A DNA stretch of 64,000 bases from an uncultured Dehalococcoidia bacterium (GTDB taxonomy: Bacteria > Chloroflexota > Dehalococcoidia > DSTF01 > WHTK01): assembly GCA_964422735.1 (NCBI GenBank), contig CAYRCD010000001.1:10501-74500 (forward strand), given 5' to 3'. The notes beneath the pieces were generated by a model. It was not told the DNA's origin. It did no database searches and saw nothing but the letters and a program-made list of their open reading frames with translations. The position numbers and the translations under genes are program-made. Positions within the stretch are counted from its first letter, which is position 1. Every line of letters starts with the position of its first letter. Positions 1 to 64,000 of the stretch are shown piece after piece.

Positions 1-156
1 GCTGCCTGGTCGAGGGCTTGCTCCTCGCCGATTATGTCCAGCAAGGTCTCATCGGCGTAGATGAGGGCGGGGACGCGCATGCCGGGCTTATACGTAGCCG
101 GGATCTCCCAGCGACAATCGTCGATTTTTGTAAGGATGTCGCGCCAGCTGGTCATG
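1..156 (-). CDS. rtcB: RNA-splicing ligase RtcB, N-terminal 52 codons (runs off the window edge)
   Basis: Minus-strand ATG at 156. Translation is MTSWRDILTKIDDCRWEIPATYKPGMRVPALIYADETLLDIIGEEQALDQAA, which matches the conserved RtcB N-terminus (GMRVPxxIYAdexLL). It begins 5 nt after the archease stop. It is absent from the ORF track because it is truncated and under 60 aa. Confidence 0.8.
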
Positions 157-161
157 GCCTT

Positions 162-581
162 CTAAAGGTCAAAGAGAACGCGCGTCCGGTAGCCCCCGTC
201 TTCACTCGTAACCTCGAGCAGGTGGCGCGTGACCCCTTTTATCTGCCCGGAGACTTCGTGGCGCTCCTCGTCCATCCGTTCGCCGTGAGCGCGACCGCTG
301 AGTCTCCCTCCCGCTAGCTCGACCTCGAACCGCCTGAAGAGCAGGCTCTCCGTATCCGTAAGGAATAGCAGCTCGGTGAGCCAGGCGATCAGGAGGCGTT
401 CCAGGTCCTCCTCCTCCAACTCGATCCCGCGGACCTCGGTCTCCCGGACGGTATCAAGGGAGACGAGGAGCGAATACATGCCCCGCGCGGTCTGCTCGAA
501 CGCCTCGACGAGCGTCCGGCCATGGGCGACAATGCCGGCGTCGGCAGTGTGGTCAAGAACTTCGAAGCCGGGAGTGATCAA
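162..581 (-). CDS. archease (RtcB activator/chaperone)
   Basis: The last 139 aa of tracked ORF 162..929 read LITPGFEVLDHTADAGIVAHGRTLVEAFEQ...IKGVTRHLLEV...TRVLFDL, an archease signature. A TTG at 581 gives the normal length of about 140 aa. The upstream 116 aa of the tracked ORF are Arg/Ser-rich shadow sequence. Confidence 0.85.
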   Translation of the reverse strand: MITPGFEVLDHTADAGIVAHGRTLVEAFEQTARGMYSLLVSLDTVRETEVRGIELEEEDLERLLIAWLTELLFLTDTESLLFRRFEVELAGGRLSGRAHGERMDEERHEVSGQIKGVTRHLLEVTSEDGGYRTRVLFDL

Positions 582-618
582 TCGCGGCGACCGGGACTCA
601 GTTGTATGGTCCTCACAA

Positions 619-948
619 TCATCGGATTGTATCGAAACTGGGGACGATCGTCGGCGGTTCGAAGACGCCGTATTCCTGAAGCGCAGCAAGTAGCTTCTGG
701 TTCGAGGCAAAGTGAAACCCGACGAGGGCAACGGCGACGGTGAGGCTGTAGCGCGCTGCGAATCGGTCATGTTGGTTTGCCGCGGCCTTCTCGATCCGTT
801 CCCGTTCACTGGCGACCAGCTCCTGGACCAGAGACCCAGGCTCCGGACCGTTCTTGAGAGCCGCCGTGGCATCGTCCAGCCATGCCCAGAAGCTGCCGAT
901 CTCAGTTGCCCAATCGATTCCCTGAGCAATTGCTAAAGCGTGGGGCAT
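619..948 (-). CDS. hypothetical protein (109 aa), family not recognised
   Basis: ATG at 948 preceded by ggaggttgaa (strong SD). The composition looks coding. It lies on the same strand between rpoD and archease. Confidence 0.5.
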   Translation of the reverse strand: MPHALAIAQGIDWATEIGSFWAWLDDATAALKNGPEPGSLVQELVASERERIEKAAANQHDRFAARYSLTVAVALVGFHFASNQKLLAALQEYGVFEPPTIVPSFDTIR

Positions 949-981
949 TTCAACCTCCAGGTGTCGGAACTCCGTCCCGGT

Positions 982-2259
982 TCAATGCGGACCACCATTC
1001 ACCAGGTAGTCGCTGAGAGACCTGATTTCCGGCGATTCACGCAGTTGCGCGAGAGCGCGCGCCTCCAGCTGTCTCGCCCGTTCGCGGGTCAATCCGAAGC
1101 GGCGCCCCGCTTCTTCCAGCGTGCGCGGTGTGCCGTCGCGCAGACCGAAGCGCAGCGTGATTATTTCTCGTTCCCGCGGCGGCAGGACCTTGAGCGCTGT
1201 CGCAAGGTCGTCTTTGAGCAGGCTGGCCGTTGCTGTCTCGGAGGGCGACGCGACCACCTGCTCAATCACATCGCCGATGGTCTCTTCGCTCTCCGCGGTC
1301 AGCGGTCGCTCGAGCGAGATGGGCTCCCGCCTGAGCGCCTCCTGGAGCTGATTCAGAGCGTCGACGGAAACGCCCATCTGCTGGGCGATCTCTTCTGGTG
1401 TTGGTTCTCGCCCAAGGGCGATCAGGAGGGCGTCGAGAGCCTTCCGGTATTTGTAGGCGGTCTCCACGACGTGGACGGGCAGCCGGACGGTCCGCCCAAG
1501 GTCCGCCAGGGAACGGGTGATCGCCTGTCGTATCCACCAGGTCGCGTATGTACTGAACTTGAAGCCGCGGCGGTAGTCGAACTTCTCGACGCCCCGGATC
1601 AGCCCGGTGTTCCCTTCCTGAATGAGGTCGAGGAACGGCAAGCCGCGCCCCTGATACCTCTTGGCAACCGAGACGACGAGGCGCAGGTTTGCCCGCATGA
1701 GGTGGTCTTTGGCGTCACCAGCGCGTCGTTCTGCCCCCTTCAGCAGCTCGCCGAGACGGGCGATCGTCTCCTCATCAGCCGGCCCGGCGTCCAGGTCGGC
1801 GGCCGTCAGCAGCCTGCTGCCAACCGACAGCTCCCAGAGGTCGTCCATGATCTGCCTGCCGGACGGGCCGACGACATCGGCCAACGCCTCGCCAAGGGCG
1901 AGATCGATCTCTGCCTCGATCGATGCCTGCAAGGAAGGGTGGAAGAGGACGTCTGAATAGGCAGGCCCCGCTTCGGGCAGGACCGCCCGGATTCGGTCTA
2001 TGCCGTCGCGAAGACGGGCAAGGAGCAGGCGGGCGAGATTCTCGTAGGTCAGAGGCTCATGGGCCGCGACGAGCTCGCGCTGGAGGCGGGCAAGGAGGCG
2101 CCCTTCCTCGATCTGCTTGGCCAACTCGACCTCGCCCTTCGCCTTGAGAAGCGGCGTCGCGCCGATTTCGCGAAGGTACATCTTGACCGGCTCGGGGAGC
2201 TCGGCCTTTTGTCCCGACTGCAGCTCGCGGTCCTCTTCGAGTGTCATTGTTTCTGTCAT
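982..2259 (-). CDS. rpoD: RNA polymerase primary-like sigma-70 factor
   Basis: Region 2 ([43 protein letters not shown]), region 3 and region 4 ([24 protein letters not shown]) motifs are present. The start context is gaggagtaaATG. Confidence 0.95.
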
Positions 2260-2478
2260 TTACTCCTCAGGCTACGCCTCCGGCCGGCGACCTTACAGGG
2301 GCCAAAGGATAGTATTCTCGCCCCTCTTTCGCCGCCTCCGCCGCCCCGCCGATGAGATACACATCGGTTCGGGTGCCAACGGGTTGGGACCGGGCCGAAT
2401 GCGCCTGCACGATGGCTGATCGGCTCTGGAAGATTGGCCGCTGCAGGGCCAAAGTGACAAGTGTTGGAGTATCCAGGA

Positions 2479-3798
2479 ATGCTCTTCAGAGACAGGACGG
2501 ATGCAGGACGGCGACTGGCCGAGTTGCTGGCAGGCCGTGCCCTGGATCGCCCCGTGGTCCTGGGCATTCCGCGCGGCGGCCTGCCGGTCGCGGTCGAAGT
2601 CGCGCGGGCGGTCCACGGTGACCTCGCCGCCATCGTTGCGAGGAAGCTCGGAGCCCCGGGCAATCCTGAGCTGGCCATCGGCGCCACGACCGCTAACGGC
2701 GTTTACTATCTCAACCAGGCCGCCGCGAAGGCTACGGGGGCGAGTGACGCCTACGTCGCGGCCGAACGCGAGCGGCAGTCCAAGGAAGCCGCCCGTCGGG
2801 AGGACTTGTTCGATGGCCACAGGCGTCCGCCTCTGGCGGGGCGGAATGTCATTGTCGTCGACGACGGTGTAGCAACGGGGGCAACGGCGATCGCCGCCGT
2901 GAGGTCCGCGAAGGCCGCCGGCGCCTCGCGCGTGATCTTAGCTTTGCCGGTGGGTCCACCGCAGACGCTCACCGAGCTGAGGAGCGAAGCCGACGAAGTC
3001 GTTTGCCTCCACGAGGACGAAGACTTTTGGGCGGTGGGCCAGTACTACCGCGACTTTCGCCCGGTGGAAGACCGCGAGGTTTTGGATATTCTGCGGTCGT
3101 TCGCTCCCGTCGCAGCAGACGATTCACGCGACTTTACCGTGACCCGGGGAGGCGTGCGCCTGGCCGGCCGGCTGTTGACGCCATCGGCTGAAGGACCATT
3201 CCCCGCCGTTGTCTTTGTGCACGGCCTCGGCAGCAGCAAGGACTCGCCGCGTAACGTCGTCGTTGCCCAGCATCTCGTCGGTGCCGGAATGGCAGCGATC
3301 TTGTTCGACCTCAGTGGCCATGGAGACTCCTCCATGGATAAGCGCTCTGGCGTCGGACCGTACGTCGACGATCTGGAGGCCGTTTTCGGCTGGGCTCGCC
3401 AGCAGCCGGAAATAGACTCAGCGCTCGTCGCGGTTGCCGGCTCCAGCCTCGGTGCCGTTGTCACTCTCGAGGCGGTCGTCGAGCACCGAATTCGGCCGCA
3501 CAGTCTCGTGCTTCGGGCTCCGCCCATAGCTCCGGAAGAGTTGGGCCGCCTCCAAGTGCCGGCACTGGTCATCGTCGGGTCAGCGGATCCACTGCTGGCC
3601 GACGTTCGCCTCGGCGCCAGAGGTCGCAAGGTTGCGACCCTGTCGATCGTCGAGGGCGCGGGCCACCTCTTCGAAGAGGCGGGAACTCTGGGGGAAGCCG
3701 TTCGGCTCACCGTGGAGTGGCTTAAAGGCCGCCTCCTGGAAAAGGCCGTCGCGACCCACAGCTCAACGTCGGTCCAGGAGTACCGCGGTCACGCATAG
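2479..3798 (+). CDS. fusion protein: phosphoribosyltransferase-like domain + alpha/beta (dienelactone-type) hydrolase domain
   Basis: The N-terminal half reads FRDRTDAGRRLA...VVLGIPRGGLPVAVEVA...VVDDGVATGATA (PRTase fold). The C-terminal half reads VVFVHGLGSSKDSPRN...VAGSSLGA...GAGHLF (Ser-His hydrolase). ATG 2479 lies 8 nt after ggag; the tracked start at 2461 is a GTG. Confidence 0.75.
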   Translation: MLFRDRTDAGRRLAELLAGRALDRPVVLGIPRGGLPVAVEVARAVHGDLAAIVARKLGAPGNPELAIGATTANGVYYLNQAAAKATGASDAYVAAERERQSKEAARREDLFDGHRRPPLAGRNVIVVDDGVATGATAIAAVRSAKAAGASRVILALPVGPPQTLTELRSEADEVVCLHEDEDFWAVGQYYRDFRPVEDREVLDILRSFAPVAADDSRDFTVTRGGVRLAGRLLTPSAEGPFPAVVFVHGLGSSKDSPRNVVVAQHLVGAGMAAILFDLSGHGDSSMDKRSGVGPYVDDLEAVFGWARQQPEIDSALVAVAGSSLGAVVTLEAVVEHRIRPHSLVLRAPPIAPEELGRLQVPALVIVGSADPLLADVRLGARGRKVATLSIVEGAGHLFEEAGTLGEAVRLTVEWLKGRLLEKAVATHSSTSVQEYRGHA

Positions 3799-3848
3799 TC
3801 CCCGGGGCGGCCTGGGTCATCTGCCTGAGAAGCTTGCTAAGGTCGACA

Positions 3849-4814
3849 ATGAACATGCACGAGCACGCACCCGGCGATATTGCCCTGCTGTCAGGTAGCG
3901 CGAATCTATCGCTCGGGCGGCTTATCGCCGATGAACTTGGGCTTTCGCTCTGCCCCGCCGAGGTCTCCCGATTCCCGGACAGCGAGCTCCATATTCAGAT
4001 AAAGGAGTCGGTCCGGGCCAAAGACGTCTACGTGGTCCAGGGCACGGGTCCGCCAGTCGATCCGAATCTGGTGGAGTTGATCTTCCTCGCCGATGCCTGC
4101 CGGCGGGCAGGCGCTTCGAGGGTCACGGCGGTCGTCCCTTATTTCGGCTATGCCCGCCAGGATCGGCGGGCCAGGGGGCGCGAGGCGCTTGCAGCCCGCG
4201 TGGTCTGTGATCTGCTGGCCGCGGTCCGCGTCGAGCGTATGATTGCCCTCGATCTTCACACCGCCGCAATCGAGGGCTTCGCATCGTTTCCGGTCGAGCA
4301 CCTCAGCGCCGTCCCTAATCTGGCGGAATTCTTGGCGGAGATCGTGGGGCCGGATGATGTCATCGTTGCCCCGGACCTGGGGGCCGTAAAGCTGGCCGAG
4401 CGCTATTCGAAGATTCTCGGGCTGCCCGTCGCCTTCGTGCACAAGACACGCTTGGGCCCTGAAGAGGTCAAGGCCACCGCCCTGGTGGGCGATGTGCGGG
4501 GCCGACGCCCCATCATTGTCGACGACATGATCACCACCGGCGCAACCGTCGAGGCGGCCGTGAGAGCGGTAACGCAGGCGGGGGCAAGGGCCGGGCCGAT
4601 CGTCGTCGCTTCCCACGGTCTATTCGTGGGCTCCTGCCGCCGGCGGTTGGCGGCCGCATCCGTCGGCCGGGTAGTCGCCTCTGATAGCCTGCCTGTCGAG
4701 GATGACCTCGGCATGGCCAGAGATGTCGTGAGTGTGGCGCGACTCTTTGCCGATGGTGTTCGGCGCCTTCATCGTGGCGAATCGATGGCCCGCCTGGTCG
4801 GGAGTGTTGATTAG
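3849..4814 (+). CDS. prs: ribose-phosphate pyrophosphokinase
   Basis: LLSGSANLSLGRLIADELG, FPDSELHIQIKESVR, VVPYFGYARQDRRA and IVDDMITTGATV are all present. The start could be ATG 3849 or 3855; the tracked TTG 3834 is less likely. Confidence 0.95.
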   Translation: MNMHEHAPGDIALLSGSANLSLGRLIADELGLSLCPAEVSRFPDSELHIQIKESVRAKDVYVVQGTGPPVDPNLVELIFLADACRRAGASRVTAVVPYFGYARQDRRARGREALAARVVCDLLAAVRVERMIALDLHTAAIEGFASFPVEHLSAVPNLAEFLAEIVGPDDVIVAPDLGAVKLAERYSKILGLPVAFVHKTRLGPEEVKATALVGDVRGRRPIIVDDMITTGATVEAAVRAVTQAGARAGPIVVASHGLFVGSCRRRLAAASVGRVVASDSLPVEDDLGMARDVVSVARLFADGVRRLHRGESMARLVGSVD

Positions 4815-4982
4815 TCGGTCAACGATCAGCGCCCGTGGCGCTCTTGCGGGCTTAACGTAAAGCAGACCTCAGGCCGGACGGCCTGACGATTGGGACGGGC
4901 TTCTTGCCACGGATGAGGCGGTCCGTAACGCTGCCGAGAGCCAAGCGAGTGACCTCTTGAACCCCATTCAAATACGCATGTT

Positions 4983-5009
4983 GCGCACTTGACTCCTAGT
5001 CAAGTGCGC
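4983..5009. terminator. perfect 11-bp inverted repeat (GCGCACTTGAC-tccta-GTCAAGTGCGC) between convergent prs and tRNA-Pro
   Basis: Read directly from the sequence. T-rich runs on both sides are only weak, so its function as a bidirectional terminator is an inference. Confidence 0.35.
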
Positions 5010-5064
5010 AGCCCTTTGACATACACCGGCGCCGAGTGAACGATCCGAAGCGTCCTAGCCTTTT

Positions 5065-5142
<78 letters not shown>

Positions 5143-5212
5143 CCCGAGGGACCGGTCCAGTCTATCAGAGGCGATCGACCGGTGCGAGGTTAGGCGCCCC
5201 GGACGCGCAGCG

Positions 5213-6304
5213 CTACGGCGTGAGCGACCCGTTTGACTCGAAGATGCGCCCGAGCGCGACGATCAGGATGCCGAGCACGGCGATCGCCACGAATTCGGCC
5301 ACAACCGGCGGCCGCAGGTCATCCGTCAGGTGGTGCTGGACGAGGCCCGAGCCCATGTAGAAAACCAGCAGGAGGAACACGGCCGCCAGATAGCTTTCGA
5401 GCGGCAGGAAGTACAGGCCCCAGCGCGCCTCCGCTACGACCAGGCCGATGACGCCGGCGTACACCAGAGCCCGCACGGGGTCGGCCTCGGCCTCGCGCAA
5501 CACCTCGACCGACAGCAGAAGCGTCACCAGCCCCACGGCGACCGCCGCCGGCACCAGCGAGACGTCGAAGGTATAGACCACGGCGAAGAACGCGAAGGCA
5601 GTCAGGTAGGTGCCCACATTGAGGATCAGGCGCGCCACCGGGTACAGCGGGTCTTGATCGTCCACGGAGACGTGCTCGGCGTAGATGATCCACGACATCA
5701 GCACCGCCGATACGAATATGCCGGGCACGGCCCAGTAGCCCTTTGCCACGTCCTCCAGGAACAGTCCGGACCCCAGCGTGAAGAGCGCCGGCAGGAACAG
5801 GAACGGCGCCGTCCCCGCGATGTCGCCCTCGAAGCCGCCCTGCTGGTGTGTGCGCAGGATGCCGTCGGCGCCGACCGTCACCAGGCCGGTCACCACCAGC
5901 AGGATCCAGGGCTTGGTCGGCTCGATCGCCAGGAAGAGCAACACGCCGACCACGTAGACCAGCACCAGGAGCGTGACCAGCGCCGGGCGCACGCCCAGGA
6001 CCAACTCCGGCGCCTCCGGGACCGCCGCGGCGGCGAAGTCGAGCTCCTCGGGGCCGTCCGTAGTGTATTCCGCCCCGTCGGGCTCCCCTGGCGCCGCCCC
6101 GACCTCCTCGTCCGGCGCGGCCGTCGCCAGGACCGAGTCCTGTGACGGCTGCGCACCCGGCGAGGGAACAGCCCCGGCGTCGAGAGTCTCTACTTCTTGC
6201 ACCTCTCCTGCCGCCGGCGGCGCGGCGTCCTCAGCGGAGGCGGTCAATTCCTCCACCGGAGCGTCCGCTGGGTCGTTTTGCCGGTTTTCTCGAGTTTCCG
6301 CCAA
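5213..6304 (-). CDS. polytopic membrane protein with acidic, Pro/Ala-rich N-terminal tail; family not recognised
   Basis: About 100 aa of low-complexity acidic N-terminus are followed by about 8 hydrophobic helices. The start is a TTG and is uncertain. Confidence 0.6.
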   Translation of the reverse strand: MAETRENRQNDPADAPVEELTASAEDAAPPAAGEVQEVETLDAGAVPSPGAQPSQDSVLATAAPDEEVGAAPGEPDGAEYTTDGPEELDFAAAAVPEAPELVLGVRPALVTLLVLVYVVGVLLFLAIEPTKPWILLVVTGLVTVGADGILRTHQQGGFEGDIAGTAPFLFLPALFTLGSGLFLEDVAKGYWAVPGIFVSAVLMSWIIYAEHVSVDDQDPLYPVARLILNVGTYLTAFAFFAVVYTFDVSLVPAAVAVGLVTLLLSVEVLREAEADPVRALVYAGVIGLVVAEARWGLYFLPLESYLAAVFLLLVFYMGSGLVQHHLTDDLRPPVVAEFVAIAVLGILIVALGRIFESNGSLTP

Positions 6305-6408
6305 ATTGGTTGTCCGTTGCCGGCAGGTCGCATCCCACCCGACGGCCTCAGCGACAACTTAGCATGCACTGTTCGACCGCGCTCGCGAGGCCGCGGCGAT
6401 TGTACATT

Positions 6409-6431
6409 AGCTATCAGCTATCAGCTATCAG
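6409..6431. repeat. tandem heptamer (CTATCAG) x3
   Basis: agCTATCAGCTATCAGCTATCAG read directly. It is intergenic. Confidence 0.7.
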
Positions 6432-6530
6432 TGGGTCAGGAAGCGAGAATCCTGAAGGCGCCGAATCACGGCGCACCCTCGCTGTCGAATTACGCTCGGT
6501 TCGGGATAGCCGACCGCTGACGACCGGGGG

Positions 6531-7658
6531 CTATTCCTCGGCCCAGACCGGCTTCTCCAGGCCGAACATCTCCGCGGCGTTGCGGTACCACAGGAGGTCC
6601 TTTTCCTCCTCTGTCAGCGCCAGCTCGTCGAACATGCGCACGAAGCGCTCCGTGTGCTCGTGGATCTCGTCCGCCGAGCAGTCTGAGCCGAAGATAAGCT
6701 TCTCGATCGGGATTTCCTTGCCGATGAGGCCGCGCTCCATCGTATGACGCTCGATCGTACGGCCGCCCGACAGGTCGAAGTACACCCAGCGCCGCCAGCG
6801 GGCGACCGAAGCCGCCTCGTCGTAGTTTCCCGTACCGCCCATGTGCGCGCCGATGATCTTCAAACGCGGGAAGCGGTTGGCGATCGTCTCCAGGTGAAAC
6901 GGCCGCATGTAGGTAGCCGACATCTCGCGTGGCCCCAGGCGCCGGAAAGCGGCGAACGGGTTCTCCGGCTGGCCCGCGGCCTTCGCATCCGCCTCGAGCT
7001 TCCGGCGCCGGTCATCCGCCCAGTTGGCGACGGAACCCCCTTCATTGTCACCCTGAGAGCCATTCTTGTTGTCATTCTGAGGCGAAGCCGAAGAATCTGT
7101 CCGTCCGCTTCCCGCCTCGCGCATCTGGCTCTCCATCTCTCGCATCCGCTTCGCCGATTCCGGGTCGCGCCGCGGATGGCGCGCCAGGAGGTCCATAGCG
7201 CCGCCGATCACGCCGCAGTGGAACAAGATCGGCATGTCCAGCTCCTCTGCCGCGCGGTAGACGGGGAAGTGGTCGCGATAGTCGTAGGGGTGGCGCGTGC
7301 CAATGATCTTCAGGCCGCGGTAGCCCATCTCGTGCAAGCGATGGATGTCGTCGAACGTCTGGTCGGCCGGGTCGACCACCGCGTGCGGCACGAACAGGTC
7401 CTCGTGCTTCATCGCCATGTCGATGCACTGCTCGTAGGTCAGGCCGAAGCGGCCGCCGCAGAGCAGGCTCGCCTTCACAGTCCCCACCTCGCGCAGCCGC
7501 TCGGCAAGGTGGTCGACCATCTCCTGCGGCGTCTTGCCCTCGCCCGCCGCGGGGTCACGCCCGGAGTCGCCCGCGGAGACCGGCGGCCGCGTGCCCGGCG
7601 GTCCGCCGGGCCCGGGGAAGTTGCGGGGGAAGTGCACGTGTACGTCCCATATCCTCAT
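6531..7658 (-). CDS. metal-dependent amidohydrolase (TIM-barrel, amidohydrolase-2-like) carrying an internal repeat-derived insertion
   Basis: N-terminus MRIWDVHVHFP; internal HCGV and IIGAHMGG; C-terminal LIFGSDC. An atypical Q/N/D/G-rich segment (SSASPQNDNKNGSQGDNEGG) is encoded by the repeat at 7041..7104. Confidence 0.85.
   Translation of the reverse strand: MRIWDVHVHFPRNFPGPGGPPGTRPPVSAGDSGRDPAAGEGKTPQEMVDHLAERLREVGTVKASLLCGGRFGLTYEQCIDMAMKHEDLFVPHAVVDPADQTFDDIHRLHEMGYRGLKIIGTRHPYDYRDHFPVYRAAEELDMPILFHCGVIGGAMDLLARHPRRDPESAKRMREMESQMREAGSGRTDSSASPQNDNKNGSQGDNEGGSVANWADDRRRKLEADAKAAGQPENPFAAFRRLGPREMSATYMRPFHLETIANRFPRLKIIGAHMGGTGNYDEAASVARWRRWVYFDLSGGRTIERHTMERGLIGKEIPIEKLIFGSDCSADEIHEHTERFVRMFDELALTEEEKDLLWYRNAAEMFGLEKPVWAEE
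7041..7104. repeat. copy of the GTCATTCTGAGGCGWAGCCGAAGAATCT element, in frame inside the amidohydrolase
   Basis: gtcattctgaggcgaagccgaagaatctgtccgt (7071..7104) is near-identical to 12747..12780 in mfd. A degenerate half-copy precedes it at 7041..7070. Confidence 0.75.
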
Positions 7659-7862
7659 GGTTGGTTCTCGCTCTCCGGGCGCTGTGATTTTTCCTGTGTC
7701 GCGATTGTAGGCGGGTGGCGAGGAGGAAGTCGAGCCAGGCGCCGACTGCCGGCCGCCGACCTCCGTAGACAGATGTCCCTCGAAGTGCTACCGTCGCCGT
7801 CATCCTCCGGGACGCCAGTGACGAGACCAGGACGATCAGAAGGCGACAAGTACGGCCACACC

Positions 7863-8891
7863 ATGACCCAGCCCATGAACTTTGGTACCTTCCACCTCTT
7901 TTCCCTGCCGGCCTGGACCAACGACCGCCAGATGGTGCACGACGAGCTCGATCAGATGTGCTGGCTCGAAGAGCTGGGCTATGACGAGGCCTGGATCGGC
8001 GAGCACAACGCCCGGGTTTACGGCGTCGTCGGCTCGCTGCAGGTGATCGCGGCGGCGATCGCCGCCCGCACGAAGCGAATTCGGATCGGCGCCGCGGTGA
8101 CACGCGTGCCACTTCACCACCCGCTCCATACGGCGGAGGACCTCGCCCTGATCGACGTGATTAGCGAAGGCAGATTCGACTGGGGCATCGGCAAGGGCTA
8201 TGACCGGCTCGAGTTCTCGACCTACGACGTCGAGTTCGAGGAGCGCGACGGGCGCTGGGAAGAGGCCCTCGACATCGTGCTCAAGGCCTGGCGCGACGGC
8301 CGCATCTGTCACGAGGGCAAGTTCTGGACGATTCCCGAAACCGAATTGTTCCCCAAGCCGGTCCAGAAGCCGCATCCGCCCGCGTATCTGATGGTCTCCC
8401 GCAGTGACGAATCGGTCGTTTTCGCGGCGAAGCGGCTTTTCCCGATCATCATGGGCCAGGGACCCGATTGGGACGACGCCCGCCACAAGATGGAGCTCTA
8501 CCGCGAGACCGCGCTCGTGGCCGGCCACGCCCCGGCGGCGGTCGAGGACGCCCTGAGCAAGGCCGGCCAGCTAAAGCAGATGCACGTCGCCAACTCGACG
8601 GAAAGAGCCGCCGAGGAGTACGAACGAGGGCTGATGTGGTACTTCGAGACCGCCCGCAACCGCCAGATGTTCGGCTTTCGCCGCGAGCCCCAGCCTTTTG
8701 AATACTACTTGCACCACCGCTCCGTGATGCTCGGCTCGGCCGCAAAGCTCAGCGACGAGATAGCCGAATACCGCGAGTACACCGGCGTCAACAACATCAT
8801 CGCCTGGTTCAACTGCGGCGGTCAGCCGCGCGATCAGGTGCGCCGGTCGATGGAGCTTTTCGCTGAGAAGGTGATGCCGCGGTTCAAATAA
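7863..8891 (+). CDS. luciferase-like (LLM-class) flavin/F420-dependent oxidoreductase
   Basis: MTQPMNFGTFHLFS...EELGYDEAWIGEHN...GRFDWGIGKGY...KPHPPAYL. Only the last 342 codons of tracked ORF 6744..8891 are genuine. The upstream part is antisense to the amidohydrolase. Confidence 0.9.
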   Translation: MTQPMNFGTFHLFSLPAWTNDRQMVHDELDQMCWLEELGYDEAWIGEHNARVYGVVGSLQVIAAAIAARTKRIRIGAAVTRVPLHHPLHTAEDLALIDVISEGRFDWGIGKGYDRLEFSTYDVEFEERDGRWEEALDIVLKAWRDGRICHEGKFWTIPETELFPKPVQKPHPPAYLMVSRSDESVVFAAKRLFPIIMGQGPDWDDARHKMELYRETALVAGHAPAAVEDALSKAGQLKQMHVANSTERAAEEYERGLMWYFETARNRQMFGFRREPQPFEYYLHHRSVMLGSAAKLSDEIAEYREYTGVNNIIAWFNCGGQPRDQVRRSMELFAEKVMPRFK

Positions 8892-8987
8892 GGCCTCGGG
8901 CCTTGACACCGAGTGTTAGGATCATCCTCTGGCCGCCCGCCCGACCGGCGGGTTCGTCCGCCCCCGCGGTCGATCAGGGGGATCGTG

Positions 8988-9530
8988 ATGAAGATACTGA
9001 CGACACTCGACGGCTCTCTTGAATCGAGTCAGGTACTGGCGACGGTCTCCAACCTGGCGAAGGGGCTCGGGGCCACCGTGGTTCTTCTCACGGTATGTGA
9101 CCCTGCGCACGAACTGCTGCGGATGCATCCAGAACCGTCGGGACCGGCCCTCATCTCCGGGCCCGCGGCCCTCGTATCGTCGACGCAAATCGAGGTCGCG
9201 GAACTGAATCAGCCAACGCCCGCACCCTGGGCGGAGTCCAGGGATCAGAGCATAAGCAGAGTGGAGGCAGAGGCCCGAGACTACCTTGGTGAGGCGGGAC
9301 GCCCTCTAAGGGAAGCCGGCGTTGCCGTCGAGTCGAGGGTGCTAACGGCCGATAACGCGGCGAAGGCAATCATCGACGTCGCGCGTCAGGAAAAGGCCGA
9401 TATCGTGGCAATGGCAACGCACGGCCGTTCCGGTCTCAGAAACATTGTTCACGGCAGCGTCGCCAGCGCGGTGGTCAGGTCTGGCGTTGCCCCGGTCCTT
9501 CTGGTGCGCTCTTCCGCGACGCGCCCCTAG
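8988..9530 (+). CDS. universal stress protein (UspA family)
   Basis: MKILTTLDGS at the N-terminus and ADIVAMATHGRSGLRNIVHGSVASAVVRSGVAPVLLV at the C-terminus. ATG 8988 is in frame with the tracked ORF. Confidence 0.85.
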   Translation: MKILTTLDGSLESSQVLATVSNLAKGLGATVVLLTVCDPAHELLRMHPEPSGPALISGPAALVSSTQIEVAELNQPTPAPWAESRDQSISRVEAEARDYLGEAGRPLREAGVAVESRVLTADNAAKAIIDVARQEKADIVAMATHGRSGLRNIVHGSVASAVVRSGVAPVLLVRSSATRP

Positions 9531-9615
9531 TCTTGCCCGCGCTGCGCCGCGGCCGGCGCGGTTGCGAAAGTCGGCTTGACCGCCGGCTCTCGTTCGAGCG
9601 CCTCTGGGCTCCGGT

Positions 9616-10152
9616 TCACGGCCTGCCGGCCGTTGTCGACCAGACGCTTCGTGATCTAAGCGACGCCAGCCATTCGTTCAGCTCGCGGCGCGAGGTGAAC
9701 CTGTGGCGAACGCGGTCCGCGAAAGCGGCGTCCGCGAACAGCGCGCCGGACCGGCGGCGCAGACTCGCGTGCATTCGGACCGACCACCAGACCACCGAGT
9801 CTTTGGACAAGGCCGTGCGCCAACGCTCGACGTTGCCGTGCCAGAGAGGCTCCTTAGTTACCACGCGTACGACAGTGCGGCGCAGGACCTGCCAGCGCGG
9901 CAGGTCGAGCCAGACGATGGTGTCGCAGCGGCGCAGGACCAGCTGGTCCGACGCCGAGGGCCCGAGGTTGCCATCGAGGGTCCAGCCTTCCGCCCTCGTG
10001 GCCGCATCGAACTCCACGAGCTCCTCCTCCCGGGGCGCTGGCTGCCAGTTCGGCCGCCAGATGATCGCGTCGTTGCAGATGTAGGTCAGCCCCAGCTTCT
10101 CCGCCAGCGCCTGGGCGACGAACGTCTTGCCGCAGCCGCTGCTGCCGACCAC
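9616..10152 (-). CDS. P-loop NTPase (adenylate-kinase / topology-modulation-like small kinase)
   Basis: Walker A GSSGCGKT lies at the extreme N-terminus, and the length is about 175 aa. The first canonical start (GTG 10152) cuts into the strand before the P-loop (upstream in frame: EVRRRIC). Confidence 0.65.
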   Translation of the reverse strand: MVGSSGCGKTFVAQALAEKLGLTYICNDAIIWRPNWQPAPREEELVEFDAATRAEGWTLDGNLGPSASDQLVLRRCDTIVWLDLPRWQVLRRTVVRVVTKEPLWHGNVERWRTALSKDSVVWWSVRMHASLRRRSGALFADAAFADRVRHRFTSRRELNEWLASLRSRSVWSTTAGRP

Positions 10153-10244
10153 GCAGATGCGGCGCCTAACTTCCGGCTGCGGTCTTCACCACTTGCCGCC
10201 GAGTTTGTCACCAAAAGTCCAAATTCCAACGTCCCAATTCCCCT

Positions 10245-13200
10245 TTAGTTCATCCCCACCACTACCCCCTGCAGCGCTACGAGCGCCCGCACCACGCCCT
10301 CGCGCCAGCCTTCACCCAGCGCCTCGCGGTCCAGGCGGACCTGGTGGGCCGTGACCGACGCGAGACCCGGGACCCGCCGCGGATAGGCGCCGCGGTCGAT
10401 CTCGCGCCCCGGGAGAAGGCGAAGGACGATCTGGTCGCCCTCGACCTGGATGGCGCCGGCGCCGGACTCTGTCGCCAGGAGGCGGAGACGGCAGACCCAG
10501 AGCAGGTTCTTCGCCGCCGGCGGCGGCGGCCCGAAGCGGTCGACAAGCTCCGCCTCGATCGCGTCGACCTCTTCGCTTTTCTCGGCCCGCGACAGGCGCT
10601 GGTAGAGGGCCAGGCGGAGGTTGAGGTCGGGCACGTAGGCGTCGGGCAGATGCGCGGTGATCGGCAGGTCGATGCTCACGGCCGGCCTCGCCAGCGCCGG
10701 CGGCGGCGGCTTCTCACCCCGCTGCAACGCCTTCAGGCGCTCGACCGCGTCGCCCAGCATGCGCACGTAGAGGTCGAAGCCCACGGCCGCCATGTGCCCG
10801 CTCTGCTCCGCGCCCAACAGGTTGCCGGCGCCGCGGATCTCGAGGTCGTGCAGCGCGATCTGGAAGCCCGCGCCCAGCTCCGTGGCCTCGAAGATCGCCT
10901 GTAGCCGCCGCTGCGCCGTCTCCGACAACGCGCGCCCGCGCTCGTAGAGCAGGTAGGCATAGGCGCGCGCGGCGCCGCGGCCCACCCGGCCCCGAAGCTG
11001 GTACAGCTGCGCCAGCCCGAGCTTGTCCGCCTGGTTGATGATGATCGTGTTCGCGTTGGGGATATCCAAACCAGATTCGATGATCGTCGTGCAGACCAAG
11101 ACGTCGATCTCGCCCGCGGTGAAAGCCAGCATCGTCTTCTCCAGCTGGTCCTCGTGCATCTGGCCGTGGCCGATGCCGATGTTCGCCTCCGGCACGAGCC
11201 GGCGGATGCGCTCTGTGATCAGCTCGATGTTGAACACGCGGTTGTGGACGAAGAAGACCTGGCCGCCGCGTTCCAGCTCGCGCATGATCGCCTCGCGGAT
11301 GATGGCGTCGTCCGACTCCAGCACGTAGGTCCGGATCGGCAGGCGGTCCTCCGGCGGCGTCATCATGTTCGATAGGTCGCGGATGCCGACCAGCGACATG
11401 TGCAGGGTGCGCGGGATCGGCGTCGCCGACAGCGTGAGGACGTCGACCTCCTGGCGCATCTGCTTCAGGCGCTCCTTGTGCGCGACGCCGAAGCGCTGCT
11501 CCTCGTCGATGATCACCAGCCCCAGCTTCTTGAAGCCCATATCCTTCTGGAGGATGCGGTGGGTGCCGATCAGGATGTCGACGCCGCCACCGGCCGTGTC
11601 CAGGACGACCACACGCGCCTCCTTGTCCGACAGAAAGCGCGAGAGCATCTCGACCCGCGCCGGCAGGCTGGCCAGGCGCTCCTTGAAGGTCGTGAAGTGC
11701 TGCTGGGCGAGGACCGTCGTCGGGACGAGGACGGCCACCTGGAAGCCGTCCATGACCGCCTTGAACGCGGCGCGCACGGCGACCTCGGTCTTGCCATAGC
11801 CGACGTCGCCGCAGATCAGGCGGTCCATCGGCCGCGCCGCCTCCATATCGGCCTTCACGGAGTTTATCGCTACCAGTTGGTCCGCCGTCTCGACGTAGGG
11901 GAACGACGCCTCGAGCTCCTGCTGCCAGGGGGTGTCGGGCGAGAACGCGTGCCCCGGCAGGAGCTGGCGGCTAGCGTAGAGGTCGAGGAGGTCCTGCGCC
12001 ACGTCGGCAACGGCCCGCCGCACTCGCTCCCGCGCTCGCGTCCATTCGCCGCTGCCCAGCCGCGTCAGGGCCGGATGGTACTCGCCGGGACCGACGTAGC
12101 GCGCCACCCGGTTGCTTTGCTCGACAGGCACGAACAGGCGGTCACCCTCGGCGTAACCCAGCTCCAAAAACTCGCGCGAAGTGCCTTCAACAGTCCGCAC
12201 GACCAGGCCGTTGAAGCGGGCGATGCCATGCTCGATGTGGACGACGTAGTCACCCGGCGAGAGGTCGGCAATCAGCGAAGACCGGTCCGGCCCTTGGGTC
12301 CGCAGCGCCCGCCGCTGCTTCACGAAACCGAAGACCTCGGCGTCGGTCAGGAGCAGAATCGCCGTGGCTGCCTCCGCAGCGTAGGCTGGCGATTCACCCC
12401 CGCCGTCTTCGACCACGGGCCTCAAGTGCCACCCGTGCGGCAGCGACCCACGGATCACCTGGACCGACCCCGGCGCCGGCGCCGCTGTTATCGCCTCGAC
12501 CACACCGACGCCAACGCCTTCTTCGCCGAGCACCGCGTTCAGGCGCGGCGCCTGCTGCGAGACGATCACCACGGCCGCGCCCTTCCGCGCAACGGCCTTG
12601 ACCTCGCGCGCCAGCAGCCGGATGCGCCCCCCGAAACCCGGCGCGGGCACGAATGGCGGCCGGATAACCAGGCCGTCATTCTGAGGCCCCTCGTAGCCGT
12701 CATTCTGAGGCCCCTCGTAGCTGTCACTCTGAGTCCCCTCATCATTGTCATTCTGAGGCGTAGCCGAAGAATCTATCCGTTCGCCTGCTGTCGCGCTCGG
12801 GTATGCTGCTCCGTCGCCGGCCCGTCTGTGGCCCCCCCTTTTCCCGCCTGAGAGAGGGGCCGCGGGTGAGGGCGGCATCTCCGCCCCAAACCGCAGCAGC
12901 TCGACAACCGCGTGCGCCGCCAGCTTCCGCTGCAGGTCGTGCCAGTTTGACTGCGCCGCGGGCAGGCCGATGGGCAGCTCGCCGCGAGCCTCCCGCTCGA
13001 TGCGCATCGTCGCCGTTTCGGCGACGTATTCGTCCAGCGCTCGGGACAGGTCGATGGGTTCGTCCAGGATCACCGTCGATCCGGCCGCTAGGTGGTCGAG
13101 GAGCGAGAACGGCGAAAGCAGCGCCGGCAGGAACGACCGCTCCGGCGCGACGCCTCCGGCGGCCAGCGTCTCCAACTCGTCGCGGATCGTGCCAGCCGCT

Positions 13201-14021
13201 TCCTCCGTGCAGGCGCGGAAGTCGAGGCTCGCCGCCAGGTACCGCGCGGCCGCGCGGTCGGGTGAAAACTCCGTGGCGAGGCCGAGCGTGATCGAAGTGA
13301 GGCGCTCACGCGAGCGCTGTGTCTCCGGATCGAAGGCGCGGATGCTCTCGACCGCCGGGCCGAAGAACTCGACCCGCGCCGGTGCCGCCGTCTGCGGCGC
13401 GAAGAGGTCGACGATGCCGCCGCGCCGCGCCGCCTGTCCCGGCGCTTCGACCAGGGGCTCGATCGCGTAACCGGCCTCCAGCAGCCGGCGCAGGAGGTCC
13501 TCCGGCGTTAGCCGGGCGCCGACCGCCAGCGACCAAAAGGCCGACCGCGCTACGTCGGGCGCCAGCGTCCGCTGGGCGATGGCCTCGACCGAGGCTACGA
13601 TAATGGGCGGGCCGGCTCCATACACCGGGGATTCGCCCCGGCCGGCGTCCCCACCGTGGGCCGGGGATTCACTCCGGCCGAGGGCCCCGATCGTCTCGAG
13701 ACGGGCGCGAGTGTCCCAGGGTTCCTCAGTCCCCCGCTCGTAGGGCAGACGGTCGCGCTGAGGATAGAGCCGTACCCGAGGGCCGACGGCCGCACCGAGC
13801 CAGGCGCCAAGCTCTTCCACGAGGTCACGTGCCCGCGCTTCCTTCGCCACGACCATGAGAACCGGCCCGCCGGCATCTCGCGCCAGCGCCGCCGCCAGGC
13901 CGGCCTTAGTCGTGTCACCGGCGCCGACGCGCAGGGGCGCGCCCGGCGCCGGGCGCGGAAGCCCGCCGGCGGCGAGTATCGGTTCGAGAAGGCCGGAGAG
14001 GTCCATGGTCACCAACGCCAA
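10245..14021 (-). CDS. mfd: transcription-repair coupling factor Mfd, with several lineage-specific in-frame insertions
   Basis: CarD/RID region (DYVVHIEHGIARFNG), helicase motifs (ICGDVGYGKTEVA, DEEQRFGV, LSATPIPRT, QLYQLRGRVGR) and the TRG and C-terminal D7 region are present. Confidence 0.95.
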   Translation of the reverse strand: MALVTMDLSGLLEPILAAGGLPRPAPGAPLRVGAGDTTKAGLAAALARDAGGPVLMVVAKEARARDLVEELGAWLGAAVGPRVRLYPQRDRLPYERGTEEPWDTRARLETIGALGRSESPAHGGDAGRGESPVYGAGPPIIVASVEAIAQRTLAPDVARSAFWSLAVGARLTPEDLLRRLLEAGYAIEPLVEAPGQAARRGGIVDLFAPQTAAPARVEFFGPAVESIRAFDPETQRSRERLTSITLGLATEFSPDRAAARYLAASLDFRACTEEAAGTIRDELETLAAGGVAPERSFLPALLSPFSLLDHLAAGSTVILDEPIDLSRALDEYVAETATMRIEREARGELPIGLPAAQSNWHDLQRKLAAHAVVELLRFGAEMPPSPAAPLSGGKRGGHRRAGDGAAYPSATAGERIDSSATPQNDNDEGTQSDSYEGPQNDGYEGPQNDGLVIRPPFVPAPGFGGRIRLLAREVKAVARKGAAVVIVSQQAPRLNAVLGEEGVGVGVVEAITAAPAPGSVQVIRGSLPHGWHLRPVVEDGGGESPAYAAEAATAILLLTDAEVFGFVKQRRALRTQGPDRSSLIADLSPGDYVVHIEHGIARFNGLVVRTVEGTSREFLELGYAEGDRLFVPVEQSNRVARYVGPGEYHPALTRLGSGEWTRARERVRRAVADVAQDLLDLYASRQLLPGHAFSPDTPWQQELEASFPYVETADQLVAINSVKADMEAARPMDRLICGDVGYGKTEVAVRAAFKAVMDGFQVAVLVPTTVLAQQHFTTFKERLASLPARVEMLSRFLSDKEARVVVLDTAGGGVDILIGTHRILQKDMGFKKLGLVIIDEEQRFGVAHKERLKQMRQEVDVLTLSATPIPRTLHMSLVGIRDLSNMMTPPEDRLPIRTYVLESDDAIIREAIMRELERGGQVFFVHNRVFNIELITERIRRLVPEANIGIGHGQMHEDQLEKTMLAFTAGEIDVLVCTTIIESGLDIPNANTIIINQADKLGLAQLYQLRGRVGRGAARAYAYLLYERGRALSETAQRRLQAIFEATELGAGFQIALHDLEIRGAGNLLGAEQSGHMAAVGFDLYVRMLGDAVERLKALQRGEKPPPPALARPAVSIDLPITAHLPDAYVPDLNLRLALYQRLSRAEKSEEVDAIEAELVDRFGPPPPAAKNLLWVCRLRLLATESGAGAIQVEGDQIVLRLLPGREIDRGAYPRRVPGLASVTAHQVRLDREALGEGWREGVVRALVALQGVVVGMN
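12673..12780. repeat. 24-bp tandem repeat (CCGTCATTCTGAGGCCCCTCGTAG, 2 exact + 1 degenerate) followed by a GTCATTCTGAGGCGTAGCCGAAGAATCT copy, all in frame in mfd
   Basis: Read directly. It encodes ...SSATPQNDNDEGTQSDSYEGPQNDGYEGPQNDG... on the minus strand. Confidence 0.8.
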
Positions 14022-14169
14022 AACGGCCGCCCCGGCATCCGGGGGGCCTTTCTACGGCCATTTTACAGCTTCTGAGCGCGGCAGGCCCTCGCGGTTCCCA
14101 TCCGCCTGCGGATTGCCCCTCACATTGCTGCTTTGGGTACCCAGGCTTCGGCCCCGGGTACCGAAAAGC

Positions 14170-14793
14170 TCAAGCCTCCGCCGCGTTAAAGCGGTTCATC
14201 GCCCGCTCCCAGCCTTCGGCGATGATCACCTCGATCGCTTCGACGGCGCGCTCGACACCCGCGTCGAGGACGCGTTTCTCGCCCGACGCGGGTTTCGCGA
14301 GAACGTGGCCGGCCACGACCTCGGGGTCCCAGGACGGCACGCCATCGACCTCGGGCCGGCCGATGCCGATGCGCACACGGCCGAAGTCCTCGCTCGCCAG
14401 CGCGGCCGCGATCGACTTGAGACCGTTGTGCCCGCCGGTGCCGCCTCCGCGGCGCAGGCGCAGCCGTCCCTGGGGAAGGTCTAGCTCGTCGTAGACGACG
14501 ATGACGTTCGAGGCAGGCACGTGCTCGCGCTGGGCCAGGGGCCCCACAGCGAGGCCGCTGCGGTTGACATAAGTCCGAGGTTTCACCAGAAGCACGTCGC
14601 CGCCGCCGATGCGTCCGCGCCCCGTCGATGCCGTCTTGCCGGCCTTGAAGTCGATACCGTGGCGGCGGGCGAGCCGGTTGAGGCACCAGAATCCGACGTT
14701 GTGGCGATGGCCGGCGTAGGCGTTACCAGGATTGCCCAGGCCCACAATGATCAGCTTTTCCACGCCGCCATGATAATCGCCGCAGAGGCGCAT
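14170..14793 (-). CDS. pth: peptidyl-tRNA hydrolase
   Basis: LIIVGLGNPGNAYAGHRHNVGF, VKPRTYVNRSG and GGHNGLKS are present. Confidence 0.93.
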   Translation of the reverse strand: MRLCGDYHGGVEKLIIVGLGNPGNAYAGHRHNVGFWCLNRLARRHGIDFKAGKTASTGRGRIGGGDVLLVKPRTYVNRSGLAVGPLAQREHVPASNVIVVYDELDLPQGRLRLRRGGGTGGHNGLKSIAAALASEDFGRVRIGIGRPEVDGVPSWDPEVVAGHVLAKPASGEKRVLDAGVERAVEAIEVIIAEGWERAMNRFNAAEA

Positions 14794-14840
14794 CCTCCGG
14801 CGAACGAAGTGCCCGCCCAGCCTTCCTCCGCGGGTCAGCC

Positions 14841-14880
14841 AGTCCCCTCTCCCTCTGGGAGAGGGTTAGGGAGAGGGCGA
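14841..14880. repeat. CCCTCTCC/GGAGAGGG-type palindromic repeat (intergenic copy)
   Basis: agtCCCCTCTCCCTCtgggaGAGGGttaGGGAGAGGGcg. It belongs to the same family as the five hairpins inside the kinase gene at 45833..45984. Confidence 0.65.
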
Positions 14881-14914
14881 GCTTGAGGGGCGCCCTCGAG
14901 CGAGCGCGCCTGCC

Positions 14915-16093
14915 TTAGCGCGCGGCCGCGCCCGCTGTCTGGCGCAGACCGCCGACCGCTTCCGGCAGCAGCTCGCAGACCCTGTCGATCTCTTCGATCG
15001 TCGTCGCCGACGAGAGCGTGAGGCGCAGGCTGCCCACGGCCTCGGTCATCGCGAGGCCCATCGCTAAAAGCACGTGCGAAGGCTCCCAGGTGGACGAGCC
15101 GCAGGCGGCGCCCGCCGAGGCGGCGATGTCGAGCTTGTCGAGCGCGGCCACGAGGTCATCGCCGCGCACGCCCCGGAAGCTGACGTTCACGTTGTTTGCC
15201 AGGCGCCGCGAGGGATGGCCATTCAGGGAGGCGTCCGGCACGGCGCTCAAGATACGCCGGGCAAGGGTGTCGCGCATCGCCTCGCAGACCCGGACGCTGT
15301 CGACGCGTTCCGTTTCCGCGATTTCCAGAGCCACGGCCTGGCCGACGATCCCGGCGACGTTCTCGGTGCCGGCGCGGCGCTGCCGCTCCTGACCCCCGCC
15401 CGCGATCTGGGCGGTGAACGGCGTGCCCCGGCGCATGTAAAGCACGCCGGTGCCCTTGGGCCCCCCGAACTTGTGACCGGACAGGCTGAGGAGGTCGATG
15501 CCGAGGGCCTCTACGTCGAGCGACAGGTATCCGGGGGCCTGCACCGCGTCGGTGTGCACGGGCACCTTTCGCCGCAGCTCTCGTCCGCGAGCCGCCACGA
15601 CGGCGGCGACCTCCGCGATCGGCTCGATGGTGCCGACCTCGTTGTTCGCAAGCATCACCGAGACCAGCACCGTCCGCTCCGTGACCGCGCCTGCGACCTG
15701 TTCGGGGTCGACGAGTCCATACCGGTCCACGGGCACATAGGTGACGTCGAACCCGAAGTCTTCGAGGTAGTTGCAGGTGTGATGGACGGCGTGGTGCTCG
15801 ACGGTCGTCGTTACGACGTGGTTGCCGGCCCGCGCCTTCTTCTGGGCGAAAGCGACGCCCTTGAGGGCCGTGTTGATGGACTCCGTGCCGCCGGACGTGA
15901 AGACGATGTCCGAGGAGCGGCAGTTGAGCACGGCCGCGACCGTCTTGCGAGCGTCGTCGATCGCCCTCTGGGCCTGGCGGGCGAGCGTGTGTGTCGCCGA
16001 CGGGTTGCCGTAGCTCTGCGTGAGGTACGGCATCATCGCCTCGAGGGCTCGAGGATGAAGCGGCGTCGTCGCCGCGTTATCGAGATAGATCAT
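14915..16093 (-). CDS. cysteine desulfurase (NifS/IscS-like class V aminotransferase)
   Basis: MIYLDNAATTP, FTSGGTESIN, LLSLSGHKFGGPKGTG (PLP Lys) and AGAACGS (active-site Cys loop). The start ATG at 16093 is taken in place of the longer tracked ORF. Confidence 0.9.
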   Translation of the reverse strand: MIYLDNAATTPLHPRALEAMMPYLTQSYGNPSATHTLARQAQRAIDDARKTVAAVLNCRSSDIVFTSGGTESINTALKGVAFAQKKARAGNHVVTTTVEHHAVHHTCNYLEDFGFDVTYVPVDRYGLVDPEQVAGAVTERTVLVSVMLANNEVGTIEPIAEVAAVVAARGRELRRKVPVHTDAVQAPGYLSLDVEALGIDLLSLSGHKFGGPKGTGVLYMRRGTPFTAQIAGGGQERQRRAGTENVAGIVGQAVALEIAETERVDSVRVCEAMRDTLARRILSAVPDASLNGHPSRRLANNVNVSFRGVRGDDLVAALDKLDIAASAGAACGSSTWEPSHVLLAMGLAMTEAVGSLRLTLSSATTIEEIDRVCELLPEAVGGLRQTAGAAAR

Positions 16094-16234
16094 CGGGATT
16101 CCTGGAGTCTCGCGCTTACGTTCACGTAAGACCACGGTACCCCCACTGGGTATCGCTGTCAAACTCGACGAAGAACCGGGAACGAGGAACCAGGAATTCG
16201 CCTTGCCACTTTCGTGGGGCGGCCAAAACGAAAA

Positions 16235-16264
16235 CACGTAGCCGAGACTTTCCAGTCTCGGCGG
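16235..16264 (+). repeat. CGTAGCC-hairpin repeat (cacgtaGCCGAGACTttccAGTCTCGGCgg)
   Basis: Perfect 9-bp stem. Related copies lie at 18299..18325, 45595..45623, 49522..49551 and 60472..60500 (reverse orientation). Confidence 0.8.
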
Positions 16265-16368
16265 CCATGAAGTCGCAATGGCTTCAACCGCTGCCGAATT
16301 GACAGATGCGAGCCGCGCGATTACGGTTGGGCATCGCAGAGCACCACAGCTGATCTCCGGGGGTTTCT

Positions 16369-18273
16369 ATGACCGAGACCACGTCCGCGCCCGCGCAAGC
16401 CAGGTACGGCGTCGAGATCGTGCGCGATGTCATGGTGCCGATGCGGGACGGAGGGCCGCTCGCCACCGACCTCTACCTTCCTCGCCTTCCCACGGGCGGC
16501 GACCCGGGCGAGCGGTTCCCGGCCCTCCTCCAACGCACGCCCTACAGCAAAGAAGGAGCATCGTCCCCGAACCGCGAGGTTCAGCCGCCGACCTCGGACG
16601 AGCCCGGGCCCGACCGCGCGGTTGCCACCGAGCGATTCGCGAGCTTCTTCGGCGAACGTGGTTATGTCGTCGTCATCCAGGACGTGCGCGGCCGCTGGCG
16701 GTCGGAAGGTATCTGGCACATGCTTCACGACGACGGCCGCGACGGCGCCGACACCTGCGCCTGGATCGCGTCCCAACCCTGGTCCGACGGCAAGGTCGGC
16801 ACCTACGGCACTTCTTACGCCGGCGGCACCCAGCATGCCATCGCTCTCGAAGGCGCCCAGCAGCTCAAGACTGTGATTCCCGTCGACGCGATGTCGAACC
16901 TCTGGTATCAGAGTCTGCGCAACGGCGGCGCCTTCGAAATGCGGTTCTGGAACTGGATCTTCACCTGGGCCGGCCGCGGCAGCCGCGAGTCGCGCGACGG
17001 CGTCGCGGGCCCGGCGCTCGTCGAGATGTGGTCGAACCGCCGCACCTACCTTTCCCATCTGCCGGTACGTCGCGGCGCCACGCCGCTTAAGCACGCGCCA
17101 GAATACGAGAACTGGCTCGTCGAGGCCATGAGCCGCGGTCCCGGCGACCCTTTCTGGGACATCAACAACATCCGCGAGCGTGCTTCCCAATACCAGGACA
17201 TGCCGGTTTATCTGGTCGGTGGCTGGTACGACTCCTGGGCCGGCAACACTACCGCCAACTTCTGCGCGCTGACCAGGGCGATCCAGGGACCGGTCTACCT
17301 GATCATGGGCCCCTGGATCCACGGCCAACAGGGGGCATCGGCACACGGACAGGTGAGCTTTGGCCCCGACGCCGCCATTCCCGACCCCCTCGCCTGGCGC
17401 CTGGAGTGGTTCGACCACTGGCTCAAGGGCGCGGACAACTCCGTGGGAAAGGCGGCGCCCTTCGCGACCCCGGTTCGTATCTTCGTCATGGGTACGGGTG
17501 ACGGCTCGAAGACCGGCGACGGCAGACTGAACCACGGCGGTTCCTGGCGTGACGAGCAGGACTGGCCGCTCGCCCGCACCCGTTTTACGCCGTTCTACCT
17601 CCGCGCGGGCGGGCTCCTGTCGCCCGAGCCCGAGCCCGGAGCGGAATCATCGACCAGCTACGACTTCGATCCGCGCGACCCCGTTCCGACGATCGGGGGC
17701 AACATCTCTTCCGCGGTTGGCATCATGCTCCAGGGAGCCTGGGACCAGCGCGGCGGCGAGCACGTCTGGAACTGGCTGAGGCCAATTCCGCTGTCCGCGA
17801 GGCGCGACGTCCTCGTCTTCCAGACCGAGCCGCTCGCTGAAGACATCGAGGTCACGGGCGAGATCGAGGTAAGGCTCTGGGCTTCGTCCTCCGCGGTCGA
17901 CACCGACTTCACCGCTAAGCTGATCGACGTATACCCGGCCAGCGTCGACTTCCCGGGCGGATTCGACCTCAACCTCGAAGACGGGATCATCCGCGGCCGC
18001 TTCCGCGAATCACTCAAACACGAGAAGCTGTTGGAGCCCGGCGTGGCCTGCGAGTTCACGATCCACCTCTACCCGACCTCCAACGTCTTCAAGAAGGGCC
18101 ACCGGATCCGCGTGGACGTGTCCAGCAGCAACTTTCCCCGTTTCGACCTGAACCCCAATAGCGGCGAGCCTCTCGGCCGCCACCGGCGGATTGTGGTCGC
18201 GACGAACACGGTGTTTCACGATCGCGACCACCCATCTCGCATCATCCTGCCGGTTACTCCGCCGGCGGGCTGA
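16369..18273 (+). CDS. CocE/NonD family hydrolase (S15 X-Pro dipeptidyl-peptidase-like)
   Basis: VPMRDGGPLATDLYLP, TPYSK, GTYGTSYAGGTQ (nucleophile elbow) and a C-terminal beta-sandwich (HRIRVDVSSSNFPRFD). Confidence 0.85.
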   Translation: MTETTSAPAQARYGVEIVRDVMVPMRDGGPLATDLYLPRLPTGGDPGERFPALLQRTPYSKEGASSPNREVQPPTSDEPGPDRAVATERFASFFGERGYVVVIQDVRGRWRSEGIWHMLHDDGRDGADTCAWIASQPWSDGKVGTYGTSYAGGTQHAIALEGAQQLKTVIPVDAMSNLWYQSLRNGGAFEMRFWNWIFTWAGRGSRESRDGVAGPALVEMWSNRRTYLSHLPVRRGATPLKHAPEYENWLVEAMSRGPGDPFWDINNIRERASQYQDMPVYLVGGWYDSWAGNTTANFCALTRAIQGPVYLIMGPWIHGQQGASAHGQVSFGPDAAIPDPLAWRLEWFDHWLKGADNSVGKAAPFATPVRIFVMGTGDGSKTGDGRLNHGGSWRDEQDWPLARTRFTPFYLRAGGLLSPEPEPGAESSTSYDFDPRDPVPTIGGNISSAVGIMLQGAWDQRGGEHVWNWLRPIPLSARRDVLVFQTEPLAEDIEVTGEIEVRLWASSSAVDTDFTAKLIDVYPASVDFPGGFDLNLEDGIIRGRFRESLKHEKLLEPGVACEFTIHLYPTSNVFKKGHRIRVDVSSSNFPRFDLNPNSGEPLGRHRRIVVATNTVFHDRDHPSRIILPVTPPAG

Positions 18274-18302
18274 GCGGCAGGAGGCCTTCCACTTATCCCG
18301 TA

Positions 18303-18324
18303 GCCGGGGCTTTCGAGCCCCGGC
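18303..18324. repeat. CGTAGCC-hairpin repeat variant (GCCGGGGC-tttcga-GCCCCGGC)
   Basis: It has the same flanks (cgtagcc...ggcg) and loop as 16235..16264, but the stem carries paired substitutions. Confidence 0.7.
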
Positions 18325-18346
18325 GTCGAATCTGCGCACACATGCC

Positions 18347-18368
18347 GGCGAGGCTAGAAAGCCTCGCC
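18347..18368 (+). terminator. hairpin GGCGAGGCT-agaa-AGCCTCGCC followed by taccgatttctt, between convergent genes
   Basis: Perfect 9-bp stem read directly, with a modest T-tract. It sits 74 nt after the CocE-like stop. Confidence 0.4.
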
Positions 18369-18445
18369 TACCGATTTCTTGGACAGGCTGCTAGTCGCCG
18401 ACCACAGCGGAGACTCCCAGTCGCCCCTTCAGAAGCGATTTTCGC

Positions 18446-19666
18446 CTAAGGCTCGCTGAGCTTCTCGGCTTTCTCGAATTCGGCCTTCGCGGCCGCGAGA
18501 AGCTCTTGGTCGCACAGGAGATCGATTGCCGTCATGGCCAGGACTCTGGCGCCGTTGAGGGTAGCCTCGAGTCCGGCGGGCGAGCCGGCGGCCTCGCGCA
18601 TCGCGTCTGAATGCCCGGGAGTGCCGGCCGGCGCGATCGCGATGTAAGCGGTCACGGCGGGGACCACGTGAGACACATTGCCGAAGTCGGTCGAGCCTCC
18701 GCCCAGGCTGGCGTCAGGCTGGTCGATCTTCAGCCCTAGAGAGATCAGATTCGCCTCAATCGCGGCGGCGATCGGCCGGTTGGGGACGGTGTTGTGGTAA
18801 GGGTAAACGTCCTCCCGCCATTCGAGGCGGGCGCCGGTTGCCGTGGCGGCGCCCTCGGCGCAGGCCAGAACGCGCCCGTAAAGCTCCTGGAGGTAGGTGG
18901 CGTCGTTGGCGCGCACGCGAATTCGGGCTGCGGCGTAGGGCGGGATGACGTTCGGCGCCTCGCCGCCGTGCGTGATCACGCCGTGGATGCGGGCATCGTT
19001 GCGCACCTGCTGACGCAGGTGGCTGATGCCATTGAACGTCAGGATCACCGCGTCGAGCGCGTTTATTCCCAGGTGCGGCGCGGCCGCCGCATGGGCCGCC
19101 TTGCCGTGGAACTCGACCTTCAGCGCCCTCGCCGCGAGAGAAGGACGGTCGCCGGCCCTGGTTCTCGAGCCAGGGTGGATCATGATCGAGGCATCGACCC
19201 CATCGAGGTGCCCCTCCCGCAAGATCGGCACCTTGCCGCCGGCGCCCTCGACCGCTGACTCCTCGGCGGGGCTGCCGAGCAGCCGGACGGAGCCCGGAAG
19301 CCGGTCTCCGATCGACGCCAGGGCAAGCGCCGCCCCAATCGTTCCAGCGGCGATGATGTTGTGGCCGCAGCCGTGACCGATGCCGGGCAGCGCATCGTAC
19401 TCGGCGAACAGCGCGACACGAGGCCCTCTGTCCGGGCCGATGTCGGCTCGAAACGCGGTCTCGAGGCCGGCGATCCGGCGCTCCGGCTCCAGCCCGTGGC
19501 GGGCCAGCAAGTCGCACAGCAGTTTGACCGCGCCGTGCTCCTGCAGGCCAAGCTCCGGGTTCTCCCAGATCGTGCGCCAGGCGATTTCCAGATCGCCCCG
19601 GATCGCGTCGACGCGGGCGCAGACCTCGGCTTTGAGTGACTCCGCATCAGTCATCAGCTCGCCCAT
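18446..19666 (-). CDS. M20 family amidohydrolase/peptidase (AbgB-like)
   Basis: GIGHGCGHNIIAAG and GSPAEE are present. The length and a dimerisation-domain pattern fit the family. Confidence 0.85.
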   Translation of the reverse strand: MGELMTDAESLKAEVCARVDAIRGDLEIAWRTIWENPELGLQEHGAVKLLCDLLARHGLEPERRIAGLETAFRADIGPDRGPRVALFAEYDALPGIGHGCGHNIIAAGTIGAALALASIGDRLPGSVRLLGSPAEESAVEGAGGKVPILREGHLDGVDASIMIHPGSRTRAGDRPSLAARALKVEFHGKAAHAAAAPHLGINALDAVILTFNGISHLRQQVRNDARIHGVITHGGEAPNVIPPYAAARIRVRANDATYLQELYGRVLACAEGAATATGARLEWREDVYPYHNTVPNRPIAAAIEANLISLGLKIDQPDASLGGGSTDFGNVSHVVPAVTAYIAIAPAGTPGHSDAMREAAGSPAGLEATLNGARVLAMTAIDLLCDQELLAAAKAEFEKAEKLSEP

Positions 19667-19869
19667 TCCTCGGCTTCTCTGGAAGTCCCGGGTCTGACGT
19701 CCCGCACCAGGCCGCTGATCTCGACGCCGGCTTTGACCATTTCGAACCAGTAAGCGTGGCCAAGGTCGTTGGGGTGAAAGCGGTCGGCGCTAAAGTTGAA
19801 GGCATGATAACGCGCGTCGCCCAACTTCTCGACCGGAAGCCCCAAGCGCCAGCGGCGCACGGTTCGCAC
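19654..19869 (-). pseudogene. C-terminal remnant of an SGNH/GDSL hydrolase
   Basis: The 71-aa ORF contains FSADRFHPNDLGHAYW (SGNH block V, DxxHP). Blocks I-III are absent, and stops lie upstream in the low-GC segment. Confidence 0.55.
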
Positions 19870-19992
19870 TGGGGATGTAAACTAGGGAACCCGCAGTAGA
19901 ATTTAGACTGTCCTTGAGCTCCGGCTTTGCGTGTCGCGCTCGCGGATAGAGGCATCTGCCTCAAGTCGGTCATCCTGAATCAAAGGAGCACC

Positions 19993-20214
19993 ATGAAAAG
20001 GTTCATTCTTGCTAGCCTCATGGCGATTATTCTGACAATGTCGCTCCTCCACGCCCGTACCGCCTCCGCCACTATTTGCTGGACGAACGATGGTCCTATC
20101 ACGTCAATAATGGTCGTGCAACGAGCCGATGCCGTGGTCGCTACCATACGAACTCCGCCCGCTGGCCCGATGAGCGCGACTCCAGGCGGTCCGACCCAAG
20201 GATGCTTCCCCTAA
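19993..20214 (+). CDS. small secreted protein (73 aa; signal peptide, two Cys), family not recognised
   Basis: aaggagcaccATG; MKRFILASLMAIILTMSLLHARTASA then TICW...GCFP. Third-position GC is clearly lower than in the neighbours. Confidence 0.5.
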   Translation: MKRFILASLMAIILTMSLLHARTASATICWTNDGPITSIMVVQRADAVVATIRTPPAGPMSATPGGPTQGCFP

Positions 20215-20446
20215 CAACGGCCATAGCGATCAAGTGAAGCAAGAAGGCCCGCTTCATTTAGTGCCGCTCGAGGACTCCCCCGCGGAGGACGATACGCCGG
20301 CGAACGCCAAGACGGCCGGCATCGTGATGAAGAGGACGCCGATCACGATCATTTGATCGTGTCGGTTGGTCCTGGCCTCACGATGAAGTCATCGTGTCGT
20401 TCAGGGGCATGGCTGCCTTGGCGGAAGCTTCTCTTAAGGAGGGGTC

Positions 20447-21256
20447 ATGCCGAGTAAATTGTCTGGCATGAAGGCGGCGACCAATACCACGGCTGCACTA
20501 TTCTCCGACGCCTCTGCCATCAGGCGCGTTCATCGGGAGAGCATGGTCCTGCTTGGCGGCGGCCGCGCCCTGCTGATGCAGGTCGCCCACCCGGCCGTCG
20601 CCGCGGGCGTTGCCGAGCACAGCGCCTTCCGGGGTCGGCGGCTCGAGCGTCTCCTCCGGACGCTGCGTCCCACGCTCGCCATCGTCTTCGGATCGCCCGC
20701 CCAGGTGCGAGCGGCGGCCGCTTCCATCAACGCGGTGCACGAGCAAGTCGTGGGTGACGGCTACCGCGCGACCGACCCTGACCTCCTCCTCTGGGTCCTC
20801 GCGACCTTGATTGACACCGCCCTCCTCATGCACCAGCGCTTTCTCAGGCCGTTGAGTGAGGAGGAGGCCGACGCCTATTACCGCGACATGCTCCGGGCCG
20901 GCGCGCTTCTCGGCGTCAGTCGGGACGAGGCGCCGGAGGACATCGCCGCCTTCCGCCGCTATGTGGAGGACACGTTGCGGTCGCTAAAGGTGAGCGGCGC
21001 CGGACGCCGGATCGCCGCCGAGTTGTTCGCGGCCGGACCTCCGGCCGCGCCTGTCTTTGCCGCCCTGAGAGAGCTTACGGCCGGCCTTCTTCCGGCCGTT
21101 CTAAGGGAACAATTCGGTCTAGGCTGGGGTCCCGGAAGGGAGCGGGCATTAGAAGTCCTGGCCGCAACCTCTCGCCTGGTGGTTCCCCGGCTGCCTTCCG
21201 CCCTTCGCGCTCCGCCCCGGCTCGTGATGCCGGCGAGGCAGGGCCGGCCGGGCTGA
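20447..21256 (+). CDS. MpaB/DUF2236 family oxygenase-like protein
   Basis: RRVHRESMVLLGGGRALLMQVAHPAVAAGV...INAVHEQV...DPDLLLWVLATL. The start context is aaggaggggtcATG. Confidence 0.8.
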   Translation: MPSKLSGMKAATNTTAALFSDASAIRRVHRESMVLLGGGRALLMQVAHPAVAAGVAEHSAFRGRRLERLLRTLRPTLAIVFGSPAQVRAAAASINAVHEQVVGDGYRATDPDLLLWVLATLIDTALLMHQRFLRPLSEEEADAYYRDMLRAGALLGVSRDEAPEDIAAFRRYVEDTLRSLKVSGAGRRIAAELFAAGPPAAPVFAALRELTAGLLPAVLREQFGLGWGPGRERALEVLAATSRLVVPRLPSALRAPPRLVMPARQGRPG

Positions 21257-21268
21257 GTGCCTCGCCCG

Positions 21269-21448
21269 TCAGGGCGTTCTCGGTCGCCAGGGCGACTTCC
21301 GCTCCGCCGCGCACCAGGGGCAGTCGGCGGCCGGGTACAAGTCCCGATAACGGCAGCCGCCGTCTTCGAGGTGAGGGCGCCAATGGTTTCCCAGGGTGCC
21401 GTGGCTCTGTTCGAGGCGCCGGACCAGCTCGCCGTCCGGCACCGGCAT
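21269..21448 (-). CDS. possible small Cys-containing protein (59 aa)
   Basis: MPVPDGELVRRLEQSHGTLGNHWRPHLEDGGCRYRDLYPAADCPWCAAERKSPWRPRTP. Third-position GC is high, consistent with coding. No family is recognised and there is no clear SD. Confidence 0.3.
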   Translation of the reverse strand: MPVPDGELVRRLEQSHGTLGNHWRPHLEDGGCRYRDLYPAADCPWCAAERKSPWRPRTP

Positions 21449-21479
21449 GACGCGGGGTGGGCGCGCCAATGCCGAAACC

Positions 21480-22865
21480 TTAGCCTCGCGACCTTCCCGC
21501 CAGGGCGCCCATCGGGTCCCAGGGCGGAAGCGCAATCGGCTCCAGGTCCAGCGCTTCCCGCAGCTCCGCGGGCAAGCAGGTCTTGCGCGCGGCGACCTCG
21601 AACACGTACTCGTCGAACCAGGAGTCATTCATGACGAAGAAGCCCTTGCGACCGGCTTCTTCTCCCCAGCTGTTCTCGACTCGCCAGCGACGCACGCGGT
21701 CGTCGAGGACGTCAAGGCCCGTGAACAGCATCGCGTGCGTCATCATCGTCTCGTGGTACTCGAGGCGAGCGGCCTTGCTGAGACCGAACTCCGTTTCATA
21801 GAGCGAGGCATAATCGTACAGGTCCTTGTCCCAGAGGCCGAGGTCGCGCCGTGACATCTTGCCCGTGTCGCAGCCGAACCAGACCGGTTCTCCTTCGAGT
21901 ATCGTCCGCCGGGCGATGTCCTTCATCAAAGACGCTTCGACGTTCAGATATTTGACCATGCCGCCGCCGACGACGTTTCCCAGGTAGCGCACGGTGAATG
22001 TCCGGCCCATCGGACTGCCCGCGCGAGGGTCATTCACGAGGCAGACGTACTCGTCCAGCGGCAGGTCGACGTACTTCTGGGCGAACTCGCGCGGCGTCAT
22101 GTCAGGATCGCGGTGGAAATTGCGGTCCTTGTCGGTCCACTGCCAGCTGAATTTCGCCGGCGGCGCGCCCAGGTGGATCGACAGGATTCGGAACACGACG
22201 GCCAGGCTCTCTTCTTTGGCGCCCCTGAGCTCGGCCGGCGACGCGCCACGCCCGCCCATCTCGCGTATCGTCTTCGCCGTCTCACGCAGCTTCGAACGGA
22301 GGATCGAGTTCATGCGCCCGGTGCTGGATGAGCTCTGGGTCTCCGGCATGAACGGCTTCGGTACGAGGCCGTGCTTCCGCACGATGTTGACGAACATGTT
22401 CCACTGGCCGCCATCGTCGATGGGGTGGGTCAGGAGGTAGGCCACGGACCTGTCGTCGACGTCGAGACCGGCGGTCTCGATGATCGCTTCGAGGAAATAG
22501 TTGGCTCGCTCGATCTTGTCGCAGAAGAGGGCGTAGTTCTGACTGAACTCGAAGCTCTTCAGTCCCATCTCCTTCATGGCGCCCACGCGCAGGAGGTTCA
22601 GGCCGGCGAACATCCAGCAGCGCCCCGTGTTGCGCTGGTTCGTGGCAGACCAGTCGTCGAGGACGTGGGAGAAGCTGTGATCGGTCCCGAACACAACGTC
22701 GCGGTTAAGTGCAACGTCGTCAACCGTCACCTGCGTGACGGCGTTCTGGGCGATGCGGAAGTTCGGCGACTTGTTCAGCCGCGCGCGCAGCGCGGCCAGC
22801 GTCTCCTCCGTGATCGCTCCAACGTCAGTGGTTGGCGGTCGGGTCTCGGTTAATGTCACGTGCAT
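21480..22865 (-). CDS. pepC: aminopeptidase C / bleomycin hydrolase (C1-like cysteine peptidase)
   Basis: NQRNTGRCWMFAGLN (catalytic Cys), HAMLFTG and ENSWG. The start is taken at ATG 22865 (MHVTLTE). Confidence 0.9.
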   Translation of the reverse strand: MHVTLTETRPPTTDVGAITEETLAALRARLNKSPNFRIAQNAVTQVTVDDVALNRDVVFGTDHSFSHVLDDWSATNQRNTGRCWMFAGLNLLRVGAMKEMGLKSFEFSQNYALFCDKIERANYFLEAIIETAGLDVDDRSVAYLLTHPIDDGGQWNMFVNIVRKHGLVPKPFMPETQSSSSTGRMNSILRSKLRETAKTIREMGGRGASPAELRGAKEESLAVVFRILSIHLGAPPAKFSWQWTDKDRNFHRDPDMTPREFAQKYVDLPLDEYVCLVNDPRAGSPMGRTFTVRYLGNVVGGGMVKYLNVEASLMKDIARRTILEGEPVWFGCDTGKMSRRDLGLWDKDLYDYASLYETEFGLSKAARLEYHETMMTHAMLFTGLDVLDDRVRRWRVENSWGEEAGRKGFFVMNDSWFDEYVFEVAARKTCLPAELREALDLEPIALPPWDPMGALAGRSRG

Positions 22866-23026
22866 CTCCTGTTCGTCGCGGCCGGCGCCGTGCCGGCGGG
22901 CCGCTCGGCCTTCTCGCGGAGGTGGCGGCGTATCGGCGTTTCGCACACAATATGCACGCTTGACCACCCGCGCAATTCGTCGCGTGCTTTAGACTCGGCA
23001 AGGTCCGCCATAATCCTGAAGAGGCA

Positions 23027-23951
23027 ATGACCGCCGCTTTCCGGGCCCCTGATCATCGAAGCGGCCCTCAACGGCGGCACGCCGAAGGCCCGCAACCCCA
23101 ACGTGCCCCGCTCGCCCGCGGAGATCGCGGCCGACGCCATCGGCTGCATCGACGCCGGCGCCACCATCATCCACAACCACAACGATGACCCTGTTATCGG
23201 AGGCAGCGGCCGGCACGATCCGGACCCCTACCTCGAAGCCTGGCGGGCGGTCCTGAATGAACGCCCGGACGCCATCTTGTATCCGACTATGGCAAGCGGC
23301 GCCCCGCAGGTCACGATCGAGCGGCGTTACTCGCATGTGGAATCCCTGGCCGCCGCCGGAGTCCTCGGGATGGGCCTCATCGATCCTGGTTCGACCAATC
23401 TCGGCGGCGCCGACGCCGATGGCTTGCCGCGCCCCGTAGACTCCGTCTACCAGAACACCTACCGCGATGCCCGCTACATGTTCGAGGTCTGCGAGCGTGC
23501 GGGCGTTGGCATGAGCATTTCGATCTTCGAGCCCGGGTTTCTGCGGGTCGTTCTCGCCTATCACGCCGCCGGCCGTCTGCCCCCTGGTGCGTTTGTGAAG
23601 CTGTACTTCGGCGCTAACCGGCGTTTGAGCTTCGGATTGCCGCCTACAAGGCCCGCTCTCGAAGCGTACCTCTCGATGCTCGAGGGCACAGGGCTGCCCT
23701 GGCTCGTTTCGGCGATCGGTGGCGACGTCGTTGGCTGCGGCCTCGCTCGTCTCGCCCTCGAGCGCGGCGGCCACCTTCAGGTCGGCCTTGAACCTTACGC
23801 GGGCGATGGCACGCCCTCCAACCTCGACCTCGTCCGTCAGGCCGCCGAGCTCGCGCGTGATGTCGCCAGGCCGATCGTGACCGCGCTCGAAGCGCGCCGG
23901 ATTATCGGCCTGCCGGAGCGGCGTCAGCCCCGGGGCTTGGTGGTGGCTTAG
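23027..23951 (+). CDS. 3-keto-5-aminohexanoate cleavage enzyme family (BKACE/DUF849), with an apparent frameshift in the first ~8 codons
   Basis: LIIEAALNGGTPKARNPNVPRSPAEIAADAIGCIDAGATIIHNH is encoded from 23049. The only SD-linked ATG (gaagaggcaATG, 23027) is in a different frame, and the first in-frame canonical start is GTG 23103. Confidence 0.75.
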
Positions 23952-24036
23952 CGCGCGACCGCGACAGCGGGTGGGACCTTCAGCTCCGGCCGCCCGAGGT
24001 GAACGCTGTAGCCGCGGCCGAAGGCCGCGGCGGGCT

Positions 24037-24378
24037 TTATATCGGACGCTTCGACCTTGGCAGACTGCTCACGATCAGCGCCTGCGAGTGGTCCACCATC
24101 TCGCGGACCTCGGTTTCAGAGAGGCTGCCGTCGATCACGACCGTGTTCCAGTGGCGCTTGTTCAGGTGATATCCGGGCGTGACAGCCGGGTGATTGGCGC
24201 GCAGGATCTCGGCGAGCACGGGATCGCACTTGAGGCTGATGCGCAGGGGACCGGCCGTGGTGATGAGGGCGAAGATCCTCCCGCCCACCCGGAAGACCTC
24301 CACCTCCGGGCCGAAGGGGAAGTCGGAACTCGCGCCGGCCCGAGAGCCGCAGCAGGCGGCTAGCGCCGAGCGGTTCAA
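24037..24378 (-). CDS. MmcQ/YjbR family protein
   Basis: FPFGPEVEVFRVGGRIFALI...GYHLNKRHWNTV. Confidence 0.85.
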   Translation of the reverse strand: MNRSALAACCGSRAGASSDFPFGPEVEVFRVGGRIFALITTAGPLRISLKCDPVLAEILRANHPAVTPGYHLNKRHWNTVVIDGSLSETEVREMVDHSQALIVSSLPRSKRPI

Positions 24379-24379
24379 A

Positions 24380-25516
24380 TCAGGGGAGGATGCTGAGCGG
24401 GTCGATGATCGTGTCTTTGTAGTGCACTTCGAAGTGAAGATGAGGCCCCGTCGCGTAGCCCGTCATGCCGCTGTATCCCAGCAGTTCCCCCTGGTTGACC
24501 TTCTGGCCCGTCCTGACAAGTATGCGCGAGAGGTGGGCATACAGCGTCACGTAGCCGTTGCCGTGGTCGATCACGACGTAGAGACCGTAGGAGCAGCAGG
24601 GGTTGCCGCCGGCGAAAGTTACGGTGCCGGCCGCCGCCGCGACGATCGGCGCGTTCGTGTTCTGGAACAGGTCGATATCTATGCCGAGGGGATGGCTGGG
24701 CCCGAAGTAGCTGGAGATCGGACCCGTCGTGGGCCAGATGAAGCCCGTGCGCCGGGTCGGCGCCGTGCTCGAGGTGACCGGCTTTCGAGTGGCTGAGGGC
24801 TGCGCCAAGGCCGTGCCCGTGGTCGCGGGTGTGCCCGGCGCGGTGGGTGATGTCCGGGGGCTGGCAGCGGTCTCAGGCGTCGGCGTGCCCGCGGCTTGGC
24901 CGGCCGCTGAGGCGATCGGCGGCGGGGCGGCGCTCGTCGCGGGTCCCGCGAGGCGTCTGGGGCTCCGGACCAGCAGCTCCTGCCCGACCTGGAGGGTCTG
25001 CTGGTCGGAGACCGGCCCGGACGCGCCGACGATGTCTGCCACGCTGACACCATAGCGGCGCGCGATTTCGCTCACGCTTTCGCCGCCGAGCACGAGATGA
25101 ATCACGCCGGTTTCCACGGGAATCCGCAGCTTTTGACCCGGCTGGATGTAGTCCTGGGCGGTGATGATGTCCGGGCGGTTGCTGAACACGAGCAGGTCCC
25201 AACCGGCAAGGTCTTCCGTGCTCTTGAGGCCGAACTTGGTCGCGATCTTGCTCAGCGTGTCACCGCTCTCGACCGTGTAGACGCAATAGAGCGGGCTCTG
25301 GGAAGAGTCGCAAAGTGCAGCCGTGGGCGTCGGCACGGGCGCCGCGGGCGGCCGGGGTTCCTCCGCCACTCTCGCCGCTGCGAGGCGCAGCCCCTCTGCG
25401 GTCAAATCCACAAGGCGAGACGAGGCGACGGGCGCCAGGTCGGCAAGCCTTCTCGCGCTCGCTACCGCCGGTGGCGGAGGCGGGGGCAGCGCCGCCTCCT
25501 CCTGGAAGGCGGCCAC
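24380..25516 (-). CDS. LysM-domain M23 family metallopeptidase (N-terminus probably extends to about 25723)
   Basis: Two LysM repeats (YTVESGDTLSKIATKFG and HLVLGGESVSEIARRYG). M23 core VIDHGNGYVTLYAHLS...GYATGPHLHFEV. An in-frame TM segment is encoded upstream of the first canonical start. Confidence 0.9.
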   Translation of the reverse strand: MAAFQEEAALPPPPPPAVASARRLADLAPVASSRLVDLTAEGLRLAAARVAEEPRPPAAPVPTPTAALCDSSQSPLYCVYTVESGDTLSKIATKFGLKSTEDLAGWDLLVFSNRPDIITAQDYIQPGQKLRIPVETGVIHLVLGGESVSEIARRYGVSVADIVGASGPVSDQQTLQVGQELLVRSPRRLAGPATSAAPPPIASAAGQAAGTPTPETAASPRTSPTAPGTPATTGTALAQPSATRKPVTSSTAPTRRTGFIWPTTGPISSYFGPSHPLGIDIDLFQNTNAPIVAAAAGTVTFAGGNPCCSYGLYVVIDHGNGYVTLYAHLSRILVRTGQKVNQGELLGYSGMTGYATGPHLHFEVHYKDTIIDPLSILP

Positions 25517-25896
25517 GATCCCCGAGGCGGTCAGCCCATCCGTCGCTCCAACGGCTTCCGCCGGGGTACGGCCGTAGGGCGTGGACGCGACGCGGACGGC
25601 CGCGACGACGGTAATCGTCAGGACCAGGAGATGGAACAGAAGTCTACGCGGACCGGTCGATCTCTTGACCGGCCGGGGCCGGTAAGCGCGCCGCGCTGCC
25701 GGCCTGAAGGGCTCAGGGCTGATGAGACTACCTCTCTAACCCCGCCGCCACGTCTGGTGGCCGGCCAGACGCCCACTGTATTGTAGCGAGATTTCTCTCT
25801 TAGGCAATCTCGGCACAGGCCCGCATCAACTGTGGCCGAGGACGCGGGACTCCATTTTCAGTGCGTGAGCACGACGGCAACGGCGGCGGGAGTTTG

Positions 25897-26532
25897 TCAG
25901 CCGGTCTGACGGCGGTGCCTGCCTCCGACCTGGCCCATCATGTGCTCCAGTGCCGGATACTCCTGGGCGCCGACCATGCCCAGTCTCTCGTCGAAGACGA
26001 AGGTCGGGATTGCTGTCACGCCAATCGAACGCGACCAGGCAACGCCTTCGTCGACGAGCTTGCGATAGTCCTCACCGGCGAGGACACGGCGCAAGTCGCT
26101 CCCATCCAGGCCGGCCTTCTCACCCACCCGCACCACAGCGTCGATGCTGCCGATGTCCGAGAGGTCCTCGAAGTAGGCCTTGAACACTTCCCGGTGGAAC
26201 TCCCAGGCATGGTCTTTCTCGCGCGCGTATTCCGCCGCTTCCAGGGCCAGATGCGAGTTCGAGGTGAGCGTACGGCCGCGGCTGAATCTGATACCCAGGC
26301 GTTCGCCGCGCTGTTCGAGTGGGCTGGGCGGGGCCTCGGGCTTGCTCATCGGCCGTCGTGGCTTGCCTCCCGCCGGTGCCGTGGGATCGAGCAGGAAAGG
26401 CGCGAAGAGGACCTCGACGTCGTACTCCTTCTGCAGCCGCTCGACCTCCACGAGGCCGACGTAGCACCAGGGTCAGACGAAGTCTGAGACGACGATTACC
26501 GAGATGGGCTCCGGGCCGCTGTCCTCAACCAC
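25897..26532 (-). CDS. DsbA/FrnE-like thiol:disulfide oxidoreductase with in-frame TGA at the first Cys of the CPWC motif (candidate selenoprotein or nonsense pseudogene)
   Basis: GTG 26532 ... ISVIVVSDFV-TGA(26475..26473)-PWCYVGLVEVERLQKEY... continues in frame into tracked ORF 25897..26451. The family consensus is fsDfvCPWCyig. Confidence 0.7.
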
Positions 26533-26603
26533 GGCGCAAGTATAGCTCGCCCAGGGCCGCCAAAGAGGGCGTTTTCGCCAGCTCAATGGGCCGGGACACG
26601 CTT

Positions 26604-27212
26604 CTAGCTCGGGAAGACCGCCAGGCGCTCATAGCGGGCGCCGCCCGGACCCAGATTGCTGCGCATCAGGCTCACGCGCTCGACGGTGAAGGACGGCATC
26701 GCCGATATCGCCGCCGCGGCAAGAGCGACCTCGAAAGCCTGCCGCCCCTCGCCGGGGAGCGCATATGGTATACGCGCCAGCGTGAGGTGAGGCGTCAGCC
26801 CGCGTTTCTCGAGGCGGAAGCCAGAGGCATGGAGCCACGTGTCGATCCTCTGTGCGAGCCTTATCAGCCCAACCGTGTCCCCCGTGAGGCCGGCCCAGAC
26901 CACTCGGGGCGCGCGACGGTCGCTGAACACTCCGATGCGGTGAAGGCTGATGATGAGGTTTGGCGGCTCGGGGACCGCCTGGTTAAGCGCGGACTCCACC
27001 GACGCTCGCCTGGATTCGGGCACTTCGCCGACGAACTTGAGCGTGAGGTGAATCGCCTCAGGCCGTACCCAACGCAGGCGAAGTGCCGGATCGAGCGCAC
27101 CCCGCAGCGTATCCTGCAGGGTGCCGAGGGCCGCAATCCAGGACTCAGGCAGCTCGGCGGCGACGAACAGCCGTAGTTGCGGGTCTCGCGATTGCCGGCG
27201 TTCTTGATTCAC
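26604..27212 (-). CDS. thpR: RNA 2',3'-cyclic phosphodiesterase (2H family, ThpR/LigT)
   Basis: Two HxT motifs (IHLTLKFVG and PHLTLARI). Length is about 200 aa. Confidence 0.85.
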   Translation of the reverse strand: MNQERRQSRDPQLRLFVAAELPESWIAALGTLQDTLRGALDPALRLRWVRPEAIHLTLKFVGEVPESRRASVESALNQAVPEPPNLIISLHRIGVFSDRRAPRVVWAGLTGDTVGLIRLAQRIDTWLHASGFRLEKRGLTPHLTLARIPYALPGEGRQAFEVALAAAAISAMPSFTVERVSLMRSNLGPGGARYERLAVFPS

Positions 27213-28025
27213 TTGATCCTCGGAAGCCGCGCGGCGTTGCCGCCCAGCACGGAGCGGGCAGCCGCGCCGTCTCCCAGTGCGGCCTCAACCTCGCGTCTGG
27301 CCGTCTCCTGGGGAACAAGCGGAAAAGCGCTCCCGAACAGGATCTGGTCCTCGCCGACGAGGGCTAACGCCGTCCGAAAGACGTCCGCGAAATGTGGGAG
27401 TTGCGTCGCCGCTGTATCGAACCAGCAGGACTCAAACGCGCGCTTCACTTCCGGCATCAGGGCGTAGAACGGCAGACCCCGTCCCCGTGAGCGCTGATCA
27501 CGCGCAGTCCCGGGTGGCCTTCGACAAACGCCGCGAAGTCGGTGAGAGGGAGTCCCGCCTTACCGGCATAGGCGTGCCCCACCGGCTCTGAGACATGAAA
27601 CAGGTCATTGTCGCCGGCGGCCCCTGCCAGCGCCTCCCCCTCCGACATGCCGATGTCGTAGCCCTGGTCGATCGGCCGCGGCTCGCCGAGGCCGGATGCG
27701 CCGAGCCGTGCGCAGCGTTCGATCTCAGCCGTCAGCATGTCTTTGCCGGCGCGTGGTTGGACGCAGCGCTCCAGGCGAAGCCGAGGACGCCGGAGACATC
27801 GATCCCGGCACCGCTCATGCTTTCGAGCAAGTCTTCCGCCGTGGCGAGCTTCGTCCGCGGGTCGCGATATATGGCGCCAAAGGCCGCGTCGCGGCGGCAG
27901 GATTCCTTCTTGGCGCCGATCATGCTCGGCGGGAACACGTGTGTGTGGAAGTCCACTATCACGACGGGATCATACCAGCGGCCGCCCCGCTCACGCCCTG
28001 GATTGTTGAGCGGATCGCTCAACAA
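27209..28025 (-). pseudogene. amidohydrolase-2 family gene split over three reading frames
   Basis: ORFs 27732..28025 (VDFHTHVFPP), 27457..27738 (ISAHGDG) and 27209..27457 (ILFGSAFPL) are consecutive parts of one TIM-barrel amidohydrolase. The frames switch near 27735 and in the G-runs at about 27465. Confidence 0.7.
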
Positions 28026-28033
28026 ATGGCAAG

Positions 28034-28885
28034 ATGCAGCCGGAGTCGCTCGCCTTGTCCGACATCGTAATCCTCGCCGGCCTCGTGCTCCTTGGCGTCG
28101 TGGTCGGCGCCTACGGCACGCTGATCGGCGCCGGCGGCGGCTTCGTGCTCACGCCCGCCTTGCTGCTTCTCCATCCGCAGCGGCCCGCCGACGTGATTAC
28201 CGCGGTTTCGCTGGGCGTCGTGTTTTTCAACGCCGCCTCCGGCGCGCTGGCCTACGCACGCCAGGGCCGGATCGATTACCTGGCGGCGGCGATTTTCGCG
28301 GCGGCGACGCTCCCGGGGGCAATCGCCGGCGCGCTCGTGACCGGTCGCCTCCCCCGCCCTACCTTTGAGGCGGCGTTTGCCGTCCTCCTCCTTCTGGTCG
28401 CGGTGTGGCTGGTGTTGCCGCGGCCGGCGCACGTCCTCACGACGCCGCCGCCGCGCCGCTATCTCCGCCGTGTCCGCACCGATGCCGGGGGAGACACCTA
28501 CGCGTACTCCTTTGACCCCTTTCTCGGGGCCGGCTTCGGCCTGGGCATCGGGTTTGTGTCCAGCCTGTTCGGAGTCGGCGGCGGCATCATCTACGTGCCG
28601 GCGATGGTCCTTCTCATGAGGTTCCCGGGCTATATCGCGACCGCCACCTCGACCTTCACTCTGATGTTCACGGCCGGCGCGGGCGCCGCCGTCCACCTCG
28701 TCCAGGGTGACTACGGCGGCGTTATCGCCGAGGAGGTCTCGCTTGCCGCCGGCGTGCTCGTCGGCGCCCAACTCGGCGCGCGGTCCTCCGTCTGGCTCGC
28801 GCCTCGCCAGGGCGTCGTACTCCGGCTTCTAAGTCTGGCGCTGGCCCTCGTCGGGGTCCGGCTTCTGTACGGCGCCCTACTCTAA
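28034..28885 (+). CDS. TauE/SafE family anion (sulfite-type) exporter
   Basis: Duplicated 4-TM halves with GTLIGAGGGFVLTP and LFGVGGGIIYVP. Confidence 0.85.
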   Translation: MQPESLALSDIVILAGLVLLGVVVGAYGTLIGAGGGFVLTPALLLLHPQRPADVITAVSLGVVFFNAASGALAYARQGRIDYLAAAIFAAATLPGAIAGALVTGRLPRPTFEAAFAVLLLLVAVWLVLPRPAHVLTTPPPRRYLRRVRTDAGGDTYAYSFDPFLGAGFGLGIGFVSSLFGVGGGIIYVPAMVLLMRFPGYIATATSTFTLMFTAGAGAAVHLVQGDYGGVIAEEVSLAAGVLVGAQLGARSSVWLAPRQGVVLRLLSLALALVGVRLLYGALL

Positions 28886-29356
28886 GGTCTTGGCGACGTT
28901 GACGATTTGGCGCCGGCTAAGGGGCGGGCCGAGGGCGAGGACCTCGTAGTAGAAGCCGCCCCGCGCCCATACGATGCGGTATTCCGCGCGCCTGGAGCCG
29001 TCATTGCGCTCGATCAGGTCGGCGTTCACTCCCGCGAGGAGCTCGATCACGATGTGAGAGGCGCCCGCCGGGTCCGCGCTCTGAATCGGCGCGACCTGCG
29101 ACTGGCGAACGCTAATCTCGAAGGGGCCGTCGAAGAACATCGTCGCGCTCTGGCGGCCGGCCGCGCCGGTGACGTCGACCGAGGTCAGGCCTTGACCCTC
29201 TGGCAGATCGCAGGGGTAGAGCAGGGTGAAGGCGGCCTTTGCCCGCGCGGCGTCGAGGGTAGCCGCCTCCCTCGACCCTTCCGCCGGGAAGTCACAACCC
29301 CCGGTCGGCTCTGTGACGGTGCAGACGGCGGCCGAATAGACGGCCACGGCCACCAC
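28877..29356 (-). CDS. hypothetical exported protein (family not recognised)
   Basis: Hydrophobic N-terminus, then Cys-containing soluble part. The upstream in-frame sequence RRIIKYGLLAA lacks a canonical start. Confidence 0.5.
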   Translation of the reverse strand: MVAVAVYSAAVCTVTEPTGGCDFPAEGSREAATLDAARAKAAFTLLYPCDLPEGQGLTSVDVTGAAGRQSATMFFDGPFEISVRQSQVAPIQSADPAGASHIVIELLAGVNADLIERNDGSRRAEYRIVWARGGFYYEVLALGPPLSRRQIVNVAKTLE

Positions 29357-29393
29357 GGCGGCGAGGAGCCCGTACTTGATGATCCGTCGAACG

Positions 29394-30269
29394 CTAAACG
29401 CCCGCGTAGCTGTGCAGACCCGAGAACACGAAATTGACGGCGAAGTAGGTGAACATCACCGCTCCGAACGCCGCGACCAGGAGCCAGGCCGAGCGACGGC
29501 CCTCCCAGCCGCGCAGGGCTCGGGCGTGCAGGTAGCCCGCGTAGACGAACCACGTCAGCAGGGCCGAGGTCTCCTTCGGGTCCCAACCCCAGTAGCGGCC
29601 CCAGGCGGAGTTCGCCCAGTACGCCCCCAGGGCGATGCCGAGCGTCAGGAGCGGGAAGCCCACCAGAACAGACCAGTATCCGATCTCCTCCAGCGTCTCG
29701 CGCGTGGGCAGGCGCAGGACGCCGCCGGTCGTCGAGCCCGTCTGGACTTGCTCATCGCCTCTACGAAGGTTGAGAAGGTAGAGAACCGAGGCGCCGAAAG
29801 AGACCGACAGGCTACTGTATGCCAGCACCATGGTTGTCACATGAATTGCGAGGATGCGGTTGGCCTGGAGGGCAGGCACGAGGGGATGGACCGACGACGG
29901 GAAGAACAGCAGCGCGATGGTCATGAGGACGGTCGCCACGGTCATCATCACAGCGCTGACCGCTCGCTCCTGGAAGCGCAATTCGAACAGGTTTGAGAAG
30001 AGGGTTATACCCCAGCCCAGGGCGACCGTGTATTCCCAGAGGTTCCCGATTGGAGGCCGGTCGACGGCGAACGTACGGAAGATGATCGATGCGGTAAGGA
30101 GAAGAAGGGCCAGACGGCTCGTGGCAACGCCAAGAGCGCCCAGAGCCGGCGGCGCTTCGACCCTGACCGGCATCGTAACGCTGACCGAGCCGGTCGCCGC
30201 CTGACGGTAGACCGTCCAGGTCGCGACCGCGGCGACCAGGTGGCTGAGCGCCCCTGTAGCGGCGAGCAC
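29394..30269 (-). CDS. ccsA: cytochrome c biogenesis protein CcsA/ResC (system II heme handling)
   Basis: W-rich motif WGRYWGWDPKETSALLTW with polytopic TM topology. Confidence 0.85.
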   Translation of the reverse strand: MLAATGALSHLVAAVATWTVYRQAATGSVSVTMPVRVEAPPALGALGVATSRLALLLLTASIIFRTFAVDRPPIGNLWEYTVALGWGITLFSNLFELRFQERAVSAVMMTVATVLMTIALLFFPSSVHPLVPALQANRILAIHVTTMVLAYSSLSVSFGASVLYLLNLRRGDEQVQTGSTTGGVLRLPTRETLEEIGYWSVLVGFPLLTLGIALGAYWANSAWGRYWGWDPKETSALLTWFVYAGYLHARALRGWEGRRSAWLLVAAFGAVMFTYFAVNFVFSGLHSYAGV

Positions 30270-30295
30270 GAACCCGCCCAGAAACGCGTAATACG

Positions 30296-31159
30296 CTAGG
30301 TTGGCGATGGCGCTGCCCCCGCCCGCGCCTCGGGCAGGTCCACCGGAGCAGGTTCACCATGCACCGACGCCGGTGCTTCTGATTGCTGCTGCCGCGGCGG
30401 CCGGCCGATCCGCACCCGCTTGAAGCTCTCGGTGAGGCCACGGCGCCCGGGCCGGCGGGCGCGCTCCTGGTACTGCTTCATCATTTCCTCGCGGTTGCGG
30501 GTTGAGACCTGACTCCTGTGACACAGGATAGCGTCTACTTTTCTCTCGATGAAGTTGCTGATGTCGACGAAGTAATCGGGGTCTTCAGCCCCGGCCAGGA
30601 GCAGCTCGTTGACCTGGTGGCCGCCCAACCCCTCTTTCTGGTGCTCCTCGTAGTACAGGTGGTCGCGCACGGCGGGGAAGACCGCGTCGCGCGTGGCGAT
30701 GCCGATGTTGCGGTGGTCTGTGTGGTTGAAGCCCTTGCGAAAGCCGTCCCAGGTCAGGACGACGTCGACCTTGTACTTTCGCAGCAGGCGCACGATCTGG
30801 CCCCGCAGCTCTGTCGTCGCTTCCAGGAAGCCGTCCGGATAGCCGAGGAAGAACACTTCCTTTACGCCAAGAGCGGTGGCGGCTTCGCGCTGCTCCTCTT
30901 CCCGCAGGGCGGCCAGCTCCTGGCGAGTAAAATTCTCGTGGGTTCCTTTGTCGCCGCTGGTCGCGAGCACGTAATAGACCGTCCAGCCCTCCGCGCACCA
31001 CCTGGCGATGCTCCCGGCCGAGGTGAAGTCGATGTCGTCCGGATGCGCCATTACGGCCATCAGCGTCTTCGGTCCCTCCAGTGGAGGTATGGCTTGTGCG
31101 CGGGCGCCATTGCCGCGGGCGCCGTTTCGCCACAGCCAGGAAGCGAGGTTGAAGGCCAT
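30296..31159 (-). CDS. PIG-L/LmbE family N-acetylglucosaminyl deacetylase
   Basis: VMAHPDDIDFTSAG and HTDHRNIG (zinc motifs). Confidence 0.85.
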   Translation of the reverse strand: MAFNLASWLWRNGARGNGARAQAIPPLEGPKTLMAVMAHPDDIDFTSAGSIARWCAEGWTVYYVLATSGDKGTHENFTRQELAALREEEQREAATALGVKEVFFLGYPDGFLEATTELRGQIVRLLRKYKVDVVLTWDGFRKGFNHTDHRNIGIATRDAVFPAVRDHLYYEEHQKEGLGGHQVNELLLAGAEDPDYFVDISNFIERKVDAILCHRSQVSTRNREEMMKQYQERARRPGRRGLTESFKRVRIGRPPRQQQSEAPASVHGEPAPVDLPEARAGAAPSPT

Positions 31160-31171
31160 CGCAGTCTCTCC

Positions 31172-32410
31172 CTACGTGCCTGCCGACAAGAGGCGGCCGG
31201 CCGGGCCGCTTACGAGTGAATGATAGATGTCCAGGACCTGGCCGGCGACGTTCTCCCAGCGGTAACGCCCCACGGCTTCGCGGGCGGCCTCGCCAAGGCC
31301 GCGCCTTAGTGAGTCGTTCTCGAGCAGCATCTCGATGCGGGCGGCGAACGGCTCCGGGCAGAGCCAGGGCACCAGATAGCCGGTTTCGCCATCCTTCACC
31401 GTGCCGGTGAGTCCGCCGACCCGGGAGGCAACAACCGGGACGCCGCACGCCATCGCCTCCACGGCCACGAGACCGAAACTCTCGTAGTGAGAAGGAACGA
31501 CGCACACGTCGGCCGCGTTGTAGAAGAGGGGCAGTTTGTCGTGGTCGACGGCGCCGACGAACGCCACCCGGTGGGCTATGCCCAGGTCTTTGGCCAGCCC
31601 CTGAAGCTCCTCCACACGCTCGGCCGAGCTCTCGTCGCCCCCCACGATCAGCACGCTGCAGTCGACGTCGCTCTCGAGCATCGCCGCCGCGTTGATCAGG
31701 ATGTCCACGCCCTTGAGGGGCTCGATGCGGCCCACGAACAGGATGATGCGCTCGTCCTTGAACCCCAGCTCCGCTCGCGCGCCGTCCTTGTCGAACGGCC
31801 GGAAGCGGTCGAGGTCGATGCCCAGCGGCACGATGTCGACCTTCTCTGAGTCCGCGCCATATAGGCTCACGAGCAGCGATTTCTCGTGCTCGGTCGCGCA
31901 GATTATGCGGTCGACGCCGCGGACCACGCGCGCCTCTCCCTCGATCCGGACCGGCGGCTCGCTCTCGTCGGGACTGGCTCTGTTCTTGATTTCCCCGAGG
32001 GTGTGAAACATTGTCACGTGCGGAATCGCCCAGGCGGCCTTCGCCTTCTCACCCACAAGGCCCGAGAGCCAGTAATGACTGTGAATGAGGTCGTAAGCCG
32101 TGGCCTCGCTCCGGCAGAACTCCAGGAGTGCCCCTTCGAACGCCTCCAGGTGCTTGAAGACGCTTTCCGGTGAAAGGTTTCGAGCCGGTCCGGCGCGCAG
32201 CTGGACCACGCGCAGACCCGGTTCAACACCAACCACGAGAGGCGTCTCCGGGCTCGTCGCCCTGGTGAAGATGTCGACGACGGCGCCGCGGCGTACCATC
32301 TCCTGGGCCAGTTCCAGCACGTAAACGTTTAGGCCCCCGGCCTTGCTGCCGCCCGGCTGGGCCAGAGGAGAGGTGTGAACGGTGATGACGGCGATCCGCA
32401 GAGGTGCCAT
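31172..32410 (-). CDS. GT4 family glycosyltransferase, MshA-like N-terminal motif
   Basis: RIAVITVHTSPLAQPGGSKAGGLNVYVLELA and C-terminal ESFGLVAVEAMACGVPVV. The start is taken at ATG 32410, 2 nt after the upstream stop. Confidence 0.85.
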   Translation of the reverse strand: MAPLRIAVITVHTSPLAQPGGSKAGGLNVYVLELAQEMVRRGAVVDIFTRATSPETPLVVGVEPGLRVVQLRAGPARNLSPESVFKHLEAFEGALLEFCRSEATAYDLIHSHYWLSGLVGEKAKAAWAIPHVTMFHTLGEIKNRASPDESEPPVRIEGEARVVRGVDRIICATEHEKSLLVSLYGADSEKVDIVPLGIDLDRFRPFDKDGARAELGFKDERIILFVGRIEPLKGVDILINAAAMLESDVDCSVLIVGGDESSAERVEELQGLAKDLGIAHRVAFVGAVDHDKLPLFYNAADVCVVPSHYESFGLVAVEAMACGVPVVASRVGGLTGTVKDGETGYLVPWLCPEPFAARIEMLLENDSLRRGLGEAAREAVGRYRWENVAGQVLDIYHSLVSGPAGRLLSAGT

Positions 32411-32412
32411 GG

Positions 32413-33429
32413 CTACCGCCGGATCGTGATCGTGTATATCTGCTGATCGGTCGCGCCGAGGTCGTACTTGTAGGGCTCGTTTCCACGCAGGAAATCGAGC
32501 CCCTTCTTTCCGTTCTCGATCGCCCAGCGCAGACACAGTGCCTTGGACACGAGTCCCACCGACAGGCCGGCGAGGTCAGGGTCGTAACCCGAGTTGTACA
32601 TGTACAGGAAGCTTCCTGCGTCGAAGCCGAGGACCGTTGCCGCGGGCTTGCCCGAGACGTAGAGCATGAACAGGCGCACCAAACCCGCGTGCGCCAGGGC
32701 AGAGGCCATGCGCCGGAAGAACTCCGGCATGCGTCCGCTCATGAACTCGGCCTTGTCCTGACGGCTTACCGTGTGCAGGTGAAGGAAATCGTCCATGGCG
32801 GCGCTCACGTCGTCCGGGGTCTCGAAGACCTTCAGCTCAACGTTGGCGCCGCTCTCGAACAGCCGTCTCATCTTCCGGCGCAGCTCGTGGCGGTCTTTCT
32901 TGCTCAACGACGCGAGGTAGTCATCCCAGGTCGCGGGCAGGGCCAGCCGCGGGGCCACGGCCTCCGGCTCCTCGGCGACGGCGTAGCCCGAGCCGGCGGC
33001 GAGAGACTTCAGGGCCGCCCGCGTTGGTGAGCAGTCCATCAGGCCCCAGAGCCTCAGCTCCGACCAGTCCTCCGCGCACAGCTTCGCCCAGATCTTTCTG
33101 TAGGCTTCGTCGCGGCGGTCCGGCGCTACCAGCACGTCCATGAAGTCACAGACCGAGCTGTCACCCATGAAGGTGACGCGCCCCTCCTCCCGCATCAAAG
33201 GCGCGATCGCCAGAGCGCCATCGTCGCCCGCGCGCAGTATGAGCGGCTCGCGTTCGTCGCCGAACTCGTCAAACCAGGAACGGAGCCAGGACGGGTGAAG
33301 GAAGGTCGTGTGTTCGGACTGGAGGGCGAGGAGACAGTCTATTTCCGAGTCGATATCGCGGGTCTCAGCAGTCGCTCCGGGCAAATGATCGCTCCAAACA
33401 TAGCGCTCCCTTTCCGGGAGCGGAGGCAC
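32413..33429 (-). CDS. CelD/BcsL-like (FemAB-fold) GNAT acyltransferase
   Basis: The C-terminal half reads VRLFMLYVSGKPAATVLGFDAGSFLYMYNSGYDP...GLDFLRGNEPYKYDLGA, which fits the Acetyltransf_6-type pattern. Confidence 0.7.
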   Translation of the reverse strand: MPPLPERERYVWSDHLPGATAETRDIDSEIDCLLALQSEHTTFLHPSWLRSWFDEFGDEREPLILRAGDDGALAIAPLMREEGRVTFMGDSSVCDFMDVLVAPDRRDEAYRKIWAKLCAEDWSELRLWGLMDCSPTRAALKSLAAGSGYAVAEEPEAVAPRLALPATWDDYLASLSKKDRHELRRKMRRLFESGANVELKVFETPDDVSAAMDDFLHLHTVSRQDKAEFMSGRMPEFFRRMASALAHAGLVRLFMLYVSGKPAATVLGFDAGSFLYMYNSGYDPDLAGLSVGLVSKALCLRWAIENGKKGLDFLRGNEPYKYDLGATDQQIYTITIRR

Positions 33430-33587
33430 GGCGCGCCGGCGGCTCCGGGCCGCCTGAATCAGACAGGCACAGTAAATATTAGGGTTAGCCTCCCAAGGGC
33501 GTCAAACGATGTCGTGTTTCAGGACTGCGAGACCGAAGGAGGCCGCGGCCGCAGCCCCCGCGAGACGGACTCGCCCGCGGCGATCGC

Positions 33588-34652
33588 CTAAAACCCGAGC
33601 GCGCGCTCGATCGCCTCGAGCTCGGGCGGGACGTCGAACTGCTCCCGTTTAATCCCCAGGGCCGTGTCTGGGTCCTTGAGGCCGTTCCCCGTGATGATGC
33701 AGACGCACACCCTGCCGGCGAGACCTCCGCCAGCTCCGACAGTCTTGAGCAGGCCCGCCAGCGAAGCCGCCGATGCCGGCTCGCAGAAGACACCCTCTTC
33801 CCGGGCCAGGCGCCTATACGCGTCCATAATCTCCTCGTCGCTGACGCTGTCGATGCTTCCTTCGGACTCGTTGCTCGCGGCCAGGGCGCCCTTCCAGCTT
33901 GCCGGGTTGCCGATGCGTATGGCCGATGCGATCGTCCGCGGCTCAGCCACAGCATGACCGAGGACGATCGGCGCCGCCCCGGCGGCCTGGAAACCCAGCA
34001 TCCGCGGGTGCCGCGCGGCGCGCCCGCGCTCGGCGTATTCCTGGAATCCGGCCCAGTAGGCCGTGATGTTCCCGGCGTTGCCCACGGGGATGAAGACATT
34101 GTCCGGCGCCTCGCCCAGATCGTCGACAATTTCGAACGCGGCCGTCTTTTGACCGGCAATGCGGTGCGGATTCACCGAGTTCACCAGCGCCACGGGATGC
34201 TTCGCGCAGAACTCCCGTGCCAGCCTGAGTGCGTCATCGAAGTTACCGTCGATGGCGACGATCCTGGCGCCGTAGGCGATGCTCTGGGCCAGCTTGCCCG
34301 GCGCGACTTGGCCGCTCGGAATGAAGACGTAGGCGTCGAGGCCGCAATGAGCGGCGTAAGCCGCCGCGGAAGCGCTGGTGTTGCCAGTGGACGCGCATAG
34401 CACCGCGCGGTTGCCGGCTTCAATCGCTTTCGCCACCGCGACCACCATGCCCCGGTCTTTGAAAGAACCCGTTGGGTTACAGCTCTCCAGCTTGAAGTAA
34501 AGGTCGTCGATGCCGAGGCTGGGCCCGATGTGCCGCGAGCGGACCAGCGGAGTGCTGCCTTCACCCAGGTCGATCTGAGGCGTCGCCGGAGTTATCGGCA
34601 ACAGCTCGGCGTAACGCCGGAGGACACCGGGGCGGGCGCTACTCTTCGCCAA
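33588..34652 (-). CDS. thrC: threonine synthase
   Basis: CNPTGSFKDRGM (PLP Lys) and ASTGNTSAS. The start is a TTG overlapping the upstream gene. Confidence 0.93.
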   Translation of the reverse strand: MAKSSARPGVLRRYAELLPITPATPQIDLGEGSTPLVRSRHIGPSLGIDDLYFKLESCNPTGSFKDRGMVVAVAKAIEAGNRAVLCASTGNTSASAAAYAAHCGLDAYVFIPSGQVAPGKLAQSIAYGARIVAIDGNFDDALRLAREFCAKHPVALVNSVNPHRIAGQKTAAFEIVDDLGEAPDNVFIPVGNAGNITAYWAGFQEYAERGRAARHPRMLGFQAAGAAPIVLGHAVAEPRTIASAIRIGNPASWKGALAASNESEGSIDSVSDEEIMDAYRRLAREEGVFCEPASAASLAGLLKTVGAGGGLAGRVCVCIITGNGLKDPDTALGIKREQFDVPPELEAIERALGF

Positions 34653-35649
34653 GGGTGATGCCCCGGCTGTGGATATCGCGCGACTCCTTTTCCAGGGCTG
34701 CCATCCGGCGCTTCCTGAACTCGGTTTCGAGGTCGACGACCGCCCGCAGGTAACCGCTGAGGTGCTCCCGGACGTCCGTCAGGCGGCTGTCGAGGTTGCG
34801 CAGCTCGTCTTGGTAGCCGCTGATCCTGGCCTCTATCAGAGAGCCGCGCTCCGCCTGTGCGGTCAGCGCTTCGTTGAGCCTGTCCGCCTCGAGAGTAAGG
34901 TCCGTGATGCGCTCGCCGTGGCGCGATCGCTCGGCCTGGACTAACTCCAGGCGGTCGTCGATGCGGTCGATCCGGCCGATGTGTCCTTTCATGTTCTCGA
35001 GGTCCCCCTCGAGGCGGGCGAGGCGTTCGGCAAGGCTCTGGAAGCGCTCCTTGTGGGCCTCATCTTCGCGGTGAAGATCGGTCAGGGCGCCGGCGACCCT
35101 GGTTAGCTCCTGGTCCATGCGGCTTAGCGTCGTGTGGTCTCGCGCCTGGCGGGCGTTCGTCTCCTGCGCGTCCGCCTGCAGGGCTTCCAGTTTGACCTGG
35201 AGCTGGGAAGTGGCTTCCAGGTTCCGCCTGTTCACGTCCTCGTAGGCGGTCACGCGTTCCTGCCACGTGTCGACCTGACGCTGGACCTCGGCCACGCGGC
35301 GGCCCGAATCGTTGCGTTCCTGCCGCTCACGTTCGGCGTCGCCCGAAACCCGCCGCTCGAGCTCGTCGCGGCTCTGGCGCAGCGAATTGATGTCGTCCGC
35401 CGCGCGGGCGAGCTGATCGCGGACCAGGCGCAGCTCCTCTTGAAGGTTCGTGATCGTCGCGGCCTGGGATTCAACCAGGTCGACGCGCGTCATTAGAGTG
35501 TGGGCCTTCTCCGCGGCGTCTGTCGCCAGATTCCGGCTCTGCTCCGAAGCGCTCTGCACCACGGACAGCCGGCTCTTGATCTCCGCCAGCTCGCGGTGGA
35601 CCCAGGCCAGGGTATCGCCGGTGAGCTGGACCTCGCGTTTGGCCGTCAC
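34639..35649 (-). CDS. coiled-coil protein of unknown function (336 aa)
   Basis: Heptad-like, E/R/L/Q-rich over nearly the whole length. It overlaps the hom stop by 4 nt and the thrC start by 14 nt. Confidence 0.65.
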   Translation of the reverse strand: MTAKREVQLTGDTLAWVHRELAEIKSRLSVVQSASEQSRNLATDAAEKAHTLMTRVDLVESQAATITNLQEELRLVRDQLARAADDINSLRQSRDELERRVSGDAERERQERNDSGRRVAEVQRQVDTWQERVTAYEDVNRRNLEATSQLQVKLEALQADAQETNARQARDHTTLSRMDQELTRVAGALTDLHREDEAHKERFQSLAERLARLEGDLENMKGHIGRIDRIDDRLELVQAERSRHGERITDLTLEADRLNEALTAQAERGSLIEARISGYQDELRNLDSRLTDVREHLSGYLRAVVDLETEFRKRRMAALEKESRDIHSRGITLGEE

Positions 35650-36941
35650 AAGTGCTCTACCCGCAGAAAGTTGCCAATCGCCTGGACGACCTCGAGATTT
35701 TCGAGGGCGACGAGGGCAGCCTGCATCGAGGCCTCGCGCGCCTGATGAGTCATAATCACGAGCTCCGCGCTCTGGTCGGCCGCGTTCGCTTCCTTCTGAA
35801 TCACCGAAGAGATGCTGATCTCGGCCTCGCCTAATATCTTAGCGATCTGGGCAAGGACGCCCGGCTGGTCGGCGACGCGCAGGCGCAGGTAGTAGCCCGT
35901 ACGCAGGCCGCTCATCGGCAGGATGGGTGTCGGCTCCTGCTCCCGGTAGTGGACCTCGCGACGCCCGCCGAGGATGCTCTGCGCCGCGTCGAGGACGTCG
36001 GCGATAACCGCGCTTGTCGTTGGGAAGCTGCCGGCGCCCGGCCCCTCGAAGAGGACCTTGCCCGTGAGGTCGCCTTCGACCTGCACCGCGTTGAGAACGC
36101 CGTCGACCTTGGCCAGCGGGGCGTCGAGTGGCACCAGCGCTGGATGGACACGCGCCTGAATGCCGTCCTCCTCGGCGCGCGCCAGCGCCAGGAGCTTGAT
36201 CGCGTAGCCGAGCTCGAACGCGTACTTGAAGTCGCGCGCCGTCAGGTTTGTGATGCCTTCGCGGTAGATGTCCTCGGGTCGCACGAGGCTGCGAAAGCCG
36301 AGACTGGCGAGGATCGCGAGCTTGAAGCGCGCGTCTTCGCCCTCGATGTCGTTCGCCGGGTCTGCTTCAGCGTAGCCCAGGTCCTGGGCGTGGCGTAGCG
36401 CCTCACTGAAATCGGCGCCATCGCGGCTCATCGCCGTCAGGATGTAGTTGGTCGTCCCGTTGATAATCGCCGCGATCCCGAGGACTCGGTTCGCGAGCAG
36501 GTCGCGCTTCAGCGGGGCAATGATCGGGATGCCGCCGCCGACACTGGCTTCGTAGAAGATGTCCACGCCATGGGCGCGAGCCAGTGCAATCAGGTGCGAC
36601 CCGTGCTTCGCCATCACTTCCTTATTGGCTGTGACCACGTACTTGCCGTTCTTCAGCGCCCGCGTGATGTACTCGAGCGCCGGATGTTCGCCGCCCATGA
36701 CCTCGACAATGATGTCGACCTCCGGGTCCTCCAGGATGAGAGACGCGTCTGTTGTGAGGAGCGAGCGGTTTACCAGCGGCCTTCGCTTGTCCAGATCGCG
36801 CACGAGGGCGCCCGTGAGAAGTAGCGGTTGGCCCAGTTGGCGCGCGTAGGCGTCGAGCTTTTCCGTGAGAATGCGCGCGACGCCACCACCTACGGTCCCG
36901 GCTCCCAGAAGCGCCACCCTGACGGGGCCAGACTTAACCAC
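35646..36941 (-). CDS. hom: homoserine dehydrogenase with C-terminal ACT domain
   Basis: VALLGAGTVGGGV, VTANKE, GIINGTTNYIL and an ACT-like tail (YYLRLRVADQPGVLAQIA). Confidence 0.93.
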   Translation of the reverse strand: MVKSGPVRVALLGAGTVGGGVARILTEKLDAYARQLGQPLLLTGALVRDLDKRRPLVNRSLLTTDASLILEDPEVDIIVEVMGGEHPALEYITRALKNGKYVVTANKEVMAKHGSHLIALARAHGVDIFYEASVGGGIPIIAPLKRDLLANRVLGIAAIINGTTNYILTAMSRDGADFSEALRHAQDLGYAEADPANDIEGEDARFKLAILASLGFRSLVRPEDIYREGITNLTARDFKYAFELGYAIKLLALARAEEDGIQARVHPALVPLDAPLAKVDGVLNAVQVEGDLTGKVLFEGPGAGSFPTTSAVIADVLDAAQSILGGRREVHYREQEPTPILPMSGLRTGYYLRLRVADQPGVLAQIAKILGEAEISISSVIQKEANAADQSAELVIMTHQAREASMQAALVALENLEVVQAIGNFLRVEHL

Positions 36942-37935
36942 GGGGCTGTCGCGCGATATCGCCGAGCAGGCGGCGGCCGATGAGGGCGACCTGGTCCTGG
37001 GTGAGACTCGCCGTGGACCCGATGTCCTTTCGCGTTTGCTGCGCGAGGTCTTCGAGCGCCCTTTTCCCGATGACCTGCTTCACGGCTGGATCTATCTCGC
37101 GCGTATCCCGCCCGCGCGCCTGGACGATGTAGAACCCGTCCGTCGCTTCGATCAGTCCGCTTACATCGCCGAGGGCCAGAGAGAAGAGGGCAGCGTCTAC
37201 CGGCGGGGGAAGTGCGCCCCTCGGTACCCAACCGACCTCCCCGCCGGTGCTCTTGGAGTTGTGCACCGAGATCGTGGCCGCGACCACCGTGAAGTTCTCG
37301 CCGCTGTCGAGCCGCTGCTTGGCCTCAAGCGCCTGGGCCTGATTTGGGGCCTGGATCAGCCTCGCGTCCACCTGTTCGCCTTGCGCCGGCACGGCGTTCG
37401 AAAACTTCTTTGTAATCATCTCGCGCACCACGGTCGCGGCGACGATTTCGCGGTACTCGTTGACCGGAAGGCCCTTTCTCAGGAGTTCTTGCCGGTACGC
37501 GCCGGCAAACGCGTCGCGCGGTACGCCGGTGGAGAACCCCAGGGCGTTCTTAATGTAGCCGTCGATGTCATCGTCGGTGGCCGTCACGTCCGCCGCCTTC
37601 GCCGAGGCTCGGGTCACCTCTTCGACTTCGATGTTCTGCAATGACTTTATGACCACTTGTTCGATCGTGCTGGATGGGGAGGCGGCCCCCGATCTCAAGT
37701 CGGCCCTGACACGCCGCTCCAGGAAGGAGACGTCGAACTTGCGCGGGCCGACAGTGAGCACGGTCTCGTGTTTGGGTTGGATCTTGTCCCGGTAGTAGCC
37801 CAGGCCGATGATCGCCAGGGCCAGCGCGACCACGACGCCGATTCCGAGATAGAGGAAGATGGCGTTGCGCTGTTCTGGATCGAGGCTGGCCCAGGGCAGA
37901 GTCCTGCCTGTCACAGGGCGGGCACGGCGGGTCAA
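36934..37935 (-). CDS. membrane-anchored parvulin-type peptidyl-prolyl isomerase (PrsA/SurA-like)
   Basis: N-terminal TM segment, a chaperone-like middle region and a PPIC-like part (VHNSKSTGGEVGWV...GDVSGLIEATDGFYIVQ). Confidence 0.75.
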   Translation of the reverse strand: MTRRARPVTGRTLPWASLDPEQRNAIFLYLGIGVVVALALAIIGLGYYRDKIQPKHETVLTVGPRKFDVSFLERRVRADLRSGAASPSSTIEQVVIKSLQNIEVEEVTRASAKAADVTATDDDIDGYIKNALGFSTGVPRDAFAGAYRQELLRKGLPVNEYREIVAATVVREMITKKFSNAVPAQGEQVDARLIQAPNQAQALEAKQRLDSGENFTVVAATISVHNSKSTGGEVGWVPRGALPPPVDAALFSLALGDVSGLIEATDGFYIVQARGRDTREIDPAVKQVIGKRALEDLAQQTRKDIGSTASLTQDQVALIGRRLLGDIARQPRG

Positions 37936-37993
37936 GGCTCATGGCCCCCTTCGCGAAGTCCAGTGCTATTGTCAGGCTGCGGAAGAGCCGCGA

Positions 37994-38344
37994 TCAACCT
38001 CGGGCCGGGAGAGCTCCGGATACGCGGATGTGCTCGGCGGTGAACGGCAGCAGGGCCAGGTGGCGGGCGCGCTTGAGCGCTTCCGTCAGCATTCGCTGGT
38101 GGCGGGAGCAGGTTCCCGTCTTCCGGCGGGGCTCGATCTTGCCGCGGTCGGAGATGTAACGGCGCAGCCTGGCCGGTTCCTTGTAGTCCACGGACTCGGC
38201 TTTGTCGACGCAAAAGGCGCAGACACGCCGGCGGCCGAAGCGGCCACCGCCGCGCCTTGGGCGCTGGCGATCGGGCCGGGCGCCGGCCGGCGCCCCCGGC
38301 GCTTCTTGGGTAGGCTGCGTTGGCTCTTCGTTCGACTCGCTCAA
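37994..38344 (-). CDS. rpsR: 30S ribosomal protein S18 (with basic N-terminal extension)
   Basis: [43 protein letters not shown]. Confidence 0.9.
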
Positions 38345-38390
38345 GTCTTTCTCTCCAGGTTCAGGTCCGCCCCGCGGTCACTCTTGGTGT

Positions 38391-38792
38391 CTACTGCTCG
38401 AACGGCAGGTCGTCGGGCTCCACGTCGCCGCTACCACCGTACTCGGGCAAAGAAGCCCCCTGCGGTCGGTCGAGGAAGAGGACCTGATTGGCGACGACCT
38501 CTGTGCGGTATTGCTTCTGGCCTTCGCGTTCCCAGTTCCTCGTTACCAGGCGACCCTCAACATAGACCCGACGCCCCTTTTGCAGGTGTTGGCCCACTAA
38601 TTCGGCCAGCTTGTTCCAGGAGACGACGGTGAACCACTCGGTCTCCTCCCGTCTTTCTCCTTCGCTCGATGTGAAGGAGCGGCCCACAGCCATGCGAAAG
38701 CTTGTGACCGCGTTGCCATTCGCGGTGAACTTCATTTCGGGGTCGGCGCCGAGGTTTCCGATGAGCATCACCTTGTTCAGCCCGTCCGCCAT
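38391..38792 (-). CDS. ssb: single-stranded DNA-binding protein
   Basis: LNKVMLIGNLGADPE, TEWFTVVSW and an acidic tail DDLPFEQ. Confidence 0.93.
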   Translation of the reverse strand: MADGLNKVMLIGNLGADPEMKFTANGNAVTSFRMAVGRSFTSSEGERREETEWFTVVSWNKLAELVGQHLQKGRRVYVEGRLVTRNWEREGQKQYRTEVVANQVLFLDRPQGASLPEYGGSGDVEPDDLPFEQ

Positions 38793-38854
38793 CCCGTTTT
38801 CCCTTCCGGCTCAAAGCCTTGTGTGCGCTACCCGCCTACCCCTGTGGAGGGGTG

Positions 38855-39151
38855 CTATTCGTTCGTCCGGACGATCAGGTGCCGGAGAACTTCCTCCGCA
38901 ATGCGTAGCCCGCCCTCGAGGTCGGAGATCTTCGCGGGGTCGAGCTTGATCTGCGTGACGACGTAGTTGCCTTCCAGGTGGCGCCTGATTGGATATGCCA
39001 GGCGCCGCCGGCCCCAGTGGTTCGTGTCCACAATCTCGCCGCCGCGGGATGTCACGGACTGCTGGACCCGCTCGATCGTCGCCGGGACGGCATCTTCCGG
39101 AATCTCTGGGTTGAGGATTACCACTAGCTCGTAGTCACGAAGGTCAGGCAC
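38855..39151 (-). CDS. rpsF: 30S ribosomal protein S6
   Basis: RDYELVVILNP...WGRRRLAYPI. GTG start. Confidence 0.9.
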   Translation of the reverse strand: MPDLRDYELVVILNPEIPEDAVPATIERVQQSVTSRGGEIVDTNHWGRRRLAYPIRRHLEGNYVVTQIKLDPAKISDLEGGLRIAEEVLRHLIVRTNE

Positions 39152-39172
39152 TGAGGAGCGCTCCTATGACTG

Positions 39173-39215
39173 AAAAGCAAAAACTGACCCCGCGTCGTCC
39201 TGACCGCCGGGGTTC
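39173..39215 (-). terminator. terminator-like hairpin inside the rpsF 5' leader (possible attenuator)
   Basis: Minus-strand RNA: CUGAACCCCG-15 nt-CGGGGUCAG followed by UUUUUGCUUUU. It lies between the predicted promoter and the rpsF start. Confidence 0.4.
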
Positions 39216-39248
39216 AGCGCGAGATAGAAACCGATGAACTCGCGGCAC

Positions 39249-39278
39249 ATTCTAGGTTCCGCCGGTCAACAATGTCAA
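39249..39278 (-). promoter_or_regulatory. sigma-70-type promoter for rpsF-ssb-rpsR
   Basis: Minus strand: TTGACA, then an 18-nt spacer, then TAGAAT. It sits about 100 nt upstream of rpsF. Confidence 0.5.
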
Positions 39279-39401
39279 TCGGAATAGCTCGCTAACGCGG
39301 CCAGGCAGTCGGTCCTCATTTCGACGTGGGTCGCCCACGTGACCCGTCGCCCCCAAGACCCTGTGCTAGAATGAGGCGGGAATTGATAAGTTCCCTGATC
39401 A

Positions 39402-40535
39402 GTGGTGGAGCGGATGGAAGAGGGGCCAGGCAAGGCCGGGTTTCCGGTTCGCTGGCTGGTCGCCGTCGCCGTCGTGGCCTTCCTGGCCGGGGGTATCTCC
39501 GGGGCGGCGGTCAGTGTCATGGTCGGCGACTCCGGCTCGTCGTCCTCCGGATCCGGGCAGCCGGACGCCACCGAGCGGCGGATCCTCTCCAGCGAGGAGA
39601 CCGCCGTCAGCGAGGCGGTCGCGCAGGCCCTGCCGGCGGTCGTAACGATCATCAATGAGCAGCCGCCACGCCAGGACAGCCAGGGTCGCGTTGTGGAAAG
39701 CGTCTCGGTCGGCTCGGGCGTGATCGTCGACCCGCGCGGCTTTATCGTGACTAACGAGCATGTCATCCACGACCCCGGCAAGCTGAGTGTCGTCCTCAAC
39801 AGCGGGGAGGAGCGCCAGGCGACGGTGGTCTCGAACGACGCCCCATTCACCGATCTCGCCCTGCTTCGCATTCCGCCCGGAGGCCTCAAGGCTCTGGCCT
39901 TCTCCGATCCGAATTCGCTGAAGCTTGGTCAGACGGTGGTGGCGATTGGCAGCGCTCTTTATGAGTTCCGCAACAGCGTCAGCGTAGGCGTCGTGAGCGG
40001 CGCGGGGCGCCGCTATCTGCGTGATAACGTCTTCATGGAGGACCTCATACAGACAGACGCTGCCATCAATAACGGCAACAGCGGTGGTCCCCTGATTAAC
40101 ACCAGGGCCGAGGTCGTTGGACTCACGACGACCGTTATCCGCAGGATAGGCAACCAGGACACCGTGTCGGGGATCGCCTTCGCCATCTCCGGCCGCACGA
40201 TTCAGCCCATCGTGCAGTCGATGATCGAGCGGGGCCAATTCCCTCGACCCTATCTGGGCATCGATCATCTCGACATCGATGACGGCGTCGCCCGGGCGAA
40301 CAATCTCCGGCTCGACCACGGCGCCCTTGTACGGCGTGTGATCGACGCCAGCCCGGCCCAGGGCGCCGGAATTCGCCCCGGCGACATCATTCTCAAGATT
40401 GGCCGCAACGACCTGAATGCGGACATGCCCTTTATTAACGCACTGAGCCGCGTGCAGCCAAATGAGAAGGTGACCATTCAATATTCGCGCGATGGCCGCC
40501 TTCTGGAGACATCAGTGCAGGTAGTGCCAAGGTGA
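39402..40535 (+). CDS. htrA: HtrA/DegP-type trypsin-like serine protease with PDZ domain, N-terminal TM anchor
   Basis: VTNEHVI (His), DLALLRI (Asp), NNGNSGGPLIN (Ser) and a PDZ-like C-terminus. Confidence 0.88.
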   Translation: MVERMEEGPGKAGFPVRWLVAVAVVAFLAGGISGAAVSVMVGDSGSSSSGSGQPDATERRILSSEETAVSEAVAQALPAVVTIINEQPPRQDSQGRVVESVSVGSGVIVDPRGFIVTNEHVIHDPGKLSVVLNSGEERQATVVSNDAPFTDLALLRIPPGGLKALAFSDPNSLKLGQTVVAIGSALYEFRNSVSVGVVSGAGRRYLRDNVFMEDLIQTDAAINNGNSGGPLINTRAEVVGLTTTVIRRIGNQDTVSGIAFAISGRTIQPIVQSMIERGQFPRPYLGIDHLDIDDGVARANNLRLDHGALVRRVIDASPAQGAGIRPGDIILKIGRNDLNADMPFINALSRVQPNEKVTIQYSRDGRLLETSVQVVPR

Positions 40536-42229
40536 ACGAGCCCGGGCCCTTTGACCGCGTCCTCGACTCCTCCGCGGCGCGGGACAAGACAGCCCGCACG
40601 ATCCTGATCGGCATGGGCGTGCTTGGCGCCATTCTCCTGGCCCTTGTGCTTATGCCGGGCTCTCCTCTACGCGGCGGCAACAACGCCTCATCGTCGACCG
40701 GGGTCGTGGCGTCGAAAGAGGTTTCCGGCGCCAAACTCCCGAAGGCCCCTGAAGGCTATGAGGCTCTGAGCCGCGTATTCGGCCTCGAAAAACCTAAAGG
40801 CACCGATGGCCCCTTTAAGCTCACCGTCAGCCTCCTCCAGCCGGTGTCCGACGGCCGTAATCTCGGGCTCTACACAAACCGCAATGGCAAGTGGGAGCGA
40901 ATCGCCGCCGCGACTCTGATCAACAACGGCGCCTCGGCTCAGGGCGAGGTTCCGGACATGCCATCAAACGTGGCCGTTCTCCGGCGCACGGGCAGCGCGG
41001 CCCAGATCAGCGGCTGGCTCGCGCCGGGCGCTCAGGTCGACGCCGCGGCGCTGGAAGTCGTCGGCACGGTCAATCCCGTTGATTACGTGCCAAATCCCGA
41101 TGGCACCCTCGCCGGTTCGGCGACTCAATTCAACGCCCAGGGAAAGAACGTCGCCCCCACGGTCCGCGCGGCGCAGCCCAAGGATGTGGACGCAATCAAC
41201 GCCATCCTGGCCTCGCCGGACCTTCGCGCCACCCATGTCGCCGCGCTCGTGGCCCTGACCCAGCAACCCGGAATAACCGGTATCGACATCGATTACCGGG
41301 GCATCGCGCCGGCCCGGAGGCCGGACTTCAACACCTTCATCGGCCTCCTTGCCGACAGGCTTCATTCGGCCAATAAGACGCTGACCGTAACCGTGCCGGC
41401 GCCGACGAAAACCGGCGTCCAGTGGGACAGCGGCGCCTACGATTGGGAGGAGCTGAACCGCCGCGTCGACGCAGTCCGCATGATCCCCGAAGCTGACCCC
41501 TCGCTCTTCTACAAGCGCATGGATGAAGTCGTCGCATACCTCAAGCCAAAGATCGACCTCAAGAAAGTGGTGCTTGTTGTCAGCCGCCAGAGCCGCGAAA
41601 AAGGCAGCGACGGCCTGCGCACGATGCCTCTCCGCGAGGCGCTGACGATGGCGAGCACGATCGAGGTGCGCACGGCCGCTCCTGTCGCTCCCAACTCCTC
41701 CGTCAGCATCGTGGGTAAGAACATCTACCAGGACGACGGCGCCACCGGGATCCTGTGGGACCCGGGCGCCTTCGCCGTGGCGTTCTCCTATCCCGGCCGC
41801 GGTGGACAGCGGACCGTATGGATCGAGAACAGCCTCAGCCTTGCGTTCCGCCTCGATCTCGCGCGCCGGTCCGGCTTCGGCGGAGTTGCCATCGAAGACA
41901 TCTCCCTCGACCCCGATGCCCCGGCTTTCTGGGAGCCGTTGCGCGCCTATGCCGAGACCGGGAGCGTGTCCCTGAGCCAGCCCAACGGCGCCCTGCTGCG
42001 CCCGGTCTGGCAGAGTCAGGCCGGCCAAATCGAGGCCGGCCAGAAGGGCAACATCATCTGGAAGGCGCCCTCGCAGGCCGGCCCCTACGATGTCTCCCTG
42101 ATCATCAGCGACGGTGTCGTCCGCGCCACGCAAAAGGTCGTGCTCGACGTGCGCCCCGCGGGACAGCCGGCGGCGCCGACTCCCACGCTCAGACCCGGGG
42201 TCACGCCCTCGCCGACCCCACGTCCCTGA
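40532..42229 (+). CDS. membrane-anchored GH18-like (chitinase-fold) protein lacking the catalytic Glu, with C-terminal Ig-like domain and Pro-rich tail
   Basis: ITGIDIDYRG (41279..41302) occupies the position of the GH18 DGxDxDWE motif. The start GTG overlaps the htrA stop (GTGA). Confidence 0.6.
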   Translation: MNEPGPFDRVLDSSAARDKTARTILIGMGVLGAILLALVLMPGSPLRGGNNASSSTGVVASKEVSGAKLPKAPEGYEALSRVFGLEKPKGTDGPFKLTVSLLQPVSDGRNLGLYTNRNGKWERIAAATLINNGASAQGEVPDMPSNVAVLRRTGSAAQISGWLAPGAQVDAAALEVVGTVNPVDYVPNPDGTLAGSATQFNAQGKNVAPTVRAAQPKDVDAINAILASPDLRATHVAALVALTQQPGITGIDIDYRGIAPARRPDFNTFIGLLADRLHSANKTLTVTVPAPTKTGVQWDSGAYDWEELNRRVDAVRMIPEADPSLFYKRMDEVVAYLKPKIDLKKVVLVVSRQSREKGSDGLRTMPLREALTMASTIEVRTAAPVAPNSSVSIVGKNIYQDDGATGILWDPGAFAVAFSYPGRGGQRTVWIENSLSLAFRLDLARRSGFGGVAIEDISLDPDAPAFWEPLRAYAETGSVSLSQPNGALLRPVWQSQAGQIEAGQKGNIIWKAPSQAGPYDVSLIISDGVVRATQKVVLDVRPAGQPAAPTPTLRPGVTPSPTPRP

Positions 42230-42242
42230 TCGTGGACCGGAC

Positions 42243-42782
42243 ATGAGGGTAATCGGCGGCGAAGCACGTGGCCGCGCCTTGAAGGGGCCTCCCCGAAGCG
42301 GTGTGCGGCCCACTTCTGATCTGGTCCGCGAGGCGATCTTCGACTTGCTGGCGGCTCACGGCGGCGACCTCGCCTGCGTCCTCGACCTTTACAGCGGCAC
42401 CGGAGCCCTGGGGGTCGAGGCCTTGAGCCGCGGCGCCGGCCACTGTGATTTCGTCGATTCAGACCCGCGCGCCTGCAACGTTGTCCGGGAAAACCTCGCA
42501 CGGATCGAGGCCCTGGACCGGGCGGCCGTCTTTGGCCTGCCGGTTCAGAAGGCGCTCGGCCGCCTGCGTGGACCCTACACGCTGGTGGTCGCCGACCCAC
42601 CGTACGAGTATGATCGGGCAGAGTCGGAGCTCGCCGCGCTCATCGCTGCCGGCCTCCTGGCCGAAAAGGCCACGGTCGTCGTCGAGCACTCGAAGCGGCG
42701 GCTCTGGCCCGAGGAGCTTGGCGGACGGCGGCAGGTGCTGAGCCGGCGCTACGGCGACACGCGGGTCACTCTTTATCAGTAA
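42243..42782 (+). CDS. rsmD: 16S rRNA (guanine966-N2)-methyltransferase
   Basis: MRVIGGEARGR, RPTSDLVREAIFD, DLYSGTGALGVEALSRGA and VADPPY. Confidence 0.88.
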   Translation: MRVIGGEARGRALKGPPRSGVRPTSDLVREAIFDLLAAHGGDLACVLDLYSGTGALGVEALSRGAGHCDFVDSDPRACNVVRENLARIEALDRAAVFGLPVQKALGRLRGPYTLVVADPPYEYDRAESELAALIAAGLLAEKATVVVEHSKRRLWPEELGGRRQVLSRRYGDTRVTLYQ

Positions 42783-42817
42783 AGAACGTTTCCTGAGGCC
42801 CCCCGAAGGAGCCGTAA

Positions 42818-43309
42818 TTGACAAAAACCGCAGTCTTCGCCGGCAGCTTCGATCCGGTCACGAATGGCCACCTCGACGTCGCCCGCAGGGCCGCGGCCCT
42901 CTTCGACCGGCTCGTGGTTGGCGTGGCGGAATCGACGCCGAAGGCCCTCCTTTTCGACACCGAGGAGCGCGTGGCGCTGTTTCGCGAAGCCATCCATGAA
43001 CATAACCACGTCGAGGTCATGTCCTATCGGGGCCTGACTGTTGAGTTCGCCCGCAAGGTCGGCGCTTCAGTCCTTATCCGCAGCATGCGGGCCGTCACCG
43101 ACTTTTATGACGAGTTCGACCAGGCCCTCATGAACAGAAAGATGGCGCCTGAGATCGAGTCCGTCTTCCTCATGTCACAGCTGGACAATCTCTTCATCAG
43201 CGGCACTCGTATCCGTGAGCTGGCCGGCCTGGGGCGCGACGTATCGGACCTTGTACCGCCCCATGTGGCGGCGGCATTGCGCAGGAAGCTCGGTGACCCA
43301 GTCAGCTGA
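42818..43309 (+). CDS. coaD: phosphopantetheine adenylyltransferase
   Basis: AVFAGSFDPVTNGHLD and ISGTRIRE. TTG start. Confidence 0.93.
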   Translation: MTKTAVFAGSFDPVTNGHLDVARRAAALFDRLVVGVAESTPKALLFDTEERVALFREAIHEHNHVEVMSYRGLTVEFARKVGASVLIRSMRAVTDFYDEFDQALMNRKMAPEIESVFLMSQLDNLFISGTRIRELAGLGRDVSDLVPPHVAAALRRKLGDPVS

Positions 43310-43316
43310 GGTTAGA

Positions 43317-43856
43317 GTGGACATCCTTCACCTGATCGACCGGCTCGAGGAGCTCGTGGCCGAGGCCCGCCGCATGCCTATCGGCCAGAACGTGGTTATC
43401 GACCGCCGGCGCATACTCGAACTTATCGACCAGATGCGCTCGACCGTCCCCTGGGAGGTCAAGGAAGCCAAGCAGCTCACGGCGAACCGCGACGCCATCA
43501 TCGAGGAGGCAAGGCGGGAGGGTGAGGGCGTTGTTCATCGCGCTCAGCTCGAGGCCCAGGAGAAGCTGGAAGAGACCGCCCTGGTCCGGCAGGCGGAGGC
43601 GCAGGCGGAAGAGATCGCCCGTCGCGCTGAGGAACGAGCCCAGGCGATGCTCGACGAAGCTCAGGCCCAGGTCCAGGGCCGCATGGTGCAGGCGGAGCAA
43701 GCGGCATCGAACCAGATGGACGAGGCGGACCGCTACGCCCTGGAGATGCTCAAGCGCCTCGAAGCCCAGCTCTCCGCCTTCGCGGTCACCGTCCACGCTG
43801 GGATCGAATCCCTCTCCGAGCGGGCGGAACCGGCGCCGGCCGAACACCCCGCCTGA
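43317..43856 (+). CDS. coiled-coil protein (ATPase subunit b/H-like composition), function unknown
   Basis: gaggttagaGTG start. VDILHLIDRLEELVAEARRMP... followed by an E/A/Q/R-rich helix. Confidence 0.55.
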   Translation: MDILHLIDRLEELVAEARRMPIGQNVVIDRRRILELIDQMRSTVPWEVKEAKQLTANRDAIIEEARREGEGVVHRAQLEAQEKLEETALVRQAEAQAEEIARRAEERAQAMLDEAQAQVQGRMVQAEQAASNQMDEADRYALEMLKRLEAQLSAFAVTVHAGIESLSERAEPAPAEHPA

Positions 43857-43927
43857 TGGTCGCGCGGCCTGTTCCCGGGGCGTTGAAGTGCGGACCTGGA
43901 CTCAGGCCCTCCTGACGGAGTTGTCCG

Positions 43928-44689
43928 TTGCATAACGCTCTTCTCGTAGGTTCCGCATTTTTCGCCTCGGCCGTCGAAATGGTCGAGGCGATGACCATCA
44001 TCCTCGCCGTCGGCGTGACTCGGGGCTGGCGTGCGTCCCTGACCGGAGTGTTCGCGGCCAGCATCGCGCTCATCGTAATTGTTGGCGCCCTCGGCGCTTC
44101 GCTGGAGCAATTCGTCCCCATCAACGTCCTGAGGGTGGTCGTCGGCGTCCTGCTTCTGGTGTTCGGCATGCAGTGGCTGCGAAAGGCGATCATGCGCTCG
44201 GTCGGGATGCAGGCGTTGCATGACGAAGAGCGGATCTACGAAGAAGAGATTGCCGAACTCAAAGAAGAACCCCTCCTTGCCGGTGAGTTCGACTGGACTG
44301 GCTTCGTCGTCTCCTTCAAAGGCGTGTTCCTGGAAGGGCTCGAGGTCGCCTTTATCGTCATCTCCTTCGGCGCCAACTCGGGCCGCCTCGACCTCGCCGC
44401 CGCGGGAGCCGTCGCCGCCTTCGTCACCGTCTCTCTCGTCGGCCTTCGCGTTCACCAGCCCCTCACCAGAATCCCGGAGAACACGATCAAGTTCGCGGTC
44501 GGCCTCATGCTGATGTCTTTCGGCACCTTCTGGGGCGGTGAGGGCGTTGGCCTCGAGTGGTCGCTCAGGGAGCCGACGATTTTTCTTCTGGTCGGGTTCT
44601 ACTGGCTTACCGCGCTCGCCCTGATCGCAATGCTCCGTTCGCGCGACAGCCGCGAGCTTGCGACGGCCGCGTCGGGAGGGAGCGCTTGA
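43928..44689 (+). CDS. six-TM membrane protein with internal duplication (GDT1/UPF0016- or COG4280-like)
   Basis: Two halves each carry an acidic motif in a TM segment (SAVEMVEAMTIILAVG and FLEGLEVAFIVISFG). Confidence 0.55.
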   Translation: MHNALLVGSAFFASAVEMVEAMTIILAVGVTRGWRASLTGVFAASIALIVIVGALGASLEQFVPINVLRVVVGVLLLVFGMQWLRKAIMRSVGMQALHDEERIYEEEIAELKEEPLLAGEFDWTGFVVSFKGVFLEGLEVAFIVISFGANSGRLDLAAAGAVAAFVTVSLVGLRVHQPLTRIPENTIKFAVGLMLMSFGTFWGGEGVGLEWSLREPTIFLLVGFYWLTALALIAMLRSRDSRELATAASGGSA

Positions 44690-44886
44690 AGTACGTCGTC
44701 GGCTTCTTTCAATTCTGGTACGACTTCATAGTCGGCGATTCGTACCTCCTCGCGGTCGGCGGGCTCCTGGTGCTCGGGCTTGGCTATCTGCTCGTAGAGG
44801 CCGGCGTGGACATCGCGGCCGAGTTCGTGCTGCCCATCACGGCCGTAGGCGCGATCACCGTAAGCCTTCCCCGCCGCCGCCGCTGA
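44686..44886 (+). CDS. small two-TM membrane protein (66 aa)
   Basis: The TTG start overlaps the upstream TGA (cTTGAa) and lies 5 nt after gggaggg. The body is hydrophobic with an RRRR tail. Confidence 0.45.
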   Translation: MKYVVGFFQFWYDFIVGDSYLLAVGGLLVLGLGYLLVEAGVDIAAEFVLPITAVGAITVSLPRRRR

Positions 44887-45041
44887 AGCCCCGAAGCCGC
44901 TTCAGTCGACCTCAACCTCGCCGCGTCCCATGGCCCGAGTGTCAAAGGCGACCGATCTGCCGGCGCCATGTCACCATCCCCCATCCACGCTCGACGATGC
45001 CGTTCGCTTTCGATTGACACCCTTGCGCCGCCGCATAATGA

Positions 45042-49829
<4,788 letters not shown>

Positions 49830-49906
49830 CGCCGCTGGCCTGGAGCATGTCTCAGGCCGCGCCCAGGGTCGGCCCCTGACCCCAATGCTGGGGAACTTGT
49901 TAGCGT

Positions 49907-50704
49907 CTATCTCTGCAAGAACTCGATCACCCGTTGCCGGAAGGGGGCGGCGTTCGCACCCTGGAGCAGCTCCGTGCCGTGAGCCGAGCCGTCGTATAGC
50001 TGGCTGTCCTTCGTACCGGTCGCGGCCTGCAGCAACGTCGCCAGCGAGGCGGCTGCGCCATTGGGATCGGTGCGCGCCGCGATGAAGAGCTTCGGCTCCG
50101 TGACGTTGCGCACGTCGTTCTCGGCGCTCAAACCCATGAAGCTCACCGGCGCGGAGACGGCCACGACGCCGGCGAGGTCCTGGCGCGCGGCGACCTTGAG
50201 CGCCGCCGTGCCCCCCATGCTGGCGCCGATCACGTAAATCTGCGCGTAGTCGCGCGAGCGCACGAAGCGCACTGCCGCCTCGAGGTCGCGGTCGATCTTC
50301 GAGATGTCCTGGCCGCCGCCGGTCTCACCAAAGCCGCGAAAGTCGAAGGTGAGAGCGGCGATCCCCTGCGACGCCAGCTCCAGCGCGAATCCGCTCCAGG
50401 CGCGCTGGTCGTTCGGGAACATGTGCGCCAGGACCACGGCTTTGCGCTTCGGCCCGGCCGTGGTGTAGAAGTGCCCGCGCACCGTCACGCCGTCATCGGT
50501 CGCGAACGCCACCGGCTCGTTCGCCACGCTGGCGGACGGCGCCACCGTCGTCCCCGCGGACGGTGGGCTGACGACGACCGTCGCCGGCGCCGTCTTGACG
50601 TCAGGCGTGGACGGACCCTTCGAGCCGCCGCCTCCGCAGGCGGCGCCCAGGAGTAGCAGGACAGCCGCCGCGGCGGCCAGACGTCGGCGCGTGATGCCTG
50701 ACAT
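49907..50704 (-). CDS. alpha/beta hydrolase, probable lipoprotein
   Basis: Signal sequence plus LLLLGAACGG; GASMGG nucleophile elbow; HG near the C-terminus. Confidence 0.75.
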   Translation of the reverse strand: MSGITRRRLAAAAAVLLLLGAACGGGGSKGPSTPDVKTAPATVVVSPPSAGTTVAPSASVANEPVAFATDDGVTVRGHFYTTAGPKRKAVVLAHMFPNDQRAWSGFALELASQGIAALTFDFRGFGETGGGQDISKIDRDLEAAVRFVRSRDYAQIYVIGASMGGTAALKVAARQDLAGVVAVSAPVSFMGLSAENDVRNVTEPKLFIAARTDPNGAAASLATLLQAATGTKDSQLYDGSAHGTELLQGANAAPFRQRVIEFLQR

Positions 50705-50708
50705 CGGG

Positions 50709-53243
50709 CTAGTGCGCGACGACGTTCACCAGCCGCCGCGGCACGAACAGGACGCGCTCGATCCGGCGGCCTTCGGTGTGCACCTGGACCTTCGCGCTCG
50801 CCAGCGCCAGCGCCCCGGCCTCGGCCTCGCTGATGTCAACCCCTACCTCGAGGCGGTCGCGCAGCTTGCCGTTGACCTGGACGACCAGCGTGAAGGTCTC
50901 CGCTGTTGCCAGCGCCGGATCGAAACGCGGCCACGCCTGCGTGTGGACGCTGTACTCGCCGCCCGTGCGGCTCCACAGCTCTTCGGCGACGTGAGGCACG
51001 CTCGGCGCCAGCATTAGCACGAGCGTCCGCGTCGCCTCGCGCCACGCCTCTTCGTCGACCGCGCCCAGGTCGGCGACGCGCGCAAGGTAGTTCGTGAACT
51101 CCATCAGCGCGGCGATCATCGTGTTGAAGCGGAAGTTCTCCAGGTCCTCGGTCACGCGCTGCAACGTGCGGTGGATCTGACGCCGCAGGTCGCGCACCTC
51201 GTCCGCGCCCATGGCACCGAAGGACGGCTCTTCCAGGACCAGCGACCACACCCGCTGCAGCCAGCGCGCGGTGCCCTGGATTCCGCTCGCGTTCCAGCTC
51301 GCGCCCTGGTCCCACGGTCCGATGAACATCAGGAAGGCGCGCACGGCGTCCGCCCCGTTAGCCTTCACCAGCTCGTCCGGGTTCACCACGAAGTCGGGTC
51401 GGCTCTTGCTCATCTTCTGGCGGTCTTCGGCCACGATAATGCCCTGGTTGAACAGGCGCGCGAAGGGCTCGTCCCCGTCCACGAGACCCATATCGCGGCA
51501 CACCTTCCAGAAGAAGCGCGCGTACAGCAGGTGCTTGGTCGCGTGCTCGGCGCCGCCCGTGTACTGGTCCACGGGCAGCCAGTAGCTGCCGGCCTCCGGG
51601 TCCACGGGGCCCCGGTCGTACCCCGGATTCACGTAGCGCATAAAGTACCAGGACGAGTCCACAAAGGTGTCCATGGTGTCGGTTTCGCGCGCCGCGGGAC
51701 CGCCGCAACGGGGACAGGTCACCTGGACGAAATCGCTGTCGTTCGCCAGCGGGCTCACGCCGGTACCCAGGGGCTGGTAGTCCTCGACGTAAGGCAGCAG
51801 CACCGGCAGCTGGTCTTCGGGCACCGGCACGATTCCGTCCGTCGCGCAGTAAATGATCGGTATCGGCGTTCCCCAGTAGCGCTGCCGCGACACCAGCCAG
51901 TCGTGCATGCGGTAGGAGATGGCCCGGCCGCCGGCCCCGGATGACTCGATATAATCCGCGATGCGCTCCTTGCCCTCGATGTTAGGCAGGCCGTCGAACC
52001 GGCCGGAGTTCATCATCGTGCCCTCGTCGACGTAGGCCGCGGTCAGCGCTTCACCCCCGTAAGCGGGCGGAGCGATCACAATCTTCACGCCGAGGCCGTA
52101 CTTGTGGGCGAACTCGAAGTCGCGCTGATCGTGCGCGGGCACACCCATGACGGCCCCCGTGCCGTAGGAGTACAGGACATAATCCGCGACGTAGACCGGC
52201 ACCCGGTCGCCGTCGAGCAGGTTGGTGCAGTAGGCGCCGGTGAAGACGCCGGTCTTCTCGCGCTCGGTGGAAGTGCGCTCGATCTCGGTCTGCAGGCGCG
52301 CCTGCTCGACATAAGCGTCCACGGCGCCCCTTCGCTCGGGCGTGGTGATCTGCGCCACCAGCGGGTGCTCCGGCGACAGGACCATGAAGGTCACGCCGAA
52401 GACGGTGTCCGGCCGCGTCGTGAAGACCGGCAGCCGGGTTTGATCAACGCCGGCGATATCGAGCCCGAACGCGATCTCGACGCCTTCGCTGCGGCCGATC
52501 CAGTTTTTCTGCATCAGGCAGATACGCTCGGGCCACCGCAGCTTCGACGTGTCCAGCAGCTCGTCGGCGTATGCGGTGATCTTCAGCAGCCACTGGTCCA
52601 GGTCACGCTTGACGACCGGCGTGTCGCAGCGCTCGCAAAGTCCGTTCTCGACCTGCTCGTTGGCCAGCACCGTCTGACAAGACGGGCACCAGTTCGCCGG
52701 GCGCTTGTCGCGATAGACCAGCCCGCGTTCCATGAACTTCAGGAAGAACCACTGGTTCCAGCGGTAATAGTCGGGCCGGAAGGTGGCGACTTCCTTCGTC
52801 CAGTCGAACATGCAGCCCATGGTCTTGAGCTGCTCGCGCATGCGGTTGATGTTGTCTTCGGTCCAGCGCTGCGGGTGCGCGCCGGTGTCGATGGCCGCGT
52901 TCTCGGTTGGCAGGCCGAAGCTGTCATAGCCGAAGGGGCGCAGGACGTTGTAGCCGCTCATGCGGCGGAAGCGGGCCTGAGTGTCCGCCGGCGCCTCCGC
53001 ATACCAGTGACCGATGTGGAGGTCGCCCGATGTGTAGGGAAACATCGTCAGGAAAAACCACTTCGGCTTCGCGCGGTCGATTTCGGCCAGATAGAGCTTA
53101 TCGGCCTCCCAGCGCTCTTGCCAGCGTGATTCGATCTGGGCCGGGCTGTAGCGTTCGGGGCGGCTTTTCGTCACGGTAGCGACCGTCTCATCTGATTGGT
53201 TTTCGCGTGTTAAGCCCATGTCCTCCCCTTCGCGGGATATCAC
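50709..53243 (-). CDS. leuS: leucyl-tRNA synthetase
   Basis: PYTSGDLHIGH (HIGH), KMSKS, a CP1 editing domain and Zn-type Cys clusters. The start is GTG 53243 or ATG 53219. Confidence 0.95.
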   Translation of the reverse strand: MISREGEDMGLTRENQSDETVATVTKSRPERYSPAQIESRWQERWEADKLYLAEIDRAKPKWFFLTMFPYTSGDLHIGHWYAEAPADTQARFRRMSGYNVLRPFGYDSFGLPTENAAIDTGAHPQRWTEDNINRMREQLKTMGCMFDWTKEVATFRPDYYRWNQWFFLKFMERGLVYRDKRPANWCPSCQTVLANEQVENGLCERCDTPVVKRDLDQWLLKITAYADELLDTSKLRWPERICLMQKNWIGRSEGVEIAFGLDIAGVDQTRLPVFTTRPDTVFGVTFMVLSPEHPLVAQITTPERRGAVDAYVEQARLQTEIERTSTEREKTGVFTGAYCTNLLDGDRVPVYVADYVLYSYGTGAVMGVPAHDQRDFEFAHKYGLGVKIVIAPPAYGGEALTAAYVDEGTMMNSGRFDGLPNIEGKERIADYIESSGAGGRAISYRMHDWLVSRQRYWGTPIPIIYCATDGIVPVPEDQLPVLLPYVEDYQPLGTGVSPLANDSDFVQVTCPRCGGPAARETDTMDTFVDSSWYFMRYVNPGYDRGPVDPEAGSYWLPVDQYTGGAEHATKHLLYARFFWKVCRDMGLVDGDEPFARLFNQGIIVAEDRQKMSKSRPDFVVNPDELVKANGADAVRAFLMFIGPWDQGASWNASGIQGTARWLQRVWSLVLEEPSFGAMGADEVRDLRRQIHRTLQRVTEDLENFRFNTMIAALMEFTNYLARVADLGAVDEEAWREATRTLVLMLAPSVPHVAEELWSRTGGEYSVHTQAWPRFDPALATAETFTLVVQVNGKLRDRLEVGVDISEAEAGALALASAKVQVHTEGRRIERVLFVPRRLVNVVAH

Positions 53244-53467
53244 AGTATGACCGTGAATGCTTATTCGCCCCGGTCCGGCCCCGACTCGTCGGGGCGGAGG
53301 GGCTACCTAAGGACGAGGGCCAGGTAGAGTGAACGGGCGGCGGGCTCCCGGCGTGGGAAAGCGCCAGTTCTAGGGGAAGGTTCGGTTGTCGATCGCCGTT
53401 GACTGCGACCCGCAATGATAATGGGCTCATCTTAGCATTTCTTTCCTCTCGCTCGTCTGGCAAGAAG

Positions 53468-53908
53468 CTACCGCGCTGGCACGACTATGTGCGTCGTGGT
53501 TACCGTGGCCATGAGCCGCCCCTGCTCGTCCGTGACCCTTGTCTCAACAACTTGAGTGGTTCGCCCACCGTGGACCACGCGGGCCTCCGCCGTAACCCGC
53601 CCGTGATCCGTAATGCGCACGAGGCTGACCGAGATCTGCACGGCCAGGGGGAAACGGCTGGCGTCCATCGTCGCTTCCGGGTCGGTCACGGTGAGGGCTG
53701 CGTATGTTGCGCAGCTATCGGCCAGGGTGACGATCGTGCCCGCGTGGAAGACGCCGCTGCCGATCGACAGATGAGGCTTGTGATCGATGGCGGCGACGCA
53801 ACGGCCGGGTTCTATCCCCAGGGGTTCGACGCCGATCGTGTCGAGCATCGTTCCCGCGCTCATCTCTCTTATCTTCTCCGTCGTCCAGGCAAGGTCTTCC
53901 CGTCTCAA
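53468..53908 (-). CDS. PaaI-type hotdog-fold thioesterase
   Basis: GVFHAGTIVTLADSCATYA; about 145 aa. Confidence 0.8.
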   Translation of the reverse strand: MRREDLAWTTEKIREMSAGTMLDTIGVEPLGIEPGRCVAAIDHKPHLSIGSGVFHAGTIVTLADSCATYAALTVTDPEATMDASRFPLAVQISVSLVRITDHGRVTAEARVVHGGRTTQVVETRVTDEQGRLMATVTTTHIVVPAR

Positions 53909-54006
53909 AGGCTTACCATCCTTTGCCTTGACGCCTCGTCACTCTGGCGCCCTATCGATCCTGGGCGACGTGCTTCCTGACTTCCAATCCGCGCTTACGG
54001 ATGACT

Positions 54007-55002
54007 TCAAAACCATCTTCGATACTTGAAATAGCCGGCGAACACCATCGAGACCAGGAGCATCGCCCCCAGCATCAGAACAAAACCGTGGCGGAACTCG
54101 ATGCCCGGCGAGAGATCGAGGTTCGTGCCGTAGATGCTCGCGATCAGCGTCAGCGGTAGGAAGATAACCGCGACGATCGAGAGTGTCTTCATCACCTCGT
54201 TCATGCGATTGTTCAGGGATGAGAGGTAGCTGTTGAGAGCGCTATCCGCAAGATCACGCAGACCTTCGAGCATCTCATCCACGCGGACTATGTGGTCGTA
54301 GACGTCGCGGTAGAACATCAGCGCCTCGCGGCCGATCAGGTCGCCGAACTCACCGCGCGAGAGGCGGTTGACCATGTCGCGCTGAGGCAGGATCGAGCGC
54401 CGAAGACGCAGCGTGTTCCGCTTCAGGAGCAGGACTTCGGGCAGGTGGCGCTTGTCGGGCTCGGCCAGGATGCGCTGTTCGAGGTCGTCGAGGGCTTCGT
54501 CCATCTCCTCTACGGCCGGCAGGAGTAAGTCGATGAGGCCATCGAGGAGATGATGGGCGAGAAAGTCGGCGCCCCGGCTCATTAGATGGTTGGATTCGCC
54601 GGCGCGTTGGAACAGCTCATCGATGCTCGGCATTTCCTCCGTGTGGACGGACACCACGTAGTTGGCCCCAAGGAAGATGTCAAGCTCCGCCAGTTCGAGG
54701 CGTTCTCCGACGCTGAAGTAGTGGACGCTCTGCGCGGCGATGAACAGATACTCGCGGTAGTCGTCGACCTTCGGCGTGTCGGTGCGCCCGTTGTAGCAGT
54801 CCTCGATCGCCAATTGATGAAAGCCAAAAACGTCGTGCAACATCGCGCGCTCGTCATTTCCATCGCCCGTCACGTCTACCCAGAGCACGCCAGCCTCGCC
54901 GGCAGGGAGGCCCTCGCCGACTCCACATAACGAGGCAATCTCGTCGGACCCGAGGCTGTTGCGCATCCCCTCGTCGGGCGAGAGGTAAAGCGATCGGATC
55001 AC
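54007..55002 (-). CDS. corA: CorA family divalent-cation transporter with GTN in place of the GMN motif
   Basis: LSIVAVIFLPLTLIASIYGTNL plus a second TM and a KYRRWF tail. GGC ACG AAC sits at 54129..54121. Confidence 0.85.
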   Translation of the reverse strand: MIRSLYLSPDEGMRNSLGSDEIASLCGVGEGLPAGEAGVLWVDVTGDGNDERAMLHDVFGFHQLAIEDCYNGRTDTPKVDDYREYLFIAAQSVHYFSVGERLELAELDIFLGANYVVSVHTEEMPSIDELFQRAGESNHLMSRGADFLAHHLLDGLIDLLLPAVEEMDEALDDLEQRILAEPDKRHLPEVLLLKRNTLRLRRSILPQRDMVNRLSRGEFGDLIGREALMFYRDVYDHIVRVDEMLEGLRDLADSALNSYLSSLNNRMNEVMKTLSIVAVIFLPLTLIASIYGTNLDLSPGIEFRHGFVLMLGAMLLVSMVFAGYFKYRRWF

Positions 55003-56354
55003 GGCGGCGCCGCCGTCGGGTCTGGCGCTTCCGGCTCCGACCAGAAAGAGGCCATCACGTCCAGGTTCACACGCGGCGCGTGGCCGCCGAAGTGACGGCT
55101 GAGCTGGATCAGACCAAACGCGAGACCGAGAAGGACGAAAGGTGACGCGATCAAGACCGCCTCGACGCCAAAGGCGGAGGCCAGCGCGCCCAGCGCGGTC
55201 AGCGGGATGATCGCGGTCCCGTTCTTCAACGCGCTCTGGAGGGCAAATGTTCTCCCCTGGTAGGCCAGGGGTACGCGGCGGTTGATGTAGGTCTGCACCG
55301 CCGTCGCCGTTAAGGCGACGCCGAGGCCCAGGGGTAGTGCCAGGAGCGATGCCGTCCGCAGGCCCGGAGCCAGGTCCGCGCCCACCAGCTCGAGGGCCCG
55401 CAGCGGGTTCACGGCGTCGATCGCGGCCGTGAGGTCTCTAATCATGCCTAGCGAGAACAGGGACGCGGCGACGAGGACGAACCCCAGCAGGGCCGTCCCT
55501 CGCTCTCCGCGGGCCCTGATCAGGGCCGGTGTCAGCGCCAGCGCAACCAACAGTCCCAGTGCCGATGGCGCGAAGACGTACACGGCGTTGGTAGCGTCCA
55601 CGCGCACGACTGCCTGAACGAAGCGCGGCGCCAGGGTCTGCATCACGATCTGGGCCGTCCCCGCGAGCACGGCGACGAAGATCATCGTCGCGACCGCGGG
55701 CTGCGCGGCAAGCCAGCGCACCGTGTCCAGGGCGCGGACGTCGCGGCGAAGTGCTGCCATAGCGTTCGCGGGCGGTTTCTGGTCTCCGGCCGAGAGGTCG
55801 AATACCCTGCTCGCTGCCAGGAGGAGCAGGACTCCGGCGAGATAGATGACCGGCCGCACGCCGAACGCGTGAACGAGGATGGGGGCGAGCAGGGCCGTCC
55901 CGAACGCGGTCCCCGCCGTAGACGCCAGGCTTATGAGCGAGGCCGCGCTGGCGATTTCGGCCTGAGTCGCGACGTAGGGAAGGACCGACGACTCCGTTGG
56001 TCCGGATACCTGGCCCAGGGCGTTGACGGCGAGCAGCAAGAAGATCATGGCGTGAAGGTCGGTGCCGAGCAAGCTTGGCGTCGCCAGGCAGAGTAGCGCC
56101 TGGAGGTTGTAGGCCAATGCCAGGGCGACGCGCTTCGGCAGCGCGTCGGCTACGGCGCCCCCGTACAGACCCAGCACGGCCGGCGGCAGCAGCGCCGCGC
56201 TCCCCACCAGCGCCGCGTCGAACGCGGAGCCGCCTTCGCGCACGACCGCGACCAGTGCCCCGTAAGCCAGAGACTGCTGGCCGGCGTCGGAGAGGAAGCG
56301 CGACATCAGGAGATGCTGGAACCGCAGCTGGCGCAGCAGCGCCGTCTCGGGCAA
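54999..56354 (-). CDS. MFS transporter (start uncertain: TTG 56354, TTG 56402 or GTG 56492)
   Basis: About 12 TM segments. The N-terminal motif is LRFQHLLMSRFLSDAGQQS. The first ~100 codons of the tracked ORF are non-hydrophobic. Confidence 0.7.
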   Translation of the reverse strand: MPETALLRQLRFQHLLMSRFLSDAGQQSLAYGALVAVVREGGSAFDAALVGSAALLPPAVLGLYGGAVADALPKRVALALAYNLQALLCLATPSLLGTDLHAMIFLLLAVNALGQVSGPTESSVLPYVATQAEIASAASLISLASTAGTAFGTALLAPILVHAFGVRPVIYLAGVLLLLAASRVFDLSAGDQKPPANAMAALRRDVRALDTVRWLAAQPAVATMIFVAVLAGTAQIVMQTLAPRFVQAVVRVDATNAVYVFAPSALGLLVALALTPALIRARGERGTALLGFVLVAASLFSLGMIRDLTAAIDAVNPLRALELVGADLAPGLRTASLLALPLGLGVALTATAVQTYINRRVPLAYQGRTFALQSALKNGTAIIPLTALGALASAFGVEAVLIASPFVLLGLAFGLIQLSRHFGGHAPRVNLDVMASFWSEPEAPDPTAAPP

Positions 56355-56663
56355 GAAGAACCAGAACAGGCGAAAGGCGTGCCGCTGGCCCCGGTCCAGC
56401 AACCGGTCTGCCTCGCCGTAGACGCCTTCGACGATCCGCAGGCCCAGCGCGAGCGGGGTTTCCTGCGGACCGGTGCCTCCCTCAACGCTCACGGCGGGAG
56501 TATATCGCCGCACGGCCGGGTATTTCCGTTCCTGGTCAATGTTCCGTTCGTGGTGAGCCCCTCGAACCACTTCGAGCGTTTGCGCCCCTTCCCAACGAGG
56601 GCGGGCGGTGGGCCGCGATATTCGGGCCTCGGCCCGATGGTCTTTAGACTCGGCGACGAACAA

Positions 56664-57923
56664 TTATTCGGTCGCAACCTTCACCTCTGTCACGCCTGCG
56701 CGGCCGCCCTGCCGGCTCGCTCGTCCGTAGAGCAGCAGCGCCGGGGCCAGGGCGATACCGGCGGCGAAGAGCGCCGCCCGCAGTGAGACCGCGTTGCCGA
56801 TCAGTCCCACGACCGGTCCGCCGCCGACCTGGCCCAGTGCGTCGGCCTGGCTGCTGATCGAGAGAACCGTCGCTCTCACCGACGAGTCGATGCTCAGGTT
56901 GATCCAGGCCGTGTACAGCGGGACGTGGAGGTTCACAGCAATGCGAGCGGCCAGGTAGGTCGCAAGCGCCAGCCCGAAGCTGCCGGAAAGAGCGAATGCG
57001 ACCACGCCGGCAGTCCTCAGTGAATCGGCCGCGAGCAAGGCCGCTGCCAGGCGCGAGTGATCGGTCGTGTCCAGCCGCGCGCGCACGCGGCCGGTCACGA
57101 AGATGCTCAGCACTCTCGTGATCATCGAGATGATCCCGAACCAGGCGACCGCGCTGAGCCCCACTGCCGGGAAGCCAACCTCGCGCAAAAAGAGCGGCGT
57201 GTACAGCCGGTCGAAGCCCTCGCTCGCCATGCCCCAGGCGGCGGCGATGACCAGGATCGTGATCAGCACCGGCCGCCGGCGCACGAGACGGCCGCCGCCG
57301 ACAAGCGTCGCCGTCATCGCCGTCCACGACCCGCGCTCTTCGCGAGGAGCCGGCCGGAAGCCGTGCTCCTTCATTGTCAGAATGAGGAACGCGCCCAGGA
57401 CGAAATTCAGGCCGCCGCCGAGCACCATGGGCAGATTGATCACGATCAGGGCCAGACCGACGCTGATCGGCACGCCGATCAAACCCGCGGCCTGGGCCAC
57501 CTGAGACGACCTCAGGTATACCTTGCCTGCCGCTTCCGGCCCGACTTCGTCCGCCAGCCAGGCCTCGTTCGCGCCGCTGACGAAGGTGCCGCCGATGCCC
57601 ATGACCACGTGGCCGAGCAGGATGGTCTCGAACAGCGGCAAGGCGCCGGCCAAGATCAGCCCCGCGCCCCCGATGAAGGTGCCGATGATCACCGAAAGCC
57701 GCCGGCTGAACACGTCCGCCACGACCCCGGTGGGCACCTCGAAGATGAAATAGGTCGCCTCCCAGACCGTCCCAACGAGGACAAGCTGGAGGGGGCTCAG
57801 GTGGGCGTTCTGCGCCTGGTAAACCAGGTTGACGGTGAACACCAGCGTGGCCGCCAGGCTGGAAACGCCGCTGTTGATGAGATAGATGCCGGTAGCATCC
57901 GGCACCTTCGGGCTTCTCAGCAC
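56664..57923 (-). CDS. MFS transporter
   Basis: 12-TM pattern with GVVADVFSRRLS (motif A-like). ggaggtaagcGTG start. Confidence 0.8.
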   Translation of the reverse strand: MLRSPKVPDATGIYLINSGVSSLAATLVFTVNLVYQAQNAHLSPLQLVLVGTVWEATYFIFEVPTGVVADVFSRRLSVIIGTFIGGAGLILAGALPLFETILLGHVVMGIGGTFVSGANEAWLADEVGPEAAGKVYLRSSQVAQAAGLIGVPISVGLALIVINLPMVLGGGLNFVLGAFLILTMKEHGFRPAPREERGSWTAMTATLVGGGRLVRRRPVLITILVIAAAWGMASEGFDRLYTPLFLREVGFPAVGLSAVAWFGIISMITRVLSIFVTGRVRARLDTTDHSRLAAALLAADSLRTAGVVAFALSGSFGLALATYLAARIAVNLHVPLYTAWINLSIDSSVRATVLSISSQADALGQVGGGPVVGLIGNAVSLRAALFAAGIALAPALLLYGRASRQGGRAGVTEVKVATE

Positions 57924-57946
57924 GCTTACCTCCGCAGTGCCGCGGA

Positions 57947-57980
57947 CAAAACGAAACCGCGGACGCTATCCGTCCGCGGT
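57947..57980 (-). terminator. intrinsic-terminator-like hairpin in the 5' leader of the MFS gene
   Basis: Minus-strand RNA: ACCGCGGACG-gauag-CGUCCGCGGU followed by UUCGUUUUG. It ends 24 nt before the GTG start. Confidence 0.45.
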
Positions 57981-58242
57981 CGAAGTTTCTGCGACTGCCG
58001 GGATCAGCCGCTAACCGGCCCGCCGGGACGGAAACAAGATAGAAGCGCTGGGCCACGGCACTTGTGCTGTCATCTCCGTCCTCTCTTCCGAATTGGCGCC
58101 ATACTAGCGGCCTCTCGGGGCCGGCGTCAAACGCGCGATGTGCGGGGACTGCACCGACCGTGCGCCCGAAATTGCCGCGGCCGCTGAGGCGGCCTCGCAA
58201 GGACCGAGGCGCGGGTCCGGCATTAGCTGGTAGGCTTGGCCC

Positions 58243-59049
58243 GTGAATGTGCTCATGGCTGTTATCGAGTCCTACTACGATGCCGTGCCCCGCAAGGCGG
58301 CACGGGCCGAGTCGATCGGGCACTTCACCCTGTTCGTCAATGAGGGACCTGGTTGGTCTTACTACGCGAGGCCGGCACTGGGCGCGTCAGAATTCTCCGC
58401 TGCTGATGTCCTTCGCGTGCGAGAGCGGCAACGCACGCTCGGCGTACCCGAGGCGCTAGAGTGGGTGGCGGGGACGACTCCGGGCGTGAGGCCGGCCGCG
58501 GAGGCGGCCGGGTTCGTGGTGCATGAGCACCCGCTCCAGGTGCTGGACTCGGCCCGGAGACGTTACGCGCCATCGCCCATCGGCGCGCTTGTTCGCCTGC
58601 TCTCAGCCGAGGACGACCTGGCGCTGCTGGGCGCGGTGGCCGCCGTAGCGTTCGCGTCTCCGGGCACCGCTGTGGGTAAAGAAGGGGCGGCGGAGCTGAA
58701 GGCGGCTGCGAGCGGGCGCAGTGCTAGTCTCGTGGCGTTCGAGCGGGAGCGCTTGCGGACCGGGTCGACGGTCATGGCGGCCGCCTTCGTGGATGGCCAT
58801 CCGGTTGCGGTCGGCAGCCATCAGCCGGTCGGGAAGGTCAGCGAGGTCGTGGGTGTGGGGACGCTCCCGGCTTTCCGGCGACGCGGGATAGCGTCCGCCG
58901 TCACGAGCCTGCTGGTCGAGGATGCCTTCGACCGTGGAGTGGAGACAGTATTCCTGTCCGCGGACGATGCCGTCGTAGCGCGGCTCTACCAGGGCCTCGG
59001 TTTCCGCCAGACTGATCTCGCCTGCGTCGCAGAGGTGCGCGGCGTTTGA
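58243..59049 (+). CDS. GNAT family N-acetyltransferase
   Basis: VGVGTLPAFRRRGIASAVTSLLVE (motif A: Q/RxxGxG/A). Confidence 0.75.
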   Translation: MNVLMAVIESYYDAVPRKAARAESIGHFTLFVNEGPGWSYYARPALGASEFSAADVLRVRERQRTLGVPEALEWVAGTTPGVRPAAEAAGFVVHEHPLQVLDSARRRYAPSPIGALVRLLSAEDDLALLGAVAAVAFASPGTAVGKEGAAELKAAASGRSASLVAFERERLRTGSTVMAAAFVDGHPVAVGSHQPVGKVSEVVGVGTLPAFRRRGIASAVTSLLVEDAFDRGVETVFLSADDAVVARLYQGLGFRQTDLACVAEVRGV

Positions 59050-59116
59050 GCGAGGGACCGCCGGCGCCGGACCATTCAGGGCGTGATCAACCACGCCCCG
59101 GCCGGCGCTCCAGGCC

Positions 59117-60412
59117 CTAATCCAGCGGGTACAGCACCACGCCCGTCGCGAGCTTCGGATAGAAGTAAGTCGACTTGCGCGGCATGCGCTCGCCCGCGTC
59201 CGAGCAGTCGACGACCTGGCTCACCGGTGTGGCATTGAGGATAAACGCCAGCGTCCGCTCGCCGGACACCACGGCCCTCATGGCCTCCGCCGCATCTTCG
59301 CTAAACGAGACCGTGTCGGCGCCGGGCGTAAAACCAATGTCGCGGTACGCGACCTGCTCGAGGACGTTCACGTCCAGACGCCGCCACGCCGGGGCGTGTT
59401 CCTGGGGAAGGAGCGCGTCGATCGCCGCGGGGTCTCTGGCCCTGAGGAGATGGAGGCGTCCCGGGTCCAGACCGATGGCGCCGAAGGCTGTCCCTGATTC
59501 GCCGGCCACGGCCAGCGCCGGCTCCAGACGGCCGAGCGCGGTGCGGTCGCCGGCGTCGCCAAAGTCCTCGACCTCGAAGTGCGCCTGGAGCCGGCCTGTG
59601 AGGTCCCCCGCACGCTCTGCGCTGATCAGGCGGTGAGTCGGCAGGACGACCAGGTTCGGGTCCCCGATGCCGATGAGGGCGGCGAGCAAGAAGTTCTCCG
59701 GCTCATCCCCGCGCCAGTGCGGGGCAGGCTCGCGGATTTCGTTCCGGTAGCTCAGAGCGGTCTCGTAGCGATGGTGGCCGTCGGCGATGTAGAGGCGCCT
59801 GGCCGCGAGGAACGAGGTCACGCGCGCCGCGGCGGCGCCGGAAAGCGGCCGCAGCCTGTGGCGCTCGCCTTCGAGCACGGCATCGAGAACGGTCTCGCCG
59901 AGGTCGCTGCCGCTGAGCATCGGCCTTGCGCCGGCGCCGGTCCCGGGGTACAGCGCCATGATTGGGCTCAGGTGGACGCGGGTCGCGCGCAAGAGGTTGA
60001 GACGGTCCGTCTTAGCCTCGGCTCCGGTATATTCGTGCGGCAGGACGATGCCCTTCTCCCACTCCTCGAGGCGGAGGCGACCAAAGATCGCGCGCCGCCG
60101 CCGCCGCTTGCCCTGAAGGGTGAACTCCTGGTCGTAGACGTACATCCGCGCCGTTTCGTCTTTGACCAGCGCGCCTTTGGCCCGCCAGGCGGAAATGTCA
60201 GCGCGGGCGCGGGTATAACGGTTGTCCGCGTCCGTGTCGCCCGCCCGCCTCTCCCCGAAATCGACGCGGGAGATGTTGAAGGGGCTGCGCGCGTGAAGAG
60301 TGGCCGCCTCGTCCCCCGAGACCACGTCGTAGGGCGGCGAAATGAGGCCGGCGGCCTCCCCGGCCACGGCGGGGTCGAAGCGGAGGCCGCGAAAGCCACT
60401 GAAGTCGGCCAC
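59117..60412 (-). CDS. DUF1015 family protein
   Basis: FRGLRFD...ISPPYDVVS at the N-terminus and YIADGHHRYETA. Confidence 0.8.
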   Translation of the reverse strand: MADFSGFRGLRFDPAVAGEAAGLISPPYDVVSGDEAATLHARSPFNISRVDFGERRAGDTDADNRYTRARADISAWRAKGALVKDETARMYVYDQEFTLQGKRRRRRAIFGRLRLEEWEKGIVLPHEYTGAEAKTDRLNLLRATRVHLSPIMALYPGTGAGARPMLSGSDLGETVLDAVLEGERHRLRPLSGAAAARVTSFLAARRLYIADGHHRYETALSYRNEIREPAPHWRGDEPENFLLAALIGIGDPNLVVLPTHRLISAERAGDLTGRLQAHFEVEDFGDAGDRTALGRLEPALAVAGESGTAFGAIGLDPGRLHLLRARDPAAIDALLPQEHAPAWRRLDVNVLEQVAYRDIGFTPGADTVSFSEDAAEAMRAVVSGERTLAFILNATPVSQVVDCSDAGERMPRKSTYFYPKLATGVVLYPLD

Positions 60413-60471
60413 AGGCCATTATCGTGGTGCTTCCGGGGTGGCGGAAGGGTAGACCATTGGCCTCCCGCGCG

Positions 60472-60500
60472 CCGCCGAGACTGGAAGTCTCGGCTACGTG
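60472..60500 (-). repeat. CGTAGCC-hairpin repeat, reverse orientation
   Basis: ccGCCGAGACTggaaGTCTCGGCtacgtg is the reverse complement of the 16235..16264 unit with one loop base fewer. Confidence 0.8.
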
Positions 60501-60570
60501 CGAACAGTGGCTTCCCTTCTCTCGCCTCTGAGGTTCCTTGTTCCTTGTACCTTCGCTACGATGAGGCGAT

Positions 60571-60897
60571 TTGATGAACCGCTTCTGCATCTTCTGTGAG
60601 ATTATCGCCGGCCGCGAGGCGGCGGACGTCCTCTACCGCGACGAAGAAGTGATCGTCTTTCGCAACCGCCTGCGCTGGGTGCCGGTGATGCTGCTCTCGG
60701 CGCCGGTCAAGCATCTGACTCAAGCGGAGCTCTGGTCGGACCTCGGCCGCGTCGGCCGGAAGGCGGTGGAGATGGGCCAGAAGCACTGTCCCGGCGGCTT
60801 CCGTCTGGTCTCAAACTTCGGCCAGGATGCCATGCAAAGCCAGGACCACGCCCACGTGCACGTAATTGGCGGCACGTTCCTGGGTGAGTACGCGTGA
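60571..60897 (+). CDS. HIT family (histidine triad) nucleotide hydrolase/transferase
   Basis: CIFCEI at the N-terminus and the HAHVHVIGG triad. Confidence 0.88.
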   Translation: MMNRFCIFCEIIAGREAADVLYRDEEVIVFRNRLRWVPVMLLSAPVKHLTQAELWSDLGRVGRKAVEMGQKHCPGGFRLVSNFGQDAMQSQDHAHVHVIGGTFLGEYA

Positions 60898-60987
60898 CTA
60901 CAAACGAGAAGCAAGATACGTGAAACAAGCATGCCTTAATGCCGGGCCGGCTTCTTCTGCGCAACCAACGCAGCCCAGCCTGCGGCG

Positions 60988-61896
60988 TTAAGATTCCTTA
61001 ACCAGGGACTTTAAATCGTCGAGCGCCTCGGCCTGCCTTTGCGGGCGAAGGGCAAAGACCGACATGATGCCGGCGATCATGACGGCTCGCCAGGTCGCCA
61101 TGAACGCTTCGCTGAGCGTCTCGTTCTCGGCGTAGCCCGCGAGAACGGCCGACCTGTCCGCCGGCGTCGTCCACCGCGCCATATCGAAGGCCGGGTGGCT
61201 GATAAAGGCATCGCCGAAGTCGATGACCCCCGAGAAGCCCAGGCTATCGGGGTCGACGAAGACGTGCTCCGGGCCGGGATTGGAGTGAAGCGCGGCCAGG
61301 TCGACCTTAACCGCGACCGCATCCAGGGCTATCTTCGCCAGGCTTTCCGGCGAGACCGCCCAGCGCCAGGCATCGCGCTGGACCGTGATCGCCTCCAGGG
61401 CGCGATTGAAGTAGGCCTGCAGACGGGTGCGAACGTCGGCTGAGTCCCTGTCGGCGGGGAACAGTCCGCTGGCTTCGAATTGCGCCAACGGCAATTCGTG
61501 AAAGCCGCGCAGCGTGCGGCCCAGCTCGCGGAGGACGGCCGCCCGGGCGTCTTTGGCCAGCGTAAGGTTGCGGGCGGCGACGCCGGGAATCCTGGTCATG
61601 AAGACGTACTCGACGCTCCCCTCACGGCCGTATCCGAGCACCCTGGGCACGCTCAAATCGGGAGCTTCGCGGGCGATCAGGTTCAGGTGGAAGGTCTCTT
61701 TCTCCAGGCTGGTCCTGAGCCTGACCTTGTGCGGGCGCTGCGTCTTGAAGATGTAGACCTGGTCGATGACGTACGCCCTGGCCTCGCCGCCGGACTCGTC
61801 CACGGCCTCCACCGCCTTTGCCGAGGGCAGGTGCCGGTGCGTGAGCGAGAGTACGTACTCGAAATCGAGCACGGGATCGAGCGGATTTGTAGTCAT
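60988..61896 (-). CDS. aminoglycoside-phosphotransferase-fold (APH/choline-kinase-like) kinase
   Basis: LHSNPGPEHVFVD (Brenner-type HxDxxxxN variant) and VIDFGDA. Confidence 0.8.
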   Translation of the reverse strand: MTTNPLDPVLDFEYVLSLTHRHLPSAKAVEAVDESGGEARAYVIDQVYIFKTQRPHKVRLRTSLEKETFHLNLIAREAPDLSVPRVLGYGREGSVEYVFMTRIPGVAARNLTLAKDARAAVLRELGRTLRGFHELPLAQFEASGLFPADRDSADVRTRLQAYFNRALEAITVQRDAWRWAVSPESLAKIALDAVAVKVDLAALHSNPGPEHVFVDPDSLGFSGVIDFGDAFISHPAFDMARWTTPADRSAVLAGYAENETLSEAFMATWRAVMIAGIMSVFALRPQRQAEALDDLKSLVKES

Positions 61897-61921
61897 CTGC
61901 AGTCCTCCACTGAACTCAGCG

Positions 61922-63742
61922 TCAGGCCCCGGCCACCGGGCCCGATCGCCAGTCCCAGCCTGCCTCTTCCAGCGTCAGGAGAGCGGCGAAGCGGCCGCCG
62001 TCCTGGATCAGGCGTGCCGGCGTTCCCTCCTCGACGATCTCGCCCCTGTCGAGGAGGATGATGCGGTCGGCTTCCCGCGCCGTGGAGAGCCGATGGGCGA
62101 CGGTGAGCACGGCGCAGCCGCCGGCCAACACCGAGCGGCGCAGGGCCTCACGGAAGGCTGAGTCGCTGGCGGCGTCGACGGCCGACGTTGCCTCGTCGAG
62201 CAGGAGAACAGCGGGTTTCGAGACTAGCGCGCGAGCAAGGGCAATGAGCTGCTGCTGGCCGGCCGAGAGCTGTGCGCCGGTTCCGCCGCCGGCGCCGCTG
62301 AGAACCGTCTCATACCCTTCCGGCAGCGCGCGGATGAAAGCATCCGCCCCGGCGATCCGGGCGGCTTCAAACACGTCTTCGGCCGCGGCTCCTTCGTCGC
62401 CCAGGGTCAGGTTTTCGTAGACGCTGCCCGAGAACAGCTGCACCGCCTGGGGCACGACGCCGACCAGCTTGCGCCGTTCGTCTTCGGCAAGCGACCGCGG
62501 GTCGCGGCCGCCGGCCGCGACCGTCCCGCCCCAGGGCTCGTAGAGGCCGGCCAGCAGGTGGAGGGCGCTGGTCTTGCCGGCGCCGGTCCGGCCGACGAGC
62601 GCGACATGCTCGCCCGGCCTAACTTCGAGGGCAATCCCGTGGAGCACGGCACGGCCCTCGACGTAGCCGAAGACGAGGTCTTGCAGGACGATCCCTCGCC
62701 CATATTGCCGCCGCGGTGCGTCGCCGGACTTCCCGCCCGAGTCCGCGGGCAAGGCCAGGACCTCGAAGATGCGCTCGGCGCCGGACAGCGCACCCTGCAC
62801 CGTCTGCCATTCGTCGCCAAGGGCGGTTATCGGCTTGAAGAAGCGCTGGAGGAGCAGGGCGAATGCGGTCAGGGTGCCGAGCGAGATGCCAAGAGAGGCA
62901 AGGGCGTCGCGCGTGCCCGCCCAGAGCAGGAAGGCCGCGGCTGAAGCCGATAGCAGCGCCGTCGTCGGCGGGTAGAGGGAGGAGAAGAACGCCGAGCGGT
63001 TATAGGCCGCGACTACGCCGCGTAGCACTGTTCGGAACCTGGCCACGAAGCTAGCTTCCTGTCCGAATGCCTGTACGACCTCGATGCCCCGTAAGCTTTC
63101 CTGAAGGTGAGTGTTCATCAGACCGACAGCGATGCGATTGGCTCTTTCGGCGTCCCTGACGCGCACCTGGAAGAAGCGCGTGACGACGACCAGGGGCGGG
63201 ACGACGAGGACCGCGACCGCGGAGAGAGGGGGGCTGAGGAGGAGCATCGTCGCCGCGATGGTGACGAGCCGGAACATGTCGGCAACCAGCGTGGCCACAC
63301 CAGTGGTAAACACGGTGTCGAGCGTCTCGACGTCGGCGGTGCAGCGGCTGATCACGTCGCCGAGCGGCGTGCGGTCGAAATAGGCGGCGGGCAGTCTCTG
63401 AAAGTGGGCGAACAAGCGCACCCGCAGGGCGTTGAGTACGCGCTGGGCAACGGCCGCCGCGAGGTAGCCGTAGAGGAAGGTCAGCGCCTGCACCCCCGCC
63501 GTCGCTCCCAGGTAGAGGCCGGCAAGGGCAAGAAGCCCGCTCTTTCGCCCCAGGGTCAGGTGATCGTCGACAATCGAGCGCACGAGGACGGGCGGAACAA
63601 GCTCGAGCAGCGCCGCGCCGAGAACGAGGGCGCCAATCAGCAGCAGCCAGCGACGCCAGGGCCGGACCAGCCCGCCAATCTGCGACAGAGCGCCCGCTGA
63701 CGCTGCCCGCGGGAATGGCCTGGCCGTCGCGGCGCCGATCAT
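61922..63742 (-). CDS. ABC exporter, fused permease + ATPase
   Basis: Six-TM N-terminal half; [35 protein letters not shown]. Confidence 0.9.
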
Positions 63743-64000
63743 CGCGCCTCACCGGCCGCGGCTCGCTCCGTAACTCGCTGGGCGCGGAAGATGCGGGCAT
63801 AGAGGCCGCCGGCCGCCAGAAGCTCCTCGTGAGTGCCGGCTTCCTCGATCTCGCCCTCCCGGAGGACGACAACGAGGTCGGCGCGAGGGAAGGCGGCGAG
63901 TCGATGGGAGCAGAGGACGATCGTCGTCCTCTCAGCGGGCGGCGCCTGCGGACCGAAAGCATCACGCAGGCCGGCGACGATGGCTGCCTCGGTGTCGACG
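63739..64000 (-). CDS. ABC exporter ATPase, C-terminal end of a partner subunit (5' end outside the window)
   Basis: The minus frame reads ...[11 protein letters not shown]...[47 protein letters not shown]... Its stop overlaps the next start (ATGA). Confidence 0.8.

Follow-up and report, generated by a model that had tools for sequence, protein, structure and literature searches.

In 2005 a study of the Sargasso Sea recognised a selenoprotein family in DsbA-like proteins of COG2761 that carry a UxxC motif (PMC1088965), and in 2006 such proteins were identified in sequenced genomes (PMC1794560). By 2016 DsbA-like selenoproteins were counted in 41 organisms, and a review from 2026 carries the entry 'DsbA-like protein form 1, PF01323, UxxC' (PMC13188914). 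The members described come from the Sargasso Sea metagenome, from Deltaproteobacteria and Clostridia, and from Asgard archaea (PMC1088965, PMC1794560, PMC13188914). Bacterial SECIS elements are characterised by a small apical loop that contains a G (PMC1088965), and exchange between selenocysteine (Sec) and Cys has already been described for bacterial selenoproteins (PMC1794560). Some MAGs of Dehalococcoidia are reported to carry 46-49 selenoprotein genes, and these are among the largest selenoproteomes in bacteria (PMC13326102).

Here we describe a gene on the minus strand of the window, the whole 64 kb stretch of DNA that was analysed, in which an in-frame TGA (26475..26473) is very probably a Sec codon. 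We read positions 26532..25897 (-) as encoding a predicted 211-residue, cytoplasmic FrnE/DsbA-like thiol:disulfide oxidoreductase (COG2761, PF01323) with the motif U-P-W-C, from a Dehalococcoidia-like (Chloroflexota) host. With the described UxxC family the gene shares the Pfam domain, the putative Sec in place of the first Cys of CxxC, widespread Cys homologues, and a small hairpin with a G in its apical loop directly 3' of the UGA. It differs from the described members in belonging to a clade of Chloroflexota/Dehalococcoidia where most species have the Sec form (67 of 80), and in its hairpin, which closes a 3-nt loop with an 8-bp stem that is very uniform. Because every family-defining feature that could be tested was found in the window gene, we assign it, as far as sequence can tell, to the known DsbA-like UxxC selenoprotein family and not to a new one.

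Reading frame and predicted fold

The features of the locus are as follows, all on the minus strand.

25897..26532, minus strand: predicted FrnE/DsbA-like selenoprotein CDS of 211 codons with a GTG start and the putative Sec at codon 20, followed by the TGA terminator (25899..25897)
26530..26532, minus strand: probable GTG start, placed by the N-termini of homologues
26473..26475, minus strand: UGA, putative Sec codon (U20), in the place of the N-terminal nucleophilic Cys of CxxC, as indicated by the TGA/Cys column across relatives
26464..26466, minus strand: TGC codon of the putative resolving Cys (C23) of the U-P-W-C motif, Cys in 81 of 81 sequences and aligned with the second Cys of the FrnE CPWC
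26441..26459, minus strand: SECIS-like hairpin, with the 5' arm UCGGCCUC (26459..26452), the loop GUG (26451..26449) and the 3' arm GAGGUCGA (26448..26441)
26449..26451, minus strand: GTG codon of the loop (Val28), apparently the false start of a 184-aa ORF call (25897..26451)
26005..26007, minus strand: codon of Pro176 (in GVTAIPTF), an invariant column in alignment A1 that aligns with gitgvPfF of FrnE

From GTG 26532 the frame reads VVEDSGPEPISVIVVSDFV-TGA(26475..26473)-PWCYVGLVEVERL and onwards, with this one internal stop in 211 codons. A preliminary description of the DNA had given the same open frame through the TGA, together with the 184-aa ORF from GTG 26451. The sequence and its translation bear out the coordinates of the frame, and the ORF is present in the mechanical ORF list; the peptide given there for the region upstream of the TGA was right in frame and coordinates but left out one Val, and 19 residues precede the TGA. 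The GTG at 26530..26532 is the sole start-type codon between the stop of the upstream gene (26606..26604) and strand β1. Its position agrees with the N-termini of full-length Cys homologues and with Met starts in three related loci (L006, L014 and L037), and the starts of orthologues fall 16-19 codons 5' of the Sec codon.

When Cys was put at the TGA, a Pfam search matched residues 12-197 to positions 2-188 of the 191 in the DSBA profile (PF01323), with an E-value of 6e-28 and 98.3 bits (cut-off 25.6). As this match spans the TGA, the domain is incomplete without the 19 codons upstream. By sequence, FrnE from Deinococcus radiodurans is the best match in the PDB (E = 2.5e-17, residues 6-203), and its SDIACPWCYIG corresponds to SDFV-U-PWCYVG. 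An AlphaFold model calculated from alignment A1 (pLDDT 90.6, pTM 0.88) has β1 at residues 10-16, 5' of the TGA, the Sec position at 20, and helix α1 from residue 22. FrnE entries are also its best fold matches in the PDB (TM 0.82, r.m.s.d. 3.2 Å), followed by SCO1869 and then by kappa-class GSTs, YjbH and HCCA isomerases.

The window protein resembles D. radiodurans FrnE (PDB codes 5CNW, 5CO3, 5CP1, 5XWH) in the motif SD-x-x-[C/U]-PWC-Y-x-G, in the GAQ and cis-Pro regions, which align, and in having no visible signal peptide. Pro176 presumably forms the cis-Pro loop that characterises active sites of the thioredoxin fold, a conformation that we assume from the fold family. The two proteins differ in that their identity is about 25%, and FrnE has a Cys where the window protein has the putative Sec. 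FrnE is 260 residues long and has a C-terminal tail with Cys239 (5CP1 is the C239S mutant), whereas the window protein is 211 residues long, has no Cys-bearing tail and contains C23 as its only Cys. Periplasmic DsbA of the E. coli type and the Gram-positive DsbA/BdbD share the thioredoxin fold, the inserted helical domain and a CxxC at the N-terminus of α1 (TM 0.56-0.62), but are only 12-16% identical to the window protein. Both groups are exported and reoxidised by DsbB. In the window protein, inspection revealed neither a signal peptide nor a lipobox, and the acidic N-terminus (VVEDSGPEPIS) runs straight into β1 at residue 10. Since no signal peptide is visible, the selenoprotein is probably cytoplasmic, like FrnE, and by analogy it may act as a disulfide reductase or isomerase. 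NCBIfam holds no model for the window protein; its NF041057, a Rcas_1661 thioredoxin-like (seleno)lipoprotein, gave a sub-threshold, partial C-terminal match only (46.8 bits against a cut-off of 190).

Codon exchange and a conserved hairpin at the UGA

The codon before PWC was read in the 80 best relatives among contigs representing one genome per species, which have identities of 47-68% and are nearly all titled as Chloroflexota MAGs, mostly of Dehalococcoidia. At the U20 column this codon is TGA in 67 of the 80 and TGC or TGT in the other 13. No stop occurs in the 18 codons 5' of the Sec/Cys codon in any of these loci, and the upstream peptide S-x-[IL]-[IL]-[VI]-[VI]-S-D-F-[VI] is conserved despite synonymous change. 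The Ser at -4, for example, is present in 68/68 Sec sequences, with the codons TCC (37), TCG (15), TCA (11) and AGC (4). Because codons upstream of the TGA vary synonymously, the conservation is one of protein. Judged from these alignments, the TGA/Cys pattern is a classic Sec/Cys signature, which recurrent independent nonsense mutations could not give. The preliminary description had suggested looking among orthologues for Cys/Sec pairs and for conservation 5' of the TGA, and had favoured a UPWC selenoprotein; the column, the protein-level selection upstream and a hairpin specific to Sec forms all speak for that option. The TGA, the frame and the hairpin are likewise kept in the Logan assembly SRR12685296 (locus L083), which has 13 mismatches to the window in 800 aligned nt. 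In a neighbour-joining (NJ) tree, Cys forms appear at at least seven separate places among the Sec forms, consistent with repeated Sec/Cys exchange.

When the 68 Sec sequences are aligned from the UGA, an 8-bp hairpin, UCGGCCUC-GUN-GAGGUCGA, which begins 14 nt 3' of the UGA, is present in all of them and nearly invariant. The entropy at the third positions of the stem codons (+5, +6, +7, +9 and +10) is 0.00-0.45 bits in Sec loci against 0.6-1.5 bits in the 13 Cys loci, while that of the loop codon (+8) is free in the Sec loci, at 1.47 bits. The helix is paired in 98.8% of cells over 62 distinct sequences, compared with 21-58% for slid controls, and RNAalifold finds the same 8 bp. As the stem hardly varies, covariation is limited to one double change, a compensatory C-G to U-A replacement in L003; eight single changes are wobble-compatible. 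The loop of the Sec sequences keeps a G and a U, either as GUN or, in three loci, as GGU. The calculated ΔG is -10.7 kcal/mol for the window, with means of -10.3 for Sec and -4.5 for Cys forms, and the hairpin is missing from 12 of the 13 Cys forms. The exception is the Cys form L012, which groups within the Sec forms; it has the full 8-bp stem (ΔG -10.7) with its loop changed from GUN to AGU, and this hairpin looks like a fossil SECIS from a recent Sec-to-Cys conversion. In the coordinates of that locus, the stretch noted is 10001-10100, and the Cys codon was read at 6563.

The conserved hairpin (26459..26441) is neither of the two that the preliminary description had put forward. The shorter of those, rejected here as a SECIS, is 87% paired and has two pairs broken in about one third of the sequences; the longer, rejected as well, has its 7 pairs complete in just 4 of the 68. 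Folding a single sequence, the check proposed at the time, did not help in finding the element: the minimum free energy of 26395-26480 is -32.2 kcal/mol, no better than that of shuffles (z = -0.07), and thermodynamics alone says nothing in DNA with 66% GC. Rfam returned no match to a SECIS family, either at the gathering threshold or at E ≤ 10. The E. coli fdhF-type SECIS is a hairpin within the CDS with a small loop containing G and U, and the window hairpin is like it in following the UGA closely inside the coding sequence and in the G and U of its small apical loop. The window hairpin, a predicted SECIS, is unlike the fdhF type in its shorter stem, which has no bulged U, and in its loop, which has 3 nt or, with the closing pair opened, 5 nt.

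We infer that Sec insertion in the window's organism depends on SelB. In the mechanism that we propose, the UGA at 26475..26473 would be recoded as selenocysteine, with the hairpin UCGGCCUC-GUG-GAGGUCGA bringing SelB.GTP.Sec-tRNA(Sec) to a ribosome whose A site is occupied by the UGA. The nucleophile would then be Sec20, which caps helix α1 at its N-terminal end, and the U20/C23 pair may cycle via a selenenylsulfide while reducing or isomerising disulfides.

Genomic context and rival explanations

A tRNA-Sec was not found in the 64 kb window or the 80 related loci, which total 1.3 Mb (ARAGORN in both, Rfam in the window). Pfam detected no SelA, SelB or SelD domain among the 30 large ORFs of the window, and tblastn with the three E. 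coli proteins (NC_000913) gave no match in the window or the 80 loci. A scan of the window for other in-frame TGAs by GC3 and motif, a noisy procedure, produced no other convincing selenoprotein candidate. No conserved synteny was seen among the related loci, where only an MpaB-like oxygenase recurs (5 loci), and because gene contexts differ, the neighbourhood gives no clue to function. This MpaB/Lcp-type oxygenase (PF09995) lies directly upstream on the opposite strand in L003, L004, L013, L016 and L021 (at about 9040-9900); that of the window is at 20438-21256, 5 kb from the selenoprotein gene.

Several other regions of the window were noted in passing. At 14918-16366 (-) the window encodes a class-V aminotransferase that matches the Aminotran_5 profile over its full length (1-371 of 371) and that we take to belong to the cysteine desulfurase / selenocysteine lyase superfamily. 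The ~650 bp at 19790-20438 contain no ORF with a coding-like GC pattern, and a small ORF on the plus strand (ATG at ~19993, to 20214) has a signal-peptide-like N-terminus, MKRFILASLMAIILTMSLLHARTASA, and no Pfam match. At 28880-29455 (-), a 192-codon ORF with coding-like GC3 and no Pfam family adjoins a cytochrome c assembly gene (PF01578).

The TGA might instead have arisen by a TGC or TGT to TGA nonsense mutation that disabled a normal CPWC oxidoreductase amid local gene decay. The preliminary description had raised this caveat on account of neighbours that look decayed, and for one of them it was correct. An Amidohydro_2 gene at ~27209-28148 (-) is split over three frames (27732-28148, 27457-27969 and 27209-27559), with a Pfam match in the last fragment only (profile 186-286 of 289), and is either a frameshifted pseudogene or the product of an assembly indel error; by eye, the first fragment has a VDFHTHVFPP-like start. 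The other neighbours of the selenoprotein gene, however, have full-length Pfam coverage, and the amidohydrolase was damaged by frameshift, not by a substitution of the kind that the change from TGC to TGA would need. The lack of Sec machinery in the window is a further point for inactivation. Against it stand the TGA at the same codon in 67/80 species, an ORF that has no other damage and shows selection for its protein sequence before and after the codon, and the conservation of a hairpin specific to the Sec form, which together make a pseudogene very improbable.

We give slightly less credence still to two further accounts. If the gene callers are right, GTG 26451 is the true start, the frame upstream of it is untranslated, and the product is a 184-aa protein that has no CxxC; a GTG is available there, and 36 of the best 120 database homologues are annotated in this way. 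Yet the 19 upstream codons are conserved as protein between species and make strand β1 and the active site of the fold, and the codon matching GTG 26451 is a non-start codon (GTT, GTC or GGT) in 36 of the 68 Sec sequences. Equally improbable is a sequencing or assembly error, or a read-through of another kind in which UGA stands for Trp, Gly or Cys or belongs to an alternative code. The frameshifts nearby could reflect assembly indels, but the same TGA is found in the independent assembly SRR12685296 and in 67 other genomes. TGA also terminates 18 of the 51 likely genes in the window, that of the selenoprotein included, and as it is an ordinary terminator here, an alternative genetic code is excluded. 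Homologues have Cys at this position, and neither Trp nor Gly. Insertion of Sec at the TGA is thus the reading that we retain.

Annotation and a possible history of the clade

The consequences of the GTG in the hairpin loop can be seen in the databases. Lengths are bimodal among the 457 homologues that a protein search returned: of the best 120, 36 have 172-187 aa and the rest ~202-250 aa, with one of 351 aa. In the alignment, the short proteins begin with V/M-EVERL or a few residues further on, all of them past the motif, and the long ones carry SDFVCPWCY[IV]G. NCBI and JGI records are both represented among the truncated calls. According to the model, a protein started at Val28 would be without β1 and the active site.

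The distribution of Sec and Cys forms also allows a more far-reaching reading, which we offer tentatively and regard as possible but on the whole unlikely. The Chloroflexota FrnE-like clade might form a subfamily of its own that started out with Sec and gained its Cys forms through repeated reversion from Sec to Cys, with the near-invariant minimal SECIS (8 bp + GUN) marking a lineage-specific mode of recognition by SelB. It is the scatter of Cys forms in the NJ tree, together with the L012 stem and its mutated loop, that suggests this reading.

The window gene leaves the current understanding of selenoproteins unchanged, and its main value lies in annotation: standard gene callers begin at the GTG in the loop of the SECIS, which costs the annotated protein its active site, and because NCBIfam has no model for the family, this truncation recurs across Chloroflexota MAGs. 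The conserved hairpin provides a simple signature for mending the truncated records, and the mosaic of Sec and Cys forms is a clean dataset for studies of Sec-to-Cys exchange.
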